Assembly: GCA_023259685.1 (NCBI GenBank)
Contig: JALRGP010000001.1
Location: forward strand, 1-32,281
Source of the DNA: Alphaproteobacteria bacterium
GTDB taxonomy: Bacteria; Pseudomonadota; Alphaproteobacteria; JALRGP01
Reading direction: 5' to 3'
DNA length: 32,281 nt
In this document: positions 1 through 32,281 of the stretch, in pieces
How the letters are laid out: each line of letters begins with the position of its first letter
Position numbering within the stretch: the stretch's first letter is position 1
Made by a program: the position numbers and the translations under genes
Notes under the pieces: model-generated
What the model was told of the DNA's origin: nothing
Database searches by the model: none
What the model saw: only the letters and a program-made list of their open reading frames with translations

Positions 1-96
1 AGACATTTCTTTATTCTGTTTTTACCATGGGGCTGAGGAGTCTCTAACACGATTATCCAAATCATCCACCTGGTTTATCTGACTTGATTATGCAGG

Positions 97-414
97 CTAC
101 TCAAGACCTTTTAAAAAGTGAGGGGTAGCGTGATCAGTGTTGTTAAATGTGTCTTCTTTGAGCTCGCTGAGCTTGAGTTTATGAGCATCCACTGGTGTTA
201 TTTCTCCGGATTCATTAAACAAAAAGCGATTAATATAGCGTTCTTTTGATTTTTTATCACATTCATGAGAATGACAACTTCTGGATTGTAAGGCTGTGGC
301 AGCCAAATCAGCAAGCCCTTTTACTTTAGCTTTATTCAAAACTGTACGACGTTTTTTTAAATCATCTTCTAAGGACTTGGCAATGTGAGTGGCACCACCT
401 GTGAGCAGTTTCAT
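97..414 (-). CDS. hypothetical protein (105 aa), no recognisable family
   Basis: Intact 105-codon ORF, co-oriented with tgt and 131 nt downstream of it. Charged, helical-looking composition with no motif I can name. Confidence 0.35.
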   Translation of the reverse strand: MKLLTGGATHIAKSLEDDLKKRRTVLNKAKVKGLADLAATALQSRSCHSHECDKKSKERYINRFLFNESGEITPVDAHKLKLSELKEDTFNNTDHATPHFLKGLE

Positions 415-544
415 TTTATAGTTATTTTTCTAAAATTTTCCCTATTTTAACAGACACTTTTTCTATTTACAAAAAATCGTCAGGTGGTAAACTGCTGGCG
501 TCTCACTCGTTAAATAATACTTTACCTGTCATTGAATTAACTTA

Positions 545-1663
545 CTATTCACTATTTTTAATTTGTTCTCTTATGTCTTGCATAAATTTATTCATAAAGT
601 ACACATTATGAATAGACAACAATGTGTAAGCAGTCATTTCTTTTGCCTTAAGTAAATGGTGGATGTATCCTTTGCTGTAGGTATGGCATGTTTCGCAGCT
701 GCAACCAAGCTCTATAGCCGAGTCATCTCGTGCATACATAGAATTTCTCAAATTGATATGTTCTTTGTCATGACCATTCACAAGAGCGCCCCCGTGACGT
801 GCTAAACGCGTAGGATGAACACAATCAAATGTATCAATGTTTTCCTTCACCCCATGGGTAATATCGCTTAGACCTCCGATTCCTAATAAATGAACAGGGC
901 GCTCGCAAGCCATATGACTCATTGTCATGGACACGACATCATGCATTTGAGATTTACTTTGTCCCAAAGATCCTCCAATGGCAACACCAAAAAAAGCATG
1001 TTCTTGCACAAACGTCATAGATTCTTTTCTGAGATCGTCATAAACACCTCCTTGGACAATTCCATACAGCCTTTGGGCAGGGGCGTCTAAAACATTTAAA
1101 CAACGTAAAGCCCACCGGTGACTGCGTTCCATTGATGATCTCGTATAAGATTTTTCGACGTGAAAGGGTGTGCACTCATCTAAAACAACAATGAAATCTG
1201 CCCCTAAATTTTGCTGAATGCGAATAGATTCTTCGGGAGTCAGGTGATACATACGCCCATCAATATATGATTTAAATAATGCTCCGTCTTCATTAATAGA
1301 CAACATTGTTTGAGGTCGATGAGACATGCGTTTGCCTTTAATTTCACTGGCTACAGAACCATGCCCTAAGCTAAAAATTTGAAATCCACCAGAATCTGTC
1401 AACATAGGGCCATTCCATCCTGTCATTTTTTGAAGACCTCCCAAATCTCTGACAACTTCACTAGACGGCTGCAGCATTAAATGATAGGTATTGCTTAAAA
1501 TAATTTGTGTTTGACTATGTTTGACTTGCGCAATTGTCATAGATTTCATAGCTGCTTTGGTTGCGCAAAAAATAAAAGCAGGCGTTTCAATGTCACCATG
1601 AGGAGTTCTTAATAGCCCTAAACGTCCTTTTGACGTTTTTTTTATAATTTTAAAGTCAAACAA
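545..1663 (-). CDS. tgt: queuine tRNA-ribosyltransferase (tRNA-guanine transglycosylase)
   Basis: 372-aa ORF with a TTG start at 1661-1663. N-terminus RLGLLRTPHGDIETPAF, catalytic LTDSGGFQIFSL, and zinc site LGCSCETCHTYSKGYIHHL (CxCxxC..H) are all hallmarks of bacterial Tgt. Confidence 0.93.
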   Translation of the reverse strand: MFDFKIIKKTSKGRLGLLRTPHGDIETPAFIFCATKAAMKSMTIAQVKHSQTQIILSNTYHLMLQPSSEVVRDLGGLQKMTGWNGPMLTDSGGFQIFSLGHGSVASEIKGKRMSHRPQTMLSINEDGALFKSYIDGRMYHLTPEESIRIQQNLGADFIVVLDECTPFHVEKSYTRSSMERSHRWALRCLNVLDAPAQRLYGIVQGGVYDDLRKESMTFVQEHAFFGVAIGGSLGQSKSQMHDVVSMTMSHMACERPVHLLGIGGLSDITHGVKENIDTFDCVHPTRLARHGGALVNGHDKEHINLRNSMYARDDSAIELGCSCETCHTYSKGYIHHLLKAKEMTAYTLLSIHNVYFMNKFMQDIREQIKNSE

Positions 1664-1831
1664 TTTGCCAATCTATTGATTATGTTTTTTTTATTATAGT
1701 TGGCAAAAAGCATTATGTCATTGGCATGTGCACATCTTGTTATGATAAAAATATATTTTATCTAAAATCTAGTTATTTAATTTTTTTAATTTGATAATCT
1801 AAGTAAAATGAGACATATATATATATTTAAA

Positions 1832-3259
1832 ATGATTGAACAAAGACATCGTTTTGCAAAAATTATTGCAACTATTGGTCCCCAAAGTTCAGATTTTTCC
1901 ACAATAGAGAATCTGTTTCTAAACGGTGTTGATGTTTTTCGGTTAAATTTTTCCCACGGCACCCACAATCATCATTCAGCAGCATTTGAATCAATCAGGC
2001 AAATTGAAAGTAAACATCAATGTCCTATTGCCATTGTCGGTGATCTTCAAGGGCCCAAATTCCGAATTGGAGAATTTAATGAATCTTTTGTTTCATTAAA
2101 AGAAAATCAGACATTCGATCTTTGTTATTCCTTAGGGATTGGAGATCATACAAAAGTTGGTCTTCCTCACCAAGAATTATTTACAGCTCTTCATGAAGGA
2201 GATTTTATCTATTTGCGTGATGGTTTAATTAAGCTGCAAATTATTAAAAAAGATGATGATATTTTAAAAACACGTGTTTTAAACCATGGAGATTTGGGGT
2301 CTAAACAAGGTGTCAATGTCCCAGGTGTTTATATTCCTTTGAACGTATTAACTCCCAAAGATCATGAAGATTTGGAATTCGCTTTGGCGTTGGGAGTGGA
2401 TTGGATTGCATTATCATTCGTTCAAATCCCCAAAGACGTCCAACAAGCCAAAACACTCATTCAAGATAAGGCTAAAATTATCGTCAAACTTGAAAAACCA
2501 AAAGCCATTCAATCGTTAGAACATATTGTTAAAATATCTGATGCCATTATGATTGCCAGGGGGGATTTAGGAATTGAAATTCCTCCAGAAAATGTCCCCA
2601 TTGTTCAAAGACAAATTATTCGCACCTGTCGTCGTTTATCAAAGCCCGTCATTGTGGCTACCCAAATGTTAGAATCCATGACGCATTCACCTTCACCAAC
2701 GCGGGCAGAGGTATCTGATGTGGCAACCGCTATTTATGAAGGCGTTGATGGTGTGATGTTATCTGGGGAAACTGCCATGGGAGAATACCCTTTGAAAGCA
2801 GCAGAAATGATGGATAAAATTATTAAACGTGTTGAGCAAGATCCTTTGTATAAAAAAAATTTGCATCATATGCAACCTAAATTACTTTATACAATTTCTG
2901 ACAGTATGGCTGCGGCTGCCAGGGAAATTTCTTCTTCGATTTCTGTCAGTGTCATTATTCCTTTTACAGAAACAGGAGATACCGCCATTCGCATTTCAAC
3001 GCAACGCCCCAGCAGCCCCATTTTATCCTTAACCCCATCCCTTAAAACATCCCGATTTCTTGCAATGATTTGGGGAATCAGATCTGTGATGATTAATCAA
3101 ATCAGTGCAATGGACGATATGATTTATACATCACACACCATTGCTAAAAAACTTAATTACGTGCAGCTGGGGGATTTAATGACAATTGTTGCGGGGATGC
3201 CTTTTGGGCAAGCAGGGATGACCAATTTAATTCGTATTGAAAAATGTACAACGGAATGA
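1832..3259 (+). CDS. pyk: pyruvate kinase
   Basis: Motifs AKIIATIGPQS, RLNFSHG, GPKFRIG, MIARGDLGIEIP and ATQMLESM. The ORF opens at 1808, but the ATG at 1832 (MIEQRHRFAKIIATIGP) gives the canonical N-terminal spacing. The stop abuts the stop of the convergent pabC-like gene with no spacer. Confidence 0.92.
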   Translation: MIEQRHRFAKIIATIGPQSSDFSTIENLFLNGVDVFRLNFSHGTHNHHSAAFESIRQIESKHQCPIAIVGDLQGPKFRIGEFNESFVSLKENQTFDLCYSLGIGDHTKVGLPHQELFTALHEGDFIYLRDGLIKLQIIKKDDDILKTRVLNHGDLGSKQGVNVPGVYIPLNVLTPKDHEDLEFALALGVDWIALSFVQIPKDVQQAKTLIQDKAKIIVKLEKPKAIQSLEHIVKISDAIMIARGDLGIEIPPENVPIVQRQIIRTCRRLSKPVIVATQMLESMTHSPSPTRAEVSDVATAIYEGVDGVMLSGETAMGEYPLKAAEMMDKIIKRVEQDPLYKKNLHHMQPKLLYTISDSMAAAAREISSSISVSVIIPFTETGDTAIRISTQRPSSPILSLTPSLKTSRFLAMIWGIRSVMINQISAMDDMIYTSHTIAKKLNYVQLGDLMTIVAGMPFGQAGMTNLIRIEKCTTE

Positions 3260-4000
3260 TTAGGCTGTCTTCAAATTCAACAGCCGAATGCCTCTTAAAC
3301 TATTAATCATAAAAATTGAGGAGGCTGTATGAAGATCATCAATTGTGATGTTACGCTCGTGAATTTTTTTTGATTCAATGAGATGTTGACGCATGATCCC
3401 ATCCACGCATCCTGATTTTAAATAGGGTGTCAAAAAACGTTGATCATGAGTTTGAATCACAACATTACCAACGGTCGTACAACATACATCTCCTTGGTCA
3501 TTTAAGATGATTGTATCTTGGTATAGGGATTCCATCCTTGATAAAATCTCAGTCATATAGTTTAATTTTTTAACGGGAGATAAAGGATCTTTTGAAAATC
3601 TCATTATTCTTGATACGTCGCATGTCAAAGCATTGTTTAGATCTTTCAAAAAATCATTCTCAAAATCATGAATCCATGGTTCTGAGATGCTGTCAACAAT
3701 CGTATAAAGTTGTGGTGTCAAATGGTGATTAAGAAGTCCGCGTTGTTCTTGGATGCCACGCGTGACGATCAATTTAATTGCACATGGATATGGATAATCC
3801 TTGCAAGAGTCATGAATGTGATGCCACAAAAAATGATCATCCCACATAAATGGAATTTTAAAAAGATCCGCACTTTTTTTAAGACGCTTCACATGGCTAT
3901 CAAAAAAGAAGGGCTCTTGGTCATAGCGAACAGTTGTAAAAAAACCATCACCAAATAAAAAACCTCTGTCTTTAATGGAAATGGTGTGAGTTTGAATCAT
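3260..4000 (-). CDS. pabC: fold-type IV PLP enzyme, aminodeoxychorismate lyase-like
   Basis: N-terminal DRGFLFGDGFFTT and the lysine motif VKKLNYM are typical of class IV aminotransferases. At 246 aa it fits ADC lyase better than BCAT or D-amino-acid aminotransferase. Its ATG (3998-4000) overlaps the TGA (3997-3999) of the upstream MFS gene. Confidence 0.7.
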   Translation of the reverse strand: MIQTHTISIKDRGFLFGDGFFTTVRYDQEPFFFDSHVKRLKKSADLFKIPFMWDDHFLWHHIHDSCKDYPYPCAIKLIVTRGIQEQRGLLNHHLTPQLYTIVDSISEPWIHDFENDFLKDLNNALTCDVSRIMRFSKDPLSPVKKLNYMTEILSRMESLYQDTIILNDQGDVCCTTVGNVVIQTHDQRFLTPYLKSGCVDGIMRQHLIESKKIHERNITIDDLHTASSIFMINSLRGIRLLNLKTA

Positions 4001-5190
4001 CTTTTTTTCTTAGATGTGCAGATGTATTTTTGGCATACTACAAAAACACACAAACTAACAAATGATATTGCGCAACCATACACAAACGTAAACCTGACCC
4101 CAAAACCATCCATCAAAAATCCAGCAATTTGTGATGACAACATATATCCAATGGCATTGATAAGATGAAAAATACCGTCAGCTGTCCCACGTAAATGTCT
4201 GGGGATTAAATCCGCAATCATGATAATGAACATACTTTGAGTGACGCCCAATTGAACACCCCATAAAACACAACTGAGTAAAAATGTATTTTTTTCTGCT
4301 CCTGCGAACAATAGTATGTCGGCGACGATCATCATCGCCATTCCAAATCCCAACAACACATGACGATTAATTTTGTCTGATAATCTTCCAATAGGGTAAG
4401 AAATAATCGATGATGCACCATTATACAAAACCGCAATATAAGGGATAAAACTCATTTCAATGTCAAAATTTTTCTTTCCGTGAAGAATGAGAAACGCTTC
4501 TCCTAAACGTGCCAACATAAATAAAAATGATATGCCCATTAATATCCAATATTCATGGCCTAGGGATGAAATGTCTTTGAAGGACATTTTTTTCTTTTGG
4601 ATATTTGATGGTGATTCAAAATCATGAACAAACAACATTAATAATACCAATCCCAATACAGCTGGAATTGTTGCAATCCAAAATACAACTGATAAATCAT
4701 CATGTGTTTTTTTAAGTAAAAAACTTCCCAATATACCACCAGCAACCGATCCAGCCGTGGCGAGAGTTTGTCTAAGCCCATAAGCTCTGCCCCGTACGCC
4801 CGGCAGCGCAAGGTCGCCGACCAATGCATCCCGCGGGGTTGCTTGAATACCATTGCCAATACGATCCAAAATTCGACTGATAAAAACATTCCAATAGCTC
4901 ATCTGAAGAGCCATGATCGGGCGTGCCAAAACACATAATCCAAATCCAACAACCATGATCCATTTCCGTTTTTGCAGGACATCACTCATCAAACCCGATA
5001 ATAATTTGACAAGATAGGATGCACTTTCCATGATCCCTTCTAAAAATCCAATGGCTGCGCCGCCAACTCCCAAAGATACATTCAAATAAACAGATGTTAA
5101 AGAAAATAAAATAACAGACGAGACATTTAAAAAGAAACTGGCAATTCCAATGACCCATATACCTTTTGGAATATTTAAATACCCTTTCAT
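3997..5190 (-). CDS. MFS transporter
   Basis: Multi-span hydrophobic profile and an MFS motif-A-like loop (SGLMSDVLQKRKW; also DRIGNGIQATPRDAL). The track ORF extends to 5373. The first 61 codons are non-hydrophobic and run into the ftsH upstream region. The ATG at 5188-5190 (MKGYLNIPKGIWVIG) is the plausible start. Confidence 0.85.
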   Translation of the reverse strand: MKGYLNIPKGIWVIGIASFFLNVSSVILFSLTSVYLNVSLGVGGAAIGFLEGIMESASYLVKLLSGLMSDVLQKRKWIMVVGFGLCVLARPIMALQMSYWNVFISRILDRIGNGIQATPRDALVGDLALPGVRGRAYGLRQTLATAGSVAGGILGSFLLKKTHDDLSVVFWIATIPAVLGLVLLMLFVHDFESPSNIQKKKMSFKDISSLGHEYWILMGISFLFMLARLGEAFLILHGKKNFDIEMSFIPYIAVLYNGASSIISYPIGRLSDKINRHVLLGFGMAMMIVADILLFAGAEKNTFLLSCVLWGVQLGVTQSMFIIMIADLIPRHLRGTADGIFHLINAIGYMLSSQIAGFLMDGFGVRFTFVYGCAISFVSLCVFVVCQKYICTSKKKR

Positions 5191-5444
5191 TACACATATA
5201 TAGACGGCTCCATATTCTATTAAAGCCTTTTGATAGAAAAAATCAAGCGCGATTGTGATGCAGCAGCAGTTTTCATTTTGGCTAAAATTCCTAATAAAAT
5301 AGAAATGCAAAGGTTTTAAATACCCTGTTTTCTGGTTCAAAATGAAAATTGCTGCCGACTCCAACTTACACAATACATAGGATTTTTTTTATCTTATGTT
5401 ACAATAAATATGGAAGGGTTAGTTCTTTTTTTTACAACACGTCA

Positions 5445-7337
5445 ATGAATTCTTCGTTTAAAAATTTTTTGATTTGGCTTGCGGCGTTTATCGGTCTTTT
5501 GCTTATTTTTCAAATATCTCCATTTTCTGCAAAATCTCACGTAGATAGTTCCATCGCCTATTCTGATTTTTTATACAGCATTAAATCGGATCATTTTACA
5601 GAAATCACTGTCAGTGGATTGGATGTACGTGGTAAAACAAAAGATGGTCAAGTTGTTGCAACCTACGCACCAGAACGGACTCAACTGATTAATTCAGCTA
5701 TTGATAGGGGGATTATCGTTCGAGCTGAACCTCCTGCACAAGAAAGCCCATCATTTTGGCATATTTTATTATCATGGTTGCCATTTATTATTATTATTGG
5801 ATTATCTATTTTTTCTATGCGTCAATTGCAATCTGGGAGCAACAGGGCAATGGGGTTTGGCCGTTCTCGTGCTAAAAAAAATGATCCTGAGGTTGCTAAG
5901 AAAATTACATTTAATGATGTGGCTGGAATTGACGAAGCCAAACAAGAATTAGAAGAAATTGTTGAATTTTTAAAAGATCCACAAAAATTTGAACGTTTAG
6001 GAGGAAAAATACCCAAAGGCGTTCTTTTAATTGGACCGCCTGGCACCGGTAAAACTTTGCTTGCAAAAGCCATTTCTGGTGAAGCAAATGCCCCTTATTT
6101 TAGTATTTCAGGATCAGATTTCGTCGAAATGTTTGTAGGGGTTGGCGCAAGTCGTGTTCGTGATATGTTTGATCAAGCTAAAAAAAACGCCCCTTGTATT
6201 ATTTTTATCGATGAAATCGATGCCGTTGGTCGTCATCGTGGTATCGGCCTTGGGGGGGGGAATGATGAACGGGAACAAACCCTCAATCAAATGCTTGTAG
6301 AAATGGATGGTTTTGAGGATAATCAAGGGGTCATTATTGTGGCTGCTACCAATCGTCCTGATATTTTAGATCCCGCGTTGCTTCGTCCTGGGCGTTTTGA
6401 TCGTCAAGTGAACGTCCCCAATCCTGACGTTAATGGTCGTCAACAAATTTTAAAGGTTCACACCCGTAAAATACCCGTCAGTGATGATGTAAAATTAGAC
6501 ATTATTGCACGTGGAACTCCTGGTTTTTCAGGGGCAGACATTGCCAACCTCTGTAATGAAGCAGCCCTGATGGCAGCCAGAAAAAATAAAAAAATTGTTG
6601 CTATGGAAGATTTTGAGCAGGCTAAAGACCGCGTTATGATGGGCGCAGAACGACGATCGCTGGCGATGACGGATCACGAAAAGAAAATTACAGCGTATCA
6701 CGAAGCCGGACATGCTATTGTTTCGTTGTATGTTCCACAGTCTGATCCTCTTCATAAGGTTACAATTATTCCGCGCGGCCAGGCTTTGGGAGTCACCATG
6801 CGGTTACCTGAAAATGATCGAATTTCTGTCACAAAAATTAAATTACTCGCTGACATCCAAGTGGCTATGGGTGGACGCATTGCAGAAGAAATGATTTTTG
6901 GAGAAGATTTTATTACAACTGGTGCATCCTCTGATATTAATATGGCCACAAAATTGGCTAAGATGATGATTAAGCAGTTTGGTATGAGTGAAAAATTAGG
7001 CTTTCAAAGCTATGATACGCAACAGGATTATATGGGACACTATACTCCATTATCACCATCCACATCGCAATCTATTGATGAGGAAATTAAAAAATTATTG
7101 GATTCCTGTTATACCAGGGCTACCTCCTTACTGAAAGACAAAAAAAAACAATTAATCACTTTAGCGGAAAAGTTATTGGAAGACGAAACTTTGTCAGCTC
7201 AAGAAGTGAAACAATTATTAGGCATAGCCAATGACACAGATACGGCATCACCTCTGCCTGTTGTTAAAAAAACATCGAAACGCGTTCGAAAGTCCTTAAA
7301 TGACCCACAGATACCTGATCCTTCTCCTGCTGTGTAG
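5445..7337 (+). CDS. ftsH: ATP-dependent zinc metalloprotease FtsH
   Basis: N-terminal TM segment ([15 protein letters not shown]), Walker [14 protein letters not shown], Walker [13 protein letters not shown] region [20 protein letters not shown] and zinc motif HEAGHAI. The start is taken at the ATG at 5445 (MNSSFKNF) rather than the track start at 5349. Confidence 0.97.
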
Positions 7338-7776
7338 TTTTTTCGCTCATTCTTCAACCATTGGTCGTATCGAGCTAAAGGCTAAAGATGTTTCTTACGA
7401 ATCAAAGGGAGAAAAAAAAGCGATTGCAAGGGGAAATATTATTCTGACCTACCACATTAGTAAAGAAGAAAAAATTATTTTAAAAGCAGATCAGGTGACA
7501 GCTTTTTTAAAAGACAAAGGGCAATTTTATAAGGCAACAGCCAAAGGCCATGTCTTTATTCAAAAAATAACGGGGTCTCTCCAAGAATCTCTTCAATGCG
7601 AATCATGTCATTATGATATTGTTAACCACCTCATTGAATGCGATTCTTCTTTTGTTTTTAAACGAGCTAGCGATATATTGAAAGGAGAATCGGCTGTGAT
7701 TAACTTAAAAACAGGCCATTATAAAGTCACCAATGGCCATATTGATTTTTCTCCTCATGATCTTAAAAAAAAATAA
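7300..7776 (+). CDS. lptA: LptA-like periplasmic LPS transport protein (OstA N-terminal-type fold)
   Basis: Signal peptide [18 protein letters not shown]. About 140 aa of beta-rich sequence follows with the LptA-like pattern (A.GNI.L....I.AD......, KATAKGHV). It lies immediately upstream of, and overlaps, lptB. Its first 38 nt overlap the ftsH 3' end. Confidence 0.7.
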   Translation: MTHRYLILLLLCSFFAHSSTIGRIELKAKDVSYESKGEKKAIARGNIILTYHISKEEKIILKADQVTAFLKDKGQFYKATAKGHVFIQKITGSLQESLQCESCHYDIVNHLIECDSSFVFKRASDILKGESAVINLKTGHYKVTNGHIDFSPHDLKKK

Positions 7777-8479
7777 TATTGACGTTCAACACGTCGGCTA
7801 TTATTATGGAATCCAAGATGTTTCTCTACATTTTGAGTCTGGACAGATTTATGGAATTTTGGGTCCCAATGGTGCAGGTAAAACAACATTGTTTTCCTTA
7901 TTATGCGGCCTTAAAAAGGTTAAAAATGGTGATATATTTTTAAATCATATTAAAATTAATGATTATCCGTTGTATGAACGTTCAAAACTAGGGATTGGAT
8001 ATTTACCACAAGAATCATCAATTTTTAAAGATTTAAGTGTTTTTGATAATTTATTAATGATTCTAGAAATCGTCGAGCCTAACCGCTCACTTCAAAAAGA
8101 AAAAGCCTTAGATCTATTAAATTCTTTTGAATTGACACATTTACAATCCCAAAAAGCACACACCTTATCGGGTGGTGAAAGACGCCGTTTGGAAATTGCC
8201 AGATGTTTAATTACAAGCCCTCAATTTTTGTTTTTAGATGAACCATTTGCGGGGATTGATCCGATCTCTATTGCCAATATTTGTCATTTTTTAAAAGAAT
8301 TAAAAAATCAGGGAATGGGAATTATTATCACCGATCATAATATTTTAGAAACGTTACGGTTGGTTGATTTTGCCTATATTGTGGCCGGTGGAACTGTTAT
8401 TGCACAGGGAACGCCTGCAGAGGTGTCTGCTCACCAATCGGTGAGAGAAACTTATTTGGGAAGTCATTTTTCATTTTAA
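7757..8479 (+). CDS. lptB: LPS export ABC transporter ATP-binding protein LptB
   Basis: GPNGAGKTT Walker A, the LptB-specific GIGYLPQESSIFKDLSVFDNL, signature LSGGERRRLEIARCL, Walker B FLFLDEPFAGIDP, ITDHNILETL and C-terminal YLGSHFSF. The ATG at 7757 leaves 35 residues before GPNGAGK, as in E. coli LptB. It overlaps the lptA stop by 20 nt. Confidence 0.92.
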   Translation: MILKKNNIDVQHVGYYYGIQDVSLHFESGQIYGILGPNGAGKTTLFSLLCGLKKVKNGDIFLNHIKINDYPLYERSKLGIGYLPQESSIFKDLSVFDNLLMILEIVEPNRSLQKEKALDLLNSFELTHLQSQKAHTLSGGERRRLEIARCLITSPQFLFLDEPFAGIDPISIANICHFLKELKNQGMGIIITDHNILETLRLVDFAYIVAGGTVIAQGTPAEVSAHQSVRETYLGSHFSF

Positions 8480-8566
8480 AAACATGACAAAAGTGATGTG
8501 AACAAAATGATCTCTAAAAAATATTGATTTTGATATAATAAAGTTGTGAGGTGTTTGTGGACTTAT

Positions 8567-9340
8567 ATGAATTTTTTCGCATATATTGGAGAAAGTTTTT
8601 TATTTTTTTTAAATAAAGTTGGCTCAATTTTTTTATTTTTATTTAACACAATTAAATCAAGTGTCTGCTATCCTTGGTATATTAGGCAAATTTGGAATCA
8701 TTTTTTACATTTTTCTTTTTACTCCTTACCTGTTGTTGGTATGACTGCTATTTTTACAGGCATGGTTTTAGCTCTTCAAAGTTACACGGGATTTTCTAGA
8801 TTTTCGGCAGAAAGCACCATCGCAACCGTCGTGGTCTTGTCAATGACGCGCGAACTTGGCCCCGTTTTGGCTGGGTTAATGGTGGCTGGGCGTGTTGGTG
8901 CATCAATTGCTGCGGAAATCGGCACAATGCGTGTCAGTGAACAATTAGATGCCTTAGTGACCTTGCGTGTCAATCCATTTCAATATTTATTTTGGCCTTA
9001 TTTTTTAAGTGGTATTATTGCTCTGCCATTGTTGGTGATCGTAGCGGATGTTATTGGTGTGCTTGGCGGATATTTAGTCAGCGTTTACAAATTGGATTTT
9101 AATGCCAGCCAATACTTACATCAAACAGTACAATATTTAAAAATGGATGATGTTATGTCTGGCATTATTAAATCATCATTTTTTGGTGGTGTTATTGCAT
9201 TGATGGGGTGTTATCATGGCTACCACTCAGCGCGAGGAGCTGAAGGTGTTGGCCAAGCAACGACAAAGGCCGTTGTGAGTGCGTCAATTTTAATTTTATT
9301 AATGAACTATATTTTAACGAACATATTGTTTAAAAAATAA
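8567..9340 (+). CDS. mlaE: MlaE-type ABC transporter permease (phospholipid transport)
   Basis: The block FTGMVLALQSYTGFSRFSAESTIATVVVLSMTRELGPVLAGLMVAGRVGASIAAEIGTMRVSEQLDAL is the conserved MlaE/YrbE core. The ATG at 8567 is preferred over the GTG at 8546. Confidence 0.87.
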   Translation: MNFFAYIGESFLFFLNKVGSIFLFLFNTIKSSVCYPWYIRQIWNHFLHFSFYSLPVVGMTAIFTGMVLALQSYTGFSRFSAESTIATVVVLSMTRELGPVLAGLMVAGRVGASIAAEIGTMRVSEQLDALVTLRVNPFQYLFWPYFLSGIIALPLLVIVADVIGVLGGYLVSVYKLDFNASQYLHQTVQYLKMDDVMSGIIKSSFFGGVIALMGCYHGYHSARGAEGVGQATTKAVVSASILILLMNYILTNILFKK

Positions 9341-9480
9341 ATGTATACTATTTTTACATTAGCAATAATTTATTATAAAACTGGTAAAATTTTAAAATCC
9401 TCATTAAAAAAATAGCCATCTTCTTGCCGTATTGGGCTATTGTTAAAATATGGCATAGGTGCGTATAGCGGTGAAACCTT

Positions 9481-11196
9481 ATGAAAAAAAAATATTTAAT
9501 TACGAGTGCACTTCCTTACATTAATGGAATAAAACATCTTGGTAATTTAGTTGGATCTATTTTACCTGCTGACATTTATGCAAGATTTTTAAAACAATCT
9601 GGCCATGATGTTCTATTCATCTGTGGAACAGATGAACATGGAACACCTGCTGAAATAGCTGCCCATGAAGCAAATATTTCTATAGAAGATTATTGTTTAA
9701 AAATGCATGACTTGCAAAAATCTATTTATAAGAAGTTTGATATTAACTTTGATTATTTTGGACGTAGTTCAGATCTTTCTAATCATGATCTGACTCAAAA
9801 AATTTATAAAAAATTAAAGGAAAATAACTGTATTATTCAAACAAACATCAATCAGTATTATTCTCACTTTGACAAACGTTTTTTACCAGATCGTTATATC
9901 GAAGGACAATGCCCATTTTGTGGTTTTGATAAAGCTCGTGGAGATCAATGTGATGGATGTTCTCATTTACTGAGTCCAGAAGATCTAATATCGCCCTATT
10001 CTTCCATCAGTGGCAGCACTGATATTGAACTTAAATCTACAAAACATCTTTTTATTGACCTGCCAAAAATACAAGATCAATTAAAAACCTGGGTTGATAG
10101 CCGAACAGAATGGTCTGATCTGGTGACAGGCATTGCACACAAATGGTTAAAAGAAGGTTTGCAATCCCGTTGTATTACCCGTGATTTAACATGGGGTGTT
10201 TCAGTGCCAGAAGACGGTTACGAAGGAAAAGTTTTTTACGTATGGTTTGATGCGCCAAACGCTTATATCAGCATCACAAAAGATTGGGCAAAACAACACG
10301 GTGATCATACAGAATGGGAAAAATGGTGGTTAAATTCACAAGAATCTGTACACTACACGCAATTTATGGCAAAAGATAACGTACCTTTTCATGCGATTTT
10401 TTGGCCATCCATTTTATTATCTGCGGATATGGGATTTAAACTTGTGGATAATATTAAGAGTTTTCACTGGCTGACCTATGAAAAAGGAAAATTTTCAACA
10501 AGCCGAAAAAGGGGGGTCTTTACGGATCAAGCTTTGGAATTGTACAGCGCTGATTATTGGAGGTATTATTTAATTTCAAATTGTCCTGAGACGTCTGATT
10601 CCGATTTCAGTTTCACGCATTTTGCCTCCGTTGTGAATAAAGATTTGGCAGATATTTTGGGAAATTTTTTAAACCGCACACTGTCTCTCATAGCCAAATA
10701 TTATGACGGTCAAATACCTTGTACATTGGACAGTCATTTAATAGATAGAACATTGTTAAGCCAGGCCAGTGAGATTGTAGGTGAGATTCATAAAAATCTA
10801 TCAGCTCTTAAATTTAGACCAGCCACACAGATGTTGCGTTCATTATGGGTTTTGGGTAATACCTACATCACCACCCATGAACCATGGACTGTTTTAAAAC
10901 ATGATAAAGACGCTGCTGGCGTTGTTCTGACCCATTGCATTCATATGCTCAAGGTGTTTGCCGCTGTGAGCCATCCATTCATCCCAAAAACGTCATCTCA
11001 TATTCTAGATCTTCTTAATGATCCTGATTTTGATAAAAAAGATGAGCTGTCATGCGACAATTGTCTGGATTTTACCTATTTCAAAGCAGGTCACCTTATC
11101 AAAGCCCCACAAAGATTATTTGAAAAAATAGATGATGAAACAGTTAAAAATTTGGCGGATAGATTTTCAGGAACCACTAATGCGAACCATGAATGA
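9481..11196 (+). CDS. metG: methionine--tRNA ligase (no C-terminal tRNA-binding extension)
   Basis: HIGH-type motif (PYINGIKHLGN), zinc knuckle CPFCGFDKARGDQCDGC and KMSKS-type motif KFSTSRKRG. Length 571 aa. Confidence 0.95.
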   Translation: MKKKYLITSALPYINGIKHLGNLVGSILPADIYARFLKQSGHDVLFICGTDEHGTPAEIAAHEANISIEDYCLKMHDLQKSIYKKFDINFDYFGRSSDLSNHDLTQKIYKKLKENNCIIQTNINQYYSHFDKRFLPDRYIEGQCPFCGFDKARGDQCDGCSHLLSPEDLISPYSSISGSTDIELKSTKHLFIDLPKIQDQLKTWVDSRTEWSDLVTGIAHKWLKEGLQSRCITRDLTWGVSVPEDGYEGKVFYVWFDAPNAYISITKDWAKQHGDHTEWEKWWLNSQESVHYTQFMAKDNVPFHAIFWPSILLSADMGFKLVDNIKSFHWLTYEKGKFSTSRKRGVFTDQALELYSADYWRYYLISNCPETSDSDFSFTHFASVVNKDLADILGNFLNRTLSLIAKYYDGQIPCTLDSHLIDRTLLSQASEIVGEIHKNLSALKFRPATQMLRSLWVLGNTYITTHEPWTVLKHDKDAAGVVLTHCIHMLKVFAAVSHPFIPKTSSHILDLLNDPDFDKKDELSCDNCLDFTYFKAGHLIKAPQRLFEKIDDETVKNLADRFSGTTNANHE

Positions 11197-11272
11197 TTAA
11201 TAATTTTAAAATAGTTGTTTTAGATAAAAAAGCATGGGAAAATGAAAAAAGATTCTCTTATATTTGAGCATC

Positions 11273-11935
11273 ATGTCCTTTGTCAATTTACCTGATACCA
11301 TTACTGTTTTAATTGTGAGTAGCGTTATTATTGTGCCAAAAACCAAAGGAATCGTCCCTGTGTTTAATATTGATCAGTTAAAAGCCATCGGTGATGCTAT
11401 TAAGGATGGAACCTTTATTGGCATTGTTCAAAAAGCAGATGAAGGACACGTTTATGCAACCGGCACATTAACAAAAATATTGGATATGAACGAAATTGAT
11501 GTCAGTGGCACTCTTAAAAAAAAAGATGATTTTCATGATATTGATCATGCTGCCATATTGCTGACATTAGGTGGTGTATCTCGTTTTACGATTCAACAAA
11601 AAGAACAATTCAATGGTTATCTTTTAGCCAAAGTCAGTTATGATAATTATGTGACCGATATGGTTGAACATCACGATTTTTCATTGGACAGGCATCGCTT
11701 GATGAATGCTTTGAGAAAATATTTGAAAAAATTAGACGTTGAGCATAATCTCGATGAATTAATGAAATTTTCAAATGAAAAACTTGTTTATGCCTTGACA
11801 ATGTTTTGTCCTTTGGATTCTAAAGAAAAACAAGCCTTATTAGAAACGCCTAGCATTATTGAGCAATCAAAAATGATGACCAATCTGTTAGAAATTTCTA
11901 GTTATGGTTATGACAACAGTACAATGGTGCATTAA
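11273..11935 (+). CDS. LON N-terminal (substrate-binding) domain-like protein
   Basis: About 220 aa. The N-terminal pattern LPDTITVLIVSSVIIVPKTKGIVPVFNIDQLKAIGDAI...FIGIVQ follows the shape of the LON N-domain consensus (LP..lP.FPL...vl.P...l.L.iFE.RY) but is degenerate. The ATG at 11273 is preferred over the TTG at 11264. The stop abuts the grxD start. Confidence 0.5.
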   Translation: MSFVNLPDTITVLIVSSVIIVPKTKGIVPVFNIDQLKAIGDAIKDGTFIGIVQKADEGHVYATGTLTKILDMNEIDVSGTLKKKDDFHDIDHAAILLTLGGVSRFTIQQKEQFNGYLLAKVSYDNYVTDMVEHHDFSLDRHRLMNALRKYLKKLDVEHNLDELMKFSNEKLVYALTMFCPLDSKEKQALLETPSIIEQSKMMTNLLEISSYGYDNSTMVH

Positions 11936-12253
11936 ATGATACAAAAAAAAATAGAAGAAATTATCCACAACCATCCAGTTGTTCTTTTTATGAAAGGAAC
12001 AAAAGATTTTCCAATGTGTGGATTTTCGTCCGTCGTTGTGACAATTTTAAAACGTCTTGATATTGATTTTCTAGACATTAATGTTTTGGATGATCCACAT
12101 ATGCGCCAAAGCATTAAAGATTACTCTGATTGGCCAACGATTCCTCAATTATATATCCATGGAGAATTTATCGGTGGATGTGATATTACAAAAGAATTGT
12201 ACGAAAAAGGGGAACTCCAAAAGTTGTTGAACATTATATATTCACATGAATGA
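11936..12253 (+). CDS. grxD: monothiol glutaredoxin (Grx4 family)
   Basis: PVVLFMKGTKDFPMCGFSS (CGFS active site), WPTIPQLYIHGEFIGGCDI. Length 105 aa. Confidence 0.93.
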   Translation: MIQKKIEEIIHNHPVVLFMKGTKDFPMCGFSSVVVTILKRLDIDFLDINVLDDPHMRQSIKDYSDWPTIPQLYIHGEFIGGCDITKELYEKGELQKLLNIIYSHE

Positions 12254-14445
12254 TAACGCGTCTATTATTATGTTGTGCATGTTTATTTTTAGGAATCCAA
12301 ATTCCTCATGTACAAGAAGAAGTCATCACTTGGTATATTAAAAAATATACCAATCTTCCTCCTGTTCATATTGAATGCAATGTCGGGTTTGTACCATTTT
12401 TTTTAAATATAAAAAAAATTCATATCCATAATGTGATCGAGATGAATGATATTGATATTCAGTATCGATTTTTAACACATATTGATATTCATGTTAAAGA
12501 TTTTAAAACCTTAATACCTGTGCTTCATGAAAATCTTCACGCCCTGATGCCCATACGTGGTCATGGACAAGGATCCTTTAAAGATTTAAAAAATTTTACA
12601 TCCATCATTCAAACAAACATTGGATCATTCCATATAAACCAAGATATGACACTTGCAAGATTAACAATTCCAAAGCTATATGATGCAGTTCCTCCATTAA
12701 TGATCGAATGTTCTGTGGCTACACTTTCTCCTGAATCTGGCGTTAGGTTGATGTCTGTTCAAGGAGAGGGTTGGTATTTAAAACAGCCTGTTTCCTTGTA
12801 TCTCAATCATGTGTGCGATCCTATTAATATGGTATCTCCCTACGGCCGTGTGCTCATTAATGAACTAGTGATTCCTTTTGAATATCGCCAAGGAGAAATA
12901 TTTAAAAATAAAAAACCTTGGCAAGGACGTGCCATCGTGAACATTGAAAAAGGAATCCCTTTACACGTGATATGCCAATTAAAAGGAACACAGGCTTTGC
13001 CGTCCTTTGATATAACAACGGATATCAACATTGAAAAATTATTCAAAGGTATTGCACGATTGAGCGGTTCATTAAATCAAGCCACATTCTCTGTCAAAGG
13101 CGCATCTCCTTACGGTGATGTTCAAGGAGCCGCCCTGATTAATTTATTTGATCAATCATTTGAAAATTTGGTAGTGTCTTCGCAAGGTAATCTTAAAAGT
13201 GTGAATATGGGTGACATTTTAGAAGGAAAATATTTGATCAAACTCGCAGGTTTTGGAACATTTTTAAATCCAAAAATTGAAGGTTTTATCCAATTAAATC
13301 AAGGCTTGTATACAAATTTAGATAACGGAACCACACTTCAAAATATTGATCTTAAAGCAATTTTTAAAAACCAAAAAATAACGATCGAACATTGTGTTGG
13401 GTATGATGCGCCAAAAAAATCAAACAAGACACCTAAAATGTTTCAGGTAAAAGGATCGATCAACTTATTACAAATCAAAAATCCAACACTTGATCTCAAT
13501 ATTTCTTTTAAAGATTTTCAAATTGCGGATTCTCCTTTGTTTTTTGCACGTTTTGATGGAGATTTAAATGTATCAGGTACAATTCAAAAACCATTTATCA
13601 AAGGTCATGCTCAATTAAAAAAAGCCCGTATTGTTTTGGATGAGGTAGCGGCCTTTGATACATCTAAAGTCAAAATTATGAATAAACCTATTAAAAAAAA
13701 GAAAAAAAACAAAACATCTTTCCAAATTCCTATCGATTTAAAATTGGATATTCCATCCAAATTATACATACGAGGGATGGAATTTAATAGTGAATGGAAA
13801 GGAGAGTTGTGGGTCAAAGGTTGTTTGCCAGATTCATACCTAGAAGGCCAATTGCGCTCAAAAAGAGGATTTTTTAATTTCGTTGGAAAACGGCTAAAGC
13901 TACAAAAAAGTTATATTTTTTATTCAAAGAATTATCCTAATCAACCGAAATTATCTATTGTGATGGTTAAAAATTCATTGGATACTCCTGATGTATTTTT
14001 AAAAATGTTGGGGCAGGCTCCGAAATTTGAATTTTCCATCACAACATTTCCAGAGAGTTCCGTTTTGGATGGGTTATCTTTGTTATTGTTTTCAAAAGAA
14101 TCTAAAGATATTTCCTTGCTGCAAGCCGCGCAATTAACCAGTGTCTTTAAAAGTAAAAAAGATATTGGTTTTTTAATACAGGTGCAAACAATTTTGGAAA
14201 ATGCCCCTATATACTTGAAGCAATACGAACGGTTTGATGCGAAACAAGGGGAAACGAAACACACCAGTGCGATCGGTATCTCTAAGGAATTTAAAAATGC
14301 TCAAATATCAATCGATCAAAGTACGGAACAACATAGTTCAACGCAATTATCACTGCAAGTTCCCTGGTCCAAAAACGTCAGTGTTGATGCAACAATGGGA
14401 AGCGGATATTCCGGCGTTGGACTTAATTACCAAAAACGTTATTAA
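12250..14445 (+). CDS. tamB: TamB-like translocation and assembly module protein (short form, DUF490-type C-terminus)
   Basis: N-terminal TM anchor (LLLCCACLFLGI) followed by long beta-rich sequence. The C-terminal region GQLRSKRGFFNFVGKRLKLQKSYIFY...PKLSIVM...VFLKMLGQAPKFEFSITTFPESSVLDGLSLLLFSKE...LQAAQL matches the TamB C-terminal domain pattern. The ATG overlaps the grxD TGA (ATGA at 12250-12253). Confidence 0.62.
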   Translation: MITRLLLCCACLFLGIQIPHVQEEVITWYIKKYTNLPPVHIECNVGFVPFFLNIKKIHIHNVIEMNDIDIQYRFLTHIDIHVKDFKTLIPVLHENLHALMPIRGHGQGSFKDLKNFTSIIQTNIGSFHINQDMTLARLTIPKLYDAVPPLMIECSVATLSPESGVRLMSVQGEGWYLKQPVSLYLNHVCDPINMVSPYGRVLINELVIPFEYRQGEIFKNKKPWQGRAIVNIEKGIPLHVICQLKGTQALPSFDITTDINIEKLFKGIARLSGSLNQATFSVKGASPYGDVQGAALINLFDQSFENLVVSSQGNLKSVNMGDILEGKYLIKLAGFGTFLNPKIEGFIQLNQGLYTNLDNGTTLQNIDLKAIFKNQKITIEHCVGYDAPKKSNKTPKMFQVKGSINLLQIKNPTLDLNISFKDFQIADSPLFFARFDGDLNVSGTIQKPFIKGHAQLKKARIVLDEVAAFDTSKVKIMNKPIKKKKKNKTSFQIPIDLKLDIPSKLYIRGMEFNSEWKGELWVKGCLPDSYLEGQLRSKRGFFNFVGKRLKLQKSYIFYSKNYPNQPKLSIVMVKNSLDTPDVFLKMLGQAPKFEFSITTFPESSVLDGLSLLLFSKESKDISLLQAAQLTSVFKSKKDIGFLIQVQTILENAPIYLKQYERFDAKQGETKHTSAIGISKEFKNAQISIDQSTEQHSSTQLSLQVPWSKNVSVDATMGSGYSGVGLNYQKRY

Positions 14446-15253
14446 AAAGAAACACAGTTTGATCAATGATATGTCGATAAATATCAAAAAACAAATTTTT
14501 TGATAACAAATAACCTCGACCCGTATAGTTAATAAGCACTGTATGGGCAAACGTCTTTAACTTTGGCATTTCTTCATCCACAATAATTGAGTCAAATTTT
14601 TCATCTTTGAAACGCTTCATGGCACGTGGAGATAAATGATGGGAACATCCTTTAAATAAAAAAAGTGTCCCTTTTGTGCCCATTTCATCATCAATATATT
14701 GTAAAAAATCATGGGAAATGGCATACTCTTTTTTAGAACACTTTGATATTTTTTGAAAAGATTGTGTTTTTAAAACTTCAATATTTTTGCAAAAAGATTC
14801 ACAATTTTTTTCAATTAATTTTTGATGGTGAGGATAAATTTTTTGACATTGGCTCGATAAAAATTTTGCAATAATTTTTATGTTATAAATTGATAAAAAA
14901 AAATGCCCATCATAACCTTGTCCTTGATCTCTTTTTTTTAATAATCTTAATCCTTTAATGTCTTCAATAACAACGTGGCAAGGAATACGGATTTTTTTTA
15001 AGCTAAAAGATTCATATAAGGAACCCAAAGATATAAAAAGACAACTTTTTTGAATGCGCTCGATGTCATGATGAGACAGTTGAACGTGATGATGAGAAGT
15101 ATGATCATGACTCATACTATAAACATGAATATCGCTACCGTCTAATAGATACATCACAATCGATGCAATAGGCTTAAAAGATACAAAAACACCACCTTGG
15201 TTACACCAAGCTGACATCACGACAGAAATGATGATGATATATTTTTTAATCAT
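14423..15253 (-). CDS. ZnuA/TroA-like periplasmic metal-binding protein
   Basis: Signal peptide (MIKKYIIIISVVMSAWC), FKPIASIV, a His-rich stretch SMSHDHTSHHHVQLSHHD, then LFISLGSLYESF. This is cluster-9 SBP architecture. A GAGGA RBS lies 5 nt upstream of the ATG. The 3' end overlaps the convergent tamB-like gene by 23 nt. Confidence 0.68.
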   Translation of the reverse strand: MIKKYIIIISVVMSAWCNQGGVFVSFKPIASIVMYLLDGSDIHVYSMSHDHTSHHHVQLSHHDIERIQKSCLFISLGSLYESFSLKKIRIPCHVVIEDIKGLRLLKKRDQGQGYDGHFFLSIYNIKIIAKFLSSQCQKIYPHHQKLIEKNCESFCKNIEVLKTQSFQKISKCSKKEYAISHDFLQYIDDEMGTKGTLFLFKGCSHHLSPRAMKRFKDEKFDSIIVDEEMPKLKTFAHTVLINYTGRGYLLSKNLFFDIYRHIIDQTVFLFNNVFGN

Positions 15254-15263
15254 ACTTATCCTC

Positions 15264-15392
15264 TTATTTTTTAATATCTTTAGACAGATGAGCTATAGCT
15301 GTTTTTTCGCCTTCTCCAACGATATAACCGATAAAAAAACATATAGTTCCAAAGATAACGACAAGTATCACACTGATCACCATACGAAACAT
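15264..15392 (-). CDS. unannotated 42-aa single-pass membrane peptide (MFRMVISVILVVIFGTICFFIGYIVGEGEKTAIAHLSKDIKK)
   Basis: My own translation, since it is below the ORF-track size cut-off. The ATG lies 2 nt after the NUDIX stop. Its stop lies 10 nt before the ZnuA-like ATG, and that spacer is the GAGGA RBS. One clean 21-residue hydrophobic helix is followed by a charged tail, and the ORF fills an otherwise unexplained 141-nt gap. Confidence 0.4.
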   Translation of the reverse strand: MFRMVISVILVVIFGTICFFIGYIVGEGEKTAIAHLSKDIKK

Positions 15393-15394
15393 GA

Positions 15395-15991
15395 TTAAAT
15401 CCGAATTCTATGGAAAAAATGGCACCATTTTTTTGTATCATCTAAAATGTCGGGGTGAGACATAATTTGATCCAAAGACATCCATTGACCGCTATGCCCT
15501 TCACGTTCTTCTATTTGAAAAGATGTGTCTTTGACTTTTCCTAAATAAATTAAATCCGTATGATAGCGCACGCCCGCAATCGTCTCATGATCATCAATAC
15601 CAAAAGGACATGGTCTTGCGGATATAGGAGACGCACTGATTAATTCCACAGTCATACCGGTTTCTTCAAGAACTTCTCTGATGGCTGCATCAGACGGAAT
15701 TTCATGGTTATCAATTTTGCCACCAGGTGGAACAAATTTTTGAAGACGATGATGAAAAAACATAAAAAATTCCTTGGCTTCATTTTTAATGTAAACCGTT
15801 GCGCACATAAAATATTGAGGTACATTTTCATCGAAACATCGGTTGATCCGTGACATAACAAAGGTGTTGTGATCTTTGTCTGTGATCACCCATTGCTCCT
15901 GACTGTGATCATAAGACATAGTATCAGGAATACAAGATACGATAGAACGTTTTCCGTTATCAAATGTATATTCAAAATGTAGTTTTTTCAT
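15395..15991 (-). CDS. NUDIX hydrolase with an N-terminal extension of about 55 aa
   Basis: Perfect Nudix box GGKIDNHEIPSDAAIREVLEETGM (GX5EX7REUXEEXGU). An AAGGA RBS lies upstream of the ATG. Confidence 0.87.
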   Translation of the reverse strand: MKKLHFEYTFDNGKRSIVSCIPDTMSYDHSQEQWVITDKDHNTFVMSRINRCFDENVPQYFMCATVYIKNEAKEFFMFFHHRLQKFVPPGGKIDNHEIPSDAAIREVLEETGMTVELISASPISARPCPFGIDDHETIAGVRYHTDLIYLGKVKDTSFQIEEREGHSGQWMSLDQIMSHPDILDDTKKWCHFFHRIRI

Positions 15992-16019
15992 TATTGTCCT
16001 TGAAGTTTAATCAAAATGA

Positions 16020-16040
16020 AAAGGGCTAAAATAGCCCTTT
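16020..16040 (-). terminator. putative intrinsic terminator downstream of the rlmB-like gene
   Basis: 8-bp stem AAAGGGCT/AGCCCTTT with a 5-nt loop, 13 nt after the stop. On the minus strand it is followed by TCATTTTG (a modest T-run). Confidence 0.5.
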
Positions 16041-16052
16041 ATGAAAAAGTGT

Positions 16053-16799
16053 CTAGGCAGCTACTCCTGGTTGAAGAGATTTAAAATTTTCTTGTGCACA
16101 CTGAACGGTATACATAGAAATACCTGCAGCAACCGAGGCATTTAATGTGCTGAAATCAGGGTTGGTTCGAAGCTTAATCAAAGCATCACATGATTTTTCT
16201 GTTAAATCACGCAATCCTTCCCCTTCATTTCCAATGACGATCGCAACTTTTCCTTCCAGATCAACCTCATCAAGATATTTTGTACCTTCTTCGGCAAGAC
16301 CATAACACCAAAAACCAAGTTTTTTAAGGTCTTCTAAACCTTGTGCTAAATTGGGAATGGTAATTTGGGTCACATGCTCAAACGCACCACACGCTGCTTT
16401 GACGATCACACCTGTTTCCTTTGGAGCATGGGTTTGAAGAACAACTAATGCATCCACGCCCATGGCATAACATGAACGAACAATCGCTCCGATATTTTGC
16501 GGATCATTGATACGATCTAATACGAGAACACGTTGATTTTTTTTCTCGTTTTTTTCTAAGTAATCAATGCCGTAAGTTTCAAGAGGTCTTACTTGCAAAG
16601 CGATTCCTTGGTGAATAGCACCCGCTGGCAAACGAAGAGCCAGGTTTTTTTTATCTGCTAAATGGACACGGCGCCCTTGTAGTTCTGGAATTTGCATTAA
16701 AAAATCCTCATCCGTGACAAACACTTGTTCGATCACGCGATTCTTATTTCTTAATGCAGCCACACATGGATGCCATCCGTAAATCAGAAGATTGTTCAT
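16053..16799 (-). CDS. rlmB: SpoU/TrmH-family RNA 2'-O-methyltransferase (RlmB-like)
   Basis: SpoU motifs DPQNIGAIVRSCYAMGVDALV, VIGNEGEGL and LNASVAAGI, plus the N-terminal SpoU substrate-binding-type segment IYGWHPCVAAL. Length 248 aa. Confidence 0.85.
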   Translation of the reverse strand: MNNLLIYGWHPCVAALRNKNRVIEQVFVTDEDFLMQIPELQGRRVHLADKKNLALRLPAGAIHQGIALQVRPLETYGIDYLEKNEKKNQRVLVLDRINDPQNIGAIVRSCYAMGVDALVVLQTHAPKETGVIVKAACGAFEHVTQITIPNLAQGLEDLKKLGFWCYGLAEEGTKYLDEVDLEGKVAIVIGNEGEGLRDLTEKSCDALIKLRTNPDFSTLNASVAAGISMYTVQCAQENFKSLQPGVAA

Positions 16800-16878
16800 T
16801 AGTTTAAAATTTTAAAGGTCTGTAGCTACTTTGATCATAGGGTTTTCTTATATATCTGTGCAAGCTTTGCATAAGAAC

Positions 16879-17119
16879 GGGGGTGCGATACCCCCACCCT
16901 CCCTACTTGGGGTAAATGTGTTTCAGCGTTTGATTCACTTTGTAGTTGTCGCGGGTAGCATAAAAAGATTAAAAAAATATTAATTTTTACCATTTTCGCA
17001 AAAAAATAATAAAAACAAGAAAAAATAAAATATTTTTGTTAGAAATTCTCTTAATGAATATAAAAAAATCATCTGTTTTGAAGATATTTTTCTTCCTCCC
17101 CCACTTTTAATCGCACCCC
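16879..17119. repeat. pair of G/C-rich inverted motifs bracketing about 190 bp of A/T-rich DNA (possible MITE-like or structured element)
   Basis: GGGGTGCGAT at 16880-16889 is the exact reverse complement of ATCGCACCCC at 17110-17119. Each arm sits beside a C-run motif on the inner side (CCCCCACCCTCCC at 16891-16903, CCTCCCCCAC at 17095-17104). The left arm also forms a local hairpin, GGGGG-TGCGATA-CCCCC (16879-16895). Confidence 0.4.
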
Positions 17120-17169
17120 TTAAAATCTTTGGGTATGGGACGGCCTATTGGCAAAACACATAAATAATT

Positions 17170-18372
17170 TTATAAAGGGTCTTTCTTTTTATTCATAAAA
17201 ACGACAAGACTACTGATTAAAAAACACAGTGGTATAGATGCCATAGCATATTGGTAAGATTGCACGGTGTAAATGCGCACCCCTTCTGTGTTTATTCCAC
17301 CTGTCCATGTAAAATCCAAAATATGTCCCATGAGTGGTTGAAAAATAATGCCACCAATCATCACAATGGCATTTGTTAATGCAATGGCGGTTCCACTGAA
17401 ATAAACAGGAGTTTTTTCTTTTGCCCAATTAAAACACAATACCTGTGCTCCCATTACAACGCCTGATAAAAATAACAAACCAAACGCATACGATAATGTT
17501 GTGTAATTAAAAAAGGGAATGGTTGAAAATAAGATTGTTGATAACAATGATCCGTATAAAATTATGTGATCTGTAGATCTTCGTTCATTGATAAATTTTG
17601 GATAAATAAGTCCGCCTACTGCCATACCAATACATATCATGGTTCCACCGTATGCGGCCGTGTGATTATGAATGCTAAAAACATTTTTTAAAAACGGTGT
17701 CATCCATAATTCACATAAAACTGACATGGGAAGATACATCAAGCACCCAACAAAGCCGCATATAATAATTTTTGAATTTTGAAGTAAAACATATAATTCT
17801 CTCCATAAATTATACGATACATTATGTACTTTGTTATTTTTAATACAACAGATGCAAGCTGTTGTCACAACAATTCCAATGATGCCTAAAATCATTGTTG
17901 TTCCTCTCCACCCATAAATTGACACTAAATAAGACAATGGCGGCCCTGCAAAACAACCACCAATGGTTCCCAAAGCATTGGTTAATCCCGCCATTAATGC
18001 AAATTTTGAAGGATCAAATGAGTCAATAGAAATTTTCAAACAGCTAATAAAAGCACAGGCAGAACCTGCACCGATCAAAAAACGACTGATTTTGGCCACA
18101 AATAATACGGATGTTGTTGAAAGTAACAAAATTCCAATGGTACAGACGGCGGATGATACGCTGATGACGCGTTTAGCTCCAAAACGGTCCACCAATAATC
18201 CACAAGGAATTTGAAGAGGTACGTAAGCATAATAGTATAAAGAATTAAACCATCCTAATGATGTGGCACCAACACCAAAAGATTCCATTAATTCATGGGT
18301 CATAACACCAGTACAAAATCTTAAAATTAATTCATACATATAAAAAACTGAAGCAACTAACCAAGATAGCAT
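17170..18372 (-). CDS. MFS transporter
   Basis: 400 aa, about 12 hydrophobic spans, MFS motif A GLLVDRFGAKRV. Confidence 0.85.
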   Translation of the reverse strand: MLSWLVASVFYMYELILRFCTGVMTHELMESFGVGATSLGWFNSLYYYAYVPLQIPCGLLVDRFGAKRVISVSSAVCTIGILLLSTTSVLFVAKISRFLIGAGSACAFISCLKISIDSFDPSKFALMAGLTNALGTIGGCFAGPPLSYLVSIYGWRGTTMILGIIGIVVTTACICCIKNNKVHNVSYNLWRELYVLLQNSKIIICGFVGCLMYLPMSVLCELWMTPFLKNVFSIHNHTAAYGGTMICIGMAVGGLIYPKFINERRSTDHIILYGSLLSTILFSTIPFFNYTTLSYAFGLLFLSGVVMGAQVLCFNWAKEKTPVYFSGTAIALTNAIVMIGGIIFQPLMGHILDFTWTGGINTEGVRIYTVQSYQYAMASIPLCFLISSLVVFMNKKKDPL

Positions 18373-18450
18373 TACAAAACAACTTCAATCAACTTAATAT
18401 AGTTTACAAATCTTATAGTATGGGAGCAAGCATATGCCTAACAGGGGGGC

Positions 18451-27640: not shown

Positions 27641-28092
27641 GATACATTAAAAAATATCAGAATTATTATTGATTAAATCAATAAATAATTAAAAAATAGT
27701 TAATTTTTTACTTTTTTATGACAAGTATTTTTGTAAATTTACACCCCAATGTTCTGTGGATAAACGTTTGAACAACATTGATTAAACTGTGTGAACAAAC
27801 TGTGTATAAAAAATTGTACACACATTACAACGTTTAATTAACACAGTTATTCACATATTGTTGAAAAGTAAAAAAAATACTTAGAAAAATTAGTTATTTT
27901 TTAAGTAAAAGATTGTGGATAAGTGGGTTTTTCCACAAATTCACAGGCCCAACAACAACAAATATTTATATATTTATATTATTTGTATGGAAAAATTTTC
28001 CTTTAAAATTAATAATTCATTAACCATTTTTAAACTTTTCGTTAATAAAAACTCTGCCATCTTAAAAATGTTCAACTTAAACGAGTTTTTTT
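27641..28092. other. candidate chromosomal replication origin (oriC): DnaA-box cluster flanked by A/T-rich putative unwinding tracts
   Basis: 452-bp non-coding spacer between divergent genes, with seven DnaA-box-like 9-mers in 27755-27937 (see next feature). The flanks 27641-27740 and 27950-28090 are about 85-90% A+T by eye. TTAA-N7-TTAA motifs occur at 27689-27703 and 28009-28023. Confidence 0.5.
27755..27937. promoter_or_regulatory. DnaA-box cluster (2 perfect, 3 consensus-class and 2 near-consensus boxes)
   Basis: Perfect TGTGGATAA (the complement of TTATCCACA) at 27755-27763 and 27914-27922. TGTGTATAA at 27801-27809 and TTATTCACA at 27847-27855 fit TTATNCACA. TTTTCCACA at 27929-27937 fits TTWTNCACA and forms an inverted pair with the 27914 box across a 6-nt spacer. 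TGTGAACAA at 27790-27798 and TTGTACACA at 27814-27822 are one step off the loose consensus. Confidence 0.8.
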
Positions 28093-31000
28093 ATGAAACA
28101 ATCCATTAGAGTCCTTGCGACAGGACTCTCGCTGAGCTGTGCCGCATTTGCAGTTCAGACAACATCTAGCTTGCTAGGCTTCCCTAGTCAATCCACAGAT
28201 TTCGCAAGAGCGCAAATTATTAAAAATCAATTAGGCGCATCCAGTACAGAAACAGTCGAACAAAAAATCGACAGTATTCGTAGATCCATCAGCTCAAATG
28301 CTAGCACTGTATCTCAAGGCGTTGAAAGTGTCAGAAAATTACTAAGGTCGTCAACCGATAGCCTTCGTCAACAATTAACGCGTTCTTTGACAATTTTGCA
28401 AACTCAAAATTCCACGATTACCGATGAATTGAAAGAAGAAATTGAACAAATCCAAAAACAAATTGATTTGTTAGCACCCGCATTAAATACAAACGATCTT
28501 TTCAGTATTATTTCCCAATTAAATACCAAAGTTGGTGGAAAATCTGGTGAAGACCTTATCACACGTTTACATAACATACAATTGTTTATTGATGGACAAT
28601 CCAGCATTGATGGACAATCCAGCAGTGATATTATTACATCTTTGATTAAATTTCAAAATATTTTGGATCCAAATCCAGCTAATGCATTTACGTTTAATCA
28701 ATCCAAAACAACGAATTTACTTGAAAAATTGAATAGATCTAACGATAATCTTGGCGGAACAGGTGCCGGTATTTTGGGAAGAACAGCTTTGTTAAAAAGC
28801 TTGTTAAACAAAAAATCCACACTTGATATGTATTCAATTATCAATGAATTAATGGGACGTGTTGGTGGTTTTTCTCAAGACATGAGCACACGTTTAGACG
28901 CATTATCTAAACTTGTTAATGGAATGAATGGAACATCTTTGACAAATTCTTTGGAAGCAATTTCTCAAAATATTGGTCTTGGACAAGGTGAAAATTTACA
29001 AACAGTTTTGCCCGATATTATTACAAAAATCAGCAGCACAACCGGAGTTCAAGGAACATTGATGTCAATTGTTGACAAATTTTCCCAAGCCTTGAACCAA
29101 CGCATTGGAATATCTGGTTCGAATACGCAAGAAAAATTAAACAGAGTATTCTCAGAATTACAAGGCCAAGGTAACGTTGGTGGTGATCTTCAAACAATTA
29201 TTAATAGTGTTAATAACAACCTAAGCGGTAACACATTAAAAGGGACGACCAATTTGTTATTGGATGCTCAAGATATGTTGCGTCAAGGATCTAGTGGTCT
29301 TGGAAATGTTTTAGATCGTATTATTTTATCTTTGCAATCAACGGTCAAAAGGCAAATTGGTGGTTTGACATTATTGGATTTGTTAACAGATGCACAAGCT
29401 GGTATTTTCTCTCTGACTGGAGGATCTGCATTTGATGGTGTATCATACAGTTTGTTTGAAAATTTATCAAACCTCAGAACATTGGTCGATCCAACAGCAG
29501 GAAATTCAACACTTTATGAACTGTTGGTGAATAACTTTAATGATGTTTTGGGTGGTAATCCATACAGTTCAACAAACGGATTGTATCAAAACCTTAGAAA
29601 CATGTCATTGCTTTTAAAAGGTCAGGCAAAATCCACATCACAAACAGATATTACAAACTTTATCAGAGTTAATATGTTTGGTCTGATGGGTGGTCAACCA
29701 TTTTCAACAACGACATCACCATTCAATGGTGTATATGATTCTTTGCAATTAATTCATGACGCCGTCACAGGTCGAACATCAGACATTTCTTCCAATACAA
29801 TTATTGATTCTTTGAATAGAGTACAATCCTTACTTTGGAATAACTTGTCAGGTTCGCAAGCAAGTTCTGGAAATATTTATTCAGATTTAACAAGTTTGAA
29901 TCGCTTGTTTGAATACGCAAATGGTGGAAAAAGTTTAGCTGAAATTCTGTTTACAGATATCTCTCCTTTGTTAAAATGTGGTTTTGCAAATGGAGAAGGT
30001 GTGTATGAAATTTTGGTTCAAATCATGCAAAACCTTAACCCGCAAAGTTCATTAAATCTTTTTGAATTAACTGGAAGTGCTTCAAACTCAAATAGCATTC
30101 CTTACTTGATTGGTGGCGGTACGAATACAGTCAGTATCTACAAAAGATTAAAAGATGTTCAATCTTTCCTCAGAAATGGTTCAACGTCATCTCTTCAAAC
30201 AATCGTAACCCAAGATATGAATGATATTATCGGTGGTGCCTCAATTGTATCGGGTGTTAACAGTTTGTTTGACAATTTGTTTAATATCTCTAATCAATTG
30301 AAAAATTATCCATTTATGGGAACCTCATCAAACATTACAACATTGGTGGGACAAGCATCAAAAATGTTAACAGACGAATTGACAGGTATTTCCGGTATCA
30401 ACAGTTCTTCACTGAGTTTGCCACAAGCAACATCCAGTGTTAAAGGTGTACTTGGATATGGGTCAAATAAATCATTGATGAATCAGATCGTAGGATCTGC
30501 TATTAATGATAGCGTTCTAGCTGATTTAAATTTGAACTCAACCCGTGATGTTAAAACAGCCATTAACCGTTTACGTAACTTTATTGGAAACGAATATACA
30601 GAATCGAGCATCCAAAATATGTTGATATCTAAACTTGCAACATCTGGCGTAAAAGGTCACCTAGAAGGAAACGGACCTAACGGAAACAGTAGTGCTTCCA
30701 TTCATGATGCAATCCAAAATATTAGAACATTACTTGGTTATATAAACTATGGAACTAACCTTTTAGATAACGTATCCAATAAAAATGCAAATCGTGGTAT
30801 TGTTGGCGATCTAGTTGGTGGATCCTTGGTCAACGGTAATACGGTCAGCGCTAACATTAATGCCATTAAACGTGCAATTTCTCCCGCAGTTAATGGTTAT
30901 ACAAGTGCGAATGTCTATGATTTAATTACAAAAGAATCGGTCACATCTGGTGTGCTTGGAGATTTGGGGGTTCCAACAGAATCTGCACAAACCGTTAAAG

Positions 31001-31842
31001 AAGCAATCACATTCTTAAGAAACAGATTAGACCAAGGATCCATCCAAGGAATTCGAGGTATTATCCAAAGTATTCAAGGGTTAATGGGATATCCACAAGA
31101 TGATGATTCATGCTTTGGTGGGAATGGTACAGATATGAAACAAACAGTTGTTGCGATTAGAAATTACTTATCTAATCACCCAACACAAACTGTTATTGAT
31201 AGAATTACCAATATCAAAGGATTATTGTCTGTAAGCACCACCGATGATATTGAAGTACGCATCAAAAATATCTTGATGACACTTCATGCAAATCAATCCG
31301 GTGTTGTTGCCAATGTATTGACGGATATTTACGACAGAGTTGGTGATTCTCCAGATTGTGGATCTCAATCAATTCTTGACAACGTGAAAGCTGTTCAAGA
31401 TAAAATTGGTGTGGGAGATACAACGACGAATCCAAATTCCGTATTTTCAGGTTTAAACAACTTTGGAGAATTGATTAAAACTGGCTTCACTGCAAGTGGT
31501 GAAACATTGGTTCAATCAATTACCGAATTTAATCAATACCTTGGTACACCAACAACTTATGATGCCCTTAATTTTGGTAACATGTTTTATTCTGGTGGAT
31601 TCACATTAACGTCTCAAACTTTGTCAAGAGCCATTGGTACGAATCAAGATGATATCACCAGTGATACATTATACGGATATATGAATGGTATTAATACGCA
31701 AGTTCAAACATTAAAAGGATCTGGATCTGCAACGTATACAAAAGTGACTATTGATCTACCAGAAAGTGGTTTTACGAATACAACAATTTTAGATTTCTTG
31801 GGTGATATTTATACCAAGTTATCAACAGGTGTAGCATCGTAA
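28093..31842 (+). CDS. lineage-specific secreted or surface repeat protein (1249 aa) built from degenerate ~35-45-aa helix-Gly-helix modules
   Basis: Uninterrupted 1249-codon ORF. Sec-type signal MKQSIRVLATGLSLSCAAFA|VQ (AxA site). Residues ~50-130 look like coiled coil. From ~130 to ~1130 a module recurs, e.g. NDLFSIISQLNTKVGGKSGEDLITRLHNIQLFIDG, LDMYSIINELMGRVGGFSQDMSTRLDALSKLVNG, STLYELLVNNFNDVLGGNPYSSTNGLYQNLRNMSLLLKG, SLQTIVTQDMNDIIGGASIVSGVNSLFDNLFNISNQL and RGIVGDLVGGSLVNGNTVSANINAIKRAISP. Composition is N/S/T/G/L/Q-rich. There is no RTX nonapeptide and no C-terminal aromatic OMP signature. Confidence 0.85.
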   Translation: MKQSIRVLATGLSLSCAAFAVQTTSSLLGFPSQSTDFARAQIIKNQLGASSTETVEQKIDSIRRSISSNASTVSQGVESVRKLLRSSTDSLRQQLTRSLTILQTQNSTITDELKEEIEQIQKQIDLLAPALNTNDLFSIISQLNTKVGGKSGEDLITRLHNIQLFIDGQSSIDGQSSSDIITSLIKFQNILDPNPANAFTFNQSKTTNLLEKLNRSNDNLGGTGAGILGRTALLKSLLNKKSTLDMYSIINELMGRVGGFSQDMSTRLDALSKLVNGMNGTSLTNSLEAISQNIGLGQGENLQTVLPDIITKISSTTGVQGTLMSIVDKFSQALNQRIGISGSNTQEKLNRVFSELQGQGNVGGDLQTIINSVNNNLSGNTLKGTTNLLLDAQDMLRQGSSGLGNVLDRIILSLQSTVKRQIGGLTLLDLLTDAQAGIFSLTGGSAFDGVSYSLFENLSNLRTLVDPTAGNSTLYELLVNNFNDVLGGNPYSSTNGLYQNLRNMSLLLKGQAKSTSQTDITNFIRVNMFGLMGGQPFSTTTSPFNGVYDSLQLIHDAVTGRTSDISSNTIIDSLNRVQSLLWNNLSGSQASSGNIYSDLTSLNRLFEYANGGKSLAEILFTDISPLLKCGFANGEGVYEILVQIMQNLNPQSSLNLFELTGSASNSNSIPYLIGGGTNTVSIYKRLKDVQSFLRNGSTSSLQTIVTQDMNDIIGGASIVSGVNSLFDNLFNISNQLKNYPFMGTSSNITTLVGQASKMLTDELTGISGINSSSLSLPQATSSVKGVLGYGSNKSLMNQIVGSAINDSVLADLNLNSTRDVKTAINRLRNFIGNEYTESSIQNMLISKLATSGVKGHLEGNGPNGNSSASIHDAIQNIRTLLGYINYGTNLLDNVSNKNANRGIVGDLVGGSLVNGNTVSANINAIKRAISPAVNGYTSANVYDLITKESVTSGVLGDLGVPTESAQTVKEAITFLRNRLDQGSIQGIRGIIQSIQGLMGYPQDDDSCFGGNGTDMKQTVVAIRNYLSNHPTQTVIDRITNIKGLLSVSTTDDIEVRIKNILMTLHANQSGVVANVLTDIYDRVGDSPDCGSQSILDNVKAVQDKIGVGDTTTNPNSVFSGLNNFGELIKTGFTASGETLVQSITEFNQYLGTPTTYDALNFGNMFYSGGFTLTSQTLSRAIGTNQDDITSDTLYGYMNGINTQVQTLKGSGSATYTKVTIDLPESGFTNTTILDFLGDIYTKLSTGVAS
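28588..28623 (+). repeat. perfect 18-bp tandem duplication (ATTGATGGACAATCCAGC x2) encoding IDGQSS-IDGQSS
   Basis: Read directly: 28588-28605 and 28606-28623 are identical and in frame within the 1249-aa gene. Confidence 0.95.
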
Positions 31843-31865
31843 ATTAAATAGCATAGTTTTTTAAG

Positions 31866-31905
31866 GGGGAACCTCTCGTTAGGGAGGCTCCTCTTTTATT
31901 TTTTA
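31866..31905 (+). terminator. intrinsic terminator of the 1249-aa gene
   Basis: GGGGAACCTCTC-GTTA-GGGAGGCTCCTC hairpin: 12 stem positions with one A-C mismatch, two G-U pairs and a GTTA loop. It is followed by TTTTATTTTTT and lies 24 nt after the stop. Confidence 0.7.
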
Positions 31906-32281
31906 ATCTTTAAATAATTGATAGTTTCATAAAATTAAAAGATAGGAGCGCGCTCTTACATAGCCTTATAGATCAGCTTTTCACTAGATATCTTTCTAAA
32001 CTGATTTCCTAATGGGAGGTATTTAATTATACTCATGACAAATACCAGGTATCTGCGAATTAAAAAAAATTGTTGAAAAATTTTTTGATATTGTACTAAA
32101 GTATATATTATTAATACTATTCTATGTTTAATATGTCGTTCAAAACGCACAATTCTTACCGACGCTGGCTATCCTGCAGTGTGGCATTGTCTTTAGTTTG
32201 GTCACCAGTACATGCCGGTTTATGTAGTTAGGTGGGATAGGGTTAACACCCTCGCCTTTAGGCGAACACTTCAGTATTATT

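Follow-up and report, generated by a model that had tools for sequence, protein, structure and literature searches.

A candidate chromosomal replication origin with a Bacillus-like unwinding module between divergent lineage-specific genes of an uncultured alphaproteobacterium

The 452-bp spacer at positions 27641–28092 of contig JALRGP010000001.1 is probably the chromosomal oriC of the alphaproteobacterium that carries it, a member of the Holosporales/Paracaedibacteraceae neighbourhood whose nearest named relatives are Finniella and Odyssella. We put the probability of this reading at roughly 70%. The window analysed was the whole contig of 32,281 bp, and the call is drawn from the anatomy of this single 32-kb stretch. 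If it is correct, the oriC of an uncultured Holosporales-like alphaproteobacterium has been located, and oriC no longer sits beside hemE in this lineage, unlike the described origins of the class. We favour oriC over a titration site or an operator because the spacer combines a module like the B. subtilis BUS, a (CAA)4 repeat at the position of the DnaA-trios and, adjacent to these, the least stable duplex of the contig.

No intergenic region of the contig is longer than this spacer, which has a GC content of 22% (78% AT, against ~65% AT for the contig), and the genes on either side of it are divergent, as noted in the preliminary description. Its features are collected in Table 1. It contains two perfect DnaA boxes, three with one mismatch and four with two mismatches. 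The box positions reported earlier were all accurate, and the two perfect and three near-match boxes are real. The perfect pair had been placed within 183 bp, a figure which is in fact the span of the five best boxes; the perfect boxes lie 159 bp apart, start to start. Chance occurrence was modelled by 20,000 first-order Markov simulations on the spacer's own composition. On average a simulated spacer had 0.006 perfect boxes, 0.20 when one mismatch was allowed and 2.6 when two were allowed; the real spacer has 2, 5 and 9. Two perfect boxes were found in 0/20,000 simulations, as were five boxes with at most one mismatch, and nine boxes with at most two mismatches gave P = 0.0012. All other 200-bp windows of the contig hold at most two boxes with one mismatch or fewer, and its other intergenic regions hold zero. 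Three additional perfect boxes are present in the contig, all within genes.

The arrangement of the boxes is also structured. Those at 27790 and 27801 are co-oriented and 2 bp apart, which is the spacing of a double box; E. coli DnaA controls promoters via box pairs 2–3 bp apart (PMC11317965). The 27801 and 27814 boxes form an inverted pair with a 4-nt spacer, and the inverted pair described earlier at 27914 and 27929, with its 6-nt spacer GTGGGT, stands as reported. Among 39 unrelated metagenomic loci with a TGTGGATAA-N6-TTTTCCACA pair, at least 9 have dnaA or dnaN beside it, and scanning metagenome DNA with a looser inverted-pair pattern returned 120 loci, none from a relative. When set against the criteria of Ioannidis and Brassinga for origins in Alphaproteobacteria (200–1000 bp, at least four TTATNCACA boxes, enrichment over other intergenic regions, AT excess), the spacer conforms in most respects, with four TTATNCACA matches plus TTTTCCACA. 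An indicator gene, which is a common feature of origins and not an obligatory one, is absent from the contig.

Table 1. Features of the spacer and its flanks (positions are those of the window)
Position	Strand	Feature	Basis
25127–27640	-	Left flanking gene, 837 aa, signal-peptide-like N-terminus	
27680–27710		Left A/T tract, fourth least stable 31-mer of the contig; holds TTAA-N7-TTAA at 27689–27703	
27744–27747		CCCC cluster, 7 nt from the left perfect box on its outer side; mirror-image counterpart of the right module's GC cluster	Read directly
27755–27763	-	Perfect DnaA box TTATCCACA	Motif scan
27790–27798	-	DnaA-like box TTGTTCACA, two mismatches (one against TTATNCACA)	
27801–27809	-	DnaA box TTATACACA, one mismatch	
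27814–27822	+	DnaA-like box TTGTACACA, two mismatches (one against TTATNCACA)	
27847–27855	+	DnaA box TTATTCACA, one mismatch	
27859–27867	-	Weak DnaA-like box TTTTCAACA, two mismatches; added by this analysis	
27903–27911	+	AAG TAA AAG, smallest qualifying run of canonical DnaA-trios (three), correct strand, 2 nt 5' of the 27914 box	
27914–27922	-	Perfect DnaA box TTATCCACA, left arm of inverted pair	
27929–27937	+	DnaA box TTTTCCACA, one mismatch, faces the right A/T tract; counterpart of B. subtilis box#6	
27938–27945	+	Weak box AATTCACA, abutting and co-oriented, counterpart of B. subtilis box#7 AATCCACA	
27946–27950		GC cluster GGCCC, the same as the B. subtilis GC cluster	
27950–27961		Perfect (CAA)4 repeat at the DnaA-trio position; trio strand 3'-GTT-5' x4, i.e. 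5'-TTGTTGTTGTTG-3'	
27958–27988		Proposed DNA unwinding element (DUE), least stable 31-mer of the contig	Duplex-stability calculation
27986–27994	-	Weak DnaA-like box TTTTCCATA, two mismatches, past the DUE; added by this analysis	
28009–28023		Second TTAA-N7-TTAA motif (CtrA-type consensus), weak significance	
28093–31842	+	Right flanking gene, 1249 aa, signal-peptide-like N-terminus	

The right arm of the 27914/27929 pair leads into a sequence with a close counterpart in the B. subtilis BUS, which reportedly consists of DnaA-box#6 and DnaA-box#7, a GC cluster, DnaA-trios and an A/T-rich 27-mer (Richardson 2016; Pelliciari 2021 and 2023). Strand separation by a BUS depends on DnaA and needs the boxes as well as the trios. 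Bases 27929–27950 (TTTTCCACAAATTCACAGGCCC) agree at 20 of 22 positions with the tested B. subtilis unwinding module (DnaA-box#6/#7 plus GC cluster), the reference for the comparison being the BUS scaffold TTATCCACAAATCCACAGGCCC, and 0/100 shuffles matched that scaffold with three or fewer mismatches. The first box of a BUS has at most two mismatches and faces the unwinding region, as does TTTTCCACA here. The second box abuts it, with up to four mismatches, and is followed by a GC-rich spacer of ~4 nt, the total being at most 16 nt and typically 12–13 (Pelliciari 2021); in our case AATTCACA and then GGCC make up a 12-nt spacer. Predicted oriCs from different phyla repeat this layout of box, abutting box and 4-nt GC spacer; that of Deinococcus has the same first box and that of Megasphaera elsdenii the same second box (Pelliciari Table S1). 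The specific module pattern gave 0 matches in the metagenome DNA scan. A viral scan with the module core returned two matches, both GC-rich, which were set aside as chance matches.

The (CAA)4 array starts at the same base at which the B. subtilis DnaA-trios start, and perfect four-unit repeats of this kind number 2 in the 32-kb contig against 0.18 expected. Canonical trios have a central adenine (NAN, consensus 3'-GAT-5') in at least three units, on the strand whose 5' tail leads away from the boxes and with a spacer of at most 16 nt, and the accepted set is given in PMC10316083. The canonical rule fails at the main module because the central base of all four 3'-GTT-5' units is T instead of A. 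The central adenine is contacted by Asn187 in B. subtilis, where an A-to-T change weakens origin function. Three TTGT motifs occur on the strand that has trio polarity; they correspond to TT[G/A]T(T), the ssDUE-binding motif of E. coli, and share its strand polarity. As for the canonical trios beside the 27914 box, the only ones that conform to the rule, a (NAN)x3 match is expected in about 48% of random flanks, and their presence could be due to chance.

A more specific proposal, which we put forward only tentatively, is that a Bacillus-type BUS scaffold (box-box-GGCC) is joined here to a central-thymine trio array, 3'-GTT-5' x4 being 5'-TTGT-3' repeated. Such a ‘deviant DnaA-trio’ would link the B. 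subtilis trio with the TT[G/A]T(T) motif of E. coli as two ways of reading out a single element, in an origin relocated between orphan effector-like genes of a host resembling a protist symbiont. Deviant DnaA-trios were anticipated by Pelliciari et al. Were the spacer an origin, it would provide a natural test of how strict the requirement for the central adenine is, and would be relevant to the question of whether the trio of Bacillus and the TTGT motif of E. coli form one functional element.

The proposed DUE begins 8 bp past the GC cluster, so that on predicted duplex stability an A/T-rich unwinding element adjoins the boxes. It holds three tandem ATATTTAT-type 8-mers at 27962–27985. The earlier suggestion that iterated motifs at 27962–27984 could act in unwinding was well placed, since the iteration is real and falls within the least stable 31-mer of the contig. 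Less can be made of the CtrA-type motifs. The two that had been described do exist and do bracket the cluster, but they are barely above chance (2 against 0.32 expected in the spacer, P = 0.045; 4 against 3.4 expected over the contig). The spacer contains no IHF site, strict or loose (WATCAANNNNTTR, WATCAN5WTR), no GANTC or GATC site, and no iterons that we could find other than the DnaA boxes.

On the oriC reading, DnaA would occupy the high-affinity boxes at 27755, 27801, 27847, 27914 and 27929, and weaker neighbouring boxes would be filled cooperatively, for example in the 27790/27801 pair with its 2-bp spacing. The co-oriented abutting boxes at 27929–27945 would then anchor a DnaA-ATP oligomer, which may bridge GGCCC and continue along a single strand of the (CAA)4/(TTG)4 array. 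The adjacent A/T-rich segment 27958–27988 would open for helicase loading, and the two flanking genes would be transcribed co-directionally with the two forks.

Both flanking genes are restricted to the lineage, as had been claimed. No homologue or domain was found for the 837-aa protein, and the 1249-aa protein has only four related representatives among 1.84 billion proteins. A leader upstream of the start codon (ACGAG-T7-ATG) is common to a 48%-identical homologue (P0241). Contigs carrying homologues of the 1249-aa gene begin 17–18 nt before the start codon, and one homologue, the N-terminal fragment P0244 with 86% identity to the 1249-aa protein, lies on a 778-bp ENA contig of ERZ21849424 and has 406 bp upstream of it. 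Because both genes start at the spacer edges, both promoters must sit inside the spacer, and the left A/T tract probably contains that of the 837-aa gene. Sigma-70-like matches in the promoter scan of the spacer were weak and no more numerous than in shuffles. A hidden gene or RNA in the spacer was considered and rejected, as it yielded nothing beyond short junk ORFs and a single Rfam match below threshold; the contig as a whole yielded no tRNA genes or Rfam families.

Pfam scans of all 26 contig ORFs of at least 80 aa found no dnaA, dnaN, hemE, gidA or parAB, in agreement with the preliminary description; hemE is absent within 27.6 kb to the left and 4.2 kb to the right of the spacer, and the origin indicator gene COG1806 is likewise absent within the contig. 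Housekeeping genes include ftsH, metG, hisS, pyk and tgt. There is an IS element 9 kb from the spacer, and GC content is at its lowest for the contig at 25–28 kb. The context had been called unconventional, and it is, as described alphaproteobacterial origins abut hemE (PMC1914354). Its unusual nature carries somewhat less weight in this heavily rearranged lineage, where synteny blocks are only ~3 genes long. The best match to the HisRS in the genome collection has only 41% identity, so that no close relative is represented there. The hisS-prfA adjacency of relatives breaks exactly at the spacer; in a relative with 74% HisRS identity, hisS is surrounded by an rRNA operon and wza-like genes and the box cluster is absent, and four more distant hisS loci have no box cluster either. 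GC skew, calculated over the whole sequence and at 4-fold sites split by gene strand, is flat, with no replicative signal in the 32,281-bp contig; the replicative component at 4-fold sites is about -0.03, with only 4.2 kb lying to the right of the site. Thus, whilst the suggestion of a candidate oriC has been strengthened by the BUS-like module, the trinucleotide array and the weakest duplex, the case remains an anatomical one because the CtrA-type motifs are near chance, IHF and GANTC sites are lacking, skew is flat in the contig and the context carries reduced weight.

Dense DnaA-box clusters outside oriC occur in model bacteria, B. subtilis having six intergenic ones, and the spacer could in principle be such a reservoir, of the datA/DARS or B. 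subtilis cluster type, titrating DnaA and tuning initiation at an origin elsewhere. The lack of an indicator gene and of a skew signal in the contig would fit this, as would the unusual frequency of perfect boxes, including the three inside genes; because of that frequency the genome may hold several clusters. An equal or better cluster may also exist outside this contig, a point against oriC. We nevertheless regard titration as unlikely. A titration site has no need for an abutting co-oriented pair, a GC spacer, a trinucleotide array and a stability minimum, which together make up the experimentally defined unwinding module of an oriC. A locus of the datA/DARS type would be expected to have an IHF site, which the E. 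coli loci need, and neither DUE nor module, and the spacer has the opposite combination. To our knowledge no datA/DARS-like locus has been described in Alphaproteobacteria, which also counts against this explanation.

We think it quite improbable that the spacer is a DnaA-controlled divergent promoter region, with the boxes as operators coupling two genes for secreted or surface proteins to the replication cycle. The confinement of both promoters to the spacer, the 2-bp-spaced 27790/27801 pair and the leader common to the P0241 homologue speak for it, and the need to hold two promoters as well is a point against oriC; the roles of promoter region and origin are not mutually exclusive. Known DnaA operators have one or two boxes, however, compared with nine here. 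The other divergent spacers of the contig are only 144 and 158 bp, so about 300 bp are surplus to promoter needs. Furthermore, the module faces a tract prone to unwinding, and the target genes would be orphans unconnected to replication or nucleotide metabolism.

An origin other than that of the main chromosome, whether the relic of a former origin left after rearrangement or that of an integrated plasmid or mobile element, would account for the hisS-prfA break, the lineage-specific flanking genes and the nearby IS element and GC minimum, but is very improbable, given that the two flanking genes have the codon usage and GC3 usual for the contig, that Pfam scans of the contig ORFs found no Rep, partition or mobilisation genes, that iterons beyond the DnaA boxes are lacking, that no plasmid or phage record resembles the spacer or either flanking gene, and that two perfect boxes and an intact module speak against decay; a mobile-element origin was rejected on the native codon usage and the lack of plasmid or phage similarity.

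If the oriC reading holds, the spacer would also serve as an anchor for coverage-based estimates of growth rate and for orienting assembly contigs.

Compared with known systems, the spacer resembles the B. subtilis BUS in its abutting co-oriented boxes and GGCCC (20/22), the 12-nt spacer, the start base of the array and the A/T-rich region that follows. It differs in that the trio strand reads 3'-GTT-5' where B. subtilis has 3'-GAT-5', the central adenine being absent, in its alphaproteobacterial host and in not lying beside dnaA or dnaN. With E. coli oriC, where an R1 box accompanies a DUE bearing TT[G/A]T(T) motifs, it shares T-rich TTGT motifs on the strand running 5' to 3' into a TGTGGATAA-like box, which is the polarity of the E. 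coli upper strand, a location apart from dnaA and a double box with 2-bp spacing; unlike E. coli oriC, it has no IHF site, GATC cluster or 13-mer repeats, and its boxes are mainly inverted pairs in place of two opposed arrays. Dense intergenic boxes away from dnaA are common to the spacer, datA/DARS and the B. subtilis clusters. Those loci have no unwinding module or DUE, whereas in the spacer a complete module-like arrangement sits next to the contig's weakest duplex.

The remaining comparison is within the class, with the origins of Caulobacter (Cori), Rickettsia and Wolbachia (Brassinga 2001; Ioannidis 2007). The spacer differs from these in lacking hemE, COG1806 and COG1253 as neighbours, in having no IHF site and in carrying CtrA-type motifs at close to chance frequency. 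It shares with them an intergenic position of ~400 bp, an AT content above average, three to five TTATNCACA-type boxes and the presence of TTAA-N7-TTAA motifs. Compared with Cori, its boxes are stronger and there are more of them.

No intergenic region of the contig is longer than the 452-bp spacer between two divergent orphan genes (27641-28092, 22% GC), and none besides it has any DnaA box at one mismatch or fewer from TTATCCACA. All of the boxes named in the preliminary description were found at their positions, and they are listed with the neighbouring features in the Table. Five boxes with no more than one mismatch were present, compared with a mean of 0.2 in 20,000 Markov simulations using the spacer's own composition, none of which reached five. 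Nor did any simulation give two perfect boxes, bearing out the earlier view that such a pair is improbable by chance. Boxes 27790 and 27801 are co-oriented with 2 bp between them, the preferred spacing for cooperative DnaA binding (PMC11317965). The left perfect box (27755) also faces outward, with 11 nt that include CCCC between it and an A/T tract, and no trinucleotide array lies beside it in that direction.

DnaA boxes, right-hand module and flanking genes (mismatches are counted against TTATCCACA)
Feature	Position	Strand	Sequence or remark
Left flank gene	25127-27640	-	837 aa
Perfect DnaA box	27755	-	TTATCCACA
Two-mismatch DnaA box	27790	-	
One-mismatch DnaA box	27801	-	
Two-mismatch DnaA box	27814	+	
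One-mismatch DnaA box	27847	+	
Two-mismatch DnaA box	27859	-	
Perfect DnaA box	27914	-	plus strand reads TGTGGATAA
One-mismatch DnaA box	27929	+	TTTTCCACA
Two-mismatch DnaA box	27986	-	
Right-hand module, plus-strand order		+	TGTGGATAA (27914), GTGGGT, TTTTCCACA (27929), AATTCACA, GGCCC (27946-50), CAACAACAACAA (27950-61), ATATTTATATATTTATATTATTTG
Right flank gene	28093-31842	+	1249 aa
Further boxes within genes	10443, 10632, 11961, 12091, 24073		3 perfect, 2 one-mismatch

Judged from its sequence, the spacer resembles an oriC in its workings and most probably is one, and we put the probability that it is the chromosome's origin at roughly 0.7. Of the features expected of alphaproteobacterial origins (PMC1914354), it has the box cluster, size, A/T content and enrichment, and it lacks the hemE flank and IHF. 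The locus is well formed and slightly unusual, but for a draft genome to have an oriC that is not annotated is unsurprising as such. The two TTAA-N7-TTAA (CtrA-type) motifs described earlier are indeed present in the spacer (0.32 expected, P = 0.045), but as evidence they weigh little, with four such motifs contig-wide against 3.4 expected. Searches of the spacer found neither GANTC nor GATC, no IHF consensus in strict or loose form, and no credible small ORF or RNA. GC skew in the contig, calculated over the whole sequence and at 4-fold sites by gene strand, has a replicative component of about -0.03, effectively nil; just one gene lies to the right of the site. The three perfect boxes outside the spacer lie inside metG, a glutaredoxin gene and hisS; counting the two one-mismatch boxes listed in the Table, four boxes are packed in 1.65 kb (10.4-12.1 kb), and the relatives' loci, ~97 kb in total, contain just one perfect box. 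This pattern may reflect origin-proximal enrichment of boxes, or else a genome-wide bias.

The least stable 31-mer in all 32 kb (27958-27988) starts 8 bases past the GC cluster of the right-hand module, consistent with the earlier suggestion that this A/T tract is a possible, predicted unwinding element; the left A/T tract ranks fourth in instability among the contig's 31-mers. The contig contains just two perfect four-unit trinucleotide repeats (0.18 expected). A titration or reactivation site of the datA, DARS or DBC type would account for the high number of boxes, but leaves the oriented box pair, the GC spacer, the periodic array and the stability minimum unexplained; the missing IHF site also counts against it, and we regard this reading as improbable.

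The flanking genes are transcribed away from the spacer, as described, and their earlier description as lineage-specific genes for putatively secreted proteins fits the search results. Both proteins have signal-peptide-like N-termini and neither has a Pfam/NCBIfam family; for the 837-aa protein no homologue was detectable in any search made, and the 1249-aa family has just 4 related representatives among 1.84 billion proteins. The promoters of both genes must fall inside the spacer, so that a DnaA-operated divergent promoter could coexist with an origin role; as the explanation of the spacer it is slightly less probable again than a titration site, since nine boxes are far above known operators and ~150 bp suffices in the contig's other divergent spacers. 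Contigs with homologues of the 1249-aa gene in three assemblies (L152, L153, L154) all open 17-18 nt upstream of the homologue's start codon, and the region upstream of this gene seems to resist assembly in relatives too. The leader ACGAG(G)TTTTTTTATG is common to the window gene and a 48%-identical homologue. An N-terminal fragment (P0244), 86% identical to the right-flank protein, lies at 407-754 of a 778-bp contig (ENA ERZ21849424), and the 406 bp upstream of it would be expected to correspond to this spacer in a close relative. Directly past the 1249-aa gene is a GC-rich hairpin and then a T-run (GGGGGAACCTCTCGTTAGGGAGGCTCCTC TTTTATTTTTT, 31866-31905), a likely intrinsic terminator; no coding sequence lies in the final 439 bp of the contig.

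All of the best named FtsH relatives belong to Alphaproteobacteria (Ca. Finniella inopinata and Ca. Odyssella thessalonicensis, 63%; a Paracaedibacteraceae MAG, 61%) and the majority of named HisRS matches agree, which identifies the organism as a Holosporales/Paracaedibacteraceae-like alphaproteobacterium of ~35% GC. The window is a complete contig of a draft assembly, and its spacer is identical base for base in an independent Logan assembly of SRR19514063. The contig encodes the housekeeping genes tgt, pyk, ftsH, lptA, lptB, mlaE, metG, tamB, fabG and hisS, together with an IS4-type transposase; Pfam scans of its ORFs found no dnaA, dnaN, hemE, gidA or parAB, as had been reported. A foreign or relic origin is disfavoured and very improbable, with native codon usage in both flanking genes, no Rep or partition gene in the same scans, and no plasmid or phage record similar to the spacer or flanking genes. 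Abutting the IS4/DDE_Tnp_1 transposase (18451-19242, on the minus strand) is a methyltransferase-like ORF (19248-20555), which may be imported cargo, because it is the contig's outlier in codon usage and GC3 (0.47 vs 0.22-0.34 in other genes). As listed, the ftsH ORF encodes 662 aa, and its TTG start at 5349 puts its first 25 nt within the end of the preceding MFS gene (5349-5373); FtsH is 630 aa in the 90%-identical relative, and the real start is probably ~30 codons downstream.

No orthologous spacer was found among the relatives' loci examined, and two pattern scans of metagenome DNA returned no relatives. The closest relative (HisRS 74%, FtsH 90%) has different genes around hisS and no DnaA-box cluster at that locus (L023), nor was a cluster present at any of four more distant hisS loci. 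At L023 (327-5250), hisS is divergent from an adjacent complete 16S-tRNA-tRNA-23S operon. The hisS-prfA pair is kept in Finniella, the Paracaedibacteraceae MAG and an ENA contig (L145, L146, L147) and broken in the window (23855-25126), where the gene after hisS is a convergent orphan and not prfA; this gene order places a rearrangement breakpoint directly beside the candidate origin region. Even the synteny of ftsH-lptA-lptB stops after three genes. The lineage is highly rearranged, which makes the odd gene context of the spacer less telling.

Strand-separation assays have used a wild-type B. subtilis oriC scaffold made up of ACTTATCCACAAATCCACAGGCCC and then TACTATTACTTCTACTA, followed by an A/T-rich 27-mer (supplementary oligonucleotide tables, PMC6669920, PMC8287927). 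The 22-nt box#6/box#7/GC-cluster segment of this basal unwinding system (BUS) agrees with window positions 27929-27950 at 20 of 22 bases, and none of 100 contig shuffles matched it at three mismatches or fewer. Across phyla, the layout most often predicted for a BUS is a box, an abutting co-oriented box and a 4-nt GC spacer (12 nt total), as seen here. The first box of the window module is identical to the first box of Deinococcus radiodurans, and the second (AATTCACA) to the second box of Megasphaera elsdenii. Of 39 unrelated metagenomic loci with the TGTGGATAA-N6-TTTTCCACA pair, at least 9 have it beside dnaA or dnaN. The B. subtilis DnaA-trios (top strand CTA CTA TTA CTT CTA CTA) start at the final C of GGCCC, as does the perfect (CAA)4 repeat in the window.

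The strand expected to carry the trios has its 5' tail directed away from the boxes; in the window module it reads 3'-GTT-5' four times, in place of the 3'-GAT-5' of B. subtilis. As a result, this module does not match the pattern that Pelliciari et al. searched for, three or more (NAN) units within 16 nt. Origin activity and strand separation both drop in B. subtilis when thymine takes the place of the central adenine, whereas cytosine is tolerated (PMC10721633). A minimal canonical set, AAG TAA AAG, lies 2 nt from perfect box 27914 on the correct strand, but we give it little weight because the loose (NAN)x3 rule would be satisfied in roughly every second random A/T-rich flank. The spacer has the scaffold half of a BUS, and is not filed as a canonical BUS because its trio sequence does not conform. 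It is possible though doubtful that the (CAA)4 array functions as a non-canonical DnaA-trio; if true, this would interest origin specialists. Read 5' to 3', the expected trio strand is TTGTTGTTGTTG, which contains three copies of TT[G/A]T(T), the motif that mediates binding of E. coli DnaA to the upper strand of its unwound DNA unwinding element (PMC10316083). With respect to box R1, the E. coli motif strand runs with the same polarity, as the E. coli entry in Pelliciari's table shows. We infer that the (CAA)4 array may be an E. coli-like element for single-strand binding by DnaA, set in a Bacillus-type scaffold.

Follow-up and report, generated by a model that had tools for sequence, protein, structure and literature searches.

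The window analysed here (the whole 32,281-nt stretch of alphaproteobacterial DNA) contains a complete gene for a large protein whose mature product has a mass of ~131 kDa and a pI of ~5.1 (for the coordinates of this gene and its features, see Table 1). Its GC and GC3 contents are typical of the window. Compared over 1243 codons with the L004 orthologue, to which it is 77% identical, the gene has a dN/dS of 0.14 at a dS of ~1.0; against P0002, dN/dS is 0.29. The ORF is a genuine, conserved gene under purifying selection.

The block directly upstream of the start codon is far more similar between the window and L004 than are the synonymous sites of the gene (~44%). Farther out, 156–338 nt from the start codon, lies a cluster of DnaA-box-like 9-mers, and the L004 orthologue has the same five boxes at identical spacing despite a different gene further upstream. 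The gene lies beside this cluster, in line with an earlier note on this DNA that placed it next to a candidate origin, and the arrangement is conserved at the orthologous locus; the neighbour that the note called an LRR protein, on the other hand, has no Pfam LRR match. The strong terminator claimed for the gene is likewise present, as a hairpin of −19.8 kcal/mol (z = −3.1) with a U-run. The L004 and L006 genes also end in hairpin and U-run terminators, which are not homologous to that of the window, and the neighbouring genes of L004 show no synteny with those of the window. From the terminators in three lineages and the nonsyntenic neighbours, we predict that the gene is monocistronic, a stand-alone transcription unit.

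Table 1. Features of the gene and its flanks (window positions; residues are those of the encoded protein)
Feature	Position	Strand	Basis
Five DnaA-box-like 9-mers (27755, 27801, 27847, 27914, 27929)	27755..27937	.	Pattern search
Conserved upstream block, candidate promoter and 5′ leader	27951..28092	+	85% identical to L004
TTAA-N7-TTAA, CtrA-box-like	28009-28023		Motif search; putative function
TAAACT hexamer	28031-28036		Motif search; putative function
GAG, Shine-Dalgarno remnant	28083-28085		Motif search; putative function
Complete CDS, 1249 aa + stop	28093..31842	+	ORF list; ATG start
Predicted Sec-type (signal peptidase I) signal peptide, residues 1-20	28093..28152	+	Sequence features, alignments
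Conserved mature N-terminus (LLGFPSQSTDFARAQIIKNQLGA), then long-helix coiled-coil-like segment (residues ~50-130)	28153..28482	+	Alignments, AlphaFold DSSP
Repeat body, residues ~131-1189, ~50 short amphipathic helices	28483..31659	+	AlphaFold DSSP, Fourier peaks, hhalign self-matches
Exact 18-bp tandem duplication within a loop (IDGQSS IDGQSS)	28588..28623	+	TRF, repeat search
Four homologous tandem ~50-aa units (residues 815-864, 865-915, 916-964, 965-1014)	30535..31134	+	hhalign, iterated HMM
C-terminal module (LYGYMNGINTQVQTL ... ILDFLGDIYTKLSTGVAS)	31660..31839	+	Alignment of four lineages
Intrinsic terminator, 14-bp interrupted stem then U-run	31863..31905	+	RNA fold, pattern scan

We found no family match for the protein in Pfam, NCBIfam, PHROGs, or the PDB sequences. 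HMMER, run exhaustively against 1.84 billion proteins, recovered no described family and no more than three other lineages; each comes from metagenomes, and one is a Lake Mendota alphaproteobacterial MAG. No homologue is annotated, and the family is tiny. In line with the earlier note, which recognized no family and asked how widely the protein is spread, it appears to be an orphan whose range is limited to about four lineages among the uncultured alphaproteobacteria of lakes, and neither the profile searches nor the PDB sequences gave a confident match over the repeats. TPR, Sel1, HEAT, ARM, and ankyrin repeats were absent from the hmmscan of the window protein against Pfam-A (E up to 1) and from the NCBIfam searches with the window protein, P0002, and P0003.

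The N-terminus (MKQSIRVLATGLSLSCAAFA, followed by VQ) has the expected parts of an AxA-type signal peptide: K2 and R6 supply the basic residues, the hydrophobic core is short, and cleavage is predicted after A-F-A. Equivalent signal peptides occur in all four lineages (window protein, L004, P0002, and P0003). We rejected a bacterial lipoprotein: Cys16 is preceded by S-L-S, with no lipobox, and since this Cys is not conserved (it is missing in P0002 and P0003), the protein is not a lipoprotein. The coiled-coil-like segment that had been described after the signal peptide fits a long helix at residues 73–105, the best-scoring stretch of the AlphaFold model (pLDDT ~50–56). Pfam matches in this segment are weak and sub-threshold (Apolipoprotein, DUF1664, and coiled-coil families), and residues ~75–145 are missing from P0003.

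Beyond this segment lies the repeat body. Both AlphaFold2 runs return helix and no strands at all (DSSP), with low confidence (mean pLDDT 33 and 46; pTM 0.27 and 0.25), and a Foldseek search of the PDB found nothing, its best E being 6.5. The helices (54 in the first run) have a median length of 13 aa and are joined by turns rich in Gly, Ser, Asn, and Thr with a median of 8 aa, so that the basic period is ~21 aa and that of the hairpin super-unit ~45–50 aa. Periodicity is also visible in the window protein, P0002, and P0003 when these are compared with shuffles: Gly and loop residues recur each ~20–23 aa (z = 5.7–11), and hydrophobic residues each 3.3–3.6 aa (z = 6–15). The Gly period alone (~21 aa) reaches z scores of up to 8.7–11 in three members that share 31%–47% identity. 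Taken with the low-confidence models, the hydrophobic and Gly periodicities lead us to predict a body that is all-alpha and punctuated by Gly. Invariant positions make up 29% of the loops versus 18% of the helices, and of 75 loop Gly positions 41 are invariant; by alignment, the loops of the repeat body are better conserved than its helices.

The ~21-residue period with its conserved Gly and Asn could also mark the coils of a beta-solenoid, which would make the protein an adhesin of the beta-helix or amyloid type, comparable to autotransporter passengers, chlamydial Pmps, or curli-like repeats. We consider this very improbable. Beta-solenoid adhesins typically have a period of ~21–22 residues, richness in Ser, Thr, Asn, and Gly, and few charges, all of which fit the protein as well, and its secondary structure in AlphaFold is that of low-confidence models. 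However, the hydrophobic period is that of a helix and not 2; the C-terminal 300 residues show no beta-type periodicity, their period-2 power being below average, and are helical in all four members; and segments rich in Leu, Ile, Gln, and Arg follow i, i+3/4, i+7 spacing. Neither a beta-barrel nor a match to the Chlam_PMP, Fil_haemagg, or pertactin profiles was found. Chlamydial polymorphic membrane proteins carry repeated GGA[ILV] and FxxN motifs. The window protein resembles them in being large and exported and in repeating a short motif with Gly-Gly many times, but it has no GGA[ILV], does not repeat FxxN systematically, matches no Pfam family, and shows helical rather than beta periodicity. 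An autotransporter or trimeric adhesin (T5SS) was also rejected: there is no Pfam autotransporter or YadA-anchor match, the C-terminus is helical, and DSSP assigns no strands.

The repetitiveness of the protein exceeds chance. Profile self-alignment with hhalign gives an off-diagonal match between residues 230–765 and 123–587 (E = 7e-7), and a second one, with a 50-residue shift, between residues 865–1052 and 815–1005 (E = 6e-5). Each of the four tandem units in this latter region pairs a helix of the form xSxxIxxAIxxIRxxLG with a second one that ends in GV.GDL.G, the two being joined by a short link; the units score 44–66 bits, compared with at most 5.4 bits in shuffles. Together with residues 288–323, they are the only five units that the iterated HMM recovers as clearly homologous. 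Every motif instance quoted in the earlier note is present in its place. Of the two parts of its unit, [LIVMF]GG is enriched in the window protein (11 observed vs. 3.4 expected, P = 0.0005), as is hydrophobic-GG in P0003 (18 vs. 4.5), but the proposed second-helix pattern, in the simple form h..R/K..h, is not (8 vs. 7.6). Similarly, its 25–30 modules hold only in the sense that ~54 predicted helices would make about half as many pairs; the window protein has 14 GG sites in total and the five HMM-recovered units.

One may ask whether the repeat is meaningless, its periodicity an accident in an ORF that is a compositionally biased orphan or that descends from a phage tape-measure or fibre gene. 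The family is tiny, with no annotated homologue, and only five units pass the HMM test. This explanation nevertheless seems to us largely refuted: purifying selection extends across 1243 codons, members that share only 31% identity show the periodicities and the hydrophobic-GG motif independently, and the gene lies near housekeeping genes. Phage, plasmid, and viral-contig collections yielded nothing to favour it: tblastn against 50,697 phage records gave zero matches, as did IMG/VR and the plasmid and viral-contig collections. A phage tape-measure or fibre protein was rejected in PHROGs, where a single match of unknown function (E = 0.0066) covers residues 55–147 only.

At the DNA level, the repeats have diverged apart from the one 18-bp duplication, as had been claimed; TRF and a repeat search found no other long DNA repeats. 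This decay, with the low dN/dS at a dS of ~1, agrees with the view that the array is old and under selection. The duplication itself is strain-specific, missing from P0001 (99% identical), L004, and P0002. P0003 has extra modules, and P0002 a duplicated C-terminal module. These differences suggest that the protein tolerates changes of modules and loops. The C-terminal module is recognizable in all four lineages, with invariant Y1196, N1198, I1200, N1201, T1206, D1234, L1236, and S1244.

The short amphipathic helices might alternatively belong to a secreted effector or toxin that interacts with membranes or lipids, its ~21-residue helices rearranging on the target membrane as in apolipoproteins or alpha-helical pore-forming toxins. 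We regard this as decidedly unlikely. The ~21-aa recurrence of the amphipathic helices and the breakers between them would suit it, and the weak matches are of this kind: Apolipoprotein A1/A4/E (PF01442; 18.7 bits against a cut-off of 90, E = 0.0015), ApoL, PDB apolipophorin-III (E = 1.2), and alpha-xenorhabdolysin subunit B (NF033927; 17 bits against 40). All the same, these matches lie far under the curated thresholds and cover <10% of the protein; PF01442 was rejected on a match to residues 53–121 only, outside the repeat body, and the XaxB/ClyA-like toxins on one in which no stretch passes alone. Exchangeable apolipoproteins have 22-residue amphipathic helices punctuated by Pro, and class-A lipid-binding helices have a charged polar face. 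The window protein shares with the former the recurrence of its amphipathic helices every ~21–22 residues, its breakers, and its best (sub-threshold) Pfam match, but its breakers are Gly-rich 8-aa loops rather than single Pro residues, and its polar faces consist of Ser, Thr, Asn, and Gln rather than Lys and Glu. Furthermore, beyond the signal peptide no segment reaches the transmembrane threshold, let alone a hydrophobic hairpin (maximal 19-residue hydropathy, 1.2–1.5), and the conservation of the loops points to a fold that stays fixed instead of rearranging.

There remains the question of location. The composition of the protein is acidic and poor in Cys (0.3%; pI 4.6–5.4 and one to three Cys among family members). 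Ser, Thr, Asn, and Gly make up 40% of residues, compared with 20%–28% in the 23 other ORFs of the window, and Lys, Arg, Glu, and Asp 15%, compared with 18.5%–31% in 20 of those 23; only three membrane proteins (two MFS and MlaE) are lower, at 9%–14%. Such a composition is typical of Gram-negative extracellular proteins, a statistical hint only. In the protein we found no device for outer-membrane export or anchoring (barrel, two-partner-secretion domain, RTX/T1SS, lipobox, or known anchor), and none of the loci examined has secretion genes beside the gene. The earlier note's candidate fibrous surface, S-layer, or host-contact protein has only the signal peptide and the composition in its favour. 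The note had seen no RTX, LPXTG, autotransporter-barrel, or C-terminal aromatic signature, and we found none either. RTX/T1SS was rejected with one isolated GG.G.D (residue 1009) and one in P0003, the full pattern nowhere, and an N-terminal signal peptide present; an LPXTG-sorted protein, with no LP.TG and no C-terminal hydrophobic segment in a Gram-negative organism.

A Sec signal alone carries a Gram-negative protein only to the periplasm. The protein may accordingly be a periplasmic alpha-solenoid scaffold, a long helical-repeat protein that spaces or organises envelope machinery or peptidoglycan and whose function would be like that of Sel1/TPR-type envelope proteins, a possibility that is itself doubtful and yet nearly as likely as the structural protein of the envelope or surface that we favour below. 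Besides the Sec signal without outer-membrane features, its size and ~45–50-aa modules resemble long periplasmic helical-repeat proteins, strong purifying selection over the full length is what a structural housekeeping role would bring, and LptA/B, MlaE, and TamB, all usual parts of a Gram-negative envelope, are encoded in the window. The Legionella protein EnhC, for example, is reportedly periplasmic, ~1200 aa in length, and made up of about 20 Sel1 repeats; proteins of this type share with ours a signal peptide, ~1200 aa, no catalytic domain, and tens of tandem helix-turn-helix units of ~36–50 aa with a conserved turn Gly. The loops here differ in being longer (median 8 aa) and better conserved than the helices, and hydrophobic-GG caps take the place of the Sel1 Ala/Gly pattern. 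Against such a scaffold, TPR, Sel1, and HEAT profiles are unmatched at E up to 1. About four lineages among 1.84 billion representatives would also be unusual for core envelope machinery, and the very low Lys/Arg/Glu and high Ser/Thr/Asn/Gly contents are more extreme than in most ORFs of the window.

Our tentative preference is for a Sec-exported, nonenzymatic structural repeat protein of the envelope or surface, whose fold, location, and partners we infer. The gene would be transcribed alone, from the conserved upstream region to the strong terminator. The product comprises a predicted signal peptide, a conserved N-terminal head with one long helix, and ~1050 residues in which ~50 short amphipathic helices are predicted; a conserved Gly-rich turn, in many cases hydrophobic-Gly-Gly, caps each of them. 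The helices would pair into ~25 helix-turn-helix hairpins of 45–50 aa, which may stem from ancient tandem duplication, four to five ~50-aa units being demonstrably homologous. Most plausibly, the hairpins would stack into an elongated alpha-solenoid or rod, with the hydrophobic faces of the helices as its core and the conserved Gly/Asn/Ser/Thr loops as one continuous edge. Because low charge, near-zero Cys, acidic pI, and 40% Ser/Thr/Asn/Gly are typical of proteins that leave Gram-negative cells, we would assign it to the outer envelope, either within it or on its surface, with a role as surface-layer, spacer, or adhesion scaffold. Its bearer would be a low-GC freshwater alphaproteobacterium, perhaps host-associated, although host association is a guess.

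S-layers of Gram-negative bacteria include VapA of Aeromonas, which has a signal peptide and T2SS-type export, and RsaA of Caulobacter. In composition only, the window protein is like these proteins (~130 kDa, with an acidic pI, nearly free of Cys, and rich in Thr, Ser, Asn, Gly, and hydrophobic residues), and its gene, like S-layer genes, has a strong terminator, a conserved leader, and a predicted monocistronic layout. In contrast, it has no similarity to S-layer families of the PDB or Pfam and no RTX/T1SS signal. A bolder reading, which we think unlikely, is that the protein founds an alpha-helical repeat fold of a new type, in which units of ~21 residues join a helix to a hydrophobic-Gly-Gly turn and the loops are better conserved than the helices. 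In an uncultured clade of freshwater alphaproteobacteria, it would build a fibre or surface layer, together with either cell-cycle-wired expression through the conserved DnaA-/CtrA-box region that accompanies the gene or a gene that marks the chromosome origin.

At present, the protein is a well-documented "dark-matter" candidate envelope protein. The conserved linkage to the DnaA-/CtrA-box region could help to find the replication origin or could, alternatively, reveal cell-cycle control of an envelope protein of the clade, and the regular module of Gly-capped short helices may be of interest for the study and design of repeat proteins. If our preferred reading is true, a few uncultured lake alphaproteobacteria would carry a family, orphan in sequence, whose large helical-repeat proteins are exported and lie beyond the reach of present structure prediction, and such proteins would be likely determinants of how the cells present themselves to grazers, hosts, or phages.

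The 1249-aa repeat protein belongs to a very rare family. Word-indexed searches of 5.8 billion proteins, together with an exhaustive scan of 1.84 billion representatives with an HMMER profile, returned only three relatives (P0001, P0002, and P0003) and two fragments (P0004 and P0005); P0006 was dismissed as a spurious eukaryote-like LRR protein. Scans of genome, metagenome, and viral contigs yielded one locus, L004, in an alphaproteobacterial MAG from Lake Mendota, and the P0002 contig again. No relative was found among the viral contigs, and tblastn searches of plasmid and phage collections gave no match. Every relative comes from a metagenome assembly or MAG. The one relative of the locus that carries a name is the Lake Mendota alphaproteobacterium, and a paper on Deianiraea describes no comparable protein. 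There are four lineages in all; those listed are the window clade (the window protein, P0001, the L004 orthologue, P0004, and P0005), P0002 (47% identical to the window protein), and P0003 (31%; 1321 aa).

The P0002 contig (L001/L002, 1-3972; JGI sample 3300004769) is almost exactly gene-length, starting 17 nt 5′ of the ATG (equivalent to window position 28076) and ending shortly past the stop, like a transcript assembly. On the P0003 contig (L006 3985-4392) a strong terminator hairpin follows the gene, and beyond it lies what appears by eye to be the 3′ end of a recA-like gene in convergent orientation, so this contig is probably genomic and chromosomal rather than phage-derived.

The earlier note described the repeat array as old and under selection, and the substitution pattern agrees. 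Between the window gene and its 77%-identical L004 orthologue, dS is about 1.0 (near saturation), dN is 0.14, and dN/dS is 0.14; against P0002 the ratio is 0.29. Constraint is weakest over the last 250 residues (dN/dS, 0.24 and 0.75, respectively). A GAG Shine-Dalgarno remnant and a T-run lie 5′ of the ATG, and the ACGAG(G)TTTTTTTATG arrangement before the start is the same in the P0002 orthologue. Since GC (35.7%) and GC3 (26%) match the remainder of the window, the gene is native. The ORF is a real gene, and an artefact is scarcely credible. Locus L003, which carries P0001, represents a 99%-identical strain without the 18-bp duplication. Between the window gene and L003 8820-12551 we observe four nonsynonymous substitutions (N280D, E357Q, P491S, and S1191N), no synonymous ones, and the 18-bp indel; every difference alters the protein, with numbers too small to test.

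Features of the window and of the Lake Mendota locus L004 (window coordinates unless marked)
Feature	Position	Strand	Remarks
Repeat-protein ORF	28093..31842	+	Single long ORF, ATG start, 1249 aa
Sec-type signal peptide	Residues 1-20	+	A-F-A site; equivalent signal in all lineages
Five DnaA-box-like 9-mers	27755-27937; L004 6799-6980		Upstream of gene; order and spacing identical in both genomes
TTAA-N7-TTAA (CtrA-box-like)	28009-28023		Conserved in L004 (TTAATAACTCTTTAA), just 5′ of conserved TAAACT hexamer
TTAA-N7-TTAA (CtrA-box-like)	27689-27703		Same intergenic region as the 28009-28023 match
837-aa divergent neighbour	25127-27640	-	Signal-peptide-like N-terminus
DDE_Tnp_1 transposase ORF	18451-19242	-	
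Methyltransferase-like ORF	19248-20555	+	Abuts the transposase ORF
1082-aa ORF	L004 1438-4686	-	Two genes upstream of orthologue in the MAG

The body of the protein is helical. Hydrophobic residues recur with a period of 3.3-3.6 (z 6-15), and glycine and loop-type residues with a period of ~20-23 residues (z 5.7-11), in the window protein, P0002, and P0003 alike; both measures are model-independent. Because the hydrophobic period is 3.3-3.6 and period-2 power is not raised, the segments are read as amphipathic α-helices, not β-solenoid coils, and the basic period of ~21 aa is one helix plus its turn. Both AlphaFold2 runs predict helix only, the first with 54 helices (median 13 aa; loop median, 8 aa). 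A β-type adhesin is very improbable. RTX, autotransporter-barrel, and LPXTG signatures had been reported as absent, and motif searches and periodicity analysis indeed reveal neither an RTX array nor an LPXTG or Pmp motif, and no β-barrel.

Invariant columns make up 29% of the loops in the alignment and 18% of the helices, and loop glycines are invariant at 41 out of 75 positions; this greater conservation of the loops suggests that the geometry of the turns is fixed. Both the window protein (11 observed vs. 3.4 expected) and P0003 (18 vs. 4.5) are enriched in the hydrophobic-Gly-Gly cap, which in P0003 takes the form ..L-I-G-G-N/S. Profile self-alignment gives off-diagonal matches at shifts of ~107 residues (E = 7e-7) and 50 residues (E = 6e-5). 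The plainly homologous units are four tandem copies of ~50 aa at residues 815-1014 and one at 288-323. Iterative HMM definition stops at five units per protein, and elsewhere the HMM scores units no better than shuffled controls. The original observation thus holds with corrections: Of the ~25-30 modules proposed, about 25 hairpins are borne out by secondary structure, homology can be demonstrated for only five units, and the GG sites number 14. The description of diverged DNA repeats with a single 18-bp duplication holds: The duplication, in a loop at 28588-28623, is strain-specific, and elsewhere we find short remnants spaced 327 and 813 nt apart, in agreement with the protein-level shifts. 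Extra modules are inserted in P0003, and module number and loop length vary among members.

The AlphaFold2 model of residues 22-1221 from a three-row alignment reached a pLDDT of 33 and a pTM of 0.27; that of residues 815-1014, from an alignment of orthologous and paralogous non-overlapping 200-aa blocks, reached only 46 and 0.25. A Foldseek search of the PDB with this second, low-confidence model found nothing (best E = 6.5). The 13-aa helices may pair into hairpins that would stack as an elongated α-solenoid or rod. Helices of ~13 aa are usual in solenoids, and they fall short of the length that a stable coiled-coil fibre requires.

Family searches agree with the first impression that the protein matches no recognised family: Pfam, NCBIfam, PHROGs, and PDB sequences gave only sub-threshold noise, with single sequences and with the four-lineage profile. 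The best scores, Apolipoprotein (18.7 bits vs. a threshold of 90) and XaxB (17 vs. 40), are far under threshold, and a membrane-active effector seems improbable.

An AxA-type signal peptide, as reported earlier, precedes the mature protein in all lineages. Its cysteine is not conserved across lineages, which rules out a lipoprotein, and no other segment reaches transmembrane hydropathy. The mature N-terminus, LLG[FY]PSQSTD.ARAQ, is conserved and leads into a long helix (residues 73-105). Residues about 75-145 are missing from P0003. The C-terminal module, YGY.NGIN ... D.L...Y..LS, is common to all lineages and present in two copies in P0002.

The gene does have its own strong terminator (hairpin and U-run, -19.8 kcal/mol); the L004 and L006 genes also end in terminators, non-homologous to that of the window. 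The upstream ~350 nt travel with the gene: Window and L004 share 78% identity across this stretch and 85% across its final 142 nt, compared with only ~44% at synonymous sites of the gene. Two of the DnaA-box-like sites are perfect TTATCCACA and three have one mismatch, and the cluster is retained in L004 although the far-side gene differs, conservation ending at ~27745. The whole window contains four TTAA-N7-TTAA matches, and two of them lie inside the 450-bp intergenic region. The conserved upstream block would be compatible with a candidate oriC and equally with a conserved promoter or leader, possibly regulated by the cell cycle or by DnaA. An Rfam search of the gene flanks found nothing.

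The other window genes serve ordinary housekeeping functions of a Gram-negative cell (TGT, pyruvate kinase, FtsH, LptA/LptB, MlaE, MetRS, TamB, ZnuA, and HisRS). The repeat-protein gene is flanked by the 837-aa orphan and HisRS in the window, and in L004 by thiamin pyrophosphokinase, an OmpA-like gene, and, downstream, thioredoxin reductase; since the neighbours differ, conserved operon partners are ruled out. The LRR label once given to the 837-aa neighbour is not upheld, as Pfam returns no LRR match and no other family matches significantly. At 29%, the GC of this ORF is lower than anywhere else in the window; synteny is kept in L003, and the ORF is missing from the corresponding L004 position. 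The 1082-aa ORF of L004 is unrelated to it, has no Pfam match, and contains near-identical internal repeats (NDYYQNSFN and DKFEGNKQYQND, two copies each). The methyltransferase-like ORF has a GC of 44% and a GC3 of 47%, far above other window ORFs (GC3 22-34%), which, with the abutting transposase, suggests a horizontally acquired insertion.

The mature window protein is ~131 kDa; family members have a pI of 4.6-5.4 and one to three cysteines. Ser, Thr, Asn, and Gly make up 40% of the window protein, compared with 20-28% in the 23 other window ORFs, and Lys, Arg, Glu, and Asp only 15%, compared with 18.5-31% in 20 of the 23; lower values (9-14%) occur only in three membrane proteins (two MFS transporters and MlaE). 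An N-glycosylation reading is ruled out, since NxS/T sequons show no enrichment. Such a composition, a statistical hint only, is the usual signature of proteins leaving the Gram-negative cell, S-layer proteins included. We tentatively infer a structural or adhesive protein of the cell surface or outer envelope. Neither the protein nor its gene neighbourhood contains a feature that would explain passage across the outer membrane, so a periplasmic scaffold, if rather unlikely in itself, is almost as likely as the surface reading. The repeat protein represents a sequence family that is new but of a familiar general type, the large exported helical-repeat protein; a surface, S-layer, or host-contact role would be plausible for it.
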